From Candidatus Latescibacterota bacterium (GTDB taxonomy: Bacteria > Latescibacterota > UBA2968 > UBA8231), in assembly GCA_965208105.1 (NCBI GenBank), contig OZ242318.1, forward strand, positions 4,704,001 through 4,768,000: a DNA stretch of 64,000 nucleotides. The letters are read 5' to 3'. The position numbers were made by a program, and so were the translations under genes. The stretch's first letter is position 1; every line of letters begins with the position of its first letter. Under the pieces are notes generated by a model. The model saw only the letters and a program-made list of their open reading frames with translations, made no database searches and was not told where the DNA came from. Of this stretch, positions 1 to 64,000 are shown piece by piece.

Positions 1-924
1 ATAGGTTTCCCCACCGAGGTGCTGGCCAGCAGTCCTGCCACCGCCTGCCTGTTGACCGAGGAAAGAATGGGCATGCTCGTTCCCCAGCGGCCTGGCGATG
101 CGCACAAGGGTCGCTGTGGCGCCGTCGCGGTTGTGGCAGGCTCGGCAGGCATGACCGGTGCTGCGGCGCTTACGGCGGAAAGCGCCCTGCGTTCCGGTGC
201 CGGCCGCGTAAGCCTCGGAACCCCGGCAAGTCTCAACGACATTCTCGAGGTCAAGCTCACCGAGGTGATGACCCGGCCCCTGCCGGAGGTCAGGAAGCAT
301 CGCTGCCTTGCCCTGCGCGCCCTGGGAGAGCTGCTGCGCCTGTTCCCGCGCTGCGACTGCGTGGCCATGGGTCCCGGGCTGGGCAGGCACCGGGAGACCA
401 TGGAGCTGGTGCGCCGCCTGGTTCCCCGGGCCGGGCGGCCGGTGGTGCTGGACGCCGACGGGCTCAATGCATTCGCCGGTGCGACCGATAAGTTGAAGGG
501 CGTGGATCACCCGCTGATCTTGACACCGCACATAGGAGAATTCACCCGGCTCTCGGAGCTGTCCAAGGAGGAAATCCTCGAGGATCCCATGGGGAGGGCG
601 CGGCGGTTTGCACTGGACTTCGGTCTTACCCTGGTCCTCAAGGGCGCTCCTACGGTGATCGCCACCTCCAGCGGTAAGGTCCTGGTGAACCCCAGCGGCA
701 ACGCCGGGATGGCTACCGCAGGTTCGGGGGATGTGCTGACGGGTCTCATCGCCGGGTTCCTCGCCCAGGGGCTGGCCCCCGAGGAGGCGGCCTGTCTCGG
801 AGTCTACATTCACGGTCGTGCCGGAGATGCGGCCTGCGATAAGATCGGCGAGTGGGGGATGACAGCCGGGGATATTGCCTCGAAGATTCCAGGGGCGGTC
901 CTCGACACCTACCGCGCTACTTGA
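1..924 (+). CDS. nnr: NAD(P)H-hydrate dehydratase (YjeF C-terminal domain), probably the 3' part of bifunctional Nnr; 5'-truncated by the window
   Basis: HKGxxG, AGSxGMTGAA, GPGLG, LDADG, LTPHxGEF and ATAGSGDVLTG motifs; frame is open from base 1 (IGFP...). Confidence 0.9.
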   Translation: MGFPTEVLASSPATACLLTEERMGMLVPQRPGDAHKGRCGAVAVVAGSAGMTGAAALTAESALRSGAGRVSLGTPASLNDILEVKLTEVMTRPLPEVRKHRCLALRALGELLRLFPRCDCVAMGPGLGRHRETMELVRRLVPRAGRPVVLDADGLNAFAGATDKLKGVDHPLILTPHIGEFTRLSELSKEEILEDPMGRARRFALDFGLTLVLKGAPTVIATSSGKVLVNPSGNAGMATAGSGDVLTGLIAGFLAQGLAPEEAACLGVYIHGRAGDAACDKIGEWGMTAGDIASKIPGAVLDTYRAT

Positions 925-949
925 CAGGGTTGCCCGGATGGCGTAATGT
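921..949 (+). promoter_or_regulatory. putative sigma70 promoter TTGACA-N17-TAATGT
   Basis: Perfect -35 with 17-bp spacer upstream of ORF 1031. Confidence 0.4.
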
Positions 950-1030
950 AAACCAATTCGGCCCGCGAGGGCATCGCGAAGCCGCGCCGTAAGGAATTTT
1001 GCACGCAGATCCCTAACAGAGAACCACGGA

Positions 1031-1549
1031 ATGTCAAGCGTTAAGGAAGCCATCGAGGCCATGATCGAAGCCTCCTACCTCCAGGGTTTGTCCGAGGAGG
1101 AAATCCGCCGGGACTTCGATCATTTCATCGACACCTGCCGTGGGGTGGTACAGGCCAACGTCCGTGACGAGGAAGCGGTCAGCAACCTTTCGCAGAGCCT
1201 TGCCCGGGAGAAAGATTGTATCCCCATCGGCGATCAAATCGAAGCCGCCGGCCCCGGTGGGAAAATCCGGGAGGAAGGCGAATGCAAATCGGCGCACGAG
1301 CGCTTCGCCGAGAAGGTGGCCTATCGCAAGAGAGTGGTCCTCAAGAAGCTGGCAGGCTATGATCCAAAGCTGGTCAGCCTCGTGGACGAGCTGCGCTTCC
1401 AGGGTGAGCCCAGGGAAGAGCCGAGAGTGCGCATCCGGATCAGGAAGCAGCACAACTGGGAACAAACCAGGCTCCTGCTGCTCAAACTGGGATATGCCGG
1501 TGCCGTTGTCCTCGTCATCCTGCTGGTCTATCTGGGCTATGTCCAATGA
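1031..1549 (+). CDS. hypothetical protein with a C-terminal transmembrane helix
   Basis: 172-aa ORF with genome-like codon usage; hydrophobic tail LGYAGAVVLVILLVYLGYV. Confidence 0.7.
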   Translation: MSSVKEAIEAMIEASYLQGLSEEEIRRDFDHFIDTCRGVVQANVRDEEAVSNLSQSLAREKDCIPIGDQIEAAGPGGKIREEGECKSAHERFAEKVAYRKRVVLKKLAGYDPKLVSLVDELRFQGEPREEPRVRIRIRKQHNWEQTRLLLLKLGYAGAVVLVILLVYLGYVQ

Positions 1550-1710
1550 CCTCGAGGAGTAGATGGATTCTTCTCCTGCGAAAAAGTTCATCCCTGCCCC
1601 CCTTGTCCCGACCATCCCGCTCCTCTTCTTCAGCATTCCAGGAAAACTATCCCCGATGAATGGAGATGTGCTCCGGTGCGTCTCTTTTTTTGCGTCTGTC
1701 CCTCAGAGGT

Positions 1711-4929
<3,219 letters not shown>

Positions 4930-4932
<3 letters not shown>

Positions 4933-5096
4933 TGTCCCGTCGCAGAAATATGTCGCCATTATTCCGCCGATCCATCCCGGCTCACGGCGTTGCCTTCACT
5001 CGCCGCACACCTCTGGTACGACTCGCCCCGGCGCCTTGTGGGTCTGGCGCCTCGGCGGCCCAATTTCGCCAACCTATCTCTGCGAGGGGACACTAG
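4930..5096. mobile_element. MITE-like element (~167 bp) with terminal inverted repeats, bounded by TAG at both ends
   Basis: Left end TAGTGTCCCGTCGCAGAAATATGT versus reverse complement of right end TAGTGTCCCCTCGCAGAGATAGGT; partial second copy at 33526. Confidence 0.75.
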
Positions 5097-5149
5097 GAAC
5101 GGAGTGACGAGGTCGGAGGCTCGTCGGCCGGCCTCGAGCGGAGATCCCC

Positions 5150-8100
5150 ATGCTTATCTTGCGCCTCATTCTTCTTCTCACCTTGTCGTCATTTGCTGCC
5201 TGCGTCTATTTCAACACCTACTACAACGCCCGAAAACACTTTCACCAGGCAGAAAAGCTGCGCCAGGAACACGAGCAGAAACAGCTTGGCATAGCCGAGG
5301 AGCAGCGCCGGCCCTCGGCTGCGGCCAACAGGTTGTACGACCAGGCCGCGCGCAAGTCGTCGAGGATCCTGGAGCAGCACAAGGACAGCGACCTGGTCGA
5401 CGACGCAATGTTCCTCCTGGGACGGGCGTTTTACTGGCAGGGGGACTATCTCAGCGCTGCCCGCACCTTCGAGGAACTCGAAAGCAATTTCCCCGACGGC
5501 CCTTTTCTCGACCGCGCCCGCTACTGGCGCGGGCTTTGCTATGAGGGCCAGCGGACAAAGTCCGAGGCCAGGTCAATATACCGCACCCTGATGAGCGTGG
5601 GGAGTGGAGAGTTGGCCTCGAAAGCGGGGTACAGGCTGGGCGAAATGGCGTTCTCCGAGGAGAACTATGCCGCTGCCATCCAGGAATACCAGGAAACCCT
5701 GGAGGCCTTTCCCAAAGCGGAGATAAGGTCGGCGTTGTGGCTGCGCCTGGGAGAGGCGATTTTCGCCCTCGGTGACTCTACGCGCTACGGGGAAGCCCTC
5801 TCCGCCTTCGGCGAGGTGCGCAATGAAAGCCCCTCGAAGCTCGAAGACTACCAGGCGCGTTTGATCAGCGGCCGGGTTCTATATGCCCTGGGGAAGGAGG
5901 AGGAGGCCCTTCGCGCCTACGAGAAACTCCTCAAGGAAGGACGCTTTCGGCCCTTCGAGGGGCAGACCCGGTTGCAGATCGGGCAGCATTACCTCGACCT
6001 TGACCTCGTGGATGAAGCTTTGGGCGAGTTCGAGCAGGTGCGCGACGACTTTCCCAACAGCACTTCCTCGGCTATGGCGCTATACCGCACCGCTCAGGTC
6101 CAACTGCAGGAATATGGAAATCTGGAGCAGGCGCGCGAGTATCTGCTGGAGGTGGGACGGGAGAAAAGGGACTCCGAGGCTGCCGTCCTGGCGAAGGAGA
6201 CAACGGCCTACATGACCCAGTTGGACCGCCTGGTCTACCGCGTTCACAGGGCGGATTCACTTCTGGCCGACTCTCTTGCCACCCTGGCGGATTCCCTTGC
6301 GCGGGGAGCCGAGGCGGCCGCGGGCGACTCGGTGGTGGATGCGCCCCGGGATAGCATGGCAATCACCGTGGGCAAGGCGCCTCCACCGGACTCTCTCCTG
6401 GCGGAGGATTCGGGCCACGCCGGGCCCGGGACGGCCGCGCCCGAACTGGAAGCAGCCGGTCCGCCTCCTGCAGGAGGGAGGACAGCCGGCTCCCGGGAGG
6501 GGGCCGCCGCCGGGCCGGATGCCGAAGGAAAATCGCCCGACTGGTTCTTCAAGAAAGGCGATTCATCGATGGGGGAGTCTCCCGCCCGCACGGTGGAAAT
6601 CTTCGAGGATCTCTTCGAGATCGCCGAACTCTACCGCGGCCGTCTGGCACAGCCCGACTCCTCACTCCGCTACTACCAGGAGGTTGCCCGCCGCTTTCCC
6701 AACTCGGTTCAGTTGCCTCGCATACTCTACAGCATGGCCTGGGTTCACCTGGAGATGAAGGAGGACCTGGAAGCGGCCAGGCCCTACCTGGAGCGCCTGA
6801 TCGTGGAGTACTCCGCCTCCGACCACGCCAACGCCGCGCGCAGCTACCTGGGGTTGGAGGAATGGCAGACTGACGAAGAGAAAGCCGCAGCCCGCTTCGT
6901 CGATATCGAAGCATTGCGGATGCAAGATGCTGAAGCACTGGATCTGTACGTGCCTTTGCTCGACAGCCTGAGCCGGCAATATCCGAACGCCCCCACGGCG
7001 GCCAAGGCCGCTTTCATTGCTGCCTCCTCCTACGAAAACGCAGGTGCCGATTCCGCCGAGGCGGAGAGGCGCTACGAGCGCCTGCTCCGCGATTTCCAGG
7101 AGTCTCCTTTTGCGCGCATGGTAGAGGAACGCCGCACCGCCCGTGAGGACGGGTTCCTGATCAAATTGGAGCGCGGCCTCAAGTCCGTGGGAGGGCAACT
7201 GGGTCCCGGCGAGCACGTCGAGGCCATCGCCGTAGAACCCGATTCGCTGGATTCTGTCGCCATCGGGCGAAAATACTTCGGCTTTGCCCTGAGGGCCCAC
7301 CGCCGAGGCGACCTGGACCGCGCCGGCGAGTTCTACGAACTGAGCCTTGAAGAGCAGGGAAGGAATTCAGAGGCGCTCTACCAGTTGGGCAATATCCAGT
7401 GGGAGAGCGGATACTACCAGGATGCCCTGGACTACTACCGCAACGCGGTGCGCTTCGACATCCATTTTCTCAAGGCGCACTACCGCCTATTCTATTCCCA
7501 CACCGCCAATGGACTCGTCGATTCGGCAAATTACTATCTTCAGCAGATCATCAGGAAGGACCGGGGAAATGACCAGGTGAAGTACATCATCGAGGAATTC
7601 CCCGGCCTCAGGCAGGCACCACCCGAGGAGCTCAGCCTCGGTGCACTGGAAGAACTGGTGCTCGATCCCCCCGAGGAGAATCTGTTCGCTTCCGCGGAGG
7701 TGTTGCGGTTGCAGGAATACCCGCTGGTGCGCAAGGTGGCTCTGCCCGCCTATCCTCCATCGGCCGGAGGAGATTCGGCCCTGGTGAATCTGGACGTTCT
7801 GGTGGGCAGGGATGGCCGCTCCGAGTCCGTGGAGCTCTTCGAGGGGGATGAACCTTTTGCCGGTGCCGCCTTGGAAGCGGCGCGGAACTATCATTTCTTT
7901 CCGGCGGAGAGCATGGACAGGGTTCCCTACCAGGATGAGGAAGAGAGAAGGGTGCGGGTCTGGGTGGAGCTGGTCTTGCCATTCCATCCTCCAGAAACAA
8001 CGGCTTCGAGAAAGACCCCGCCCGCAGCTACAGAGCGGGAAGCCAAAGCGGAATCTGCCGCCGCGGCTCCTGCTTCGACGACGGGGGACCCTACCTATCC

Positions 8101-8188
8101 CGATGGGGTGGGAGAGAGCCCGGCCGCTGCTGATACCATTTCTGCGGCCGACCTCCCGGCCCCGGCGGCGGCCGAGGCGGGGGAGTGA
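5150..8188 (+). CDS. large tetratricopeptide-repeat lipoprotein with a C-terminal TonB-C-like domain
   Basis: Lipobox FAAC followed by VYFNTYYNA; many TPR/BamD-like helical repeats; PAYP...LDVLVGRDG...AALEAARNYHFFPA...VWVELVLPF. Confidence 0.8.
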   Translation: MLILRLILLLTLSSFAACVYFNTYYNARKHFHQAEKLRQEHEQKQLGIAEEQRRPSAAANRLYDQAARKSSRILEQHKDSDLVDDAMFLLGRAFYWQGDYLSAARTFEELESNFPDGPFLDRARYWRGLCYEGQRTKSEARSIYRTLMSVGSGELASKAGYRLGEMAFSEENYAAAIQEYQETLEAFPKAEIRSALWLRLGEAIFALGDSTRYGEALSAFGEVRNESPSKLEDYQARLISGRVLYALGKEEEALRAYEKLLKEGRFRPFEGQTRLQIGQHYLDLDLVDEALGEFEQVRDDFPNSTSSAMALYRTAQVQLQEYGNLEQAREYLLEVGREKRDSEAAVLAKETTAYMTQLDRLVYRVHRADSLLADSLATLADSLARGAEAAAGDSVVDAPRDSMAITVGKAPPPDSLLAEDSGHAGPGTAAPELEAAGPPPAGGRTAGSREGAAAGPDAEGKSPDWFFKKGDSSMGESPARTVEIFEDLFEIAELYRGRLAQPDSSLRYYQEVARRFPNSVQLPRILYSMAWVHLEMKEDLEAARPYLERLIVEYSASDHANAARSYLGLEEWQTDEEKAAARFVDIEALRMQDAEALDLYVPLLDSLSRQYPNAPTAAKAAFIAASSYENAGADSAEAERRYERLLRDFQESPFARMVEERRTAREDGFLIKLERGLKSVGGQLGPGEHVEAIAVEPDSLDSVAIGRKYFGFALRAHRRGDLDRAGEFYELSLEEQGRNSEALYQLGNIQWESGYYQDALDYYRNAVRFDIHFLKAHYRLFYSHTANGLVDSANYYLQQIIRKDRGNDQVKYIIEEFPGLRQAPPEELSLGALEELVLDPPEENLFASAEVLRLQEYPLVRKVALPAYPPSAGGDSALVNLDVLVGRDGRSESVELFEGDEPFAGAALEAARNYHFFPAESMDRVPYQDEEERRVRVWVELVLPFHPPETTASRKTPPAATEREAKAESAAAAPASTTGDPTYPDGVGESPAAADTISAADLPAPAAAEAGE

Positions 8189-9006
8189 GCATGTTTCCCA
8201 TGCAGGACGCAAGCGGCACCCTGCTATCCAATACCGAGGTGGCCGAGGACTTTTACCTGGCCCGCCTGCACCTGCCGCCCCTGGCCGCCGCAGTCGTTCC
8301 GGGGCAGTTCGTGCAGGTGAGGGTCAGTTCCCGTCTGTCGCCTTTTTTGCGCATTCCCCTGAGTGTAGGCGGAGTCGACCGCAGCCAAGGCAACGTGGAC
8401 CTGCTCTACGAGGATATGGGTCCCAAGAGCAGGGCCCTGAGCCGGATAGGTGCCGGCAGCGAGGTGGGCTGTCTGGGACCTCTTGGACGCGGGTTCCCGG
8501 CGCCCACGGATGGGTGCCGCGCCGTGCTCGTGGCAGGGGGAATCGGCGTGCCTCCCCTGCTTTTCCTGGGCTCGGAGCTGCGCGCAAGGAACATTCCCGT
8601 TTCGCTGCTCGTCGGTGCGCGCTCGGCCTCCAGGCACCTTCCAGACGCCATGCTGGAGGCGGCCGCCCATGAGGTGGCCACGGCGACGGACGACGGCAGC
8701 GGGGGCCACCGGGGCCTGGTCACCGATCTGTTGGAGTTCACCCTGGATGAGCACGGAGACTGCGCCGTCTATACCTGCGGGCCTCACCCCATGATGGCCG
8801 CGGTGGCCGCAATCTGCCGCGAGCGCGCCGTTGCCTGCCAGGCTTCGCTGGAGGAGTACATGGCCTGCGGTTTCGGGGTCTGCGTCGGCTGCGTGGTCGA
8901 GATGGTTCCGAGGGACGGGGAGGTGGTATCGCCCTACGAACGCTACGGGCGAATCTGCGTCGACGGCCCCGTGTTCGATGCGCTCCGGGTGCGCTGGGAG
9001 AAGTGA
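8185..9006 (+). CDS. pyrK: dihydroorotate dehydrogenase electron transfer subunit
   Basis: PGQF, LRIPLS, GPLGRGF, AGGIGVPP, CGP, MACGFGVCVGC, CVDGPVF; adjacent to pyrD. Confidence 0.93.
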   Translation: MSMFPMQDASGTLLSNTEVAEDFYLARLHLPPLAAAVVPGQFVQVRVSSRLSPFLRIPLSVGGVDRSQGNVDLLYEDMGPKSRALSRIGAGSEVGCLGPLGRGFPAPTDGCRAVLVAGGIGVPPLLFLGSELRARNIPVSLLVGARSASRHLPDAMLEAAAHEVATATDDGSGGHRGLVTDLLEFTLDEHGDCAVYTCGPHPMMAAVAAICRERAVACQASLEEYMACGFGVCVGCVVEMVPRDGEVVSPYERYGRICVDGPVFDALRVRWEK

Positions 9007-9917
9007 TGGCCGACCTGTCGGTTAATTTCGCGGGGATTCGCTTGAGGAATCCGGTCCTTCTGGCATCGGGGACCTGCGGCTACGGCCAGGAGCTCGCCTC
9101 CCTGACCGACTTGTCGCGCATCGGGGGCCTGGTGAGCAAGACCATCACCCCCGAACCGCGCGCCGGCAACAAACCCCAGCGCATAGTCGAAACCGCCGCG
9201 GGCATGCTGAACTCGATCGGGTTGCAGAACCCCGGCCTGGATGGCTTCATCGAGCACAAGTGGCCCTTTTTGGCCAAACTCGACACCGCGGTGGTGGTCA
9301 ACATCGCCGCGCCCACCGCGGCGGAGCACGGGGAGATGGCCGCCCGCCTGCAGGAGCTGGAGGGTGTCGCCGGGTTGGAGGTGAACATCTCCTCCCCCAA
9401 CATGAAGGACGGGGGCATGCTCTTCGGCTGCAGCCCGGGGGCCGCGGCGGAGGTCATCGCGGCCGTGCGCCGGGCGACGAGGTTGCCGGTGATCGCCAAG
9501 CTGACCCCCAATGTCACCGATATCGCCGAGATCGCGCGCGCGGTGGAGGACGGCGGCGCCGACGCCATCTCCCTGATCAATACTCTGGTGGGCATGGCGG
9601 TGGACGTGCCGGCCCGTCGCCCCGTGCTGGACAACGTAACCGGGGGCCTGTCGGGTCCGGCGATCAAACCCGTTGCCCTGGCCATGCTCTGGAAAGTGCG
9701 GCAGGCGGTGAAACTTCCCCTCATGGGCGTGGGCGGCATCATGGATGCGGACGACGCCCTGGAGTTCATCATCGCCGGAGCCTCGACGGTGCAGGTGGGC
9801 ACCGGCCTCTTCGTCAATCCCAATGCCGGCGTGGAGATCGTGGAGGGGCTGGAGGCGTACTGCTCCGCGCAGGGAATCGAGAGCCTGGACTCCCTGGTTG
9901 GAAGCCTGGCGACCTAG
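9006..9917 (+). CDS. pyrD: dihydroorotate dehydrogenase family 1B catalytic subunit
   Basis: ASGT, MLNSIGLQNPG, NISSPN, KLTPNVTDI, LINTL, GGLSGPAIKP. Confidence 0.95.
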   Translation: MADLSVNFAGIRLRNPVLLASGTCGYGQELASLTDLSRIGGLVSKTITPEPRAGNKPQRIVETAAGMLNSIGLQNPGLDGFIEHKWPFLAKLDTAVVVNIAAPTAAEHGEMAARLQELEGVAGLEVNISSPNMKDGGMLFGCSPGAAAEVIAAVRRATRLPVIAKLTPNVTDIAEIARAVEDGGADAISLINTLVGMAVDVPARRPVLDNVTGGLSGPAIKPVALAMLWKVRQAVKLPLMGVGGIMDADDALEFIIAGASTVQVGTGLFVNPNAGVEIVEGLEAYCSAQGIESLDSLVGSLAT

Positions 9918-9982
9918 GGCTCGAGGCCGCAGGTCAGGGCGTCGGCAGTGGTCCGCTGCGCCCAACTTTCTTATGTTAAAAT

Positions 9983-10486
9983 ATGTACCCGCTACGCAGA
10001 TGGATCCGCGCCGCGCTGTGTCTCCTCCTCGTGGCGGGGTGCACCCCTCACCCAATCTACCGGGATGAGCAGGGCCAGGGGCCGCGCAAATCGTCATCCT
10101 CGCCGGCCAGGTCCTCCAGGAACTCAGCCAAACCCCCTCGGCCTGCGGCGCATCCCGTCGACTTCGACAAGGTTTCCACCAAAAACGCCTACCAGATCGG
10201 ACTGGCCTCCTACTACGGCAAGAAGTTCCACGGCCGCAAGACGGCCAATGGCGAGACCTTCAACATGTACAAGCTGAGCGCCGCGCACCGGGTGCTGCCC
10301 CTGGGTACCATGATCAAGGTGACCAACCTGGAAAACGGACGCTGGGTGGAGGTCAAGGTGAACGACCGGGGCCCCTTCGTCGAAGGCAGGATTCTGGACC
10401 TTTCCTTCGCCGCCGGGCTGGAGCTGGAGATGGTGAAGAGTGGCACGGCCAAGGTGATGATCGAGATCACCCGGGCGGTGGACTAG
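9983..10486 (+). CDS. rlpA: RlpA-family lytic transglycosylase lipoprotein (DPBB domain, no SPOR domain)
   Basis: Lipobox LVAGC; GLASYYG..FHGRKTANGE, AAHRVLPLGT, VNDRGPF, ILDLS. Confidence 0.9.
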   Translation: MYPLRRWIRAALCLLLVAGCTPHPIYRDEQGQGPRKSSSSPARSSRNSAKPPRPAAHPVDFDKVSTKNAYQIGLASYYGKKFHGRKTANGETFNMYKLSAAHRVLPLGTMIKVTNLENGRWVEVKVNDRGPFVEGRILDLSFAAGLELEMVKSGTAKVMIEITRAVD

Positions 10487-10646
10487 GTGCGGTGGGGCGG
10501 GACATCCCCGGGGTCCGGGAGGTGTTACCCGGAGAGGCCGGGTGTGTGTCGTGCCTTACACATGGGTGGGGAAGGCAGGGGGGCGTAGAACGACTCTCAG
10601 AGGGATGCGGGTATGGAAAGACGGCATTCACCCTGCCCAATCGATG

Positions 10647-11053
10647 GTCAAGTCCTGAGATTTCTGCAAAAGTGATGGCAGCACGAAGCCCCCTTCCTAC
10701 CCGGCCACCGCCCTCCTTTGGGTAGCCGGTTCGATCTTCAACTCCTGGTATAAGAGATCCAGCTGGGCCCTCTCCGTCGCCGTGATCCCGATGCGCTGCC
10801 AGGTACCGGCCGCCCGGATCAGGGTAGCGTGGACGAGCTTGAGACAGCTCTTCTCGTTGAAGAAGCGGGGTATGGTTTTGGTAACCCGTCGCTCTTCCAC
10901 GAAACTGCGTTCAATCAGGTTGGTGGTACGTACGTATTTTCGATGGCGCCAGGGCACGCGCAGGTGGTTGAGAAGGGCCTCCAGATCCTCGCTGAGCACG
11001 GCGCACAGGCTTGGACAATCCTCAGGCAGCTTCGTTGCCCGGGTCCGAACCAA
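10647..11053 (-). mobile_element. IS256-family remnant: transposase C-terminal fragment (10697-~11040) plus putative right end
   Basis: RTTNLIERSFVEERR...IPRFFNEKSCLKLV is typical of Mutator/IS256 transposase C-termini; IR-like TTTTGCAGAAATCTCAGGACTTGAC downstream; N-terminal part absent. Confidence 0.8.
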
Positions 11054-11339
11054 GCAGGATCCAGATCACCTTGTTCACTCTAATAATCTCAGAGGCCGGT
11101 GGTTAGCACCCTCGAATGCAGCCCGAATGGATTCATCTCCAACTCTCCGGAGAATTGGGCGAAGCAAGATAAAAGGAAGAAAAGATGATATGAGGTAATG
11201 AGAGGGTGGATGGCCTTCGGTCCCATTGCCTGCTGAGGGCACAATTCTTGCTGAAAAAGGGAAGCACCTCGTTTCCCCGCTCGGCGGGATCTATCCCCAA
11301 GTGCCTCGGAGGCCTTTCCACTCAACCAAGGAGAGAAAA

Positions 11340-11720
11340 ATGATCCAACTACAGAAGCGAACCCTGCAACCCTACGGACATAAGCTCGGTGTCACGGCAT
11401 ACGGCTTCGAGTTCGATGTGGATGGCTTCGTGGGTGACGCCAAGAAACTGGTAAAGGACCTTGCGAAAGGTAAAATTGAGGTCGGGAACATCAGGACAGG
11501 AGAGTCAAGAACTACATTCACAATCAACGCGGGGATCGGGCGCAGGAGCAGCAGCGATCCGGTGCATGACTATGGCGACAGCAACTGGGTCGAGTACAGC
11601 ATTGGCCCAATGAGCATCACCCATGTCAGCGCCCCCAACAGCGGCGGCAGTGGTAGCAGTGGTAGCAGTTCGCCATCGGGAGGTTATGGTTTCTCACCGA
11701 GCGACTACTACGATCGTTAA
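11340..11720 (+). CDS. putative precursor peptide/protein (126 aa) of the adjacent maturation cluster
   Basis: RBS AAGGAG before ATG 11340; leader-like MIQLQKRTLQPYGHKLGVTAY followed by G; Ser/Gly-rich tail; first gene of the cluster. Confidence 0.65.
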   Translation: MIQLQKRTLQPYGHKLGVTAYGFEFDVDGFVGDAKKLVKDLAKGKIEVGNIRTGESRTTFTINAGIGRRSSSDPVHDYGDSNWVEYSIGPMSITHVSAPNSGGSGSSGSSSPSGGYGFSPSDYYDR

Positions 11721-11834
11721 TGTTTTCCAGGTTCTTCCCGGAATTGTTGCCAGATTGAAATGAACGGAAGGTCTCCGAGGCCACCGGGGATTCGGTTAAC
11801 ACTCTGCCCATAACCGTCCGGGATCGAGGCAAAT

Positions 11835-12557
11835 ATGCGTAACTCAACCGCCACACCCTGGCCCGCGAGCACGGATATAGGGTTCGTAAGAGGCCTGATC
11901 ATCGCGGCCTTCTTTCTGGTAAGCCTTCCCCTCCTCGAGGTGATCGTTGTCAACTTGGCTGGCACAGGATATATCATCGATACCCTGGAAGGAGCGGCGA
12001 TTATCTTGCCGGTCCATATTTTCAGCCTTTTTATGGTGGGATTCGTCGTGCAGAGGTGGGGAGGTATTCACTTCAAATCCCTGTTCCGCCGCCTTCCTAA
12101 CTTGAGGGAAGGCATAAAATGGGGTTCGGTCGGCGCGCTACTCGGATCAACGATGTTTTTTAAGGCGCTGAATTCCGGGTACCGGTTCGACAATCCGGAG
12201 GCCAACATCATGGTTTTGGTTCTGCTTGTAAAAGTCTCCCTGATCACCCCACTTGTCGAGGAAATCAAATATCGCGCGGTTTTCTACGCCGCCTTGCGCA
12301 AGAAGGGCAGGATCATCGCCTATGCGGTTTCGTCGCTGGTGTTTACCCTCGCCCACGCCCCGTCCTACGGCGATCTGTTCTTGCACGGATCCATGGGTCT
12401 TTCCGGTGGACAGATCGCTGGGCTCCTGCTCGCAGGCCTGGTCTTCGCTCATATCTATGAAACCACCGGCAAGCTGCTGGTCTGTGTCCTGTGCCACGCC
12501 ATGATCAACGGCATGGAGGTAATCGGCTACCTGGCAGGCTATTTGTTCGATGTGTGA
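11835..12557 (+). CDS. CPBP (CAAX/Abi) family intramembrane glutamic endopeptidase
   Basis: Multi-TM protein; motifs PLVEEIKYR, FTLAH and HAMIN. Confidence 0.88.
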   Translation: MRNSTATPWPASTDIGFVRGLIIAAFFLVSLPLLEVIVVNLAGTGYIIDTLEGAAIILPVHIFSLFMVGFVVQRWGGIHFKSLFRRLPNLREGIKWGSVGALLGSTMFFKALNSGYRFDNPEANIMVLVLLVKVSLITPLVEEIKYRAVFYAALRKKGRIIAYAVSSLVFTLAHAPSYGDLFLHGSMGLSGGQIAGLLLAGLVFAHIYETTGKLLVCVLCHAMINGMEVIGYLAGYLFDV

Positions 12558-12786
12558 AGCTTCCTTATTGTGGGATCCCACAATCTTCGGCGGTATCCTG
12601 TCTCCTCCCTCCAAATTGGGCATCCTCGCCTGACCTCGATTCCGGATCGCTGAGTCAAACCGAGACCCCAGGTCTTACCTAGCGGGATTACCCGACGGGG
12701 ACCAGACCGCGTGAAGTGTCGGGTATAGAATTTGCCGCTTTCTGCTCAACTCCAATCGAATCTACCGGGTGCCCTGGTACGTGTCT

Positions 12787-14502
12787 ATGAACCAAATCCT
12801 GCAGATTGTTCGACTCCTGCGGCCCTACTGGCGCTTCATTGCACAATCTCTGCTGGTAGGAGTCATGCTGACCTTCCTGAGTTTACCGGGGCCATTTATC
12901 ACCAAGCTCCTGATTGACGAAGTTTTCCCTCACAGAGATTACTCCTTGCTCTATTTCGTCCTGATCATGGGTGCGGTTTTCGCGGCGTTCACGGGGTTGA
13001 CCAGCTTCATGAGCGGCTATTTCAGTCAATGCGTAAGTACGAAAATGAGCTTTGATTTCGAGACGGATTTCTACAGCCATATCCAGTCCCTGGATTTCAG
13101 TTTTTTCGACCAGAGGGAGACAGGGGAAATCATGGCCAGGTTCGGAGACATGCAAAGTTCCATATTCAGCATGATTAGGATTGTAAATACCCTGGTAATG
13201 AATTGTCTGCAGTTGATGATATTTCCTCTCATTCTCTTCTACATCAACTGGAAGTTGGCTTTGATAAGTCTGGCAGTACTGCCCTTCGATACCCTCCTGG
13301 TGGCAATCACCAAGAAACATATCCGCAATCTGTCGAAGCGGATTGCCGAGCGTTCTGCCGAGATGTCGGCAAAAACATTCGAATCGCTGTCGGGGATTCG
13401 AACTGTCCAGGCGCTAGGTGTGGAGAGGATCTTTTTCAACAAGATTTTTGAAATCTTCAAGGAAGTGTCGAATCTCCGGCTCAAATTGTCCCTTGTGCAA
13501 AACGGTTCGGGATTTGCCGCGAATCTATTCAAAGCGGCGGGGAGTATGGCCTATGGCTGGTATGGATGGACCCAGATTTTACAGGGAAATTTGTCGCTGG
13601 GAAGCTTCATGGCGTTTTCCGGGTATGTCGGATTTCTCTACGGGCCCATAGAAAACCTGATTGGAATTCTCCCCCTTCTCGAGACAACGAAGGTTCACCT
13701 CAATCGTTTTTTTGAGATCTATAATTTGCGTCCGGCGATTCAGAATCGTCTGAATATGCCCGTTCTGCAACGCGTGCAAGGGGAAATCGAGTTCAGCGAA
13801 GTAAGTTTCTCCTACGATGAGCGCCAAAGGATTCTCCATCGGGTCAACCTGGAAATCCCCCCACGTACCATGATCGCCCTCGTAGGCAGGAGCGGATCCG
13901 GGAAATCCACTCTGGCCAAGCTGATTCCAAGGTTCTACGACCCCGATGAAGGGCAGGTTCGCATAGATGGAAAGGATATCCAGAAATTCCAGCTCAACTC
14001 GCTGCGCCGGCAGGTTGGGTTTTCCATGCAGGGAACCCCCCTTTTCCAGGGGAGTATTCTGGATAACCTGACCTTCGGAAGGAACATTCCAGTGCAGGAC
14101 GTGGAAGATGCGGCTCGATCAGCCTATATCCACGATTTCGTGAATTCCTTGGCGGATGGCTACGATACCCTGGTGGGCGAGCAGGGGGCCAAGTTGTCGG
14201 AAGGACAGAAACAGCGCATCGCTCTTGCCCGTGTTTGGTTGCTTGATGTCCCAATTCTGATACTGGACGAACCCACCGCGGCTCTGGACCTGGAATCAGA
14301 ATTTTTCATACAGGAAGCCCTCAAAAGGGTACGGAAAAATCGAACAGTCGTCATAATCGCACACCGGCTCTCGACCATCCAAAGCGCAGACGAGATAGTT
14401 GTACTGGATGATGGCAGGATATCCGAGAGGGGAACCCACGGGGAGTTGTTGCAAAACGGCGAAGGGTACTCTCAGCTCTTCAGCCGAATGGCAAGTATTT
14501 GA
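12787..14502 (+). CDS. ABC exporter, fused permease/ATPase (no C39 peptidase domain)
   Basis: N-terminal TM domain; Walker A GRSGSGKST, signature LSEGQKQR, ILILDEPT, IAHRLST. Confidence 0.93.
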   Translation: MNQILQIVRLLRPYWRFIAQSLLVGVMLTFLSLPGPFITKLLIDEVFPHRDYSLLYFVLIMGAVFAAFTGLTSFMSGYFSQCVSTKMSFDFETDFYSHIQSLDFSFFDQRETGEIMARFGDMQSSIFSMIRIVNTLVMNCLQLMIFPLILFYINWKLALISLAVLPFDTLLVAITKKHIRNLSKRIAERSAEMSAKTFESLSGIRTVQALGVERIFFNKIFEIFKEVSNLRLKLSLVQNGSGFAANLFKAAGSMAYGWYGWTQILQGNLSLGSFMAFSGYVGFLYGPIENLIGILPLLETTKVHLNRFFEIYNLRPAIQNRLNMPVLQRVQGEIEFSEVSFSYDERQRILHRVNLEIPPRTMIALVGRSGSGKSTLAKLIPRFYDPDEGQVRIDGKDIQKFQLNSLRRQVGFSMQGTPLFQGSILDNLTFGRNIPVQDVEDAARSAYIHDFVNSLADGYDTLVGEQGAKLSEGQKQRIALARVWLLDVPILILDEPTAALDLESEFFIQEALKRVRKNRTVVIIAHRLSTIQSADEIVVLDDGRISERGTHGELLQNGEGYSQLFSRMASI

Positions 14503-14538
14503 ACTGAAGGGAGGAAAGAAAAAATCGAAAGAATCAGT

Positions 14539-16536
14539 TTGAGTCGTCTGACTGGCCGCGATGTCAAGGTCGCGATTGTGGACAGCGGCATTGATGCTTC
14601 GCACCCGAAAGTCGGTTTGGTAGCTGGAGGACTGGCGCTGTGGTCCGCCCCGAATGGGGGAACTGCCTCGGGAGGGGATTGGTCGGACTGCACCGGCCAT
14701 GGAACAGCCTGCGCCGGTATTGTCCGCAAGAAAGCTCCGGAATCCGAAATGTACAGCGTCCGCATTTTCGACGAAACCTTGTCGACCGATGGCACATCAC
14801 TAGTGGCTGCTCTGGAATGGACGATTTCAAAAGAAATGGACGTGGTGAATTTGAGCCTGGGAAGCACCGGCCTGAGCCAAAGGGAAGACCTGAGGGCAGT
14901 CTGTCGTCAGGCGGCAAAGGCCGGAATTGTCCTTGTTGCAGCCGAGCACAATGCGGGCAGAGAAAGCTATCCGGCCGTGTTTCCGGAAGTAATAGGAGTC
15001 AGTGGAGGATGGGTTCAGGGGGCCTACGGCTACTACTACCGTTCGGAAGAGGCCATCGAATGCGTGGCCAGGGGCAACCACCAGCGCGTATGCTGGTTGA
15101 ACCGAGGTGAAATCATGATCGAGGGGACGAGCTTCGCCGCAGCCCATATTTCGGGGATTGTATGCTTGATTCGCGAAGCATTACCCGGGGCTACGGTGGA
15201 GAAAGTGCGCGAGGTTCTGCAGGCAAACGCTCTGCCTGAAATTTCCAACCATAGCGCCGGTGTGGGACAATCTTCGCCACCGCCTGCTCAGCGGAAGCTC
15301 GTTCAGGCTTCCCGGTCAGAGGCCAAATCTGCCATCAGGTGGATCCGGAAGGCGGCAATCTATCCATTCAACAAGGAGATGCATGCCCTGGTTCGATATC
15401 GAGACTTGCTCAGCTTTGAACTGGTTGGCGTCGCCGATCCGGTAGGAAAGGGGCTGGTAGGCAAGGACGCCGGGGAAGCCATGGGGATTTCTTCTGCGGG
15501 CATCAGAATTCAGCCGAGGCTCTCCTCTGCCCTTCGGGGGGCCGACACCCTTATTCTCGGCTACGTCGACCAACTCAGCCGCATCGGCAAAAAGGACATG
15601 TTGCGCGAGGCGGTCCGCCTCGCTTTGGATCAAGGCTGCCACGTCTTCAGTTTCGTCTCCCTTCCTCGAGACGTCTACGCGGACCTCCATGATCTCGCGG
15701 CGGGAAAAGGATTGCGCCTCACCTATCCATCCGTCGATTACGAGGAGGTCCGGGATGCCCTGGTCTCCGGTCAGAAATCCAGCCCCGTCGACGTTCCGGT
15801 GGTAGGGGTGTTCGGAACCAGCTCTCAACAGGGAAAATTCACCCTGCAACTGGCCCTGCGCCGCCGCCTCCTGCGCCTGGGATACAAGGTCGGTCAGATT
15901 GGCACCGAACATCACTCAGCACTTTTCGGCATGGATTTCGCATTTCCCATGGGGTATGCTTCACCTCTGGATTTGCCAATCCAGTGGCATGTACCCTATC
16001 TGGACTACAAAATGCGGCAGATATGTGGGCAACGAAGGCCCGACCTCATTCTGGTCGGTTCGCAGTCCGGTACCATCCCCTATGACGTGCATGAGCACGG
16101 GGCTCATTCCATGGCCTCGGTCTCGTTCCTTCTGGGCACCAAGCCCGATGCATGTATATTGGTGGTCAACAGCATCGATGCGGACCGCTACGTTGAGGAC
16201 AGCATGGATGCCATCCGCGCCCTGGCCAAGGCCCCCACTTTGCTTCTGGCCATGAGCGACAAGAAAAAGCATATCATGGCGGCGTACGGACGTAGTTGGG
16301 TTGCGCCGCGCCAGATGAGGGGGGCGGAAATCGCGGCAAAGCTGGGCTACCTGGAAGACAGGTTCGGCTTGCCAGCCATTGAAATCTCCTCCGTTCAGGG
16401 CCAGCGAATAGTTGCTGCGGAGGTCCTTCGGTATTTTGCTTCCTCGAAAAAGGCGGGTTGTAAGCGGGGCCTCACCCGGATTCACCGGCCTCGTTGGAAA
16501 AGAGATGAAACAACCCTAAAGTCAAGGTTTCCTTAA
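14539..16536 (+). CDS. S8 (subtilisin-like) peptidase fused to a DUF1611 / TIGR04066-like domain
   Basis: Catalytic triad VDSGID, GHGTACAG, GTSFAA; C-terminal Rossmann-like part plus VGVFGTSSQQGKFT and QIGTE; no signal peptide. Confidence 0.82.
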   Translation: MSRLTGRDVKVAIVDSGIDASHPKVGLVAGGLALWSAPNGGTASGGDWSDCTGHGTACAGIVRKKAPESEMYSVRIFDETLSTDGTSLVAALEWTISKEMDVVNLSLGSTGLSQREDLRAVCRQAAKAGIVLVAAEHNAGRESYPAVFPEVIGVSGGWVQGAYGYYYRSEEAIECVARGNHQRVCWLNRGEIMIEGTSFAAAHISGIVCLIREALPGATVEKVREVLQANALPEISNHSAGVGQSSPPPAQRKLVQASRSEAKSAIRWIRKAAIYPFNKEMHALVRYRDLLSFELVGVADPVGKGLVGKDAGEAMGISSAGIRIQPRLSSALRGADTLILGYVDQLSRIGKKDMLREAVRLALDQGCHVFSFVSLPRDVYADLHDLAAGKGLRLTYPSVDYEEVRDALVSGQKSSPVDVPVVGVFGTSSQQGKFTLQLALRRRLLRLGYKVGQIGTEHHSALFGMDFAFPMGYASPLDLPIQWHVPYLDYKMRQICGQRRPDLILVGSQSGTIPYDVHEHGAHSMASVSFLLGTKPDACILVVNSIDADRYVEDSMDAIRALAKAPTLLLAMSDKKKHIMAAYGRSWVAPRQMRGAEIAAKLGYLEDRFGLPAIEISSVQGQRIVAAEVLRYFASSKKAGCKRGLTRIHRPRWKRDETTLKSRFP

Positions 16537-16548
16537 AGGGAGGGGTAA

Positions 16549-16836
16549 ATGGGAAAAGAAGGCACAGAGTATCGCATCAAGCGCACCATCGTCCGTACCC
16601 TGAATCTCGACATCGAGCCCGATGAAATCGGTGACGATGATTTGTTGTTCGGCGGCGACCTCGGTCTGCACTCCATGGCGGCGATGGAAATCATTGTCGG
16701 ACTGGAGGAGGAATTCAGCTTTGAGGTTTCGGACGATGATCTGAGAGTCGAGTTACTGAACAGTGTTCGCTCGATGAGCGAATACATTGAATCAACCCTT
16801 TCAGATTCCTCCGCCATGCGGGTGAAGGACCCTTGA
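16549..16836 (+). CDS. acyl carrier protein
   Basis: Acidic 95-aa protein; GDLGLHS(42)MAAMEIIVGLEEEF phosphopantetheine site; strong RBS GGGAGG. Confidence 0.88.
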   Translation: MGKEGTEYRIKRTIVRTLNLDIEPDEIGDDDLLFGGDLGLHSMAAMEIIVGLEEEFSFEVSDDDLRVELLNSVRSMSEYIESTLSDSSAMRVKDP

Positions 16837-16839
16837 GCC

Positions 16840-19533
16840 ATGATACCGGATATAAAGCTATTTTACGAGCCTGGATCGAGAGATTGTGCAGAAGACCTGG
16901 CGGTCTCCGTAGCCTCCTGGAAGAGGAGAAAGCACGAGCTGATGTTCGCTGAGTCATGGGGGTTTGGTTTTGACCCACCTGGTTCGGGCGGTGGAGAAAG
17001 AATTGGAGATGGGATCGATCCTGCAATGGGCGACCGGTGGGGATTGCTGGAGCGCCATCACGGAATAAAATGGTCGGTCGGCAAAAACCATTCTGATGAA
17101 GAACTCGCTGCTCTCTTGCAGGGGGAAATTGAAGGAGGTTTTCCGGTCGCATTGAGCCTGAGCGTGGGTGAAACGAGGAAAGAATGCAGCGCCAAGGGCG
17201 ACAGGAGTTCGCCCCTCCCCTATATCCTGGCCGTGGGGTTTGATTACAGTGCCCGGACCCTGTCTTATCTGCGATACAACACCCAATGTCCCGGTGAAGG
17301 AAACGGCGAAATAGAGCATATCTCCCTCGGTGACTTCGAGGATTGGGATGGTGGTTACATGACCGTCCGACTGACGGGAAAGGACAAGTGGCAAGAGGCC
17401 GACGGGGTTGAAGTTATTGAAAGAGCCTTGGCAAGCGTCGGCAACTTCGATGAATGCAGAAGCACCGTTTCAATCCACCAATTTGCCGATGCATTGGATC
17501 GGGGCCTTGATATAGAGGCTGAAATTGCAGGCTGCACCAACTATCACCGGGTTCCATTGTTTTACAATCTGATGCGGGTTGGCCATGGGCGCTTTCAGTT
17601 CTCCAGATTGCTGCGCCTTCTGAGCATCACTGGCCACTTCCCGGAGCTTGGGGAAGCTGCTGGCCGCTTGGAGTCCCTGGGAAGACGGTGGAATCTGGTC
17701 CGCAGCCTGTTGATGAAATTGGGGATGAGGGCGAGCGATGTTCAATTGCCGGGTCGAATCAGCACGAGAGTCAGAGAACTGGCGGCGGCTGAGGAGGAAT
17801 TGGCCTCGGTCCTGCGGGAATTCGGTTTTAGGAAGAGAAGGAACCCCTTCTCGAAAATTCGTAAAAATTCTCTCGTCCCGGAACCATCCTCTTCAGGAAT
17901 TGAAATGTATCCCCGTCCTGCACTGAAGCATCCATATGTGGGCCCTCGGGACGGGAAGGAGCGCCGCCTCGTCCATATCTGGCAGGAAGTCCTTGGCGTC
18001 CGAAAGGTTGGTGTTCACGACGACTTCTTTGAGTTGGGCGGGGACTCCTTGCTGGGGATCCATGTTGTTGCCCTTGTCCGTAAGGCAGGGTTGCAACTGA
18101 CTACCGGACAGCTTTTCGAACGCCGGACAATCGCAGGATTGGCCCAGGTTGAAGGGAAGGGGACCTGGATTTGCGCTGAGCAGGATCTGGTGACAGGTCC
18201 TGTACCCATCACACCCGGTGCGCGCCGGTTCCTGGAGCATATCGGTCCCGGCAGACACCACTACAACGTGTCTGTTCTCCTGGAGACGCCAGACGGCTTC
18301 GACCCCGGACGAATGGACCAGGCCGTGCGCCATGTGGTCGCCCATCACGATGCCCTCCGATTTCGTTATTTCCATGACGGCAGGACGGGATGGCGGCAGT
18401 ACATGGCCGGGCTTGATGGGCCAAATCATTTCACCATTACAGATCTGAGCGGCATTCCCAGGGCGGGGCAAAGTGCCGCAATTGAAGAGGCTGCGGCCGA
18501 AGTACAGGCCAGCCTGAACCTGTCCCGGGGACCCTTATGCCGGGTGACCTTTTTCGATCTTGGGGATCACCGTCGCGGGCGCCTGTTATTTGTCGTACAC
18601 CACATTGCCGTGGATGGGATGTGCGAGCGCTTTCCCCTGGAGGACCTTCTTTTGGTCTACCAGCAGCTTTGCGCAGGCGATGAGGTCCGGATGCCTCCAA
18701 AGACAACCTCATTCAAGCGATGGGCAATTGGTCTGGAGAAATACGCCCGTTCGGAGGCCTTGAAGAAGGAGGCAGATTATTGGCTGAGCTTGCCCTGGGA
18801 TCAGGTGCGTCCCTTTCCCCTGGATAATGCAGAAGGAGTGAACAGCCGAGCCTCTTCATCCTTCATAGAAATTACCATATCCCCAGAAAAGACGCACACC
18901 TTACTGTCAGTTCCCAGGAAGTCGACCACCAGGGTCCACGAGGTGTTGCTGACAGCGCTCGCTCTGGCCCTCTCACGATGGACCGGATCGGATACCGTAT
19001 TGGTAGACCTGATGCATCATGGACGCGAGCCGCTTTTCGACCACATGGACCTGTCTCGCACGGTGGGCAATTTCATCTCCCATGTTCCGGTAGTACTGAA
19101 ACTGGGGAACGCATCCCCTGCTTCACAGGCGGTGGAAATGGTCAAAGAGCAACTTCGCAAAATTCCCAGGGGAGGCATCGGGTATGGTTTGCTGCGGTAT
19201 AGGTGTGGGGATACTGAGGAAAACGAAAAATTGCGAAGCTGCCCAAAGGCCGAGATCAGCTTCAACTGCCGGATTCACGGGGCTCGGACATTGCCGGCTA
19301 ATCAGGGTCATCTGGCCGCTGGATCTTTTCAACCAGCCATGGAATCCTGCGGTCCCCCTATCGCCCAGGATGCAATCAGGGGCCATCTGATCGGATTCAG
19401 AGCCGACATCATTAACGGCCGGGCAAACCTCGGCTTCACCTACAGCGCGGCGTTGCAAAGGGGATCTACGGTCGAAGCTCTGACCCATGGCTGTATGGAG
19501 GAGTTGGACTCGCTCCTCGGCCGTCTTCATTGA
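16840..19533 (+). CDS. BtrH-like N-terminal domain + carrier (T) domain + epimerisation-type condensation-superfamily domain
   Basis: DC...MFAESWGFGF and YILAVGFD (BtrH_N-like); DDFFELGGDS(403)L; HHIAVDG, HHGRE, SRTVG, PRGGIGYGLLRY. Confidence 0.78.
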   Translation: MIPDIKLFYEPGSRDCAEDLAVSVASWKRRKHELMFAESWGFGFDPPGSGGGERIGDGIDPAMGDRWGLLERHHGIKWSVGKNHSDEELAALLQGEIEGGFPVALSLSVGETRKECSAKGDRSSPLPYILAVGFDYSARTLSYLRYNTQCPGEGNGEIEHISLGDFEDWDGGYMTVRLTGKDKWQEADGVEVIERALASVGNFDECRSTVSIHQFADALDRGLDIEAEIAGCTNYHRVPLFYNLMRVGHGRFQFSRLLRLLSITGHFPELGEAAGRLESLGRRWNLVRSLLMKLGMRASDVQLPGRISTRVRELAAAEEELASVLREFGFRKRRNPFSKIRKNSLVPEPSSSGIEMYPRPALKHPYVGPRDGKERRLVHIWQEVLGVRKVGVHDDFFELGGDSLLGIHVVALVRKAGLQLTTGQLFERRTIAGLAQVEGKGTWICAEQDLVTGPVPITPGARRFLEHIGPGRHHYNVSVLLETPDGFDPGRMDQAVRHVVAHHDALRFRYFHDGRTGWRQYMAGLDGPNHFTITDLSGIPRAGQSAAIEEAAAEVQASLNLSRGPLCRVTFFDLGDHRRGRLLFVVHHIAVDGMCERFPLEDLLLVYQQLCAGDEVRMPPKTTSFKRWAIGLEKYARSEALKKEADYWLSLPWDQVRPFPLDNAEGVNSRASSSFIEITISPEKTHTLLSVPRKSTTRVHEVLLTALALALSRWTGSDTVLVDLMHHGREPLFDHMDLSRTVGNFISHVPVVLKLGNASPASQAVEMVKEQLRKIPRGGIGYGLLRYRCGDTEENEKLRSCPKAEISFNCRIHGARTLPANQGHLAAGSFQPAMESCGPPIAQDAIRGHLIGFRADIINGRANLGFTYSAALQRGSTVEALTHGCMEELDSLLGRLH

Positions 19534-19608
19534 ATCCCAGCGATCAGATCCCCTCGATGAGTTCAATTCAATACCTGGAGATGGTGGGTTGTCAGGTCCC
19601 CGCCCTCC

Positions 19609-20262
19609 CTACCGCATCGGCACGAAGCGCACGGCGATGAGCTCGCGGCGCTCCACCCCCTGAGGCCCCCTCTTGACCCTCACCAGGCGCTGCTGGTCGG
19701 CCCCCACCGGCATGATCAGCCGTGAGCCTGAAGCGAGCTGCTCGATCAGCGCCGGGGGGATCTCCTCCACGGCGGCCGAGCCGATGATTCCGTCGAAAGG
19801 CGCCTCCTCCTCCCAGCCCTGGGCGCCGTCCCCGGTCCGCAGGCGGATATTGCCATAGCCCAGATCCCTCAGGGTGTGCTGCGCCTTTTCGGCCAGTTCG
19901 GGGAAGAACTCGATGGAGAAAACCTGGTCCACCATCTCGGCGAGGAGGGCGGTCAGATAGCCGCAGCCGGTGCCGATCTCCAGGACCCGGCCGGGCCGCT
20001 CCACTGCGAGTTGCTGCAGCATGTAGGCGACCACGTAGGGCTGGGAGATGGTCTGCCCGCAGCCGATGGGAAGGGGATGGTCGTGGTAGGCCCGGGATCG
20101 CTCGGTAGGCGGTACGAAGAGGTGGCGCGGCACCCGGCGGAAGGCGTCCATGACCGCTGCCTGGTGGATGCCGCGTCCCCTGAGCTGGAATCGCACCATG
20201 CGCTGGCGTTGAGAGGCGAACTCTTCCGCCGATGAATCGCCGTCGGAAAAGAGAGCAAGCAT
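19609..20262 (-). CDS. pcm: protein-L-isoaspartate O-methyltransferase
   Basis: VPRHLFVP, GQTISQPY, VLEIGTGCGY, GDGAQGW, VRFVPM. Confidence 0.95.
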   Translation of the reverse strand: MLALFSDGDSSAEEFASQRQRMVRFQLRGRGIHQAAVMDAFRRVPRHLFVPPTERSRAYHDHPLPIGCGQTISQPYVVAYMLQQLAVERPGRVLEIGTGCGYLTALLAEMVDQVFSIEFFPELAEKAQHTLRDLGYGNIRLRTGDGAQGWEEEAPFDGIIGSAAVEEIPPALIEQLASGSRLIMPVGADQQRLVRVKRGPQGVERRELIAVRFVPMR

Positions 20263-20465
20263 GGCAATTGGCGGGGTGGGTTGGATCGGCAAAGTCCGCT
20301 CGAGGAAGGGCAATCTCCCTTGTGCGGCCTGGGGCCGACTGGGGGCTCATCCCATCGAGGAGCATGCCTGTGAATGGAAAGGAAGGTATCGGTGGATCCT
20401 CTACCAAAGTCTACGGTCTGGCATCCTCCGTGGCAAGCACCCGGCACCGGATCGCGGGAATCACC

Positions 20466-21407
20466 TCACCTTCCCTGCAGGCATCTGGTTGATTCCTCCA
20501 GGACTGCGGCGGTGGAAAGTTCTCTCAACCTGCCGCCGGGAGCCTGAATGAAACGGGCTGCGGGGCCGCGCGGTGCCCAGATTTGGGGGTCGGTAGGCCC
20601 GAAGATGGAAACTGTCGGAGTGCCCACGGCTGCCGCTACATGCCCCGGCCCGGTGTCGTTGCCGATGAAGAGGTCGGCCCTGTCGATCAGGCCGGCCAGA
20701 TCGAGGAGGCGGGGCGGTTGCAGGAGATGGCAGTTTGGGGGGAGCCGCTCCTGCAGAGTGGCGGCGATGTCTGCTTCCGCCTCGCCGTGCAGGACCAGGA
20801 TTCGGCAACCCCGCCGTTGCAGTTGCTCCGCAAGGGCCAGGAAGCGGGCCAGCGGCCAGCACTTGCGGCGCCCGCCGCTGCCCGGGTGGAGCGCCACCAC
20901 GGGGGGCTGCAACCGGAGCTTCCGCCACAGCCGTTCGGCCCGGGCTCGGTCCTCGTCGCGTAGCCGGATCCGGGGAACAGGGTCGGGAACGGCCATTCCG
21001 TGCCGCTGCAGAGGCTGCAGCAGATGGTCGACAACGTGCAGGCGGCGTCCGGGGACGGGGCGGGGATCGCAAACGAGGCAATCCCGCCCCGTGAGTTCAC
21101 CCAACCGGGCTTCCAGGACCCCATCGGGGTCCACCGCGTAGCAGAGGACGAAGCAGGTGCCGGCGAAGAGGGCGCGGGTTGCCTCCGGGAGGGGCCTGGA
21201 ACAGGTGTAAAGCGGGAACAGGGATGCGCTGTTGTGGTCGAGAATCCGGTCGGGATGGGCCAGGCGCACGATATCCGGAGCACCCGCCAGGTGCAGGTCG
21301 GTTCCGGGGAAGGCCTGGCGCAGGGCATCGATGGCGGGAAGGGTGAGGACGAAATCGCCGCAGGCGCCGCCTCGTATCACGGTGAGGTTTGTCTGACTGC
21401 CTGACAT
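20466..21407 (-). CDS. glycosyltransferase family 9 (LPS heptosyltransferase-like)
   Basis: RGGACGDFVL, HPGSGGRRKCWP, IGNDTGPGHVAAA, SIFGPT. Confidence 0.88.
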   Translation of the reverse strand: MSGSQTNLTVIRGGACGDFVLTLPAIDALRQAFPGTDLHLAGAPDIVRLAHPDRILDHNSASLFPLYTCSRPLPEATRALFAGTCFVLCYAVDPDGVLEARLGELTGRDCLVCDPRPVPGRRLHVVDHLLQPLQRHGMAVPDPVPRIRLRDEDRARAERLWRKLRLQPPVVALHPGSGGRRKCWPLARFLALAEQLQRRGCRILVLHGEAEADIAATLQERLPPNCHLLQPPRLLDLAGLIDRADLFIGNDTGPGHVAAAVGTPTVSIFGPTDPQIWAPRGPAARFIQAPGGRLRELSTAAVLEESTRCLQGR

Positions 21408-21508
21408 GGATGGCCGTCCTGGGTGCGGGACTCTTGCCCTATGGAAAGGTTTTCTCTATCTTTTCTGGTTGATTTTTCACCGGAAAAGCGGATGCAGGAG
21501 TTCGAATT

Positions 21509-22129
21509 ATGACTGGATTGATCGCCAAAAAGCTGGGAATGACCCAGCTCTACAACGAGAAAGAAGACCTGATTCCGGTTACGGTGGTTGGAGCAGGTCC
21601 CTGCCCGATCGCCCAGGTCAAGACACGGGAGGACCATGGCTACACCGCCTTGCAGCTGGCCTTCGAGGAGATCCCGGCGCGCAGGGCAAACAAACCCCAG
21701 GCCGGCTATTTCGCCAAACTCGGAATCAAACCTCACCGTCTTCTGCGGGAGTTCCGTCTCGACGAGCAGGGCGACTACGAGGTGGGACAGGTGCTGGACG
21801 TGGGCCTGTTCGCCGTGGGAGACAAGGTCAAGGTCAGCGGCAAGTCCAAGGGCAAGGGGTTCGCCGGAGTAGTCAAACGTCATAACTTCCATGGCAAGAA
21901 CACCTCCCACGGCACTCCCGACCAGGTGCGCCGAGGCGGCTCGGTTGGACAGGGTACAACCCCGGGCAAGGTCTGGAAGGGCAAGAAGATGCCCGGGCAG
22001 ATGGGCAATGCCAGGGTCACCGTCAAGAACGTGTTCGTTGCCCGGGTCGACGCCGATCGCAACCTTCTCTTTCTCAAAGGTCCGGTGCCGGGAAGCGTCA
22101 ACGGGTACATAACGATTCAGAAGCTGTGA
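21509..22129 (+). CDS. rplC: 50S ribosomal protein L3 (outside the S10 operon)
   Basis: KKLGMTQ, IPVTVV, SKGKGFAGVVKRHNF, GKKMPGQMG, KGPVPG. Confidence 0.97.
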   Translation: MTGLIAKKLGMTQLYNEKEDLIPVTVVGAGPCPIAQVKTREDHGYTALQLAFEEIPARRANKPQAGYFAKLGIKPHRLLREFRLDEQGDYEVGQVLDVGLFAVGDKVKVSGKSKGKGFAGVVKRHNFHGKNTSHGTPDQVRRGGSVGQGTTPGKVWKGKKMPGQMGNARVTVKNVFVARVDADRNLLFLKGPVPGSVNGYITIQKL

Positions 22130-22156
22130 ATCCGCAGCGCGATGATCGAAGGGGAT

Positions 22157-22184
22157 AAAGCGGCCTGGAACGGGCCGCTTTTTT
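22157..22184 (+). terminator. intrinsic terminator after rplC (possibly bidirectional)
   Basis: AAAGCGGCCT-GGAAC-GGGCCGCTTTTTT between convergent genes. Confidence 0.8.
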
Positions 22185-22198
22185 CGTGGGGTCGCCGC

Positions 22199-22594
<396 letters not shown>

Positions 22595-22622
22595 TCAACT
22601 AGCTGGCAGAGTGGCACGGGCA

Positions 22623-22806
22623 TGCAGAGCGGACGGCCCGTCTGGCCGGGATACACGAGCCTGACAGCTCTGTTGACGGCCCCGGACTTCGGCAGCCTGA
22701 AGCCCTCCGAGGTCTGTTCGCCCACCGGGATTCAGGTTGAGGCCGTTAGGAAAATCCTGGAGACCTGGCGGCCCAGGCGATGAGACGAAGGGGCCGCCCT
22801 CTTGCA
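22623..22806 (+). ncRNA. 6S-RNA-like long irregular hairpin (184 nt)
   Basis: End pairing TGCAGAGCGGACGGCCC / GGGGCCGCCCTCTTGCA; inner stems GACGGCC/GGCCGTT and CAGCCTGAA/TTCAGGTTG around a central bubble; G-U pairs favour the + strand. Confidence 0.45.
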
Positions 22807-22891
22807 AATTGGAGAGGCAGGGGTGAATCAGGAGGCGGCCTTAGCTACGAAGTGTCCGTGATCCTCCGGGGCGGCCTCCGATGCGCCCATC

Positions 22892-23893
22892 TCAGGAAAA
22901 TTGGTCGAGGATGAGGTCGATCCGGTCGGCCAGTGGTCTCTCCAGGCGCGGTCCGTAGCGGGATACAACCTGGGCGGCGGCATAGGATCCAAGCTTGGCC
23001 GCCGTCTCCAGGTCGAACCCGTGGGTAATGCCGAAGAGAACTCCTCCCGCAAAGGAATCGCCGGCTCCCGTGGTGTCTACGGCCCCGACCCGAACGGCGG
23101 GAATGTGGCTTCTGCGGACCCCGGCATGGACGATGGCACCCTCCGACCCGCGGGTAATGCAGGCGGAGGCGACGCGCTCGCCCAGGGCATTGCATGCCGC
23201 CTCGGAACCCTCTTCCCCGGTGAGGGCCAGGGCCTCTTCTTCGTTGCAGAACAGCAGGTCTACTCCGCTTTCGAGCAAGCGGAGGAAGCGGTCCTTGAAG
23301 ACGGTGGCCATGGAGGGATCGCTCAGGGTGAGGGATATGGCTGTTCCGTGCCGGCGGGCGAGCTTCTGGGCCAGGCAGCAGGCGTCGAAGCCTTGCTCCG
23401 AGCTCAGGAGGTAGCCTTCGAGATAAACGAATTGGCTGTTTGCAATGATTTCTTCCTGGACCTGTTGGGGGCCCATATTGCTGCTGGCGCCAAGGAAGGT
23501 GTTCAGGGTGCGGTCGGCGTCGGGGGTGATGAGAACCAGGCACTGGCCGGTTTTTCCTGGCAGGCGATTGGATGGATTGCTGGTGACACCGGCTTTCTCC
23601 AGGTCCTTCTCGTAGAAGTCACCCCATTCGTCCCCGCCCAATTGGCAGGCGTAGTGGGCACGGCCGCCAAAGCGCGCCACGGCGATCATGGTATTGGCGG
23701 CCGATCCACCGGAAGCGCGGGCGATGGGCTCTTTTCCTTCCAGGGCCTGAAAGAGCACCTGCCGGCGTTCGCTGTCGATGAGGGTCATGATGCCCTTCTC
23801 GACGCCGAGTTCAGCCAGGCATTCCGCGGATACGGTATACTGAATGTCCACGAGGGCATGACCGACACCGCAGACATCGTGCCGTCGAATCAT
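22892..23893 (-). CDS. PfkB-family (adenosine kinase-like) kinase
   Basis: GGSAANT, ITPDADRT, YLEGY, FCNEEEA, DTTGAGDSFAGG. Confidence 0.92.
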   Translation of the reverse strand: MIRRHDVCGVGHALVDIQYTVSAECLAELGVEKGIMTLIDSERRQVLFQALEGKEPIARASGGSAANTMIAVARFGGRAHYACQLGGDEWGDFYEKDLEKAGVTSNPSNRLPGKTGQCLVLITPDADRTLNTFLGASSNMGPQQVQEEIIANSQFVYLEGYLLSSEQGFDACCLAQKLARRHGTAISLTLSDPSMATVFKDRFLRLLESGVDLLFCNEEEALALTGEEGSEAACNALGERVASACITRGSEGAIVHAGVRRSHIPAVRVGAVDTTGAGDSFAGGVLFGITHGFDLETAAKLGSYAAAQVVSRYGPRLERPLADRIDLILDQFS

Positions 23894-24154
23894 CGCTCCC
23901 TCTCCAATGTCTTGAGGAGCGCCTGCGCAAGAGTAGAATGGAAAAGTTTGCAACCGTCGGGCAATGAATGAACCGAAAGATTTTGGGGCAAACCGGGCGA
24001 ATCCTCTTGATTATATTTGCAGTGGAAGTTAAGATATAGACCGACCGGCGCCCGTATGTGCGGGCACTGGTCGAATCGGGATCATGGTCCTGGGCGGCAA
24101 GGCCTTTACGGCATAGCCGCCACCCTGCAAACCCGCATACAGGAGGTAGAGAAT

Positions 24155-24676
24155 ATCGCCCCAAAGAGACCGTCGTTTACCAGGATCAATCGAGATATCC
24201 GAGTGCCGCAGATCCGCCTGCTTGATGCAGACGGTCGTCAGATCGGGATCGTCGATACTCACAAAGGTCTTGAGAGGGCCGAAGAAGCGGATCTGGATCT
24301 GGTCGAAATAGCTCCTGAGGCCAAGCCGCCGGTTTGCCGGATCATGGACTTCGGCAAGTACCGATACGACAAGGAGAAGAAAGCCAAGGAGGCGCGCAAG
24401 AAACAACACCAGGTCCAGATGAAGGGGATTCGGCTGGGGGGTCCCAATATTTCCGACCACGACATCGAATACCGCATGGGTCATATACGCGAGTTCATCG
24501 GCCATGGAAACAGGGTCAAGGTCAGTCTGCGTTTCAAGGGACGGCAAATGGCCTACAAGGAGCGCGGCCGCGAGGTCCTCGACGATCTCGCCCACAAGCT
24601 AGAGGATATTGCCATACTTGACCAGGCGCCAAGAATGGAAGGGCGCGAGATGTCCATAATTCTAAGGCCGATCTGA
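24155..24676 (+). CDS. infC: translation initiation factor IF-3 with ATC start codon
   Basis: AGGAGG 8 nt before an in-frame ATC; RINRDI, LDLVEI, PPVCRIMDFGKY, RFKGRQ. Confidence 0.95.
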   Translation: MAPKRPSFTRINRDIRVPQIRLLDADGRQIGIVDTHKGLERAEEADLDLVEIAPEAKPPVCRIMDFGKYRYDKEKKAKEARKKQHQVQMKGIRLGGPNISDHDIEYRMGHIREFIGHGNRVKVSLRFKGRQMAYKERGREVLDDLAHKLEDIAILDQAPRMEGREMSIILRPI

Positions 24677-24855
24677 AACCCTCTATAAATCCGGTCTCCG
24701 CCACCTGCGAGCGCGTCGCGGGAACCATGTGCGCCGGTCGGCCCTCCTGGCCATCCTCGACGGACCGGCAGAAATCAATATCGGTACCATCCTGGCCCAC
24801 CCTTCCCCGGGTTGGCCATTTCTGGTTCAGTGGAATTTCAGGCAGTTGGGAGGAG

Positions 24856-25197
24856 TTAGAACCGGGGAGCAGGGGATTGTCCGGCGTCCTCTCCGAGATC
24901 GATGGTCGGGGAGGTCGATTCGCCTTCCAGCCGCCGGGTAACATTGTCGAGGCACTGGTCGGTTCTGGTTAGCAGATTATCCTTTTTCCTTCGTTCTTCC
25001 AGGACTTTCTCGGCGATATTCAGAGCTGCGAGCACGGCTACATCCAGCGGCGGAATCGTGGCCGTGGCGGATACTTCGCGCATCTTCGAGTCCAAGTATG
25101 CTGCAACTCTCTTTATATGGGCGGGATCCACTCCCTCGTTGCTCAAGGGGTAGGTCTGGTCGTATATCTTGACCTTGACAATTTTGTCCCGGGACAT
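24856..25197 (-). CDS. zapA: cell division protein ZapA
   Basis: VKVKIYDQTY, VAAYLDSKM, AVLAALNIA, coiled-coil tail. Confidence 0.88.
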   Translation of the reverse strand: MSRDKIVKVKIYDQTYPLSNEGVDPAHIKRVAAYLDSKMREVSATATIPPLDVAVLAALNIAEKVLEERRKKDNLLTRTDQCLDNVTRRLEGESTSPTIDLGEDAGQSPAPRF

Positions 25198-25224
25198 GAA
25201 TGCGGCAGGGGTGGGTGATGTGGG

Positions 25225-25270
25225 GAAAAAAATGGGGACTTCCGAGATCTCCCCTTCTCCCGGAAGTCCC
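25225..25270 (-). terminator. terminator-like hairpin in the zapA leader
   Basis: Minus strand GGGACTTCCGGGA-loop-TCTCGGAAGTCCC followed by CATTTTTTT. Confidence 0.55.
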
Positions 25271-25301
25271 TCTTCTGCGCGCTAACCACGTGGTTAGAGA
25301 C

Positions 25302-25330
25302 AAGATATTGTGGAGAGAAATATTTGTCAA
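25302..25330 (-). promoter_or_regulatory. sigma70-type promoter TTGACA-N17-TATCTT upstream of zapA
   Basis: Consensus -35 and 17-bp spacing in an AT-rich intergenic region. Confidence 0.6.
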
Positions 25331-25682
25331 CAACATATTGATATATTTTGCAATTTTGTTTGGAACAAACTTGGCGCCAAAAGATTGGGTGATTCACAGG
25401 ACAATCTGTGCTAAGTTGAGGTGTTTAACGGCTTCTCCCAGTATAGATCACATCGTGGAGAACAATCAATCCCGAGATCAAAGCGCAGGGGACTGGCCAA
25501 CCAGGCAGGGAATTGCCTGCCTGGGGGAGTTTTTCGCAGTGAAACGAGACAATTATGGACCTTTCAAGCTGGCCGGGACAGTTGCCCATCCGGCTTTGCA
25601 TTGCAGGTGAAATCAAGGGTTTGGCCCGGGCTGCAACAGAGGTCCGGGCGGGTCCAGTATTGAGAGGCAGGAGGTAGGCGCA

Positions 25683-26978
25683 ATGGAACCTGTCGGCGTG
25701 TGGTTGCCGTTCGGGCGCTCGGGCCTGAACGCCGAGATCATGCCTCCCAATTTCCTGGGAGTTTTCGAGCCGCGCGAGGTCGGCACCTCCACTGACGAGG
25801 CCGAACTTCTTCGCAAAGCTCTGGCGCGGCCTGTTGGATCATCGCCATTGTCCGAGTTGGCCCGGAAGGGGAAGAGGGCTGTCGTTGTCACCAGCGATTT
25901 AACGCGTCCTTGTCCTTCCCGGCGGATGTTGCCTGCAATCGTGAATGAACTTGGGGCGGGAGGTATCGCCGACGCCGATATAACCGTTGTCATCGCCCTG
26001 GGGCTGCACCGAGCCATGACGGCGGCCGAGCTCAGGGAGGAGGTAGGCTCCGAGATCTACGACCGCGTGCGAGTGATCAACCACGACCCGGATGATACGG
26101 TCCATCTCGGGTTTACATCCGCAGGCACCCCTGTGGAGATCTTCCGCCCGGTTGTCGAGGCCGACTTGCGGGTCTGTCTGGGGAATATTGAATTCCACTA
26201 TTTTGCCGGCTTTTCAGGCGGTGCCAAGGCGGTGCTTCCCGGCTGTTCCTCTCGAGCGACGGTGACCGCCAACCACGCATTGATGGTGCGGCCTGAGGCT
26301 GTAGCGGGACGGCTGGATGACAATCCGCTACGGGTCGATATCGAGGAAGGGGTGGCAATGTTGGGAGTGGACTTCATCCTCAATGTCGTGGTGGATGGCA
26401 GCCACAAAATCGTCTCCGCCGTGGCTGGCGATGTGCGGGAAGCGCATCGGTCCGGCTGCGAAATAGTGACCGGGTGCGGTTCGGTACTGATTCCCCAGCT
26501 CGCCGATATCGTCCTGGTGGGTGCGGGTGGCCATCCAGGCGATGTGAATCTCTACCAGGCGCAAAAGGCACTGGAGAACGCCGCCTGCGCCGTCAGGGAT
26601 GGAGGTATCATAATCTGGGCGGCGGAGTGCAGCGAGGGCTTGGGCAACCAGACCTTTGAGACCTGGCTGCGGCAGGCGTCTTCCCCAGAAGAAATTCTGG
26701 ACCGCATCCAGGGCGAGTTCGTGCTGGGAGGGCACAAAGCTGCGGCTGTCGCCACCGTGCTGCAACGGGCAAGGATCTTTCTGGTCTCCTCGTTGCCGGC
26801 TGAGTTGGTGGATAAAATTGGCCTGGTCGTATTCAGGGACCTGGAGGAGGCGCTGGAGAAGGGATTTTCGGAACTGGGTGAGGAAGCCAAGGTGATGGTT
26901 TTACCTCGCGGTGGTTCTGTCTTTCCAATGCTGCACCATCAGGGCAAGGGCCAAATGGAACCCATCTCGGGGAGCTGA
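25683..26978 (+). CDS. LarA-family nickel-pincer-dependent racemase/epimerase
   Basis: SDLTRP, ALGLHR, NHD, HYFAGFSGGAKAVLPG, NLYQAQKA. Confidence 0.88.
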   Translation: MEPVGVWLPFGRSGLNAEIMPPNFLGVFEPREVGTSTDEAELLRKALARPVGSSPLSELARKGKRAVVVTSDLTRPCPSRRMLPAIVNELGAGGIADADITVVIALGLHRAMTAAELREEVGSEIYDRVRVINHDPDDTVHLGFTSAGTPVEIFRPVVEADLRVCLGNIEFHYFAGFSGGAKAVLPGCSSRATVTANHALMVRPEAVAGRLDDNPLRVDIEEGVAMLGVDFILNVVVDGSHKIVSAVAGDVREAHRSGCEIVTGCGSVLIPQLADIVLVGAGGHPGDVNLYQAQKALENAACAVRDGGIIIWAAECSEGLGNQTFETWLRQASSPEEILDRIQGEFVLGGHKAAAVATVLQRARIFLVSSLPAELVDKIGLVVFRDLEEALEKGFSELGEEAKVMVLPRGGSVFPMLHHQGKGQMEPISGS

Positions 26979-27158
26979 GTTCAGGTCTTCCTGCTTGCAT
27001 GTGATTGAATTGGTTCATGGAGGAGGATTTCCCCATTCTCAAGCTTCATCGGTCGCTGCGGCCCTGGACCGTCTCTCAAGGCGGCTGAAGTTTCGTACTC
27101 TGATCCGCATCGAGGGGCAACCTGGTGGGGTATTTTTCTTCCAGAAGAGTCCCGGGCC

Positions 27159-28277
27159 CTAAACATTTGCTCTGGAATCCTCATCTCCTCGAAACAGGTC
27201 AAGCTGCTTTGATTTTTCCCTGTCGAATCCTGCTATTCCGATCCCGAGGAGGCGCACGCCGCGGCCAAATGCTTCGGTGCGGGCGAGTAGCTCGAGGGCA
27301 AGCTTGAGAATGGGTGCGGTCTGGTCTATGTAGATGACCAGGGACTGTGAGCGGGTCACGGTCTGGAAGTCGGGGTAGCGCGCCTTCAGGGTTACGACCC
27401 GTCCCTTGAGATTGCGGCGCTGGAGGCGATGGCTCAACTCGGTGGCCAGTTCATCCAGGACCTGGCGCATTTTACCGGGATCGTGGATATCGGCTGGAAA
27501 AGTGGTCTCCTGGCTTATTTGCTTGGGCTCATGGGTGGGAGAAACGGGGTCGTCGTCTTCTCCCCTGGCCAGGCGCCACAACTGGGCACCCCGCCTTCCG
27601 AAGATTTGTGAGAGATTTTCTACAGGGGACTCGGCCAGTTCTCCAACGGTGTGGATCCGCAGTGCTTCGAGCTTGGCCTGGTTGACCTTGCCCACACCGG
27701 GAATTCTGGATACGGGAAGGTCGCGCAAAAACTCCCTTGTCTGATCGGGCATCACCACCACGAATCCATCGGGCTTGTCGAGATCGGATGCGATCTTGGC
27801 CAGTGTCTTGTTGGGTGCAACACCGACCGAGGCAGTCAATTGAAGCTGCCGGTGGATATCTGCCTTGATCATCCTGGCTACCCGCGATCCAAAGGGAATA
27901 CCCGGCTTGTTCGAGGTCACGTCCAGGTATGCCTCGTCCAGGGCCATGGGTTCGATAAGGTCGGTGTATTTCCGGAATTTGGCGTGGATTCGGGAAGAGG
28001 CTTGGTGATATTTGCCGAAGTCAAGAGAAACCCGGACGAGGTTGGGGCATAGGCGCAGGGCGGTTCTCATGGGCATTGCCGAATGAATACCGAAGCGCCG
28101 CGCTTCGTAGGAGGCGGCAGCGACCACGCCTCTCCCCTCGGGATTGCCGCCGACCACCAGGGGTTTGCCGCACAGGGCAGGATCGTCGCGCTGCTCGACC
28201 GAGGCATAGAAGGCGTCCATGTCGACGTGGATGATTTTGCGGCAGCCCACCGACACCCGCGGAGGTGGCTGTTTCAC
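27159..28277 (-). CDS. dinB: DNA polymerase IV
   Basis: IIHVDMDAFYASVEQRD, AASYEAR, LDEAYLD, AKIASD; GTG start overlaps the upstream stop (GTGA). Confidence 0.95.
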   Translation of the reverse strand: MKQPPPRVSVGCRKIIHVDMDAFYASVEQRDDPALCGKPLVVGGNPEGRGVVAAASYEARRFGIHSAMPMRTALRLCPNLVRVSLDFGKYHQASSRIHAKFRKYTDLIEPMALDEAYLDVTSNKPGIPFGSRVARMIKADIHRQLQLTASVGVAPNKTLAKIASDLDKPDGFVVVMPDQTREFLRDLPVSRIPGVGKVNQAKLEALRIHTVGELAESPVENLSQIFGRRGAQLWRLARGEDDDPVSPTHEPKQISQETTFPADIHDPGKMRQVLDELATELSHRLQRRNLKGRVVTLKARYPDFQTVTRSQSLVIYIDQTAPILKLALELLARTEAFGRGVRLLGIGIAGFDREKSKQLDLFRGDEDSRANV

Positions 28278-29335
28278 GGCGATCTTGGGAAGGGCAGGGC
28301 AGTCACCTCCGCCTTCTGGACACATCCGTCGAAATCATACTCGACCTCGGTTCCCGGTGAACAGTAAGCTCGTCGGACATAGGCCAGGGCGATATTGTTT
28401 TTCAGGTGAGGAGAATACACCGCTGAGGTAATCTTCCCGGCGGCGCGACGCCCGGAGCGAATGGGGGTGGGGGATGCCGGGGTTCGCCCCGGCGGCAGCC
28501 TCAGGCCCATCAAGTGTTGCCTGACCTTGTCATAGGTGTTGAGGCGGGCTATCACCTCCTGCCCGATGTAGCAGCCCTTGTCCGGGTGGATCGCGTGCCC
28601 CAGATTCGCTTCCCAGGGATTGTACTCCTCCGTAAGTTCGCGGTCCAGGACCGGCTGGCCGGCCTCGATGCGCAGGATCTCCCAGCCGTCCTCGCCAATG
28701 GGAAGGGCACCCCCGGCCTGCAGTTCTTCCCACACACATCGGATTTTCTCTGGTGATCCCGCGATGCGGAAGCCCCGATGGCCGCAAAAGTCCAGGGGCG
28801 CCAGCCAAAGTCCCTTTGAGGCAGGGTCACTCGACAAGTGGTGAACTGCTTCAACTCCATTCTGTCCGAGGGCGGCGCCTAGAGCGGCCGCCCGAGGTCC
28901 CATCAGTTCGATCATGGAGGTGCTGGCGGTGATGTCTTCGAAGAAGATTTTTTCGGCGAATATATAGCGGTCGAGCCAGGCCGGTATTTTCTTTCTGCCC
29001 TTAGGACTGAGGACAGACAAGGTGGAGTCATTGCTGCGGTAGAAGGCACCCACGTCGAGGATTCGGGCACGGCCTTCCACGAACACGGCTTCAAATCCAG
29101 TCCCCGGCAGCAGACTGTTGAAGTCATTGGTCGTCATGCGATGCAGGAAGTCGAGATGGTCTTCTCCGGTAATGCGGAGGCGGCCCCAATGAGAGGCATC
29201 GCGCAGTACCGCAGAAGAATGCGCCGCTTCGTATTCCGCTTCAGGGTCGCCGTAATGGCGCGGGATTTCCCAGTCGCCGAAGGTCGAAAACTCAGCGCCT
29301 TTTTCTTGGGTGAGATGGAATAGGGTTGTCCTCAT
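28274..29335 (-). CDS. folate-binding GcvT/YgfZ-family protein
   Basis: GcvT-like N-terminus; LRIEAG and KGCYIGQE signature. Confidence 0.88.
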   Translation of the reverse strand: MRTTLFHLTQEKGAEFSTFGDWEIPRHYGDPEAEYEAAHSSAVLRDASHWGRLRITGEDHLDFLHRMTTNDFNSLLPGTGFEAVFVEGRARILDVGAFYRSNDSTLSVLSPKGRKKIPAWLDRYIFAEKIFFEDITASTSMIELMGPRAAALGAALGQNGVEAVHHLSSDPASKGLWLAPLDFCGHRGFRIAGSPEKIRCVWEELQAGGALPIGEDGWEILRIEAGQPVLDRELTEEYNPWEANLGHAIHPDKGCYIGQEVIARLNTYDKVRQHLMGLRLPPGRTPASPTPIRSGRRAAGKITSAVYSPHLKNNIALAYVRRAYCSPGTEVEYDFDGCVQKAEVTALPFPRSP

Positions 29336-29338
29336 GAT

Positions 29339-30712
29339 TCAGCGGATGTGACGATCCGGTTGTCCTCGACATTGTCTCACCTGCTCCAGGGCATCGACGA
29401 GACTTTTCTCGATCAGGTCGCACATTTCATCGATGTCTCCTTTTTCCGCGATCAGGGCAGGGCCCACCGCAAACCAGGTGGGGTCGACGCGGATGATCAG
29501 TCCGTTTTTCAGCGCAGTGCGCTTCAGGGCCATTCCAAGTTCCGGGAATGGTTCCATGCTCCGGGTGTCGCGTACAAGCTCCACCCCCCGGAACAAGCCC
29601 CTGCCCCGAACTTCGCGGATTACGCCGTAGCGCTTGAGACCTTCGAGCCTGGCCGCAAGATAGTTCCCCAGTTCCCCGGCCTTGCGGTCCAGCCCCTTCT
29701 CCACGATTTCATCGATCACGGCCATTCCCACCGCACATCCGAGCGGGTTGTTGGCAAAGGTATGGCCGTGGGAAAAATTGGTTTCGTCCTCCGCTGGGCC
29801 CAGGAAAACCTCGCCCATTTCCTCGCGGGCGATCATTGCGGCCAGGGGGATGGCGCCGCTGGACATGCCCTTGCCGCAGCAGATGACGTCCGGCGCTACG
29901 CCGAAGGTTTGGGCGGCGAACATCGAACCGGTGCGGCCGAAGCCGGTAATGATCTCATCGTAGATCAGGACCACGTTGTGTCGGTCGCAAATCGCGCGGA
30001 TAATCCGGAAGTACTCCTCGGTTGGGGTGATGACTCCACCGGTATTGCTGATGGGCTCGAGGACGACCCCCGCCACCGTCTCCGGATCTTCGTTGACGAT
30101 CACGTCCTCGAACATCTCGGCGCAAAAGCGGTTGCACTCCTCCCAGGAGGAAAATTGGTCCCGGTAATAGGTAGGTGGAAAAACCTTCGGAAATCCTGCA
30201 ATGTGTGGTTCGAATGGAGTCTTGCGCTTTCCCGTTCCGCTGGCCGCCATGGCGCCGAAAGTGGCCCCATGGTAACCGAAATAGCGACTGATGAACTTGA
30301 ACTTTGCCGGATGACCGCTTTGCCGGTGGTACTGGCGGGTGAACTTGAGGGCGGATTCGATGGCCTCTGAGCCCCCGCTGTAGGACTTTATGAAGTTCAG
30401 ATTTTCGGGTGAAATGCTCCCCAGCTTTTCCACGAAGTCCAGGGCAATGTCAGCTATCCCGTGCATGGGAGGGGCGAGGCTCAATGTTTCCAGTTGCCTG
30501 TGCACCGCCTCCAGGACGCGAGGATGGCCGTGGCCGAGGGTCGCGACGAAGATCCCCGCGATGCCGTCGAAATAGCGCTTTCCCTCCACGTCCCAGTAGT
30601 AAAGTCCACGAGCTTTCTGCACGACGAGGGGGTTGTCGAAGAAGGCTGCGGTGGGCTGGTAGTCCAAAAAGGTGTGCTCAAGCAGCTTCTTTCGCCGTCC
30701 ATCGAGCTCCAT
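29339..30712 (-). CDS. class III PLP-dependent aminotransferase
   Basis: GGSEAIE, YHGAT, DEIITGFGRTG, GKGMSSG, GHTF. Confidence 0.92.
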   Translation of the reverse strand: MELDGRRKKLLEHTFLDYQPTAAFFDNPLVVQKARGLYYWDVEGKRYFDGIAGIFVATLGHGHPRVLEAVHRQLETLSLAPPMHGIADIALDFVEKLGSISPENLNFIKSYSGGSEAIESALKFTRQYHRQSGHPAKFKFISRYFGYHGATFGAMAASGTGKRKTPFEPHIAGFPKVFPPTYYRDQFSSWEECNRFCAEMFEDVIVNEDPETVAGVVLEPISNTGGVITPTEEYFRIIRAICDRHNVVLIYDEIITGFGRTGSMFAAQTFGVAPDVICCGKGMSSGAIPLAAMIAREEMGEVFLGPAEDETNFSHGHTFANNPLGCAVGMAVIDEIVEKGLDRKAGELGNYLAARLEGLKRYGVIREVRGRGLFRGVELVRDTRSMEPFPELGMALKRTALKNGLIIRVDPTWFAVGPALIAEKGDIDEMCDLIEKSLVDALEQVRQCRGQPDRHIR

Positions 30713-30721
30713 CGCGATTTC

Positions 30722-31891
30722 CTAACAATATGCAACGGCGGTCAGGGCGTAGACCTGGGCGACGCGTACCAACTCCGCCACGGGGACGCATTCGTTGACC
30801 GTGTGGGCGCCCGTGGCCGCCGGACCATGGGTGAGAGGAGAAATTCCGGCAGCGGCGAAGAAGAGGTTGCCGTCGTCGACGAATGGTTTGCCACCCAGAG
30901 GAAGGGTGGAGCCGGCGACCGCGCGGTGGGCGCTTTGGAAAGCCCCGACGATCGGGTCTTCGGGGTCAATCCTGAAGGCGTCACCCTGCACATGGAAGTT
31001 TGCCCGGATTCGAGTCCGTGTGCTGCGCTCCAGCTCATCCAGAACCTGCTGGAATCCGACTGCAACAGCTGCTTGCGTTCCGGGCTCGACCCAGCGCCGC
31101 GTTCCCTTCAGGGTGCAGGTCGTCGGCGCCTGGTTGTAGATCTCCCCGGCGTTAATGCTTCCGACGAAGATTGAATCGCTCCCGCTGTGGGGCAAGGTAG
31201 TGTTCTCGAGTCGCCGGCGCTGTTCTTGAAACCTGCAGACCAGCTCCGCCCCGGCGGCCAGGACATCGGGGAGGCCCGCGGGTCGCAGAACCTCGTGAAC
31301 CGGGTCGCCATCGCGGCTGATCTCGATTTCGAAGATGCCCATGCCCCGGCCGGCAATGGGAAGGTGATCGGCCAGGTATTCGGGAAGGAGGACGGCATCG
31401 CCTTTATAACCTGAGGCGATGAGGGCGCTGAGCTGGCGCCGGTCGCCCCAGGGGCCTTCGTGGTGGTCGTGGGCCGTGAGCAGTATGCCTCCCCGGGGAA
31501 GGCTCCTGGTATCGCGCAGAACCCGCAAGGCTTCTACGAAAGCGGCGATACCGCCTTTCATATCGGCTGCGCCGGAGCCGAAAAGACAACCGTTTTGGCG
31601 CTTTGGCGGGACGAAGGGAAGGTGAACGGTGTCGAGATGGCCGTCGAACTGCAGAACCCTCCCGGATTTGTCCGCCTCGAAGCGGACGACTACGGCAGGC
31701 GACGCAGGCCAGTCGGCCTCGGGCCGTTCGACCTTGAAACCATCGTCGGTGAGCATCTCGGCGAGGCGGTCGGCAGCAGCGCCGGCGTTGCGCGTGGGGC
31801 TGGGAACCTCGATCAAGGCGGTGGCCGTATCCACTAAACGCTGGGCATCAACGCCTTGAATGATGGTATCAATGGGAGGAGAGGAGATCAT
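30722..31891 (-). CDS. M20/ArgE-DapE family metallo-hydrolase
   Basis: GHLDTV, GSGAADMKGG, AHTVNE. Confidence 0.88.
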   Translation of the reverse strand: MISSPPIDTIIQGVDAQRLVDTATALIEVPSPTRNAGAAADRLAEMLTDDGFKVERPEADWPASPAVVVRFEADKSGRVLQFDGHLDTVHLPFVPPKRQNGCLFGSGAADMKGGIAAFVEALRVLRDTRSLPRGGILLTAHDHHEGPWGDRRQLSALIASGYKGDAVLLPEYLADHLPIAGRGMGIFEIEISRDGDPVHEVLRPAGLPDVLAAGAELVCRFQEQRRRLENTTLPHSGSDSIFVGSINAGEIYNQAPTTCTLKGTRRWVEPGTQAAVAVGFQQVLDELERSTRTRIRANFHVQGDAFRIDPEDPIVGAFQSAHRAVAGSTLPLGGKPFVDDGNLFFAAAGISPLTHGPAATGAHTVNECVPVAELVRVAQVYALTAVAYC

Positions 31892-32420
31892 TGGATTTCC
31901 TTCCTGCAGGCGGGAAATTGACCCGATCGGCCCTCTGCGAGGGGAAAAGCTGGCGGCGCCGGATGATGGAAATCCAGGCGACTCCGATGGGCAGGCCGGA
32001 GTTCGGGTTTTTGATCATCTGGATCGAACCATGGCAGTACCTCGGTTCCATGAGGGGCGAGCGCATGTCCGGGCCATTTGGAGGTCCATGTGCTTTGAGG
32101 ATGGTCGGAACGAGAAGCTCCGAGCCTTGTGCCGGACCTTCGCGGATATCCCCGGTCCCCTGCCGATCACCGAGGGGCAGATTGGTGCCTTCGTAATCCT
32201 TCGTAATTTAGATCATTTAGGACAGGCCCGCAAAATCATCCTGCGGGTGGTGTGTTCTGGCCGCTCCCCAGGGTGAAGAAGGAATTTGGGTGGCGATTCC
32301 CAAAATATTTTGGAAATAATTCATCCAAGATTGAGGGAACCAGGGGTTGCAAATCGCTGCAAATGTCGCGGGGGGCGGAGCTTGCATATCCAAAACATTT
32401 TTGTATATTAGAAAGTCTGG

Positions 32421-32452
32421 TGCGGAAGCGAAATGCTTCCGCATTTGCTTTT
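32421..32452 (+). terminator. hairpin plus T tract in the greA leader
   Basis: TGCGGAAGC-GAAAT-GCTTCCGCA-TTTGCTTTT. Confidence 0.5.
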
Positions 32453-32494
32453 ATAATTTGGAAACAGGGGAAAATTGTGCCTTAGGAGAACCAG

Positions 32495-32965
32495 ATGAGC
32501 GAGGTATATCTTTCCAGAGAGGGGTATGAGAAACTTCAAGGCGAGTTGAAAGAGCTCAAGGACAAGGAACGTCCCCACGTTCGCCTGTCCTTGCAACGGG
32601 CCAGGGAATTCGGTGATCTATCGGAGAACGCCGAGTACCTGGCCGCCAAGGAGCGATTGATGTTTCTCGAGCAGCGGATCGGCAAGTTGGAGGAGACCCT
32701 CAGCCGCGTCCACTTGCTGGAAAATGAGGATATCCCTGATGACAAGGTTTACATCGGAGCCACGGTGGATTTGCTGGATTTGAAAAAGGACCGGGAACTC
32801 AAATACACCCTTGTAGCTCCCGAAGAGGCGGATTTTGAAGACGGAAAAATCTCTACAATTTCCCCAATTGGCAAGGGGCTGTTGGGGCATGAGGAAGGTG
32901 AAGAGGTGGAAATCAAGGTTCCCGCCGGGATGCTGCACTACAGGATCATTAAAATCACTCGTTGA
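32495..32965 (+). CDS. greA: transcription elongation factor GreA
   Basis: AREFGDLSENAEY, ISTISPIGKGLLG. Confidence 0.96.
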   Translation: MSEVYLSREGYEKLQGELKELKDKERPHVRLSLQRAREFGDLSENAEYLAAKERLMFLEQRIGKLEETLSRVHLLENEDIPDDKVYIGATVDLLDLKKDRELKYTLVAPEEADFEDGKISTISPIGKGLLGHEEGEEVEIKVPAGMLHYRIIKITR

Positions 32966-33066
32966 CCTCCACCGGTAATGGGCCTGTTGCAGGCTATTTC
33001 ATAAGACAGCCATTCCAGTTTCGTGCCGAGAAGATCGAGGCAATCTGAATTCCCCAAGGAATTCCC

Positions 33067-33528
33067 TTGGCCAAATTGTATGTTTCAAAAAATCTAAGCG
33101 AGGAATCCAGGGTAATGGAAGCAAAAATTCTCAAAGGTAGATGGCACCCCCTGTGCAAGGCGGAAAGGTGCGGACAAGAGGCGCGAACTGGAGGATATTG
33201 CCCTCGCCACTACCAGCAAATTCGTCGCCACGGTCGCCTGACTCCGGAGCGGGAATACCAGAAACGCGGCTCCCGGTGCAAGGTTGAGAGCTGCCGGCAA
33301 GTCCAGGTTGCCAGGGGGTTCTGCTTCCGCCACTACCAGCAGATGAGGCGCTATGGACGGCTCACCCCGGAACGCGAGCGGATTTACGGCCGCAAGGTCT
33401 GCAAAATGACCGGTTGCGAGGCGAAACACTCGTCCAGAGGCTACTGCAAACGGCATTATATGAGCGAGTACTATTTGGCTCAACTCGCGTTGAAAGAGGG
33501 AGTTGCTTCGAGGTCGGCCCAAGCCTAG
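33067..33528 (+). CDS. small basic protein with three C-x4-C-x9-C-x2-HY repeats (start may be ATG 33115)
   Basis: CKAERC..GYCPRHY, CKVESC..GFCFRHY, CKMTGC..GYCKRHY; linker RRxGRLTPERE occurs twice. Confidence 0.8.
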   Translation: MAKLYVSKNLSEESRVMEAKILKGRWHPLCKAERCGQEARTGGYCPRHYQQIRRHGRLTPEREYQKRGSRCKVESCRQVQVARGFCFRHYQQMRRYGRLTPERERIYGRKVCKMTGCEAKHSSRGYCKRHYMSEYYLAQLALKEGVASRSAQA

Positions 33529-33580
33529 CGTCCCGTCGCAGAAATATGTCGCCATTTTCCGCCTACCCATCCCGGCTCTC
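33526..33580. repeat. truncated copy (left end) of the MITE at 4930
   Basis: TAGCGTCCCGTCGCAGAAATATGTCGCCATT.TTCCGCC...CCATCCCGGCTC closely matches 4930-4985. Confidence 0.8.
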
Positions 33581-33657
33581 GTTGGGTCTTCCTGCCCTCG
33601 TTCAAGCCAAAAAAAGGTTTCTCCATCTCGCGGGTTGCAGGAGCTTGTATGAAAGGC

Positions 33658-33686
33658 TTGACAACCCGATTGAATTGCCCTACATT
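33658..33686 (+). promoter_or_regulatory. sigma70 promoter TTGACA-N17-TACATT of the tRNA/rpmG operon
   Basis: Consensus spacing; ends 25 nt before tRNA-Gly. Confidence 0.7.
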
Positions 33687-33711
33687 TTCCTATTTATGGA
33701 AATTTGCATGG

Positions 33712-33788
33712 GCGGGAGTAGCTCAGTTGGCTAGAGCGCGAGCCTTCCAAGCTCGATGTCGCGGGTTCGAGTCCCGTTTCCCGCTCCA
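33712..33788 (+). tRNA. tRNA-Gly(TCC)
   Basis: Cloverleaf; anticodon arm CGAGC-CTTCCAA-GCTCG; GGTTCGAGTCC; encoded CCA. Confidence 0.97.
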
Positions 33789-33826
33789 TAGAAATGGCTG
33801 ATTCCGGGTCTCTCTCTGGGTTGTTA

Positions 33827-33902
<76 letters not shown>

Positions 33903-33972
33903 GCTTTTTTTCGGTTCCTCATCGATATCCCTTAACCATAAACGACAATACTTTTCAGCTTAGCAGGCACGG

Positions 33973-34125
33973 ATGCCACGAGACCAGGTAACGCTCGAAT
34001 GCGAGGGTTGTGGTAGGCGCAATTATACAACCACCAAGAACCGTCGCGTCCATTCTGGACGAGTTGAATTCAAGAAATATTGCCGGTCTTGCCAAAAGCA
34101 CACTATGCACAAAGAAACCCGGTAG
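33973..34125 (+). CDS. rpmG: 50S ribosomal protein L33 (zinc-ribbon form)
   Basis: Translated by hand: MPRDQVTLECEGCGRRNYTTTKN...KKYCRSCQKHTMHKETR; below the ORF-track cutoff. Confidence 0.96.
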   Translation: MPRDQVTLECEGCGRRNYTTTKNRRVHSGRVEFKKYCRSCQKHTMHKETR

Positions 34126-34142
34126 TGCAGCCTGGGCGCTAT

Positions 34143-34218
34143 AGGTCTGTAGCTCAATTGGTAGAGCACTGGTCTCCAAAACCAGCGGTTGCAGGTTCGA
34201 GTCCTGCCAGACCTGCCA
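34143..34218 (+). tRNA. tRNA-Trp(CCA)
   Basis: Anticodon arm CTGGT-CTCCAAA-ACCAG; usual position before secE. Confidence 0.97.
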
Positions 34219-34267
34219 TGTTGGGGTATTTGCGAGGGAGCCGGCTTTCAAGAACTGGCATTGGGGG

Positions 34268-34456
34268 ATGAGGGAAAGACTCATTACTTTTCTCAGAGAA
34301 GTTCGAGCCGAGTTTTCAAAGGTCAGTTGGCCCACGCGAGATGATCTGGCCAGTTCCACCGGTGTCGTTCTGGTTTTTTCAGCAATCTTTGCAGTTTTTA
34401 TCGGCCTCTTTGATCTTGTGATTTCCTTTATATGGGGAATCCTTCTCGGTCGGTGA
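34268..34456 (+). CDS. secE: preprotein translocase subunit SecE
   Basis: FLREVRAEFSKVSWPTR plus a TM helix. Confidence 0.95.
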   Translation: MRERLITFLREVRAEFSKVSWPTRDDLASSTGVVLVFSAIFAVFIGLFDLVISFIWGILLGR

Positions 34457-34573
34457 AGATCTTTGAATTCACGTTGCGATAGAAGATCGAGGCCCGGTTA
34501 GCGGCTGGTGTTTGCGCCGCTACTTTTATGCTTTAAGAGTTTTTACCTGAGCACGAAGACCCGGATCTTGAAT

Positions 34574-35119
34574 ATGGCAAAGCACTGGTATGCACTGCAC
34601 ACCTATTCGGGACACGAGAACAAGGTAAAATCCTATCTCGAATCCCTGATGGAATCCTCCCCAATCGGTGATGCGGTTGTTCAGGTGGTGGTACCCACTG
34701 AAGAGGTGGTGGAGATGCGGGGAGGAAAGAAGACCGTCTCCAAAAAGCGTTTTCTGCCGAGTTATGTGCTGGTTGAGATGGAGATGTCAAAAAGCGCCTG
34801 GCATCTGGTTACCAACATACCCGGGGTGACCAACTTTGTCGGCCCGGCTCGCAAGCCTCAGCCCCTGCGCCAGGAGGAGGTCGACCACATCCTCGGTCAC
34901 ATCGACCGCCGCAAGGCTCAAGAGGTCGAGGAAATTCCATATGCCACCGGAGACCAGGTGAAGGTGAATGACGGGGCCTTCAAGGACTTCATTGGCACCG
35001 TTCAGGAAGTGATTCCGGAGAAGCGCCGGGTGAAAATCATGGTGAGCATTTTTGGTCGAGGAACGCCTGTGGAGCTGGACGTGTTGCAGGTAGAATTGGC
35101 GGATGATGCCAATGGTTGA
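34574..35119 (+). CDS. nusG: transcription termination/antitermination factor NusG
   Basis: [17 protein letters not shown] motif, [12 protein letters not shown]. Confidence 0.97.
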
Positions 35120-35130
35120 GGAAATGGGCT

Positions 35131-35556
35131 ATGGCGAAGAAGATATCAGCTACAATTAAGCTGCAGGTGCCGGCGGGACAGGCCAATCCGACTCCTCCGG
35201 TAGGTCCTGCCCTGGGTCAGCACGGCGTCAATATAATGGAATTCTGCAAGTCGTTCAATGCCCAGACCCAGGAGCAGGCAGGGCTCATCATACCCGTTAT
35301 AATTACTGTTTTTGCGGACCGGAGTTTCTCCTTCATTACAAAGACTCCTCCGGCTGCGGTTCTCTTGAAACGCGCGGCAGGTATCGACAAAGGCTCTGGA
35401 GTTCCCAATACAGAGAAGATAGGCTCGGTGACCACAGAGCAACTGAGAGAGATCGCCCAGTTGAAAATGGAGGATTTGAACGCCAGTTCAGTTGAGTCGG
35501 CGATTTCAATGATTGCGGGCACTGCCCGCAGCATGGGGCTCTTGGTTGACAACTAA
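35131..35556 (+). CDS. rplK: 50S ribosomal protein L11
   Basis: [19 protein letters not shown]. Confidence 0.98.
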
Positions 35557-35577
35557 GAAATAGAAAGCGTGGAAGAG

Positions 35578-36276
35578 ATGGCCAGGGGAAAAAAATATAA
35601 ACAGGCTCTCAGTGCTATCGATCGGGGAAAATCCTATAGCTGGGAGGAGGCCGTAAAGATCCTCAAATCGTTTCCTCGCAGGAAGTTCGACGAAACCGTC
35701 GAGCTTTCCTTCTCCCTGGGGATTGATGGACGCCATGCAGACCAGATTCTGCGCGGTACTGTCATGCTGCCGCATGGGACCGGCAAGGAGGTGCGCGTCC
35801 TCGTTTTTGCCCAGGGAGAGGTGGAAACCGCAGCCCGGGAAGCTGGGGCAGATTACGTTGGCGGGGCCGACCTGGTCGAAAAGATCCAAAATGGCTGGCT
35901 CGAGTTCGATACCGTCATTGCCTCACCCGACATGATGGGGCAGGTTGGCAAGTTGGGACGCATACTCGGGCCTCGCGGTTTGATGCCCAATCCCAAAACC
36001 GGAACAGTGACCAGGGAGGTCGAGCAAGCCGTGAAGGACGCCAAGGCAGGAAGAATCGAATTTCGTGCCGACAGCAAGTCGGGAAACAATGCCCAGGCGC
36101 CCATTGGAAAGTTGTCCTTCGACGTCGACGCCCTGGTCGAAAATGCCCAAACATTCTCCGACGCCATCATGCGAGCGAAACCAGCCTCGTCCAAAGGGCA
36201 GTACATTCACAAACTGGTCATGTCGTCAACCATGGGTCCGGGTATTCCGATCGATCGATCGGGGCTCGTCGTCTGA
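35578..36276 (+). CDS. rplA: 50S ribosomal protein L1
   Basis: [29 protein letters not shown]. Confidence 0.98.
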
Positions 36277-36315
36277 AGATCAGCAGGTGACCCGATCCTC
36301 TGGGGAGGACCAAAG

Positions 36316-36849
36316 ATGCCCACTGTTGAAAAAGTAGAGGAAGTTGCCGCCCTTACCTCCTTGATGAAGGAGTCGAAGGCAATCTTCCTGGCTGATTTCA
36401 CCGGTTTGAATGTTGCCTCGGTGACCGCATTGCGCAATAACCTGCGCAATGCCTCGGTGGGATATCGCGTAGTAAAGAACCGCCTGGCAATCCGTGCTGC
36501 CCAGGAGGCCGAGATTTCCGGCCTTGATAAATCCTTTGCCGGTCCCACGGCAATAGCATTCGGAACCGAGGATCCGGTCACTCCTGCCAAAATCCTCCAG
36601 GATTTTGCCGAGGAGAACGGAAATATCTCCATCAAGTTGGGATTGGTCGACGGCCAGATCCTGCAGCCGGAAGAAATCAAGGCCCTGGCAGACCTGCCGT
36701 CTCGAGATGTGTTGCTGGGCAGAGTGGTGGGGGGTGTGAAAAATCCACTGTACGGCTTTGCAGGGGTCCTGAATGGTATATTACGCAATCTCGTTGGCGT
36801 CATCGCCGCCTACGAAAATAAAATAAGAGAAGATTCCAAGGGAAGCTGA
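36316..36849 (+). CDS. rplJ: 50S ribosomal protein L10
   Basis: DFTGLNV, VVKNRL, GPTAIAF, LADLPS; synteny. Confidence 0.96.
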   Translation: MPTVEKVEEVAALTSLMKESKAIFLADFTGLNVASVTALRNNLRNASVGYRVVKNRLAIRAAQEAEISGLDKSFAGPTAIAFGTEDPVTPAKILQDFAEENGNISIKLGLVDGQILQPEEIKALADLPSRDVLLGRVVGGVKNPLYGFAGVLNGILRNLVGVIAAYENKIREDSKGS

Positions 36850-36903
36850 CCTCTGGAGCTACTACTTTTGACGCGGTTTTTAGCAACCTCAGGAGGGTGA
36901 ACA

Positions 36904-37323
36904 ATGACTGAAGAGACCACAACCGAAGAAACTTCCCAAAGCGCCAAGGTAGGGGAGATCATCGAGACGATCAGTGGCCTAACCGTTCTCGAACTGGCCG
37001 AATTGGTCAAGGCCCTGGAGGATAAATTCGGTGTATCCGCAGCTGCTCCTGTGATGATGGGTGGAGTTGCTCCCGCAGCCGTAGATGGCGGAGTGGAAGA
37101 AGAGGAGGAAAAGGATTCCTTCGATGTCCTTTTGACCGGTTCAGGTGATAAGAAGATCCAGGTGATCAAGGTGGTTCGCCAGATCACAAGCCTCGGGCTC
37201 AAAGAGGCCAAGGCGCTGGTCGACGATGCTCCAAATCCCGTGAAGGAAGGAGTCTCGAAGCAGGAAGCCGAAGAAATTCAGACCTTACTGCAGGATGCGG
37301 GCGCTACTGTAGAAGTCAAATGA
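36904..37323 (+). CDS. rplL: 50S ribosomal protein L7/L12
   Basis: [27 protein letters not shown]. Confidence 0.98.
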
Positions 37324-37487
37324 GAGGATCTTGATAGAATTTTGCGTCCAAGTTGAAATACTGGAAGGGTCCTGCAATTTTGCAGTACGTCCTGATTGAA
37401 AGCTCATGGAATATTGGTCTTCCGCGATTTGGAAATCAATGGCTCTGTGAGCTTTTGCCTTAAACCTGTGACAAGGAGATCTATTGC

Positions 37488-40400
37488 TTGGCTGAGAATA
37501 ATGGTAGCATTGAAAGGCGATCTTTCGGCAGGATCAGAGAAATTGTCGAGATGCCGAATCTTCTCTCCATCCAGATAGATTCGTACCAGGCATTTTTGCA
37601 ACTCAATCTTCCTCCTCGCCAGAGACAGAGGAGAGGGTTGCAGTTGGTATTCGAGAGCATCTTTCCGATTACTGATGCCCACGGGGTTTATTCCCTCGAG
37701 TACGTTGACTACTCGGTGGGCAATCCCCGCTACAGCCAGGAAGAATGCCGGGAGCGCGGCATGACCTATGCCGCCCCTTTGCGAGCCACCCTTCGCCTCA
37801 TCACCCGCGACCGGGAGAGGACTGACAGTCCTGTCAAGGATGTAGTGGAACAGTCTGTTTTCCTGGGAGAGCTACCCCTGATGACGGGAGAGGGAACCTT
37901 TATTATCAACGGGGCCGAAAGGGTCGTCGTGAGTCAGTTACACCGCTCGCCAGGGGTGTTTTTTGACGAGACGATGCACCCCAATGGAAAGAGACTATTT
38001 TCTGCCCGCATCCTTCCTTCCAACAAGGGACCTTGGCTCGAATTCAGCATGGACATCAACGATCTCATGCATGTCCACATCGACCGGCGGCGCAAGCTGC
38101 CCGTTTCGCTGCTGTTGAGGGCGTTGGGATTTTCAAGGTCGGGCGAGATCCTCAGCCTGTTCCGCGAGGACGTAGAGGCCACGGTCGATGAGGATCTGGT
38201 TGGTCGTCTGAATGGTAGCGAGGACATCGTGGACACCAAGACCGGTGAAATCCTGCTGGGGGCATTCGACGCTGTCGAAGAGGGTCATCTCGAGGTGCTG
38301 AAGGAGGCGGGGAAAAAATCAGTCAAGGTACTGGCCGCCCCGGAGGGTACGGATCCCGGAGTAATCGAAAATACCTTGAGAAAAGACCCCAGCACCAGTG
38401 AAGAAGAGGCTCTCACCTTCATCTACAATCTGATGCGTCCTGGGGACCCGCCCAACATAGAGACCGCGCGTGGTCTGCTCGATCGCCTGTTCTTCAATCC
38501 CAAACACTACAATCTTGGAGATGTGGGCAGGTACCGGATAAACAGCCGGCTGGGTGTGGACATTCCGTTGACCAGCACGATTCTACATCTGGAGGATTTT
38601 ACCGCGATTATCCGCTACCTGCTGCAGCTTCGCGCGGGACAGGGCAACACAGATGATATCGACCATCTGGGCAACCGACGGGTGCGGTTGGTCGGAGAAA
38701 TGCTGGCTAAGCAATTCAGCATGGGCTTGACGCGCATGGCGCGAACCATTCGAGAGAGGATGAGCCTGCGCGATGAAGAGCAAATCACTCCTCACGACCT
38801 GGTAAACGCGCGAACTGTTTCAACGGTGGTCCAGGCATTCTTCGGGAGCAGCCAGCTGTCTCAGTTCATGCAGCAGACCAATCCGCTCGATGAACTCACC
38901 CACAAGCGCCGGCTCAGTGCTCTCGGCCCGGGTGGATTGAGCCGGGACCGCGCTGGATTTGAAGTGCGGGACGTGCACTACACCCATTATGGCCGCATTT
39001 GTCCCATAGAGACTCCGGAGGGGCCCAACATCGGCTTGATCTCCTCCCTCAGTACATTCGCTCGGGTCAACTCCTTTGGATTCTTGGAGACTCCCTACCG
39101 CAAGGTCATGGACGGCCGAGCCACAAACGAGATCGAGTTCCTCACTGCCGACCAGGAGGACAGATTCACCATAGCCCAGGCCAACGAGCCGCTTGATGAC
39201 GACGGAGAGTTCGTCAATTCCCTGGTGAAGGCCAGGCGGCGCGACGACTATCCCATGGTACCTCCGGGTGAGGTAGAATACATGGACGTATCGCCCAAGC
39301 AGCTGGTCAGCGCTGCCGCAGCTTTAATTCCATTTCTGGAGCACAACGACGCCAACAGGGCATTGATGGGGTCCAATATGCAGCGCCAGGCCGTTCCCTT
39401 GCTGTTTCCAAGGGCTCCATGGGTCGGCACGGGCATGGAATCCAAGGTTGCCCGGGATTCGAGCGCACTGGTGCTTGCTCGCAATCCAGGAGAGGTTGTC
39501 AAGGCGGAGGCCAACTGCATCGTCGTCAGCCGCGACAAGAAAAAGAGCAGTCCGCTCAGCCCTTTGGATGCGGCCGAAGAAGACGAGTACAGGCTGATTA
39601 AATTCAGCCGCTCGAACCAGGACTGCTGCATCAATCAGCGTCCCCTCGTTAAAGTCGGAGAAATAATTCAAAAGGACCAGATTCTGGCCGATGGTCCAGC
39701 GACCGAAAAGGGAGACCTCGCCCTGGGCATGAATGTCCGCGTGGCCTTTATGCCCTGGAATGGTTACAACTTCGAAGACGCCATTGTCATCAGCGAACGG
39801 TTGCTCAAGAGCGACATTTTCACCTCGGTTCACATTGAGGAGTTTGAACTGCAGGTGAGGGACACCAAACGCGGCCAGGAAGAGATTACCCGCGAAATTC
39901 CCAACGTCAGCGAGTTGGCCGTCCGCAACCTGGACGAAGGAGGAATTATTCGGATCGGCGCAGAGGTTGGTCCCGGTGACATTCTGGTCGGCAAGGTGAC
40001 GCCCAAGGGGGAAACGGAGCTTTCTCCAGAGGAAAGGCTCCTGCGGGCAATCTTCGGCGAGAAGGCCGGGGACGTGCGCGACGCTTCCCTCAAGGCGCCT
40101 CCGGGCATGGAAGGGGTGGTCATTGACCGCAAAGTCTTTTCCCGCAAGGAGCGAAGCGAAGGATCTCGGAAGAAGGAAAAGGGCGATGTGTCCTCTATGA
40201 GGGACAAAGCCAAGGAGAAAAGTGATGCTCTGCTCGCGGAAAGGAACAAGAGGCTCGTCGAATTTTGTAGCGGCCACAGGCTGGGCCGATTGCGCAGCAA
40301 GGATGATAACAGTGTCGTCGTACGCGAGGGTACCGAGATCAGCGAAGCACTTCTAGAACGCATAGACATTTTCAACGTGTTTCCGGAGCATGGGTGGACA

Positions 40401-41282
40401 GGCGACCCGGATGCCGATTCGAGGATCGAGGAGTTGCTTCGCTATGCAGGTGAACAACTTCAGTTGATCGAGGAGCAGACCGAACGGCAGATCGAACGGC
40501 TCACAAGGGGTGACGAATTGCCTCCCGGTATCGTTCACCTGGTAAAGGTATATGTCGCCAAAAGGCGCAAGCTGTCGGTGGGCGACAAAATGGCCGGGCG
40601 TCATGGCAACAAAGGTGTGGTGGCACAGATTGTTCCCGAGGAAGACATGCCTTACCTGGAGGATGGTTCACCAGTCGACATGGTGTTGAATCCTCTCGGC
40701 GTCCCATCGCGCATGAACCTCGGCCAGATCTTTGAGACCCACCTGGGCATGGCTTCCCATGCCCTGAATTTGCACCTCGCCACCCCGGTTTTCGATGGCG
40801 CTTCGCTCGACGAAGTCAAGGAGTTGCTCGATGAGGCCGGCCTGGAAACGGATGGAAAGGCGGTGCTCTACGACGGCCGCACCGGCCAGCGCCTCGACAA
40901 GCGGGTGACGGTAGGTTACATCTACATGCTCAAGCTATCCCACCTGGTGGCGGACAAGATTCATGCCCGGTCTATCGGACCCTATTCGCTGGTCACACAA
41001 CAACCCCTGGGTGGAAAGGCTCAATTCGGCGGGCAGCGGTTCGGCGAGATGGAGGTCTGGGCCCTGGAGGCTTACGGGTCGGCCTATACCCTCCAGGAAA
41101 TGCTGACGGTCAAATCGGATGACGTCGCCGGCCGATCCAAGATTTACGAAGCAATTGTCAAGGGCGAGAATCCTCCCGAGCCTGGAGTGCCCGAATCCTT
41201 CAACGTATTAGTCAAAGAGCTGCAAAGTCTCTGCCTCGATGTGATTCTCGAGGACAGTAAGATCGCTGATTCGACCTATTGA
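37488..41282 (+). CDS. rpoB: RNA polymerase beta subunit
   Basis: [57 protein letters not shown]. Confidence 0.99.
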
Positions 41283-41313
41283 CAAAGGGAGTCCTACGAA
41301 AAAGGAGGTTGTC

Positions 41314-44300
41314 GTGTTTGAGAGCGCCAACATCTTGAAAAGATCTACGGATTTCGATTCGATTCGCATTCAACTTGCCTCCCCCGACACAATCCGCACA
41401 TGGTCTCACGGCGAGGTAGCCAAACCGGAAACCATCAACTACCGCTCGTTTAAACCGGAACGCGACGGACTCTTTTGCGAGCGGATTTTTGGTCCCGTAA
41501 AGGATTGGACCTGCCACTGCGGAAAGTACAAAGGGATTCGCTACAGGGGAGTGGTCTGCGATCGCTGCGGCGTGGAGGTCACTCAAGCAAAGGTACGGCG
41601 GGAAAGGCTGGGGCAGATCGAGTTGGCCGTGCCGGTTTCCCATATATGGTATTTCAAATCCCTGCCTTCGAGGATAGGCGCTTTACTCGACATTTCGATG
41701 CGAAACCTCGAAAGGGTTCTGTATTACGAATCGCACATAGTCCTCGATCCCAAGGATTCGCCGGTGGAGGCAATGTCCCTGGTCACCGAGGAGCAATTGA
41801 TTGAACTGCAGGAACAGGGCTTCCATCCCGAGGTGGATATGGGGGCGCCCGCCATCAAGACCTTGCTCACCATGATCGATATAGAGGAGCTTTCCGCCGA
41901 GCTGCGGACGCAGGTCAGGATGGAGACCTCGATTCAACGGAAGCAGGAAGCCCTCAAGCGCCTGAAGGTGGTAGAAGCGTTTCGGCAGTCCGAGAATCGC
42001 CCCGAGTGGATGATTTTGGAAAACATCCCTGTCATTCCTCCAGATTTGCGGCCGCTGGTGCCGCTGGAAGGGGGACGTTTCGCCACCTCCGACCTGAATG
42101 ATCTGTACCGCCGGGTCATCAACCGCAACAACCGCTTGAAGAAACTGATCGGAATCAAGGCGCCCGAGGTCATTTTGCGCAACGAGAAAAGGATGCTGCA
42201 GGAGGCTGTGGATGCCCTTTTCGACAACGGACGGCGCTCGCGGGCGGTACGTGGCGACGGCAATCGCTCGCTGAAGTCCCTCAGCGATTTGCTCAAGGGA
42301 AAGCAGGGGAGGTTCCGGCAGAACCTTTTGGGGAAGCGCGTCGATTACTCGGGCCGCTCGGTTATCGTGGTGGGACCTGAATTGAAGCTTCATCAGTGCG
42401 GCCTGCCAAAAAGCATGGCTCTGGAGCTGTTTAAACCATTCGTCATAAAAAAGCTCGAAGAACACGGCCTGGTTCAGACGGTCAAGAGCGCAAAAAAACT
42501 GGTCGAACGCGAGCGCCCGGAAGTATGGGACATCTTGGAGGAAATCATCCAGGATCACTGCGTATTGCTCAATCGCGCCCCCACCCTGCACCGGTTGGGG
42601 ATCCAGGCCTTTCAGCCCATTCTCGTGGAAGGCAAGGCAATCCGCTTGCATCCCCTGGTTTGTGCCGCCTTCAATGCAGACTTCGACGGCGATCAGATGG
42701 CTGTTCACGTACCATTGTCCTTTGAGGCTCAGGTTGAAGCCCGGCTCCTGATGTTGGCTTCCAACAACATTCTCAAGCCCGCCGACGGCGAGCCGGTCGT
42801 CATGGATAACCCCCAGGATATAGTCCTGGGAAGCAACTACCTGACCAAGGTCAAATTCAGCGAGGGCACCAAGACGGAGAGGCGTTTCTCCAATCCCATC
42901 GAGGCACAGGCAGCCTATGAGGCCGGACGAATCATGCTGCACCAGCCGATCAAGGTTCGCATTAAAGGCGAAATCGTCGATACCACGGTAGGACGGCTCA
43001 TCTTCAACGAGGTATTGCCCGAGGAAATCGGCCTTATCAACCGGGGAGTGGCAAAGGACGACATCAAGACAATCACGGCGGAAGTTCACCGCCATCTGGG
43101 GAATCGCCGCACGGCTGAGTTTGTGGATGATCTCAAGAGGCTCGGCTATCATTATTCCACCATGGCCGGCATTACGATCTCTATCGACGACGTGGTGGTT
43201 CCCGAGGAAAAGAAGGAGCTGATCGACGCCGCGCTGCAGGAAGTGGAGAAGGTAGCCGATCAATACGCAAACGGGATCATTACCGATGGCGAACGCTATA
43301 ACAAGATCATCGATATTTGGACCCATGGCACCTCGGCCGTCTCCCGGGCTGCGCAGAGCACCCTGGAGGAGGCCGAAGAGGGTTTTAATTCGGTATATAT
43401 AATGAAAGACTCCGGCGCGCGCGGAAATGAAGACCAGATCAAGCAATTGGGAGGCATGCGGGGATTGATGAACAAGCCGCAGAAAAAGCTGACAGGGGCG
43501 GTAGGCGAAATAATCGAAACGCCGATTATAGCCTCCTTCAAAGAGGGCCTTTCCGTGCTCGAGTATTTTATTTCCACCCATGGCGCACGCAAGGGGCTGG
43601 CCGACACCGCCCTCAAGACCGCGGAGGCGGGCTATCTGACTCGACGCATGGTGGATGTCGCCCAGGATGTGGTAGTAAGTGAAGAGGACTGCGGTACTGT
43701 TCAAGGCCTCTGGGTCGGCGCTCTAAAGGACGGAGAGGAAATCGTAGAGCCTCTGGCCGATCGCATCGTGGGCCGAGTGTTGCTGGAAGATGTCGTCGAT
43801 GCGGTGGACGATAAGGTGGTTGTCGAGGCAGGAACCCTGCTGGAAGAGGGCGATGCCAACAAAATTGCGCAGGTCGGGGCGGACCAGGTTCTCATTCGTT
43901 CGGTGCTTACCTGCGAATCGGAACGCGGGGTCTGTGCCCGGTGCTACGGCCGCAACCTGGCCACGGGAAGAATCGTCAACGTGGGTGAAGCCGTGGGTGT
44001 GATAGCGGCTCAGAGCATCGGAGAACCGGGAACGCAGCTGACCCTCCGGACCTTCCACATCGGCGGGACGGCAAGTCGCATCGCCGAGCAGTCGCAGATT
44101 ACGGCCAGGCGACAGGGCCGCATCAACTTTGTCAACGTGGATACAGTCGACCATCCGGATACGGGACCAACGGTTACGGGCCGCAATGGTGAGATTGAGC
44201 TTCTCGATGAACAGAACAGGGTGCGTTCGCGCGTCAATGTACCTTATGGCGCTCTCCTAAAGGTCAGCAACGAACAGGAAGTGGAGGCATCTCAGGTTCT

Positions 44301-45405
44301 CTACGAATGGGACCCCTACAACATTGTTATCGTATCCGATCGCCCTGGCAAAGTAAATTTTATCGACATTGTCGAGGGAGTTACCATGCGCGAGGAGTTC
44401 GACGAAACCACGGGCATGAGTGCTCGCAGCATCGTCGAACAGCGTGACCGCTCGCTTAGTCCGCAGATAGAGATTGACAGCGCAGCAGGCGACAACCGCA
44501 ATTTTCTCATTCCGGTGGGGGCGCGCCTGCTGGTGATGGATGAAGCTGATATCCAACCGGGACAGATTCTGGCCAAGATTCCCCGCGAGCGTGCCAAGAC
44601 CCGTGATATTACTGGTGGCCTGCCCAGGGTGGTTGAACTCATCGAAGCCCGGCGCCCGAAGGAGCCGGCAGTAATTTCGGAGATCGACGGCACGGTCTGT
44701 TTTGGCGGGCTGGTGCGAGGAAACCGCGAATTGGTCGTTACCGGAGCAGACGGCCAGGAGCGCAAATACCTGGTCCCCTATGGCAAGCACCTGCGAGTCC
44801 ATGAAGGCGACCGGGTCGTTGCGGGCGAACGGCTTTCCGAAGGATCCGTGAACCCCCATGATATTCTACGGGTTCAGGGCGTAAGCAAGGTGCAGGAGTA
44901 CCTGGTGAACGAAATCCAGGATGTCTACCGCCTCCAGGCCGTGGAGATAAACGACAAGCACATAGAGGTGATAGTCAAGCAGATGCTGCAAAAAGTGCGG
45001 GTCATCGATCCGGGCGACACTAATTTTTTGGAAGGCGAGGAGGTAGACAAGATCCGATTCAACATTGAGAACGAGAAGGTGCTGAGCGAAGGTGGTGACC
45101 CGTCTACCTGTCAACCGATTCTATTGGGAATTACCCGCGCTTCTCTGCGAACCGACAGCTTTATTTCAGCCGCCTCGTTCCAGGAGACCACCAGGGTGCT
45201 CACCGAGGCAGCCGTCCAGGGCAAGATTGATCGTCTGCGGGGTCTCAAGGAAAATGTGATAATCGGACGGCTGATCCCCGCGGGGACGGGGACCGAAATT
45301 TACCGTGGAGCTTCGTACGAGGACCTGGAGGCCGGTGAAAATGGCCGGGAAGAGGAAGAAGAGGTGAAAGAAGTGGAAGGAATAAGCGCCCAGCCTGAAG
45401 GTTGA
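41314..45405 (+). CDS. rpoC: RNA polymerase beta' subunit
   Basis: [30 protein letters not shown]. Confidence 0.99.
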
Positions 45406-45690
45406 GCCCCATCAGGGGATTAGGCTTTTCAGGGTAACCCCGGGGTTGTCTCGCACGCCAGTGCGAGAACCTCGCTGAATGGACTCCCTGGCGGCCGAAG
45501 ACCCCCGCCTGGAAGGGGCCCACTCCCTGGCGGCGGGTATTGATCCGGGTGAGAATGAAATCGGGCCCTCGCAGGGTTCTCATTCTTCGCCCTTGGCCGG
45601 TTGCAGGTAATTTTCAGAACACACCGCTTTCCTTCTCGGAGTATCGAATCCCAAGCCAGGTTAATGTCGCGGGCGATTTTACCCAGCCTA

Positions 45691-45719
45691 TTGACATTCA
45701 GAGAAGGGGTATTTAGATT
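45691..45719 (+). promoter_or_regulatory. sigma70 promoter TTGACA-N17-TAGATT of the str operon
   Basis: Consensus spacing; ends ~40 nt before rpsL. Confidence 0.7.
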
Positions 45720-45760
45720 TTAAGTTTATTGTTTTCTCGATTTTGGAAGGGGTATGATCC

Positions 45761-46132
45761 TTGCCGACAATCAGCCAGTTGGTCCGGAAGGGCCGGAGGA
45801 AAAACTACAAGAAAAGCGACACCCCCCAGCTGGAAGGATGCCCGCAGCGCCGGGGGGTTTGCACCCGCGTCTACACAAGTACGCCCAGAAAACCCAATTC
45901 TGCGCTGCGCAAGATGGCCCGGGTGCGCCTGACCACGGGAATTGAAGTTACTGCCTACATTCCCGGTGAGGGCAACAATCTTCAGGAGCATTCGATCGTT
46001 CTGGTCAGGGGCGGACGCGTCAAGGACTGTCCAGGTGTTCGGTATCACATCATCCGAGGGGTTCTGGACACTAGCGGAGTGGAAGAACGCAGGCAAGGGC
46101 GATCCAAGTACGGTGCCAGGAAGCCTGATTAA
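45761..46132 (+). CDS. rpsL: 30S ribosomal protein S12
   Basis: [22 protein letters not shown]. Confidence 0.98.
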
Positions 46133-46162
46133 CCATAATCTGGATTGCAGAAATAGGACTCA

Positions 46163-46633
46163 ATGTCTCGCCGCCGAAAAACCGTAAAAAGGCAGGTACT
46201 GCCCGATCCTAAATTCCACAACGTGCTGGTTGCTCGGTTTATCAACTCCCTGATGAAAAAGGGAAAGAAAAGCGTAGCCGAGCGCATCTTCTATCTGGCT
46301 ATTGACATGATAAACCAACGTTCCGACCAGGATGGGATCGAGATCTTTCAAAAAGCGGTGGAAAACGTCAAGCCCATTGTTATGGTGCGTTCACGCCGGG
46401 TAGGCGGGCAAACCTACCAGATCCCCATTGAGGTTCGTCCCGATGAGCGGACCGCACGCTCGATTCGCTGGCTGATCCGGTTTGCCCGGGAGAGATCTGA
46501 GCGCACCATGGCCGAGAGATTGGCCAATGAATTTATTGCCGCTTCCAAGGGCGATGGCAATGCCGTTCGGCAGCGCGAAGATGTACATCGCATGGCCGAG
46601 GCCAATAAAGCGTTTGCCCATTATCGGCTATAG
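46163..46633 (+). CDS. rpsG: 30S ribosomal protein S7
   Basis: [24 protein letters not shown]. Confidence 0.98.
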
Positions 46634-46650
46634 CCTGGGGAATGAATAGA

Positions 46651-48732
46651 ATGGCGCGCAAATACCCGTTGGAGACTACCAGAAACATTGGTATCGCGGC
46701 ACACATTGATGCCGGAAAAACGACGACCACCGAGCGCATGCTGTTCTATACGGGGCGTTTGCATCGCATGGGGGAAGTTCATGAAGGTACTGCCGCGATG
46801 GACTGGATGGACCAGGAGCGCGAAAGAGGCATCACGATCACATCCGCGGCGACAGCCTGCCAGTGGGATGATTTTCGGATCAACATAATCGATACGCCGG
46901 GGCATGTCGATTTTACTGCCGAGGTTGAGCGTTCATTGCGCGTCCTGGATGGAGCCATTGGAATTTTTTGCGCCGTCGGGGGAGTGGAACCCCAGTCTGA
47001 AACCGTCTGGCGGCAAGCCGACCGCTATAAGGTGCCGCGCATCGCATTCGTCAATAAAATGGACCGCAATGGCGCTGACTTTTACAAGGTCCTTTTGATG
47101 TTGAAAGAGCGCCTGGGGAGCAATTTTGTGCCAATCCAGCTTCCCGTTGGCCAGGGTGAGACCTTTACGGGCTTGGTCGATCTCGTCAAGATGAACGCGG
47201 TTTCCTATGGAGAGGGAAGCCAGGGAATCAGGTTTTATGAAGGCGACATCCCTGATGATCTGTTGGAAAATGCCTTGCATTGGCGTGAAAAACTGCTGGA
47301 AGCCGTTTCCGACTTCGACGATCGGCTCATGGAGAAATTCCTGGATGGAGAGGAGATTCATCCCGATGAGATCTGGGCAGCCCTGAGACGAGCCACGATT
47401 TCCCTGAAAGCGGTACCGGTTACCTGTGGCAGCTCATTCCGTTACAAAGGGGTCCAGCGCCTTCTCGATGCGGTGGTGAAATTTTTGCCTTCACCAGCAG
47501 ATGTGGAAGAGGTCAAGGGCACACTCCCTGATTCGGAAGAGAGCGTGGTCCGCTACGCCAGAGACGATGAACCCTTTGCCGGCCTTGCCTTCAAGGTAAT
47601 GACCGATCCGTACGTAGGACGCCTGACCTTCGTACGAGTTTACTCCGGGACCCTCGAGGCCGGTTCCTACCTCTTCAATTCTACGACTGGCAAGCGCGAG
47701 AGGATCTCGAGATTGCTGGAAATGCATGCCAATGATCGCACCGAACGGCAGGAGGTGAACGCGGGAGATATCGTGGCCGTGGTCGGACTCAAGGATACGA
47801 CCACGGGAGATACTCTGTGCGACGAAAAAAATCCCTTAATCCTGGAGAAAATCGAGTTTGCAGAGCCTGTGGTGCACGTTGCCATAGAGCCTAAGACGCG
47901 CGTCGACCAGGAACAGCTCCACATTGCATTGACCAAGTTCAGTGAGGAAGATCCGACTTTCAAGGTCAGGATTGACGAAGAGACCGGACAAACTGTCATG
48001 TCGGGAATGGGTGAGCTCCATCTGGAGATCCTCATCGACAGAATGTTCCGCGAATTCAAAGTCGAGGCCAATGTTGGACGCCCTCAGGTCGCTTACAAGG
48101 AGGGAATCCACAAAGGCGTGGAGGCCACGGGTCGTTTCGTCCGCCAGACAGGCGGTCGTGGACAGTACGGCCATGTGGTAATCGAGATGGAGCCAGGCGA
48201 GCCGGGAAGCGGACTGCTCTTCGAACCGAGGATCAAGGGCGGATCCATCCCCCTCGAGTACGTGCCCTCGGTTCGCGCAGGCATACAGGAAGCAATGGCC
48301 ACGGGACCACTGGCAGGGTATCCCATCGAGGACGTAAAAGTGGCTCTCCTGGATGGCTCCTATCACGAGGTCGATTCATCTGAGATGGCATTCAAGGTGG
48401 CTGGGTCTATGGCCTTCAAGGAAGGTGCGCGGAAAGCTTCCCCCTATCTCATGGAGCCGATCATGAGGCTGGAAGTGGTCGTGCCGGAGCAGTATATGGG
48501 AGATGTCATAGCCGATCTCCAATCTCATCGCGGCGATATCCTCGGAATCAATCCCAGGTCCGATGCCCAGGTGGTGAACGCGGTGATTCCACTCAGCGAA
48601 ACCTTTGGATATGCGACCAGACTGCGGTCTCATACCCAGGGGCGCGCGGTATTCACCATGCAGTTCGAAAAGTACCAGGAAGTGCCCCGGCAAATTACGG
48701 ATGAACTCGTCTCCAGGATCAGCGGCCAGTAG
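46651..48732 (+). CDS. fusA: elongation factor G
   Basis: [26 protein letters not shown]. Confidence 0.98.
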
Positions 48733-48787
48733 AATGGCTCGAGGCGCAAAGATTTATTGAAAACCCAGAAGGGAAGGATGGAAGCAA

Positions 48788-49978
48788 ATGGCCAAAGAAA
48801 CCTTTCAGCGCACAAAGCCTCACGTCAATATCGGCACCATAGGTCACGTCGATCATGGCAAAACGACGCTGACCGCCGCCATTACTCTATACTTGTCCTC
48901 CAAAGGGATGGCGGAGCAGAGGTCGGTCGACGATATAGATAATGCACCGGAAGAAAAGGCCCGAGGGGTAACGATCAATGTTTCCCACCAGGAATATGAG
49001 ACGGAAAGCAGGCATTACGCCCATGTCGATTGCCCTGGTCACGCAGACTATATCAAGAATATGATTACCGGGGCCGCGCAGATGGATGGTGCCATTCTGG
49101 TCGTGAGTGCGGCTGACGGCCCGATGATTCAAACCAGGGAGCACATCCTTCTTGCCCGCCAGGTCAATGTTCCACAGATCGTCGTCTATCTCAACAAGGT
49201 TGATATGGTGGACGATGAGGAATTGCTCGACCTGGTCGAACTCGAAACCCGGGAATTGCTTTCCGAGTACGATTTTCCGGGCGATGACGTACCTGTGATT
49301 CGCGGATCTGCCCTCAAGGCTCTGGAGGGTGAGGACAGCGATGTCGGCGTACAATCCATTGAGGAGCTCATGCAGGCGGTTGATGAGTTCATCCCCATGC
49401 CCCAGCGCCCTGTAGACCAGCCATTTCTCATGCCGGTCGAGGATGTCTTCAGCATTACCGGTCGCGGGACTGTGGGGACCGGGCGTGTCGAGCGCGGCAA
49501 GATCAAGACGGGCGAGGGTGTTGAGGTTGTCGGGATCAAAGAAACCCAAAAAACGGTATGCACGGGCGTAGAAATGTTTCGCAAGCTGCTTGATGAAGGT
49601 GAGGCGGGCGATAATGTCGGCCTTCTCCTGCGGGGTGTGGAAAAGGACGAATTGATGAGGGGCATGGTGATCTGCCAGCCCGGCTCAATCACCCCGCATA
49701 TCAAATTCAAAGCCGAAGTATATGTTCTGACCAGCAAGGAAGGCGGCCGCGAAAAACCATTCTTTTCCGGCTATCGTCCCCAGTTTTTCTTCCGTACTAC
49801 GGACGTTACCGGGTCAATCGCCCTGCCGGAAGGGACAGAGATGGTCATGCCGGGAGACAACGTCAACATGGAAGTCGAGCTGCATCAACCAATCGCTATT
49901 GAAAAGACGCTTAAATTCGCTATCCGCGAGGGTGGCCGCACCATTGGATCGGGCGTAGTAACAGATATCGCCGAATGA
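48788..49978 (+). CDS. tuf: elongation factor Tu
   Basis: [30 protein letters not shown]. Confidence 0.99.
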
Positions 49979-50006
49979 TTCCGATGCTTGTTTCCAGGAG
50001 AAAAAT

Positions 50007-50315
50007 GTGGCAGTCGACAGGATCCGCATACGTTTAAAGGCTTACGACCATGCTGCCCTGGACAAATCTGTGGACGAAATTGTCCAGACGGTAAAGCGTA
50101 GCGGTGCCCAGATTGTCGGACCTGTTCCGCTTCCGACCGCTCGGACTATATACACGGTGTTGAGATCGCCCAATGTCGACAAGAAGTCGAGAGAGCAGTT
50201 CGAAACCCGGGTCCACAAACGTCTCATCGATATCTATGATTCAACCCCGCAGACAGTGGACGCACTTATGAAACTCGACCTGCCGGCCGGAATTGGCATA
50301 GATATAAAGGTGTAG
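50007..50315 (+). CDS. rpsJ: 30S ribosomal protein S10
   Basis: [24 protein letters not shown]. Confidence 0.98.
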
Positions 50316-50348
50316 CGAGGTAAGTTCAGAGAGAGGCCGTGGTGAGAG

Positions 50349-51005
50349 ATGGGTGAACATGTTGACGTGTTGAATAGTGAGGGAATGTCCCAGGGCTCCA
50401 TCGAACTCCCAGACTATCTGTTTGATGCGGAGGTCTCCGAACACGCTCTGTATAGAGCCGTGACAACCTATCTGGCCAACCAGAGGCAGGGGAACGCTTC
50501 GACGAAGACCCGCTCTGAGGTGAGGCGGACCGGTAAAAAACACCATAGGCAAAAGGGCATCGGAATTGCCCGTCGAGGTTCTCTGGGTTCGCCCCTGTTG
50601 CGGGGAGGAGGGGTGGCGTTCGGTCCCAAGCCCCGATCCTACCACTCGAATCTTCCCAAATTGCTGAAGCGATTGGCTTTTCGTTCTGCTCTGACTCTCA
50701 AGAGGCGAAGCGGAAGTATAAAGGTGGTGGAAGATTTCGACTTTTCCGAGCCCAGCACGAAATCCTTTCTTGGAATAATCAGAGCATGTGGATTGGAAGG
50801 GAGGAAACTCCTGTTTGTCACTCCCGGAAGCATTCCAGTCCTCGTCAAATCGTGTCGAAATTTGCCCGGAGTTCAGATAAGACCTGCAGATTCTTTATGT
50901 ACATATGATGTTGTGGATGCAGACTCCTTGTTGATTACTCGAAAGGCGTTGGAAGTGCTCTCCCTCAATTATGTGAATTCCAAGGGGGGAGGAGAAAGAG
51001 GATGA
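50349..51005 (+). CDS. rplD: 50S ribosomal protein L4
   Basis: RQGNASTKTRSEV, QKG, GGGVAFGPKPR. Confidence 0.97.
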   Translation: MGEHVDVLNSEGMSQGSIELPDYLFDAEVSEHALYRAVTTYLANQRQGNASTKTRSEVRRTGKKHHRQKGIGIARRGSLGSPLLRGGGVAFGPKPRSYHSNLPKLLKRLAFRSALTLKRRSGSIKVVEDFDFSEPSTKSFLGIIRACGLEGRKLLFVTPGSIPVLVKSCRNLPGVQIRPADSLCTYDVVDADSLLITRKALEVLSLNYVNSKGGGERG

Positions 51006-51289
51006 ACAGCCACCGGACCATTATTCGCAAGCCCATTGTCACGGAGAAAGCCACCATTCTGCGCGAGGGGAACAAGTACACCTTCCGGGTAGACAGAAGG
51101 GCCAACAAAATCCAGATCCGGGAGGCTATCGAGGCCATTTTTGACGTCCGGGTAAAGTCCGTTTGCACCGTTTCGGTACCCGGGAAACCCAAGCGCCAGG
51201 GTGCATTCGAGGGGCGATGCTCCAGCTGGAAGAAAGCTTACGTTACCTTGAGAGAAGGGGACGTGATTGATGTATTGGATGCTGCCTGA
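51002..51289 (+). CDS. rplW: 50S ribosomal protein L23
   Basis: PIVTEK, ANKIQI, WKKAYVTL. Confidence 0.97.
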   Translation: MNSHRTIIRKPIVTEKATILREGNKYTFRVDRRANKIQIREAIEAIFDVRVKSVCTVSVPGKPKRQGAFEGRCSSWKKAYVTLREGDVIDVLDAA

Positions 51290-51310
51290 TAATTTCCGAG
51301 GAAAGCGATA

Positions 51311-52141
51311 ATGCCGGTCAAGAAATTCCGCCCTGTCACCCCGTCGCAGCGCCACAAGACCGTAAATTCCTTCGAAGGGTTGACAGAGGGGGCTCCGGAG
51401 AGAAGACTGCTCGCCCCTCTTACCAGGTCGGGAGGACGCAATAACCAGGGCCGCATGACCATGAGGAGGCGGGGAGGAGGACACAAGAGAAGGTATCGCG
51501 TCGTCGATTTCAAGCGCAATAAACCGGGGGTTCCGGGAAAGGTTAGTTCCATCGAGTACGATCCGGTGCGCTCGGCGTTTATTGCTTTGATAGCCTATAT
51601 CGACGGAGACAAGCGCTACATTCTTGCGCCGGATGGACTCGAGGCAGGAATGTCGGTTATGTCAGGGGACAAGGCTCCCATCCAGGTTGGCAATGCTCTT
51701 CCGCTATCCAGGATTCCACTTGGCACCACCTTGCACAACATCGAGTTGTATCCCGGCCGCGGTGGACAATTGGCGCGTAGTGCCGGTTCGGGCGTTCAGC
51801 TGTTGAGCCGGGATGAGGAGCGTGCTCAGCTGAGGATGCCATCCGGCGAGCTTCGGGAGGTTCTGGTCGAGTGCTTGGCAACGATTGGACAAGTGGGCAA
51901 TACGGAACACCAGAATGTCGACTTGGGCAAAGCTGGACGAGCGCGCTGGCTTGGACGTCGCCCCAAGGTACGTGGTGTGGTTATGAATCCGGTTGACCAT
52001 CCCCATGGAGGAGGGGAGGGCAAATCTTCAGGTGGGCGTCACCCGGTAACCCCCTGGGGCAAGCCCACCAAGGGATACAAGACGCGCAAACGCAAAATAA
52101 AGTCTGATGCATGGATCCTGCGGCGACGCAATGCCAAATGA
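51311..52141 (+). CDS. rplB: 50S ribosomal protein L2
   Basis: [21 protein letters not shown]. Confidence 0.98.
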
Positions 52142-52156
52142 GAAATGGAATGAATA

Positions 52157-52447
52157 ATGGCCAGATCGATTAAAAAAGGTCCCTTTATTGATTCGCACTT
52201 GTACTCAAAGATCGAAGAACTCAACAGGACAGGTGATAAGAGGGTAATCAGGACCTGGTCAAGACGTTCCACCATTGCGCCCGAGTTTGTTGGCCATACC
52301 CTGGCAGTACACAACGGGAATAAATTCATTCCGGTATACATAACCGAGAATATGGTTGGGCACAAGTTAGGGGAATTTGCCCCGACACGCACCTTTCGGG
52401 GACATGGTGGAAGGCTGAGTGAACGCGCAAGCGGGATTCGCGGGTAG
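52157..52447 (+). CDS. rpsS: 30S ribosomal protein S19
   Basis: [21 protein letters not shown]. Confidence 0.98.
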
Positions 52448-52453
52448 GGAAGT

Positions 52454-52801
52454 ATGGAAGGGAGAGCGGTTCTGAAACAGATTGGAGTTCCGGCAACCAA
52501 ATTGCGACAGGTGGTCGATTTGATCCGCGGTATGCCTGTCGAGGAAGCCTTGAGCACTTTACGTCATTCATCCAGGCCCGTCTCCAAGCTGGTCGAAAAG
52601 ACCTTGCGCTCGGCCATCGCCAATGCTCTCAACAAGGACACCGAAACTCCTGTCGATGAGGAAGAACTTTTCATCAGGAACATTTATGCTGACAGAGCTC
52701 GTGATCTAAAGCGATTGAGGCCACGCGCACGAGGTTCCGCGGATCGTATCTCAAAGGGGCATTCCCATCTAACTGTGATCGTAAGCGATCAAATCACCTA
52801 A
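52454..52801 (+). CDS. rplV: 50S ribosomal protein L22
   Basis: LIRG, SAIANA, RPRARG; synteny. Confidence 0.96.
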   Translation: MEGRAVLKQIGVPATKLRQVVDLIRGMPVEEALSTLRHSSRPVSKLVEKTLRSAIANALNKDTETPVDEEELFIRNIYADRARDLKRLRPRARGSADRISKGHSHLTVIVSDQIT

Positions 52802-52820
52802 ATCATCTGGGAGGATTTGT

Positions 52821-53474
52821 TTGGGACAGAAAACACATCCATACGGCTTCCGGGTAGGCGTGATTAAGAACTGGCGTTCGAACTGGTTCGCCGAAAAGGA
52901 CTTCGCCGAGTTGCTCAGGGAAGACACCATGCTCAGGCGGTATGTAAAGCAGCGTCTACAACGCGCCGGCGTCTCCCACATCAATATCGAGAGGCAGCCC
53001 AAGAGGGTTACCGTAGAGGTCCACACGGCACGTCCCGGCATTGCGATCGGTCGTCGCGGTGCGGAGGTTGATAAATTGAGGGATGAACTTAAGCAAGTTA
53101 CCGGCAAGGATGTCTCATTGAATATTCAGGAAGTCAAGAAACCCGAGTTGGATGCCCAACTCGTGGCCGACAACCTCGCCCGGCAATTGCAGCAGCGCGT
53201 GGCGTTCCGACGCGCCGTGAAGAAGGCGGTTGCCTCCTCGATGCGCATGGGTGCAGAGGGCATTCGAATTGTCTGCTCCGGTCGGATCAATGGATCCGAA
53301 ATGGGGAGACGCGAGCGCTCGGAACCGGCTGGTCGAGTTCCTTTGCACACCTTGCGGGCGGATATCGATTTTGGCAAGGCCACCGCATTTACCGTTTCGG
53401 GAACCGTTGGGGTGAAGGTGTGGATCTGCCACGGAGAAGTGGTTGACGAGGAAGAGCCTGTTGCTCAGATATAG
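52821..53474 (+). CDS. rpsC: 30S ribosomal protein S3
   Basis: GQKTHPYGFR, GRVPLHTLRADID. Confidence 0.98.
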   Translation: MGQKTHPYGFRVGVIKNWRSNWFAEKDFAELLREDTMLRRYVKQRLQRAGVSHINIERQPKRVTVEVHTARPGIAIGRRGAEVDKLRDELKQVTGKDVSLNIQEVKKPELDAQLVADNLARQLQQRVAFRRAVKKAVASSMRMGAEGIRIVCSGRINGSEMGRRERSEPAGRVPLHTLRADIDFGKATAFTVSGTVGVKVWICHGEVVDEEEPVAQI

Positions 53475-53577
53475 CCTGCGGGCCGTTTTGGGCTTCAATA
53501 TGCAATTGTCGTTTGCAAGGAAAGAAAAAGGGGAATTCAATCAGTTGCCATTGCTGATTGGGTGAGGAGGCAGGCCG

Positions 53578-53988
53578 ATGCTAATGCCCAAGAAGGTCAA
53601 GTGGAGAAAGCAATCTCGCGGACGTCTGCGCGGCAATACGAAGGGGGGGGAGATGGTCTCCTTCGGCGAATATGGGCTGAAAGCTCTGGAGCCCGGTTGG
53701 ATAACCAGCAATCAAATTGAAGCTGCCCGCATTGCGGTCAGCCGTTTTATAAGCCGTACAGGGAAATTCTGGATCAGGATTTTTCCAGACAAGCCCATTA
53801 CAAAAAAGCCGGCCGAGACCCGGATGGGGAAGGGGAAAGGTGCCCCGGAGGGCTGGGTGGCGGTCGTCAAGCCTGGACGGGTCATGTTCGAACTTTCCGG
53901 GGTTGATGCAGAGGTGGCTAAGCAAGCTTTCCGCCGGGCAGGGCATAAATTGCCGATTAAAACCAAGTTCGTCGAACGGGTTGGATGA
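53578..53988 (+). CDS. rplP: 50S ribosomal protein L16
   Basis: [21 protein letters not shown]. Confidence 0.98.
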
Positions 53989-53990
53989 TC

Positions 53991-54209
53991 ATGAAGGCCG
54001 CCGACATAAGGGAACTGAGCCTCGAAGAGGTGAATGCCAGGCTGGAAGACCTCCTGGAGGAAAGCTTCAACCTGCGTTTTCAGCATGCATCGGGCCAGGT
54101 TGCCAGTCCCATCCGGCTGCGTCAAGTTCGCCGCGAAATCGCGTGCGTCCACACGGTTCTCAGAGAACACGAACTGGGTCTCAGGGCCCTGGCGGCAGGG
54201 AAAGAATAA
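53991..54209 (+). CDS. rpmC: 50S ribosomal protein L29
   Basis: FNLRFQ, VRREIA; synteny. Confidence 0.96.
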   Translation: MKAADIRELSLEEVNARLEDLLEESFNLRFQHASGQVASPIRLRQVRREIACVHTVLREHELGLRALAAGKE

Positions 54210-54213
54210 AATC

Positions 54214-54465
54214 ATGGCAAACGCACCAAGGACAGGCCGCCGTACCACCGAGGGAAGAGTTGTCGGGGCCAATAGCTCAAAAACGCGGGCAGTCGTAGTC
54301 GAAAAAATGATTACACACAGCCTGTATGGTCGAATTCTCAGGCGTTCGAGAAAGTACGCGGTCCATGACGAGAAGGAGATGTCGAAGGTAGGCGATCTAG
54401 TGCGTATTCAAGAATGTCGTCCCTTGAGTAAAACCAAGAAATGGCGCGTGGTCGAGGTTTTGTAG
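54214..54465 (+). CDS. rpsQ: 30S ribosomal protein S17
   Basis: GRVV, VHDE, GDLVRIQECRPLSKTKKW. Confidence 0.96.
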   Translation: MANAPRTGRRTTEGRVVGANSSKTRAVVVEKMITHSLYGRILRRSRKYAVHDEKEMSKVGDLVRIQECRPLSKTKKWRVVEVL

Positions 54466-54489
54466 TTCGATCTGAAGTCGGGCAAGGAT

Positions 54490-54858
54490 ATGATACAGGA
54501 ATACACAGTGGTAAAAATGGCTGACAATGCCGGGGCGCGCCGTGCGCGCTGTATTCGTGTCCTTGGAGGTTCGAAGAAGCGCTACGCAACCGTCGGTGAT
54601 TTGATCGTTGTAGCCGTTCACGACGTTCTGCCCAACGGACCTTTGAAGGAAGGAGAGGTTGCCCGGGCGGTGATCGTCCGTACGAAAAAGGAGTACCGGC
54701 GTTCCGACGGGTCCTACATCCGTTTTGATGAAAATGCCGCCGTGCTTGTCAATGAGGACAAAGAACCTCGAGGAACCCGCATCTTTGGCCCGGTAGCCAG
54801 AGAGTTGCGCGATAGGCAATTCATGCGCATCATCTCTCTAGCTCCCGAAGTAGTGTAG
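54490..54858 (+). CDS. rplN: 50S ribosomal protein L14
   Basis: [25 protein letters not shown]. Confidence 0.98.
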
Positions 54859-54883
54859 GCCTTGCCGAATCCGGAGGGTGGAG

Positions 54884-55198
54884 ATGAACATTAGAAAAGG
54901 CGACACAGTTCAAATCATCAGTGGGAACGACAAGGGGAAGCGCGGCAGGGTCCTGAGTGTTGTGAGGGACAAAGATCGGGTCATTGTTGAGGGCATACGC
55001 ATGATGAAGCGCCACCTTCGTCCCACCCGGCAGAATCCCCAGGGGGGAATCATTGAACGGGAAGCATCGATCCACGTGTCGAATCTCATGCTGGTTTGTC
55101 CAAATACAGACAGGCCTACTCGGATTCGCAAGAGGGAGTTGGACGATGGCAAGCACGTGAGAATATCGGCAAGAAGTGGAGAAATGATCGATTCTTAG
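54884..55198 (+). CDS. rplX: 50S ribosomal protein L24
   Basis: [24 protein letters not shown]. Confidence 0.97.
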
Positions 55199-55201
55199 GC
55201 A

Positions 55202-55753
55202 GTGAATCATATGAAAGCCAGTTTGTACGATCGATATATAAGTGAAATAGTACCTGCCATGTCCGAGCGGTTTGGCTACAAGAATAATATGCAGGTGCCA
55301 AGAATCGAGAAGATCGTCGTCAACATGGGGGTTGGTAGAGCTGCGCAGGACTCCAGGCTGATCGATGGCGCTCTAGCCGACCTGACGGCCATAACGGGAC
55401 AAAAGCCGAGTATCCGTCGATCCAAGAAGGCCATTTCAAACTTCAAATTAAGGCAGGGGATGGCTATCGGGTGCACGGTCACTCTGCGTCGAATTAGAAT
55501 GTATGAGTTTCTCCAGCGGTTGATTGAGTTCGCCCTGCCGCAGGTGCGCGATTTTCGCGGTCTTTCCGAAAATAGTTTCGATGGACGGGGAAATTTTAGT
55601 TTGGGAATAAGAGAGCAAATTATCTTCCCGGAAATCGACTACGACAGCATCGATCAGGACCGCGGAATGGATATCACGATTGTGACTTCCGCCAATACTG
55701 ATGAGGAGAGCAAGGAATTGCTCAATCTCATGGGAGTGCCCTTCGCCAAATAA
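55202..55753 (+). CDS. rplE: 50S ribosomal protein L5
   Basis: [26 protein letters not shown]. Confidence 0.98.
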
Positions 55754-55767
55754 TTGGAGGACCAGAG

Positions 55768-55953
55768 ATGGCCAGAAAGAGTTTATTGGTCAAAACCGCT
55801 AGAGATCCCAAATTTCGGGTGCGCAAATATACCCGATGCTACCGGTGTGGCAGGACCCGTGCCGTCTATAGAAAATTCAACCTTTGCCGGATATGTTTTC
55901 GCGAACTCGCCCTCCAGGGGGAGATTCCCGGTGTAACCAAGGCAAGTTGGTAA
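55768..55953 (+). CDS. rpsN: 30S ribosomal protein S14 type Z
   Basis: RCYRCGR, CRICFRE, KASW. Confidence 0.97.
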
Positions 55954-55969
55954 GGTTGGGAGAACGACC

Positions 55970-56368
55970 ATGAGCATGACCGATCCCATCGCAGACATGC
56001 TGACGCGCATTCGCAATGCTTGCCACGCCCGCCACAAACGTGTCGACGTTCCCGCCTCGAACCTGAAGCGGGAGCTGGCACGAGTTTTGGCAGAAAACCG
56101 CTTCATAGACAATTTCGCGTATATTCAGGACGATAATCAGGGAAAATTGCGCTTGTATTTGCGCTACGACGAGTCAAATGGGAACATCATTCAAGGACTT
56201 CAGCGAATCAGCCGGCCTGGTTTGAGAAAGTACACACCAAAGGACCGGATACCGAGAGTCCTGAATGGACTGGGGATTGCGATCATTTCCACTTCGAAAG
56301 GGGTTTTGACGGATCGCCAGGCCAGAAGGGCTGGCGTTGGCGGGGAGGTTCTTTGCAAGGTCTGGTAA
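55970..56368 (+). CDS. rpsH: 30S ribosomal protein S8
   Basis: DPIADMLTRIRNA, STSKG, GGEVLC. Confidence 0.98.
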   Translation: MSMTDPIADMLTRIRNACHARHKRVDVPASNLKRELARVLAENRFIDNFAYIQDDNQGKLRLYLRYDESNGNIIQGLQRISRPGLRKYTPKDRIPRVLNGLGIAIISTSKGVLTDRQARRAGVGGEVLCKVW

Positions 56369-56396
56369 CCTTCCACATCAGCCGGGAGATTTTTTT

Positions 56397-56953
56397 GTGT
56401 CACGCGTAGGAATTCAGCCTATACCCCTTCCCAGAGGAGTTGACATTGTAGTAAATGCCAATGATGTCATCGTGAAGGGAACAAGGGAGACCTCCAGGTA
56501 GCCTTTGACCCTGACCACGTCGAAGTGCAGGTCGAAAGTGAATCCATTCAGGTAGGGAGAAAATCGGAGCAGAAAACTACCCGGTCCCTGCATGGACTGA
56601 TCCGGTCCCTCATAGCCAATGCCGTTGTTGGAGTCACCGAAGGATTTTCAAAAAGGCTTGACGTATATGGGGTTGGCTATCGGGTCAATCTCCAGGGAAG
56701 GCGCTTGACCATGGATATAGGCTATTCGCATCCGGTGGTCTACGAAGCCCCCGAGGGGATCGAACTGGCCACTGAAGATCCACAGGGGGGCGCCCAGGCC
56801 CGTATCGTTGTTAAGGGTACTGATAAACAAAAGGTGGGGCAGGCGGCAGCCGATATTCGCTTCAAGCGCAAGCCCGAACCTTACAAGGGCAAGGGAATTC
56901 GCTACGAGAACGAAGTAATTCATTTTAAAGCTGGAAAAACAGCGGTGACCTAG
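56397..56953 (+). CDS. rplF: 50S ribosomal protein L6 with an apparent 1-nt deletion near 56480
   Basis: GTG 56397 gives MSRVGIQPIPLP...VIVKG then stops at 56499; the -1 frame continues NKGDLQ...GVGYRV...PEPYKGKGIRY. Confidence 0.93.
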
Positions 56954-56954
56954 G

Positions 56955-57326
56955 ATGGCGCTTAGAAACCAGATAAAAAAAAATTTGCAGCGCAAGCGCC
57001 GCCGCCGGCGGATCCGCAAGCGTTTAGTGGGAACACTGGAAAGGCCCAGGCTCGTCGTCTATCGGAGCCTGCGCAATATCGAGGCACAGATTATCGACGA
57101 CATGGCGGGCCATTCACTGGCTGGGCTTTCCACCCTTTCCAGGGAACTTGACAAAAGCAAATTTGACAATCGGATTGAACAGGGGAAAGAAATCGGCAAG
57201 CTTTTGGCGCACAAAGCGCGAGAGCAGGGAATCGAGCAGGTGCTTTTTGATCGTGGAGGGTTTTCATATCATGGTATCGTCAAGGCCGTGGCAGATGGAG
57301 CTCGCGAAGGTGGTTTGCAGTTCTAG
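56955..57326 (+). CDS. rplR: 50S ribosomal protein L18
   Basis: RPRLVVYRS, AQIIDD, FDRGGFSYHG. Confidence 0.97.
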   Translation: MALRNQIKKNLQRKRRRRRIRKRLVGTLERPRLVVYRSLRNIEAQIIDDMAGHSLAGLSTLSRELDKSKFDNRIEQGKEIGKLLAHKAREQGIEQVLFDRGGFSYHGIVKAVADGAREGGLQF

Positions 57327-57345
57327 AAGGCGGCTGGGGTAAGAA

Positions 57346-57846
57346 ATGATTGATCCGAATAGCCTTGAACTGAGCGAAGTCGTAGTGCAAAACAGCATCA
57401 AACGGGTTTCCCATGTGCGCAAGGGTGGCCGCCGTTTCAGCTTTAACGCCCTCGTCGTAGTGGGGGATCGAAACGGTCATGTGGGAATCGGGACGGGAAA
57501 GGCTGGGGAAATTTCCGAGGCAATTCGGAAAGGTACTGAGACTGCCAAAAAGAACATCGTTGAGGTCCCGGTAGTCAATGGAACGATCCCCCATGAGATG
57601 ATTGGAAGATTCAGTGCTGCCAGGGTGCTGCTCAAACCGGCTGCTCCTGGAACGGGTGTCATAGCCAGCGGAGGTGTGCGAATTGTGCTCGAGCTGGCCG
57701 GACTTCACGATATTTTAACCAAATCCCTGGGTTCCAACAGTACCCAGAATACCGTCAAGGCGACCATTATGGCTCTGTCCCAGATGCGGGATGCGGAAAC
57801 CGTTGCCAGGATTCGTGGTGTTGAGCCCGAATCTTTGCGCGGGTGA
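57346..57846 (+). CDS. rpsE: 30S ribosomal protein S5
   Basis: [24 protein letters not shown]. Confidence 0.98.
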
Positions 57847-57865
57847 GCAGTGGGAGAAGGTTGTG

Positions 57866-58048
57866 ATGAAATTGTCAGTGGTTCAACGCAGGAGCGGCAT
57901 CGGCAGGGGCCGTGGTCAAAAGGCGACCATAAGGGCTCTTGGAATCAAGCGGCTGCATCAGAAGGTCGTTCATCGTGATTCACCTCAAATACGGGGCATG
58001 ATCCGGAAAGTTGAGCATTTGGTCGAGGTCGAGGAGGTCGAAGAATAG
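57866..58048 (+). CDS. rpmD: 50S ribosomal protein L30
   Basis: RSGIG, ALGIKR, IRGMIRKVEHLV. Confidence 0.95.
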   Translation: MKLSVVQRRSGIGRGRGQKATIRALGIKRLHQKVVHRDSPQIRGMIRKVEHLVEVEEVEE

Positions 58049-58056
58049 GGGGATAT

Positions 58057-58506
58057 ATGCAGCTCGGAAAAATCAAATGTCCTCCCGGGTCACGGAAAAA
58101 ACCCAAACGCCTGGGGCAGGGGGTTGGCTCGGGAAAAGGGAAGACCTCCGGAAAGGGACATAAAGGGCAGAGGTCCAGGTCAGGTGCCAAACGGGGCCGG
58201 CGGATCGATTTTGAGGGAGGGCAAAATCCCATGCATCGCCGTCTTCCCAAGATTGGTTTCTCCAACCAGATATTCAGGAAAACCTACCAGATAGTCAATC
58301 TGGCCTCCATCGACGCCCGCGGATTGGAAGGTGAGGTCGGTCCGGAGGAGCTGGTGAGTGCCGGGCTTGTAAAAAAGAAGTCGGTGCCGATTAAAATTCT
58401 GGGGAACGGCGACTTGCATCGAAAAATTTCTATAAAAGCCCACAAATTCTCCCGTGCTGCCAGGGAAAAAATAGACCAGGCCGGCGGAAAAGTAGAGGTA
58501 ATCTGA
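58057..58506 (+). CDS. rplO: 50S ribosomal protein L15
   Basis: GSGKGKTSGKGHKGQ, FEGGQ, KILGNG. Confidence 0.98.
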   Translation: MQLGKIKCPPGSRKKPKRLGQGVGSGKGKTSGKGHKGQRSRSGAKRGRRIDFEGGQNPMHRRLPKIGFSNQIFRKTYQIVNLASIDARGLEGEVGPEELVSAGLVKKKSVPIKILGNGDLHRKISIKAHKFSRAAREKIDQAGGKVEVI

Positions 58507-58507
58507 A

Positions 58508-59845
58508 GTGCTTCGGGGTTTTCAAAACTGTTTAAAGATTCCCGATTTGCGACGGCGCATCATCTTCTCGGTCTCTTTGCTGGTCGTCTATCGAATAGGC
58601 GGACAGGTTACCGCGCCTGGAATTGACGTGCAAGTGCTCCAGGAGTTTTTTGCAGGTGCCGGCAATACGCTATTCGGGCTCTATGACATGTTTGTTGGAG
58701 GGGCCTTTACCCGGGGAACCATCTTCGCCCTGGGTATCATGCCCTACATCAGTGCCTCCATCATTCTGCAGCTGCTGGGAGCTGTGATCCCCCACTTCCA
58801 GAAGTTACAACGCGAAGGGGAGGAGGGAAGAAAAAAGATAACCCAGTACACGCGCTATGGAACGGTGGTGCTGGCTGCCGGTCAAGCCTTTGGCGTGAGT
58901 TTCTTCCTCGAAGGCATAAGGGGTCCCGACTCGGGTCTGCCGGCCGTACCCGATCCGGGCTTGGGATTCATGCTCTCTACCGTGCTCACCATTACCACCG
59001 GGACCGTTTTTATCATGTGGTTGGGAGAGCAGATTACCGAACACGGAATCGGCAACGGAATTTCGCTTATCATCTTTATCGGAATCGTGGCCGAGCTGCC
59101 CTTGGCCATCAAGAGCGAGTGGTCCCACTATCTGGTCAACCGCGGGAGCGGTAAGAACCTCATCGAGGAACTGTTCCTGATCGCGCTGATGTTTGCCATC
59201 GTGGCTTTTGTAATTCTGTTGACCCAGGGACTGCGCAAGATTCCGGTTCAATACGCCAAGCGAGTAGTCGGACGCAGGGTCTACGGTGGCCAGACGACCC
59301 ATATCCCCCTTAGAATCAATACCGCCGGCGTGATTCCGATCATCTTTGCTCAGTCAATCATGTTTCTGCCCGGGACGATGACCCAGATGTTTCCTGGCAG
59401 CCAGGTCATGGAGGCGGTGGGCGGGTTCTTCTCGACCGAGTCTCTTTTTTACTGGTTCGTTTACGGTCTCATGATAATTTTCTTCGCTTATTTTTATACA
59501 GCCATCGTGATGGACCCGAATCAGTTGTCGGACAATATGAAGAAGCATGGCGGCTTTATTCCCGGAGTCAGGCCAGGGAAGAGGACCACGGAGCACATCG
59601 ATCGAATAATGACGCGCATAACCCTGCCGGGGTCCATAGCCCTTGCTGCAGTTGCAATTTTCCCATTTTTCATCACTCGTCAGTTCAACGTAACTCCCTC
59701 TTTTGCCCAGTTCTTTGGCGGTACCGGTTTGTTGATCATCGTCGGCGTAGCCCTCGATACCTTGCAGCAAGTCGAGTCGCAGTTGATGACCCGTCATTAC
59801 GAAGGTTTTATGAAGAGAGGCAAAATCCAAGGACGACGAGGATAA
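58508..59845 (+). CDS. secY: preprotein translocase subunit SecY
   Basis: [43 protein letters not shown]. Confidence 0.98.
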
Positions 59846-59870
59846 AATTCTCTCTGGTTGTGAGTCCGAA

Positions 59871-60023
59871 ATGAAAGTCAAGCCTTCGGTAGGAAAACGT
59901 TGCAACGAGTGTAAAATCGTCCGTCGCCATGGCGTCGTGAAGGTGATCTGCAGTCGCAACCCGAAACACAAGCAGAGACAGGGCGCCGGCGCCCGGACCA
60001 GCGGGAGGGTCAAGAAGGGATGA
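59871..60023 (+). CDS. rpmJ: 50S ribosomal protein L36 with a 12-aa C-terminal extension
   Basis: Translated by hand: [50 protein letters not shown]. Confidence 0.95.
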
Positions 60024-60055
60024 ATCACGGTCCAAACTTTCGAGAGAGGTAGCAA

Positions 60056-60439
60056 TTGGCACGCATAGCAGGAGTAGATTTGCCCCGCGACAAAAGAATT
60101 GGAGTTGGCCTCACCTACATCTACGGCATTGGCCGGAGTTTGGCGACCAAGATCCTTGAGCAGACGGGGGTGGATTTTGATACCCGGGTCAACGCCCTGA
60201 CTGAAGGTCAGGTCAACCAGCTCCGAGGCATAATCGAGAACAGTTACAAGATTGAAGGAAGCCTGCGGGGAGAGGTGAATATGAGCATCAAGCGCCTGAT
60301 GGATGTCGGCTGCTACAGGGGACTGCGGCATCGTCGAGGGTTGCCCGCCCGCGGTCAACGCACCAAGACCAATGCGCGCTGCCGCAAGGGACCGCGGCGT
60401 GCCATCGCCGGGAAGAAGAAGGCTCCTCAGCAGAAATAA
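60056..60439 (+). CDS. rpsM: 30S ribosomal protein S13
   Basis: [22 protein letters not shown]. Confidence 0.98.
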
Positions 60440-60480
60440 TCAATTTCCATCCCAATTACCTTCACACAAAGGGTATACAC

Positions 60481-60873
60481 TTGCCACCGGAAAAAGGACG
60501 CAGGAGACAGAAAAAGGCCAGGCAGGTAGAATCGGTAGGGGTTGCTCACATACTGGCCACATTCAACAACACCATCATCACCCTGACGGACCGCCAGGGA
60601 AACGTTATTTCCTGGGCAACTCCGGGGAAGATGGGGATTTCGGGAAGCCGCAAATCAACCCCTTTTGCCGGGCAGCTTGCGGCCGGCAAGGCGGCAGAGG
60701 AGGCGATGAACATGGGCCTGAGACGGGTCGAGGTCTGGGTAAAGGGACCAGGCGTGGGACGGGAGTCAGCCATCCGAGCACTGCAGGGGTCGGGTCTCGA
60801 GATCTCGGCGATTCGCGACGTCACCCCCATTCCCCATAACGGCTGCCGTCCACCCAAGCGTCGTCGGGTTTAG
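60481..60873 (+). CDS. rpsK: 30S ribosomal protein S11
   Basis: [27 protein letters not shown]. Confidence 0.98.
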
Positions 60874-60887
60874 GGGAGGATAGTGGA

Positions 60888-61514
60888 ATGAGTAGATACG
60901 TCGGTCCCAACTGCCGGTTCTGTCGCCGAGAGGGAACGAAGCTGTTTCTCAAGGGTGAGCGCTGCAATCTGGAAAAATGCTCCTTCGAGCGACGCAGTTA
61001 CGCCCCCGGACAACACGGTCAGGGAATGAGGCGCAAGCAGTCGGATTTCAGTGTACAGCTCAGGGCGAAGCAGCAACTTGCCCGCCTCTATGGCATCCGT
61101 GAGGGACAATTTCGAAAATACTACAAGGAGGCGACAAGAATCCCCGGGGTTAGTGGTGAAAATCTACTCTGCCTGCTGGAGAGCCGCCTGGATAACATTC
61201 TTCACCGGCTCGGCTTTGCCCCATCCCGCAAGGCTGCGCGCCAGCTGGTGCGACATAATCACATTACGGTCAACGGGCGCAGGATAAATATTCCTTCCTA
61301 CATGACCAAACCAGGAGACGTGGTCAAGGTCGCTGAAAAAAGCCGCAGGCACGAAATGATTCACGAGTCTCTGAGGCGGACCAGAGAAATAGTTCCATGG
61401 CTGTCAGTGGACAAGATCAATCTCGAAGGAACCATTCTCGAGAGACCCAGCCGGGATGATATTCCCACGGTAGCCGAGGAACAACTGGTCATTGAATTTT
61501 ATTCGAGAGTGTAA
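60888..61514 (+). CDS. rpsD: 30S ribosomal protein S4
   Basis: CRFCRRE, PGQHG, LESRLDN, EFYSR. Confidence 0.98.
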   Translation: MSRYVGPNCRFCRREGTKLFLKGERCNLEKCSFERRSYAPGQHGQGMRRKQSDFSVQLRAKQQLARLYGIREGQFRKYYKEATRIPGVSGENLLCLLESRLDNILHRLGFAPSRKAARQLVRHNHITVNGRRINIPSYMTKPGDVVKVAEKSRRHEMIHESLRRTREIVPWLSVDKINLEGTILERPSRDDIPTVAEEQLVIEFYSRV

Positions 61515-61568
61515 TCCCATTTCTCCTCTTGAGCATTTTCACCGGAACCACAGGGAGTTGGATTTTCT

Positions 61569-62585
61569 ATGAAATTTGAAGGTCTCCAGATGCCCAGGCT
61601 TATCGAAATCGATAAGGAAAGTCTCAGCGAGACTTATGGGAGATTTGTACTGCAACCGCTCGAGCGTGGATTCGGCACCACTTTAGGTCATGCTCTCAGG
61701 AGGGTTCTGCTCTCTGCCATCCAGGGAGTGGCGATCAAGCAAATAAGCATAGAGGGCGTTCAACACGAGTTCACGGTAGTGGAGGGGGTCTACGAGGACG
61801 TTCCTGAAATCGTACTCAACCTCAAAGAGGTGGCGTTGCGCTATCAGGGAGACGAAGACCGCGTATTGCATGTGGACTATTCCGGACCGGGCAAACTCCT
61901 GGCAAAGGATCTGGCAGTCGACTCCGGCGTGGAGATCATGAATCCGGATCTCCACATTGCCACCCTGGAAGAGGGGGCCAAGCTGACCCTGCAAATCACA
62001 GTGGGGCAGGGGCGTGGGTACCAGTTCGCCGAAGAGAACAAGACGTCAGATCAGCCCATCGGCGCCATCCCCCTTGATACCAACTACTCCCCCGTTCTCA
62101 AGGTGAATTACGATATAGAAAATGCCAGGGTTGGGCGCCGGACGGACTATGACAAGCTCACGATGGAAATCTGGACGGACGGGGCCGTTCATCCCGAGGA
62201 TGCTCTTGCCCAGGCTTCCAAGCTCCTCACCGAGCACCTGCGCCTCTTCATCAATTTTGAAGAAGAGCCGCCGGGGCAAGAGGAGAAAATGGTCGATGAA
62301 GAGACCAAGCGCATCGCAAAACTACTCATAACTTCGGTAGAAGAACTGGAGTTGTCCGTGCGTTCGGCGAACTGTCTGAGGGCGGCCGGAATCACCCGCC
62401 TGAAGCACCTGGTTTCCCTCTCTGAATCGGAGATGTTGAAATACCGGAATTTCGGCCGCAAGTCTCTCAATGAATTGAGCGAGATCTTGGAGTCGCTCAA
62501 CCTGAAGTGGGGCATGGACCTGAGTCCTTACGAGAATATAGAGGTGGACGAAGAGGCTCCGGACCCATTGGTAGAGGAGTATTGA
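61569..62585 (+). CDS. rpoA: RNA polymerase alpha subunit
   Basis: PLERGFGTTLG, LELSVRSANCL, NFGRKSL. Confidence 0.98.
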   Translation: MKFEGLQMPRLIEIDKESLSETYGRFVLQPLERGFGTTLGHALRRVLLSAIQGVAIKQISIEGVQHEFTVVEGVYEDVPEIVLNLKEVALRYQGDEDRVLHVDYSGPGKLLAKDLAVDSGVEIMNPDLHIATLEEGAKLTLQITVGQGRGYQFAEENKTSDQPIGAIPLDTNYSPVLKVNYDIENARVGRRTDYDKLTMEIWTDGAVHPEDALAQASKLLTEHLRLFINFEEEPPGQEEKMVDEETKRIAKLLITSVEELELSVRSANCLRAAGITRLKHLVSLSESEMLKYRNFGRKSLNELSEILESLNLKWGMDLSPYENIEVDEEAPDPLVEEY

Positions 62586-62591
62586 CAGGCC

Positions 62592-63035
62592 ATGCGACAC
62601 GGCAGGAAAGTCGCCAAACTGGGGCGCTCACACAGCCATAGAAGATCGATGCTGGCAAATATGACCACATCCCTTCTCGAGAACGGCACCATCCGCACCA
62701 CTCATGCTAAAGCCAGGGAGTTGCGGGTTGTGGCCGAAAACATGATCACCTTTGCCAAGCGCGGCGATTTACATGCGCGGCGCGAGGTGTTGCGTCTTAT
62801 CGCAAATAAGCAGGTTGTTGCCAAACTCTTCGACGAGTTGGGGCCCCGTTACCAAGGCCGCAATGGAGGCTATACCCGCACCGTGAAGGCTGCCCCGCGC
62901 CTTGGAGATGGAGCTTTGATGTGCATTGTCGAGTTGGTCGATCGGCCGGAGGCGACGGCAGGAGAAGGGGAAGTAGAGGAGTCCGGGGCCGCTCAAAACA
63001 CAGAGGACGAGGGAGAAGAGAAGAACAAGGCCTGA
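62592..63035 (+). CDS. rplQ: 50S ribosomal protein L17
   Basis: MRHG..KLGR, RNGGYTR, GDGA. Confidence 0.98.
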
Positions 63036-63068
63036 AGCCTACGTTGCGCAGGGAATCTACCGGGGACG

Positions 63069-63105
63069 GCGAGGCAGGATCAAGTTATTCTTGCCTCGTT
63101 TTTTT
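63069..63105 (+). terminator. intrinsic terminator of the alpha operon
   Basis: CGAGGCAGGA...TCTTGCCTCG followed by TTTTTTT. Confidence 0.8.
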
Positions 63106-63203
63106 ATGGAGCCAGGAGCAATGGAAGCGGGATCCAAAGGGGATCAGCAGGCCTTCAGTGGCCTGGAAATATTCCCGCTGGATGATTCACAAGGTGTGGT
63201 GCC

Positions 63204-64000
63204 ATGAACTTTCGTCCACCGAGGCCGCGGGGGATGTGGGATACCTGGATTTTTCCATGGGAGGACAGCTTCCACCTGTTCTATCTTGAGAACTTCGGCT
63301 CGGGGTCAACTCACGTGGGCCACTGGGTCGGCCAGGATCTCCTTCACTGGGAAGAACGCCAGTCCATACCCGTCATCACGGGAAAGCCGGGCGATTGGAA
63401 CGCGGAGGGCCCCATTCTCACCGGAATGGTGGTCCACCGTGAAGGGAAGTTCTACCTCTATATCGGAGCCACCCGGGAGGGGGTCGAACTCACAGGCGTC
63501 TTCATCTCCGACGATCTCGATGTCTGGTCGCCTTATCATGGGAACCCCGTTTTCCGGCCTGCCGCTCCCCATTACCTGGACAGGCCCGTTCCTCCCTTCT
63601 TCTCGAGTAAGCTGGATTTCCGCGATCCCTTCATCTTTTTCCGCCCCGAAGACCGGCATTATCACGCGCTGCTGCACGGCCGTCTGCCGCAGTGGAGTCA
63701 CGAGCACACCGGAGCGGTGGTTGCCCATATGCGATCAGCCGACCTGCTCAGCTGGGAACATCTGCAGCCGGTCGACGCGCCTACCGGCAGGTTTGAAAAG
63801 ACCGAGATCCCCGATCTGTTCGCGATGGAGGAACGCCACTATCTCGCCTTCACCTCCAGGAGTCGGGGAGGAATCCGTCTCAGTACGGGTGGCCGGGACA
63901 ACGCGGACGGCACCTTCTACGCAATCTCGGATAGCTGGGACGGCCCATTTTCTCTGCCGGCGGACTATTTGCTGGTAGGTGCGGAGAAGGGGGTAATGGG
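63204..64000 (+). CDS. glycoside hydrolase clan GH-J (GH32/GH68-like five-bladed beta-propeller), 3'-truncated by the window
   Basis: Translated by hand: MNFRP..MWDTW..FHLFYL..DLLHWEE..DFRDP..TEIPDLF; missing from the ORF track because no stop falls within the window. Confidence 0.8.
   Translation, partial: MNFRPPRPRGMWDTWIFPWEDSFHLFYLENFGSGSTHVGHWVGQDLLHWEERQSIPVITGKPGDWNAEGPILTGMVVHREGKFYLYIGATREGVELTGVFISDDLDVWSPYHGNPVFRPAAPHYLDRPVPPFFSSKLDFRDPFIFFRPEDRHYHALLHGRLPQWSHEHTGAVVAHMRSADLLSWEHLQPVDAPTGRFEKTEIPDLFAMEERHYLAFTSRSRGGIRLSTGGRDNADGTFYAISDSWDGPFSLPADYLLVGAEKGVM

Follow-up and report, generated by a model that had tools for sequence, protein, structure and literature searches.

A probable leader-bearing precursor protein encoded beside a subtilisin–DUF1611 fusion protein in Candidatus Latescibacterota

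A small gene at positions 11340 to 11720 (forward strand) of the window, that is, of the whole 64,000-nucleotide stretch of Candidatus Latescibacterota DNA analysed here, probably encodes a ribosomal precursor for leader-guided maturation and export, in a system built on an S8 subtilisin fused to DUF1611 (S8–DUF1611) and on an acyl carrier protein (ACP). The putative leader makes the connection: it alone is shared between the window protein and small proteins of no fewer than 17 further, unrelated subfamilies whose genes lie beside S8–DUF1611 genes. The system is a long-core form of CLI_3235/TIGR04066 peptide maturation.

11340-11720 is a real gene. The Shine-Dalgarno sequence AAGGAG is read directly at 11328-11333, leaving a gap of 6 nt to the ATG at 11340; the TTG at 11226, from which the ORF track starts the gene, is a mere upstream extension of the frame. 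In relatives whose ORFs have been called from starts further 5', this upstream DNA is read in two frames ahead of MIQLQ; the stretch is therefore conserved as DNA and not as protein. The 50 nt 5' of the ATG are almost identical to those of a syntenic locus, L002, and the segment 11289 to 11339 (+), with its Shine-Dalgarno sequence, is taken on these two grounds to be a conserved untranslated leader. The sequence-only reading had placed the start at 11340 rather than 11226, and the placement holds, on the AAGGAG spacing, the two-frame upstream DNA, the L002 match and the Shine-Dalgarno sequences at related leader ATGs: an SD-like motif lies 4-12 nt 5' of the leader ATG in 25 of 26 leader ORFs of related loci, whereas for ATGs in general on the same strand of these loci the figure is 9.7% (1000 of 10341). 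A search of 10400-12000 against Rfam gave no match, and scanning for promoters and terminators gave counts not above those in shuffles. Relatives of the 126-aa protein form 9 protein clusters (60-96% identity), and L002, which belongs to a second species (a Candidatus Latescibacterota MAG), has the same island with the same gene order at the same chromosomal site. The related clusters and the L002 synteny argue both that the gene is real and that the island is older than the split of the two species.

The product begins MIQLQKRTLQPYGHKLGVTAY and can be divided into a putative leader, residues 1-21 (11340 to 11402, +; M-x-x-L-x-K-R ... V-T-A-Y), and a core, residues 22-126 plus the stop codon (11403 to 11720, +). 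Several features that had been noticed from the letters are confirmed in the translation: residues 1-21 contain neither a hydrophobic run nor a GG site, there are 0 Cys in all 126 residues, the C-terminal tail is aromatic, and the Ser/Gly linker of the core is encoded by DNA repeats, namely a perfect 9-nt tandem repeat (2.6 copies, 11647 to 11669, +), whose length varies among relatives. The amphipathic segment and beta-like middle also proposed for the core have a counterpart in the AlphaFold2 prediction (a helix at 27-42, strands at 49-67 and 85-97), which is weakly backed, its mean pLDDT being 43.7 with an alignment of 8 rows. Pfam and NCBIfam searches place the 126-aa protein in no family and identify no known domain in its core; an ESM Atlas search gave no lead (best feature score 0.81, structure TM at most 0.35). 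A profile search of 1.84 billion representatives returned 9 matches, of which only 5 are related clusters, and newly yielded two distant members (P0010 and P0013) and one leader-only fragment. P0011, P0012 and P0015 were rejected as kin: they are large repeat proteins that match a short stretch many times, and these matches were judged compositional. Within its subfamily the whole 126-aa protein is conserved, not the leader alone. Two familiar classes of N-terminal signal were considered and rejected: a Sec or Tat signal peptide, since MIQLQKRTLQPYGHKLGVTAY lacks a hydrophobic h-region and a twin-arginine motif, and a double-glycine leader, since residues 1-21 have no GG and the neighbouring exporter has no C39 domain.

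What ties this N-terminus to the enzyme is its recurrence. In 106 of 168 genomes of the phylum a match to S8–DUF1611 reaches E <= 1e-10 (the weakest matches, near 1e-11, are probably S8-only), and many of these genomes have several full-length copies. Forty loci were fetched, with enzymes 26-62% identical; together with the window and L002 they make a set of 42 loci and 628,905 nt. The sequence-only reading had offered a regular expression for the leader and had suggested that the leader acts as a portable tag on other proteins of the same genome. Applied unchanged to all six reading frames of the 4,846,116-nt genome, the expression has a single match, this gene; in the 42 loci it matches 7 ORFs, each encoded upstream of the enzyme and on the same strand, which are 107-136 aa long and unrelated beyond the leader. 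Regular expression and profile agree in finding this gene alone in the 4.85-Mb genome, and the genome-wide tag must be given up; the portability of the leader appears to be limited to exchange among paralogous S8–DUF1611 loci across the phylum. The wider pattern drawn from the small ORFs is M-x-x-L-x-K-[PRK], often with a Tyr about five residues on, and then [VI]-x-A-Y. With a profile built from 25 leaders, the members reach 22.8-40.6 bits, a left-out homologue 18.7 and the best non-self segment of the window's own genome 14.5; ORFs in 23 of the 42 loci share the motif with a match of at least 18 bits. The remaining 19 loci have no match at this stringency, and upstream extensions of 8 kb at 18 of them added none at 18 bits or above. 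(Two plausible sub-threshold leader matches, of 13.1 and 11.6 bits, were seen in these extensions.)

A 22-row leader alignment was also run against five other genomes that carry several copies of the enzyme. All 14 matches at E <= 1.6e-5, 5 of them outside the training set, have an S8–DUF1611 gene on the same strand at a distance of no more than about 10.3 kb; two weak matches (E about 0.3) lie just upstream of enzyme copies, and the one remaining weak match (E 0.93) falls within an ORF of 943 aa. The test that had been named beforehand, whether the leader is conserved next to homologous S8–DUF1611 genes, thus comes out positive with regular expression, profile and five-genome scan, and supports reading the N-terminus as a leader tied to these enzymes. 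Nine loci whose enzyme is at most 39% identical to that of the window (L033, L057-L062, L065 and L071) have no leader match, L056 being the exception at that distance; this suggests a different leader in those nine loci.

What does such a leader carry? The cores of the related loci are unrelated to one another, 49-116 aa long and Cys-free in 12 of 26 cases, and they come in three kinds: short and Cys-rich; hydrophobic and Gly/Ala-rich (L054 has three tandem copies of such a peptide); and long, either acidic or Ser/Thr/Gly-rich, and Cys-free. The long Cys-free core of the window is thus normal for the phylum and not an oddity. Pfam searches with 12 long cores and their relatives found no family above cut-off and one sub-threshold match (17.7 bits). 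Where a CPBP protease is encoded and there is a stringent leader match, all cores (10/10) have at least 95 aa, and in each of the four loci with a fused BtrH-like–PCP–E protein (the window, L002, L053 and L067) the core is long and Cys-free. Of the 42 loci, 38 have a carrier protein gene, and the phosphopantetheine Ser is retained in 32 of 33 aligned carrier proteins; HlyD, RND or MacB partners are found in many loci. The second S8–DUF1611 locus of the window's own genome (L033) is accompanied by an FlmE/OhkG-like radical SAM enzyme, and relatives of that locus carry UPF0489 proteins, a family that the available part of one paper describes as the peptide arginases of orphan 'DD(I/V)LF' RiPPs (PMC12703449). 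The motif DD[IV]LF has 0 matches in the loci and 5 in the window's own genome, all inside large ORFs.

The precursor gene heads an island of low GC content (about 0.46-0.60 between 11000 and 19500; the flanks have 0.60-0.70). A transposase fragment adjoins the island. Next comes a CPBP (Rce1-like) intramembrane glutamic protease (11835 to 12557, +; PF02517, 1.1e-18), a candidate immunity or processing protein, whose gene lies next to that of the precursor in the window, as it does in most of the 11 loci with such a gene. It is followed by an ABC exporter, permease plus ATPase (12769 to 14502, +), which aligns to bacteriocin-exporter profiles (TIGR01193) only from profile position about 142 and so has no C39 peptidase domain; translation may in fact begin at the ATG of position 12787, and the L002 homologue begins at the later Met.

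The enzyme itself (14539 to 16536, +) joins in one chain an S8 subtilisin domain (aa 1-235) and a P-loop domain of the DUF1611/TIGR04066-like type (aa about 268-640). All 40 aligned enzymes have the S8 triad, D15/H54/S198; the P-loop, to which Lys433 belongs, is conserved as well. The structural model of the whole protein (pLDDT 84.1) matches subtilisin BPN' and 2g0t, and its S8 domain, modelled with high confidence, is close to BPN' (TM 0.72 by target, about 30% identity). The catalytic Asp, at residue 15, leaves no space for a signal peptide, and cutting would therefore be cytoplasmic. The DUF1611 half scores 120.9 bits against TIGR04066, which is below the cut-off of 200, and 49 bits against Pfam DUF1611, for which the cut-off is 25; a PDB sequence search with it returned only 2g0t, an uncharacterised protein. 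(DgcN is an N-acetyltransferase by its NCBIfam name; a literature search on DgcN gave only unrelated matches.)

Downstream lie a stand-alone acyl carrier protein with its phosphopantetheine Ser42 (16549 to 16836, +; PF00550) and a three-domain protein of 897 aa (16840 to 19533, +): a BtrH-like acyltransferase (aa 1-330), a peptidyl carrier protein (PCP; aa 376-436) and an epimerisation-type condensation-family domain (aa 462-893). The assignment of the N-terminal 330 residues comes from hhalign against the stand-alone BtrH_N/DUF4872 proteins of related loci (94.4%, E 8.7e-8, 296 columns), in which the invariant Cys16 aligns to the likewise invariant Cys of those proteins. The other two domains match PF00550 and PF00668, and the best solved relatives of the C-terminal part are PvdL (1e-104), GrsA (5isw, 5.3e-78) and TycA (9bfg and 2xhg, 1.8e-75 and 1.2e-57), with PCP-C chains scoring lower (2.8e-23 to 1.3e-11); GrsA and TycA, single-module synthetases matched through their PCP-E parts, contain no C domain. 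The translation contains HHIAVDG (the HHxxxDG motif) and HHGRE, and TIGR01720 matches the C-terminal domain with 59.7 bits, below its cut-off of 74.2. Judged by these relatives, the C-terminal domain is of the NRPS epimerisation type. The island contains no adenylation domain or other known loading enzyme, and Pfam and NCBIfam searches and the translations show no radical SAM gene between 11000 and 19550.

Where would the precursor be cut? Of 18 subfamily representatives anchored on Tyr, 17 have V or I at P4, 14 have Ala at P2 and 17 have Tyr at P1; the P1' residue varies (H, S, G, E, A or D), Glu occupies P3' in 13 and Asp in 2, and other positions hold little information. Conservation across subfamilies is confined to M-x-x-L-x-K and [VI]-x-A-Y-x-x-E. 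The dominant S1 and S4 pockets of subtilisin BPN' take large hydrophobic residues. The conservation of the motif, the S8 triad and the BPN'-like model together make V18-T19-A20-Y21 as P4-P1, with cleavage between Y21 and G22, the best reading and a plausible one; the absence of C39 from the ABC transporter, which leaves no alternative peptidase there, was also counted for cleavage by S8. The scissile bond could lie elsewhere in the block, because Glu is conserved at P3' and because in the window's own subfamily conservation runs past Y21 (G-F-E-F-D.DGF). As to binding, the predicted complex of S8–DUF1611 with precursor residues 1-50 reaches an ipSAE of 0.51, the best of three controls reaching 0.00 (0.45, 0.51 and 0.51 in the individual runs, which agree in at least 67% of contacts, with a partner pLDDT of at least 48). 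Of 157 solved complexes, 116 reach the mark applied to ipSAE, and so do 2 of 215 mismatched pairs; only 18 of the 157 solved complexes, together with both mismatches, do so with values of 0.60 or under; the prediction thus lends weak support to the idea that the leader binds to S8–DUF1611.

The general features of RiPP-precursor genes are all found here: a conserved leader, a variable core, and a protease and an exporter encoded alongside. To which of the described systems is the island closest? A tblastn search of plasmids with the DUF1611 half led to two relevant clusters, in Clostridium pasteurianum and Bacillus mycoides. On C. pasteurianum plasmid pCLOPA01 (L073) an annotated CLI_3235 family bacteriocin precursor, which begins MKLLGKKHVKVMETIEAY, is followed by CcpM (radical SAM), TIGR04066, a carrier-like protein of small size and an S8 peptidase; an ABC transporter is encoded close by. 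On the Bacillus mycoides plasmids a fused S8–DUF1611 adjoins a phosphopantetheine-binding protein, a DUF692 protein and two 44-aa peptides that start MKKALKKPTKVGKEVEETKVTLY. The sequence-only reading had likened the leader to those of the CLI_3235 family. Motifs and gene neighbourhood bear out the likeness: the L073 precursor has M-x-x-L-x-K-K and [VI]-x-A-Y, and the window protein has both motifs too, as M-x-x-L-x-K-R and V-T-A-Y, with a spacer that differs. Profiles supply no statistical link: the TIGR04065 model (cut-off 26 bits) matches 0 of 25 leader-bearing ORFs, the window protein among them, at E <= 10, a figure to be read with the possibility that HMMER filters hide very weak matches; it has 0 matches in the window's own genome; and the leader profile gives the Clostridium and Bacillus peptides 4-5 bits (4.4 for the Clostridium precursor) against a background maximum of 14.5.

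The island and the CLI_3235/CcpM systems have in common a TIGR04066-type protein, a carrier-like protein, a subtilase and an ABC exporter beside a small precursor. They differ in that the island has S8 and DUF1611 in one polypeptide, lacks the radical SAM maturase CcpM (TIGR04068), adds the BtrH-like–PCP–E protein and the CPBP protease, and has a core of 105 aa with 0 Cys, whereas the CLI_3235 core has about 30 aa and is Cys-rich. The island's carrier also keeps its Ser, whereas the single Clostridium carrier-like protein examined has Ala; carrier chemistry may accordingly not hold across the wider family. The SacP23 cluster of Paenibacillus polymyxa, the only one for which experimental work was found, comprises rSAM, TIGR04066, TIGR04069, subtilase and ABC genes, and the available part of its description (PMC10731318) reports that the expressed cluster gave an active peptide of m/z 3404 where 4455 Da had been predicted, that the N-terminus was blocked to Edman degradation, that simple leader removal does not explain the mass, and that its authors guessed 'immunity' for TIGR04066. 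As far as that part of the source goes, the data fit processing beyond simple leader removal.

Three further comparisons bear on individual components. BtrH transfers a carrier-bound aminoacyl group to an amine. Butirosin BtrI/BtrH and DarH, an acyltransferase related to BtrH, resemble the island in having a BtrH_N/DUF4872-type domain with a conserved Cys beside carrier proteins; unlike the butirosin system, the island has no BtrJ-like ligase, its domain is fused to a PCP and an epimerisation-type domain, and the presumed acceptor is a ribosomal protein and not an aminoglycoside. The best NCBIfam match of the S8 domain is QhpE (146 bits, cut-off 165), a cytoplasmic subtilase that removes the leader from a ribosomal precursor in the maturation of quinohemoprotein amine dehydrogenase; the island differs in having no QhpC or QhpD partner and in the fusion of S8 to DUF1611. 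The NHLP, Nif11 and double-glycine families likewise place one leader on many unrelated cores and provide a dedicated protease and ABC exporter; in contrast to them, the motif here is another one without GG, the protease is a subtilase and not a C39 peptidase, and cores run to 116 aa. Full-text searches of the literature found no published description of an S8–DUF1611 leader system and none that pairs DUF1611 with a RiPP.

How might these components work together? Residues 1-21 would serve as a CLI_3235-type recognition leader (M-x-x-L-x-K-[KRP] ... [VI]-x-A-Y); the S8 domain would bind V18-T19-A20-Y21 as P4-P1 and would most likely cut at Y21/G22. This part of the scheme, the assignment of substrate, leader and protease, is held with somewhat better than even confidence. 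The core of about 105 Cys-free residues would then probably be modified on an amine, perhaps that of the new N-terminus, by a group that may be carried on ACP or PCP, epimerised by the E-type domain and transferred by the BtrH-like or the DUF1611 domain. These are the weakest steps, and capping chemistry of this kind is offered tentatively, as an idea that falls short of even chances; it counts against modification that 105 residues, conserved from end to end, make a large product for a modified peptide, and one in which no modifiable motif is obvious. The product would leave through the C39-less ABC exporter, and the adjacent CPBP protease might provide self-protection or a further cut. In its most specific form ("cut-and-cap"), the proposal is that S8 removes the leader and that, before export, DUF1611 and/or the BtrH-like transferase caps the new N-terminus of a protein of about 100 residues with a carrier-bound group, here a D-aminoacyl unit made on the PCP by an epimerisation-type domain without an adenylation domain, one leader toolkit thus serving dozens of unrelated cargo proteins phylum-wide. 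So complete a scheme is speculative and, taken as a whole, rather unlikely.

Three other explanations have to be set against the precursor reading. The most serious, though it is unlikely, makes the leader an N-terminal secretion tag for the ABC exporter (in relatives, HlyD), comparable to double-glycine leaders: S8 would take the place of C39, the core would leave the cell without modification, as a bacteriocin or some other small secreted protein, and DUF1611, ACP and BtrH-PCP-E would make or attach something unrelated. An ABC transporter without C39, the HlyD, RND or MacB partners of many related loci, and cores that are long, diverse and often Cys-free would all suit such a tag, as would a CPBP gene beside the precursor, which makes sense as an immunity gene; Abi/CPBP proteins act in bacteriocin immunity. 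The protease is, however, always fused to DUF1611 (40/40 aligned), and a carrier protein gene accompanies it in 38 of 42 loci, a constancy that argues for carrier-dependent chemistry as part of the same process. The blocked N-terminus of the related Paenibacillus product, as given in the available part of that report (PMC10731318), also stands against unmodified export.

An accessory factor (a scaffold, regulator, immunity protein or chaperone) that docks through its N-terminus and is never cleaved would account for the conservation of the whole protein within its subfamily and would sit well with its unpredictable fold and its lack of a family match; it is nevertheless improbable, since the same N-terminal motif precedes unrelated sequences, including bacteriocin-like hydrophobic or Cys-rich tandem peptides (the three of L054), which is the pattern of a substrate, and since an invariant Tyr with V or I at P4 and Ala at P2 suits a subtilisin site. 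That the frame is a chance or non-coding ORF in a mobile island is scarcely credible and was rejected: the low-GC island does adjoin a transposase fragment, but the strong Shine-Dalgarno sequence, the 9 conserved clusters at 60-96% identity, linker indels that preserve the frame and synteny in a second species all speak against it. The preferred reading is the one stated at the outset, a precursor for leader-guided maturation and export.

What would this system contribute? TIGR04066 and TIGR04069 are parts of CLI_3235 systems for which no assigned function was found in the literature. Public data hold at least 725 S8–DUF1611 protein clusters at E <= 1e-20 that are named, where they are named, only 'S8 family serine peptidase'. 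The window offers a defined and testable substrate–enzyme pair, a leader with the motif [VI]-x-A-Y-x-x-E and a fused protease–DUF1611 with intact catalytic residues, and beside these it encodes a genuine carrier protein and a BtrH-like–PCP–epimerase that is unusual in coming without an adenylation domain. In a poorly known phylum the same leader is found on cargo that ranges from Cys-rich or hydrophobic peptides of about 50 aa to acidic, Cys-free proteins of about 115 aa. Cut-and-cap, if true, would join ribosomal and non-ribosomal chemistry on whole small proteins and would be the first peptide-maturation role for DUF1611/TIGR04066.

The 50 nt that precede the precursor's start codon (window 11289-11339) are almost the same in the window and in L002, the corresponding island of a second Latescibacterota species, and are better kept than the coding sequence that follows, which stands at 60% amino acid identity. 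The stretch contains the near-palindrome GCCTCGGAGGC; over-extended ORFs of relatives translate it in two frames, and Rfam has no match for it. An operator is one possible reading of it, a 5' UTR element another. Directly upstream of the island lies the C-terminal fragment of a Mutator-family transposase (window 10697-11053, minus strand); in L002 the CPBP gene is separated from the ABC gene by another, different transposase-like ORF (11244-12014).

Two public protein clusters (P0014 and P0009) join a leader of the window type to unrelated sequence, and appear to represent one and the same gene, frameshifted in assembly, rather than new cores. Precursors of another kind are found at locus L054 (400-1400): three in tandem, 71-75 residues long, their cores hydrophobic and with four Cys. 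The enzyme ORFs as called at L054 (1080 residues) and at L069 (843 residues) are far longer, so that an extra domain may be fused to the enzyme there. (A side note on gene integrity: in several other genomes, many S8–DUF1611 matches have a reading frame broken by one or two stops (TGA, TAG or TAA), which might point to pseudogenes or to errors of long-read assembly.)

The window's own genome holds a second S8–DUF1611 gene, about 30% identical (G000:C1:517475-532367, enzyme at 524475-526367). Its neighbours include its own carrier protein, ABC-2 permeases and a radical SAM/SPASM enzyme that is FlmE/OhkG-like at 378 bits, below the cut-off of 500; the profile built from Latescibacterota leaders finds no match near this enzyme. 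Elsewhere (L034-L037, L042, L043 and other loci) the enzyme is recurrently accompanied by three accessory families clustered in this analysis, c4 (~340 residues), c10 (~240) and c21 (~210), none of them with a Pfam match, and further by beta-propeller-like, GT28, GNAT, Yip1, MauE/DoxX and thioredoxin-like genes.

Fused S8–DUF1611 genes also reside on Bacillus plasmids, six of which were matched. In the Bacillus mycoides example (L074; NZ_CP035996.1, 5518-8919) the gene is grouped with a phosphopantetheine-binding protein and a DUF692 protein, and is accompanied by two Gly/Cys-rich peptides, both of 44 residues. In the classical CLI_3235 cluster of Clostridium pasteurianum pCLOPA01 (L073), the place of the carrier is taken by a small protein (8123-8419) with Ala instead of the phosphopantetheine Ser, which is present in all 32 of the other aligned carrier proteins.

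Finally, three distant S8–DUF1611 loci (L059, L061 and L062) contain genes of UPF0489, the peptide arginase family, which connects the fused enzyme with orphan RiPP clusters that include an arginase.

Follow-up and report, generated by a model that had tools for sequence, protein, structure and literature searches.

What is the role of a bacterial protein in which a cytoplasmic subtilisin-like (S8) protease is joined to a domain of the DgcN/DUF1611 fold, and whose gene is followed at once by one for an acyl carrier protein (ACP)? The question is raised by the gene at 14539..16536, which encodes 665 amino acids from a TTG start and lies in a 64,000-nucleotide stretch of Candidatus Latescibacterota DNA (the window; all window features described here are on the + strand). 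The fusion was found at 79 loci, mostly in Candidatus Latescibacterota, and a single genome may hold as many as 6 copies. At least 120 homologues (56-94% identity) share its full-length domain order, which argues that the architecture did not arise by chance. Fusion length was seen in 117 of the best 150 representatives, and both Pfam domains in 18 of 20 sampled representatives of at least 596 amino acids. The fusion is ancient, and it appears to belong to a widespread, undescribed system that trims and chemically modifies bacteriocin-like peptides before export. The literature listed for RiPPs and biosynthetic gene clusters of Latescibacter consisted of surveys, none of them, judging by the listing, on this system.

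The N-terminal half (14554..15267, residues 6-243, delimited by Pfam and by alignment with subtilisin BPN') matches Peptidase_S8 (PF00082; E = 1.5e-26; 93.8 bits against a cut-off of 21.8). In the alignment, Asp15 (codon 14581-14583), His54 (14698-14700) and Ser198 (15130-15132) fall on the triad motifs and Asn138 (14950-14952) on the oxyanion position, which we take to be D32, H64, S221 and N155 in BPN' numbering. The triad is retained almost throughout 118 diverse fusion proteins (Asp in 114, His in 117, Ser in 116). The alignment begins at residue 21 of mature subtilisin and so leaves no room for a propeptide; Pfam found no I9 inhibitor domain in the protein, and no hydrophobic, signal-like stretch was visible by eye in the N-terminus (MSRLTGRDVKV...). 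A secreted subtilase was therefore ruled out, as signal peptide and propeptide are both absent. The best NCBIfam match of this half is QhpE (E = 1e-42, profile positions 1-211 of 219), which trims a ribosomal precursor in the maturation of quinohemoprotein amine dehydrogenase. Since the score of 146 bits lies below the cut-off of 165 for the equivalog model NF049966, QhpE is the closest named relative of the S8 half, which is not itself a member of that family. Both are small, cytoplasmic and propeptide-less, but QhpE stands alone at ~220 amino acids, partners a radical-SAM enzyme and has no ACP, whereas the S8 domain of the window is fused and ACP-linked. NCBIfam also returned a weak similarity to PatA/PatG.

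Behind the protease lies a low-complexity linker (15232..15324, residues ~232-262), the only length-variable and unconserved block in an alignment of 22 fusion sequences, as its gaps attest. The earlier note, drawn from the letters of the sequence, had described an intact Asp/His/Ser triad, a missing signal peptide and propeptide, and a low-complexity linker between two halves; the Pfam match, the BPN' alignment and the gapped block bear out all of these features.

The C-terminal half consists of a Rossmann-like N-lobe (15325..15777, residues 263-413), which opens with a conserved YPFNKEMH motif, and a P-loop C-lobe (15778..16392, residues 414-618). Pfam assigns residues 414-618 to DUF1611 (PF07755; E = 6.3e-13; 49 bits against a cut-off of 25); DUF1611_N (PF17396) over residues 306-373 reaches 22.0 bits, below its cut-off of 22.6, and is matched in the precomputed annotation of some fusion homologues. 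The P-loop, GTSSQQGKFT (residues 426-435, 15814-15843), has 9 of its 10 residues invariant among 22 homologues and is accompanied in the C-lobe by the motifs GTEHH, LFGMD and GSQSGTIPYD. Searched by sequence against the PDB, this half matched only 2g0t (E = 2e-4 for the single sequence and 3e-6 when a profile was used), so that the link to DgcN required comparison of folds. For residues 263-645, AlphaFold2 predicted a fold (pLDDT 90, pTM 0.88) that Foldseek matched to 2g0t (E = 1.4e-15), DgcN (7xrj, E = 3.1e-12) and 2obn (E = 1.5e-11) across both lobes, with 384-407 aligned columns and TM-scores of 0.57-0.71; 2g0t and 2obn are TM0796 and Ava_3511, respectively. The earlier note had called this region DUF1611-like, and the comparison it set in advance as the check on that assignment thus returned the PF07755 match and three structures of the two-lobed fold. 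All other matches had TM-scores of at most 0.37, this second tier including ATP-dependent Mur-type ligases, succinyl-CoA synthetase alpha and SIMIBI-type G-domains (IcmF/MeaB, SRP54).

The resemblance is remote: the domain is 15-18% identical to the solved DUF1611 proteins and DgcN. Among family models, residues 271-560 match TIGR04066 best (E = 6e-35, profile positions 2-283 of 361), at 120.9 bits against a cut-off of 200, and this was also the best match of all 14 relatives tested (47-119 bits, all below 200). Given these identities and the shortfall against the TIGR04066 cut-off, the function of the domain may have shifted. The P-loop type G-T-x4-G-K-x-T is common to the fusion and the TM0796/DUF1611 structures; the Glu of the TM0796 strand-end VEGQG is replaced by Gly in the fusion family (LVGSQSG), and the P-loop lobe has no Walker-B-like acid. 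Among 118 fusions, K433 is kept in 109, T/S435 in 108, E457 in 113, Q509 in 109 and D547 in 113, with K279 and E280 each kept in 109; the near-invariant residues outside the P-loop are K279, E280, D300, E457, Q509, D537, N544 and D547. The title of PDB entry 7xrj names its protein 'N-acetyltransferase DgcN-25328'. DgcN uses acetyl-CoA and D-Glu as substrates. It shares the Rossmann-like and P-loop lobes of the window domain, as do TM0796 and Ava_3511, but the window family has motifs of its own (the P-loop QQ, GTEHH, LFGMD and GSQSGTIPYD), and whereas DgcN partners the D-glutamate catabolic DgcA, the window domain shares one polypeptide with a protease and has an ACP linked to it. A pairing of a housekeeping protease with a D-glutamate catabolic enzyme was ruled out: no dgcA-like or other amino-acid catabolic genes were seen beside the fusion, and its consistent neighbours are instead a precursor, an ACP and an exporter. 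Literature searches with DUF1611/DUF1611_N, PF07755, PF17396, COG3367 and IPR011669 found no relevant paper.

We analysed the gene neighbourhood at the 59 of 79 loci with at least 5 kb of flank on both sides. An ACP gene was present at 54 of the 59 and a BtrH/CtaG-like papain-fold transacylase at 47; ABC exporters without a C39 domain also travel with the fusion, the exporter family occurring at 54 loci by clustering. Five loci (L021, L024, L026, L032 and L046) have a full-length fusion with all motifs and no ACP within 8 kb. In the window, the ACP (16549..16836, 95 amino acids) starts 12 nt past the fusion stop, as the earlier note had observed, and matches PP-binding (PF00550; E = 2.9e-11; 43.9 bits against 20.8); its predicted phosphopantetheine site, Ser42 (codon 16672-16674), is invariant among 23 homologues. 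A predicted complex of the full fusion with the ACP scored 0.18 against a mark of 0.32, and we give it no weight in either direction.

The next gene (16840..19533) encodes an 897-residue protein that, from Pfam PP-binding and Condensation matches and hhalign, comprises an apparent BtrH-like papain-fold domain (16840-17919, residues 1-360), a peptidyl carrier protein (PCP; 17965-18147, residues 376-436) and a condensation-superfamily domain with the motif HHIAVDG (18223-19518, residues 462-893). Pfam detected no adenylation domain in it. Its N-terminal domain has no direct Pfam or NCBIfam match, but aligns with the BtrH_N+DUF4872 neighbour family F29 at 96.4% probability (hhalign, with a query alignment containing no F29 members); F29 itself matches BtrH_N with 49.1 bits against a cut-off of 29.7. 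Cys16 is invariant (19 of 19 sequences) and Asp135 is kept in 18 of 19, but in the window type Pro or Tyr aligns with the His of the F29 DHQ motif. This three-domain architecture is confined to L001, L045 and L047, and across loci the BtrH-like gene usually follows the ACP directly. The model of another neighbour family, F12, points to AziU2/U3, CtaG and CcbD as relatives; F12 has no obvious N-terminal Cys nucleophile. The BtrH-like transacylases, including the apparent N-terminal domain of the protein encoded at 16840-19533, are a rival catalyst that the earlier note overlooked. No adenylating or ATP-grasp ACP loader was found among the conserved neighbour families, and no radical-SAM gene in the window cluster.

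Upstream of the fusion, an ABC exporter (12769..14502) combines a transmembrane domain and an ATPase (Pfam ABC_membrane and ABC_tran only). NCBIfam bacteriocin-exporter models match it only from model position ~140-150 onwards (for example, TIGR01193 over 142-706 of 708), and it carries no C39 domain. A CPBP (Rce1-like/Abi) intramembrane protease family protein (11835..12557; Pfam Rce1-like, E = 1.1e-18) belongs to a family, F17, found at 15 of the 24 loci with non-Cys-rich precursors. Abi/CPBP proteins have been linked to immunity in bacteriocin clusters, and by analogy we regard this protein as a candidate immunity or processing protein.

A putative precursor of 126 amino acids is encoded at 11340..11720. 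Its 21-residue leader, MIQLQKRTLQPYGHKLGVTAY (11340-11402), is followed by a 105-residue core beginning GFEFDV, and belongs to a leader type of 19-23 residues that ends in [V/I]-x-A-Y, after which comes x-x-E. Leaders of 20 residues are too short for E-value inclusion (an iterative HMM search with 7 seeds returned the same 7 sequences), so we scanned with a pattern composed after seeing examples. The scan yielded 40 matches at 36 of the 79 loci on the strand of the fusion gene; in the controls, the opposite strand gave 2 matches and the 20 shuffles gave 0-6 each. At positions outside the pattern's own constraints, V/I occupied P4 in 38 of 40 matches and Glu occupied P3' in 32. These small, co-oriented open reading frames, with a conserved leader and a hypervariable core near processing genes, have the features of leader-bearing ribosomal precursors; their cores are hydrophobic and Gly/Ala-rich or else Cys-rich, and genes for an ABC + HlyD exporter and CPBP/Abi-type proteins adjoin them. 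The closest copy of the window precursor, at L001, is 60% identical. Neither Pfam nor NCBIfam matched the window precursor; NCBIfam matched none of 8 precursors tested and Pfam neither of 2. We found no earlier description of what, from its sequences, appears to be a precursor family. Subtilisins prefer hydrophobic residues in S4 and S1, and a junction with V/I at P4, Ala at P2 and Tyr at P1 would be compatible with such an enzyme. The earlier note's choice of GFEFDV as the new N-terminus is what the leader-family junction after A-Y predicts for the window precursor.

How might these parts work together? The reading that we favour, as a serious possibility that falls somewhat short of probable, is that the fusion is the central cytoplasmic maturase of a ribosomal, bacteriocin-like peptide, cleaving its leader and N-acylating its core from the ACP. 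The S8 domain would remove the 19-23-residue leader by cutting after [V/I]-x-A-Y, as the anatomy of the precursors suggests, and might thus stand in for the C39 domain of double-glycine bacteriocin exporters, which the exporter of this cluster lacks; the P3' Glu may aid recognition. By analogy with DgcN, the C-terminal domain would then act on the phosphopantetheine thioester of the ACP and transfer the acyl group bound there to the alpha-amine freshly exposed by cleavage. The BtrH-like/PCP/condensation protein could build or extend the ACP-carried group, much as CtaG acts between two carriers, after which the ABC transporter would presumably export the modified core and the CPBP protein protect the producer. 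Such cleavage and acylation by one polypeptide, the mechanism advanced in the earlier note, is plausible by analogy. It draws on an S8 domain with an intact, widely kept triad (114-117 of 118) whose nearest named relative is the leader peptidase QhpE, a P-loop Lys kept in 109 of 118, a C-terminal model matching DUF1611 structures and DgcN over both lobes, an ACP with an invariant Ser at 54 of 59 loci beside an exporter without C39, a leader family well above its strand and shuffle controls with a subtilisin-type junction, the age of the fusion, and the SacP23 cluster, which carries the three parts unfused. It is possible, though we hold it doubtful, that the 'AY-leader' peptides of Latescibacterota, Gemmatimonadota and KSB1 form a new, phylum-wide ribosomal class in which the DgcN/DUF1611 fold serves as a carrier-dependent peptide N-acyltransferase fused to the leader peptidase; were this so, a single polypeptide would couple leader removal to capping of the N-terminus that it exposes.

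Several observations weigh against the maturase reading. A papain-fold BtrH/CtaG/CcbD-like transacylase, the textbook ACP-to-amine catalyst, is encoded at 47 of the 59 loci, where a transferase role for the DgcN-like domain is therefore unnecessary. The neighbours include no ACP loader, a gap that the P-loop domain could fill. Five ACP-less full-length copies keep every motif, the domain reaches 121 bits against the TIGR04066 cut-off of 200 and only 15-18% identity to the structures, and the leader pattern was composed after its examples had been seen. The DgcN-like domain can be placed in two ways, transferring an acyl group to the new N-terminus or loading the ACP while a BtrH-like enzyme performs the transfer.

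Because the conserved neighbours contain no adenylating or ATP-grasp loader, the domain could equally be that loader. In this division of labour, which may possibly hold, the S8 domain cuts the leader, the DgcN-fold domain loads holo-ACP and a BtrH/CtaG-like enzyme makes the peptide amide. Charging might conceivably draw on acyl-CoA, or use a nucleotide together with either a carboxylate or an amino acid, and the domain would perhaps correspond to BtrJ of butirosin or CtaI/CtaD of closthioamide, with a transglutaminase-ACP fusion or a GNAT tentatively cast as amide maker elsewhere. BtrH, AsbE and CtaG acylate amines from carrier-protein donors, according to passages of PMC12865890, and the neighbours of the fusion fit this pattern: F29 matches BtrH_N+DUF4872, the F12 model matches AziU2/U3, CtaG and CcbD, and the BtrH-like genes mostly sit right behind the ACP. 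The type of transferase varies among loci (F12, F29, an ACP-transglutaminase fusion at L076, GNATs at L073 and in F41), whereas the DgcN-like domain and the ACP are constant; the Walker-A Lys and Thr are strongly conserved, and the second-tier folds include Mur-type ligases and succinyl-CoA synthetase alpha. Yet the only characterized enzyme of the fold is, by the title of 7xrj, an N-acyltransferase and not a ligase, and the Gly at the TM0796 VEGQG Glu position argues against NTP hydrolysis. A BtrH-like gene is missing from 9 of the 54 ACP-bearing loci and from the cluster table for Paenibacillus (PMC10731318), F12 has no obvious N-terminal Cys, the BtrH-like domain of the window lacks the expected His, and the fusion of a loader to a protease is left without a reason.

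We consider it unlikely that the C-terminal domain is instead a switch that binds nucleotide, or a scaffold, and serves to gate the protease, read the leader or dock the complex at the exporter, with the ACP serving unrelated tailoring. The P-loop lobe does resemble SIMIBI-type G-domains, the ACP-less loci retain all motifs, and a Walker-B-like acid is absent, as in some regulatory P-loop proteins. However, those G-domain matches are second-tier (TM-scores of at most 0.37), whereas the two-lobe match (0.57-0.71) is specific to DUF1611/DgcN; the many near-invariant residues outside the P-loop are as expected of an active site; and the ACP is linked at 54 of 59 loci. Very improbable, in our judgement, is a protease-driven ligation in which the Ser198 acyl-enzyme is captured by the ACP phosphopantetheine thiol, held by the DgcN-like domain; equally far-fetched is its next step, the joining of peptidyl-S-ACP to an amine by BtrH-like or condensation enzymes. 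S8 enzymes can be transacylases or macrocyclases of the PatG type, and the S8 half has weak PatA/PatG similarity; the fusion places a thioester-binding fold beside an acyl-enzyme-forming protease, and downstream enzymes of the BtrH type take carrier-bound donors (passages of PMC12865890). Against this, nothing in the sequence sets the S8 domain apart from hydrolytic relatives such as QhpE, and because the acyl-enzyme carries the conserved leader and not the variable core, the product would be the leader. We know of no precedent for protease-to-ACP capture of a peptidyl group.

DUF1611/TIGR04066 proteins of peptide-maturation clusters have no assigned function, and a conserved fusion to a leader protease with a constant ACP partner makes their role testable with one peptide and three or four proteins. 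Should the DgcN fold turn out to acylate peptides in a carrier-dependent way, or to be an ACP loader of a new kind, the toolkit for peptide acylation would gain an enzyme class; in the AY-leader, acyltransferase reading, the fold would also give the TIGR04066/TIGR04069 systems of Firmicutes their first function. The V/I-x-A-Y leader type and its precursor family have apparently been missed by genome-mining tools, and the leader could give access to hundreds of clusters in phyla that have been little studied, some of whose genomes hold six copies.

The system resembles several known ones in part. With the double-glycine/PCAT bacteriocins it shares a short conserved leader, a variable core, an ABC + HlyD exporter and CPBP/Abi-type neighbours; it differs in having V/I-x-A-Y in place of G-G, an exporter without C39, a cytoplasmic S8 enzyme to which cleavage is assigned, and an ACP-dependent step. 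Goadvionins and lipolanthines are ACP-dependent N-acylated RiPPs made with GNAT enzymes and PKS/FAS modules. The likeness there lies in the idea of a carrier-bound acyl group joined to the N-terminus of a leader-trimmed peptide, but no KS or AT genes accompany the fusion, and the candidate transferase is of another fold.

BtrH/CtaG/CcbD-like papain-fold transacylases acylate amines with groups taken from carrier proteins (passages of PMC12865890). As in the BtrH, CtaG, AsbE and CcbD systems, most fusion loci have a dedicated carrier protein followed by a BtrH-like gene, and the free ACP and BtrH-like-PCP fusion of the window recall the two carriers of CtaG and the carrier-transacylase fusion MllDE described in the same source (PMC12865890). 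Those systems make small non-ribosomal products with ATP-grasp or acyl-CoA-synthetase loaders, whereas the fusion loci encode a leader-bearing ribosomal precursor and have the DgcN-like domain as their sole candidate loader.

The closest parallel by family is the Firmicutes 'peptide maturation system' of TIGR04066 and TIGR04069, which has Cys-rich precursors of the CLI_3235 family and the radical-SAM protein CcpM (TIGR04068) and is itself uncharacterized. In the SacP23 cluster of Paenibacillus polymyxa, the parts of PMC10731318 that describe it give the subtilisin-like protease as a protein of its own, along with one protein of TIGR04066 and an ACP-related one of TIGR04069, an ABC transporter and a precursor, so the three parts found together here also travel unfused. 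The cluster table in that source includes no BtrH-like gene and a precursor leader of 19 amino acids, and the passages on the TIGR04066 protein guess its role only as 'immunity' (PMC10731318). In the window, by contrast, protease and DUF1611-like protein form one polypeptide, no radical-SAM gene is present, and the ACP is ordinary-looking with no match to TIGR04069; the host phyla differ, and the precursors here match no NCBIfam model. Common to both systems is the company kept by the TIGR04066-like protein: an ACP-type protein, a subtilisin-like protease, an ABC transporter and a precursor with a short leader.

The open reading frame at 14539-16536 (+) begins with TTG and encodes 665 residues, in which a Peptidase_S8 domain (residues 6-243, E 1.5e-26, Pfam) is joined to a DUF1611 P-loop domain (residues 414-618, E 6.3e-13, Pfam), with DUF1611_N on residues 306-373 just under its Pfam cut-off (22.0 versus 22.6 bits). 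An earlier note had described an intact Asp/His/Ser triad with neither propeptide nor signal peptide, and this description held: alignment to subtilisin BPN', with the catalytic positions taken from BPN' numbering, placed the triad motifs at Asp15, His54 and Ser198 and the oxyanion position at Asn138. As the first aligned residue of mature BPN' is residue 21, a propeptide is absent, and no signal peptide was seen by eye at the N-terminus. The linker of that note was recovered as the sole variable, gapped block (residues ~232-262) among 22 aligned homologues, in which its P-loop-like motif, GTSSQQGKFT (residues 426-435), is nearly invariant. The nearest named relative of the S8 half is the leader peptidase QhpE. 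The TGA stop of the ABC gene lies 36 nt from the fusion ORF in the same reading frame (14500-14541), the only good Shine-Dalgarno sequence (GGAGG, 14510-14514) precedes the TTG by 24 nt, and most homologues have N-termini 4-40 residues longer. A non-canonical true start, or coupled translation, is possible.

The C-terminal half matched only 2g0t in a sequence search of the PDB (E 2e-4; 3e-6 with a profile). Residues 263-645 were modelled with AlphaFold2 from an alignment of 48 rows (pLDDT 90, pTM 0.88); in a Foldseek comparison with the PDB, the model matched TM0796 (2g0t, DUF1611; E 1.4e-15), 'N-acetyltransferase DgcN-25328' (7xrj; E 3.1e-12) and a further DUF1611 protein (2obn; E 1.5e-11), each across both lobes with TM 0.57-0.71; all remaining matches (IcmF G-domain, Mur ligases, succinyl-CoA synthetase alpha and DapB) had TM ≤0.40. 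These two-lobed matches bear out the proposed DUF1611 identity, and the comparison with DgcN, set beforehand as a check, returned 7xrj and so did not refute it. In the predicted structure, this half has the DgcN fold. Among curated families, TIGR04066 ('peptide maturation system protein') comes nearest to it (E 6e-35), at only 121 of the 200 bits required.

The fusion family is large and old. A word-indexed search yielded at least 120 full-length homologues (56-94% identity), all with S8 and DUF1611 Pfam tags and named only 'S8 family serine peptidase' or by a COG-style epimerase label. Queried with just the C-terminal domain, an exhaustive HMMER search recovered 1369 cluster representatives at E ≤1e-3 (414 at ≤1e-30); 117 of the best 150 of these measure 560-740 aa, and 18 of 20 sampled at ≥596 aa carry both Pfam domains, the exceptions being P0235, without an S8 match, and P0242, with S8 only. 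Stand-alone forms of 364-406 aa also exist. In P0235 (728 aa), two stretches match the DUF1611-like domain and the N-terminus is DapB_N-like; this protein may be a tandem form or a fusion of another kind. Across 118 fusion proteins, the triad (D in 114, H in 117, S in 116) and P-loop residues (K433 in 109, T/S435 in 108) are kept, as are K279 (109), E280 (109), D300 (106), E457 (113), Q509 (109), D537 (109), N544 (105) and D547 (113). By sequence, both halves look catalytically alive.

Scanning one genome per species gave 79 loci, mostly from Candidatus Latescibacterota, with some from Gemmatimonadota and one from KSB1. Chromosome OZ244847.1 has six paralogous loci (L002, L013, L036, L040, L058 and L075) with differing precursor types, and several other genomes have two or three copies. 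ORFs were clustered across loci and representatives annotated; three loci with no intact co-oriented fusion ORF (L037, L074 and L077) were left out of the counts. Among the 59 loci flanked by 5 kb or more on each side, HMM searches found an ACP in 54, a BtrH-like gene in 47 and both in 45, and the ACP directly adjoins the fusion in 49 of the 69 loci whose downstream sequence reaches 400 nt or more. In the window, the ACP noted earlier 12 nt past the fusion stop (16549-16836) indeed matches PP-binding, and its Ser42 is invariant in 23 homologues. An ABC exporter of ~571 aa is present in 54 loci and HlyD in 45, and CPBP proteases, GNATs, TPR proteins, AcrB, six-bladed propellers, rhodanese and MauE/DoxX also recur as neighbours; no adenylation or ATP-grasp enzyme was found among neighbour families or the extra neighbours scanned. 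The gene that follows the fusion in L076 (8264-9613) joins an ACP to a transglutaminase-like core, and in the KSB1 locus, L073 (65-9353), an ACP and then GNAT acetyltransferases are present, with a radical-SAM/SPASM enzyme and sugar-modifying genes preceding the fusion. In a sub-clade with no ACP within 8 kb (L021, L024, L026, L032 and L046), the genes after most copies encode a family-5 solute-binding protein and a Cache/HAMP histidine kinase.

Co-oriented small ORFs share a leader of 19-23 residues (M-x-x-L-x-K-[K/R/P]...) that ends in A-Y, a precursor family newly delineated here. A pattern composed after examples had been seen matched 40 times in 36 of the 79 loci on the fusion's strand, compared with 2 matches on the opposite strand and 0-6 in 20 shuffles. 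Outside the imposed pattern, P4 is Val/Ile in 38 of 40, and P3' is Glu in 32 and Asp in 5 more. The putative window precursor (11340-11720) has the leader MIQLQKRTLQPYGHKLGVTAY, followed by GFEFDV... A hydrophobic residue at P4 and an aromatic one at P1 suit classical subtilisin pockets, and C39 domains trim double-glycine leaders. Because P4 and P1 suit a subtilisin, the exporters have no C39 domain and the S8 half is nearest to QhpE, removal of the leader after Tyr by the S8 domain is the best-supported putative step. Junction conservation runs past the presumed cut to the P3' Glu/Asp (for example, window 11391-11411). By analogy with its characterised relative, which acts on glutamate, the DgcN-like domain may use P3' Glu as a recognition element.

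The cores are hypervariable, being Gly/Ala-rich and hydrophobic, Cys-rich (~50 aa) or longer than 100 aa. The 12 loci with Cys-rich cores (L030, L031, L034, L038, L040, L041, L044, L049, L051, L062, L067 and L072) form a distinct sub-system when compared with the 24 with other cores: they favour six-bladed propellers (12/12 versus 1/24), AcrB (9/12 versus 0/24) and the BtrH_N family F29 (7/12 versus 2/24), whereas CPBP (0/12 versus 15/24), the neighbour family F12 (3/12 versus 14/24) and TPR proteins (0/12 versus 10/24) favour the others. Rhodanese (6/12) and MauE/DoxX (3/12) hardly occur in the remaining 24 precursor-bearing loci. Disulfide or thioether chemistry is perhaps involved in this sub-system.

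Three groups of BtrH-like genes can be distinguished. The first, F29, matches BtrH_N and DUF4872; the second, F12, has no Pfam match, and its model (pLDDT 72.7) matches AziU2/U3 (8e-8), CtaG (2e-6) and CcbD (6e-5). The third, window type comprises the N-terminal 360 residues of ORF 16840-19533 and aligns with F29 at 96.4% hhalign probability; its Cys16 is invariant and the expected His was not matched. This 897-aa protein continues with a PCP and a condensation-type domain containing HHIAVDG, with a weak TIGR01720 tail (59.7 versus 74.2 bits), an architecture found only in L001, L045 and L047; the window cluster as a whole lacks an adenylation domain. In the portion of PMC12865890 available to us, CtaG, BtrH and AsbE are papain-like ligases that draw donors from carrier proteins, with CtaG acting between two carriers.

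The proposed pathway would run from leader cleavage through ACP-dependent acyl transfer to export, with immunity probably provided by the CPBP protein. The earlier note had the DgcN-fold domain pass an ACP-borne acyl group to the new alpha-amine. By analogy with DgcN, we tentatively favour this role, at somewhat below even chances, as it would keep the thioester donor and alpha-amine acceptor of DgcN, the fusion joins the domain to the enzyme that would make the amine, the ACP is more constant than the BtrH-like gene and, in the available part of its description, the Paenibacillus cluster is BtrH-less. Five full-length copies keep all catalytic motifs with no ACP within 8 kb, which speaks against an obligatory ACP link; an ACP may be provided in trans from elsewhere in these genomes.

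Alternatively, the domain could load the ACP, leaving the BtrH-like enzyme (elsewhere the L076 transglutaminase-ACP fusion or GNATs) to make the amide; this would give every conserved part a job and fill the missing-loader gap, and we regard it as possible, if doubtful. A nucleotide switch or scaffold is unlikely. Capture of the protease acyl-enzyme by the ACP thiol is very improbable. An NTPase reading is weakened by the replacement of the strand-end acid of TM0796 (VEGQG) with Gly in the fusion family. The fusion itself is real and confirmed as observed, and the acyl-transfer interpretation is partly supported.

The window cluster (~11.3-19.5 kb) looks like an acquired island, as it sits among housekeeping genes; its GC content is 51-57%, with flanks of 62-67%, and a C-terminal fragment of an IS256 transposase lies just upstream (10697-11053 (-), E 4.3e-13, profile 271-334 of 338). 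Our literature search found no paper on a peptide-maturation role for DUF1611, PF07755 or COG3367, and no Latescibacterota survey, judged by its listing, addresses the fusion system.

The fusion is a new, fused form of an uncharacterised peptide-maturation system. According to the accessible part of PMC10731318, the SacP23 cluster of Paenibacillus polymyxa encodes a precursor of the CLI_3235 family whose leader is 19 aa long, an ABC transporter, the radical-SAM enzyme TIGR04068, a TIGR04066 protein (given no tested function there, with immunity only a guess), a TIGR04069 'acyl carrier-related' protein and, separately, a subtilisin-like protease. On that description, a protease, a DUF1611-like protein and an ACP-type protein co-occur unfused in another phylum. 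Two of these components, the protease and the DUF1611-like protein, are separate genes in the SacP23 cluster as there described and one polypeptide in Latescibacterota, whose gene is a Rosetta-stone fusion.
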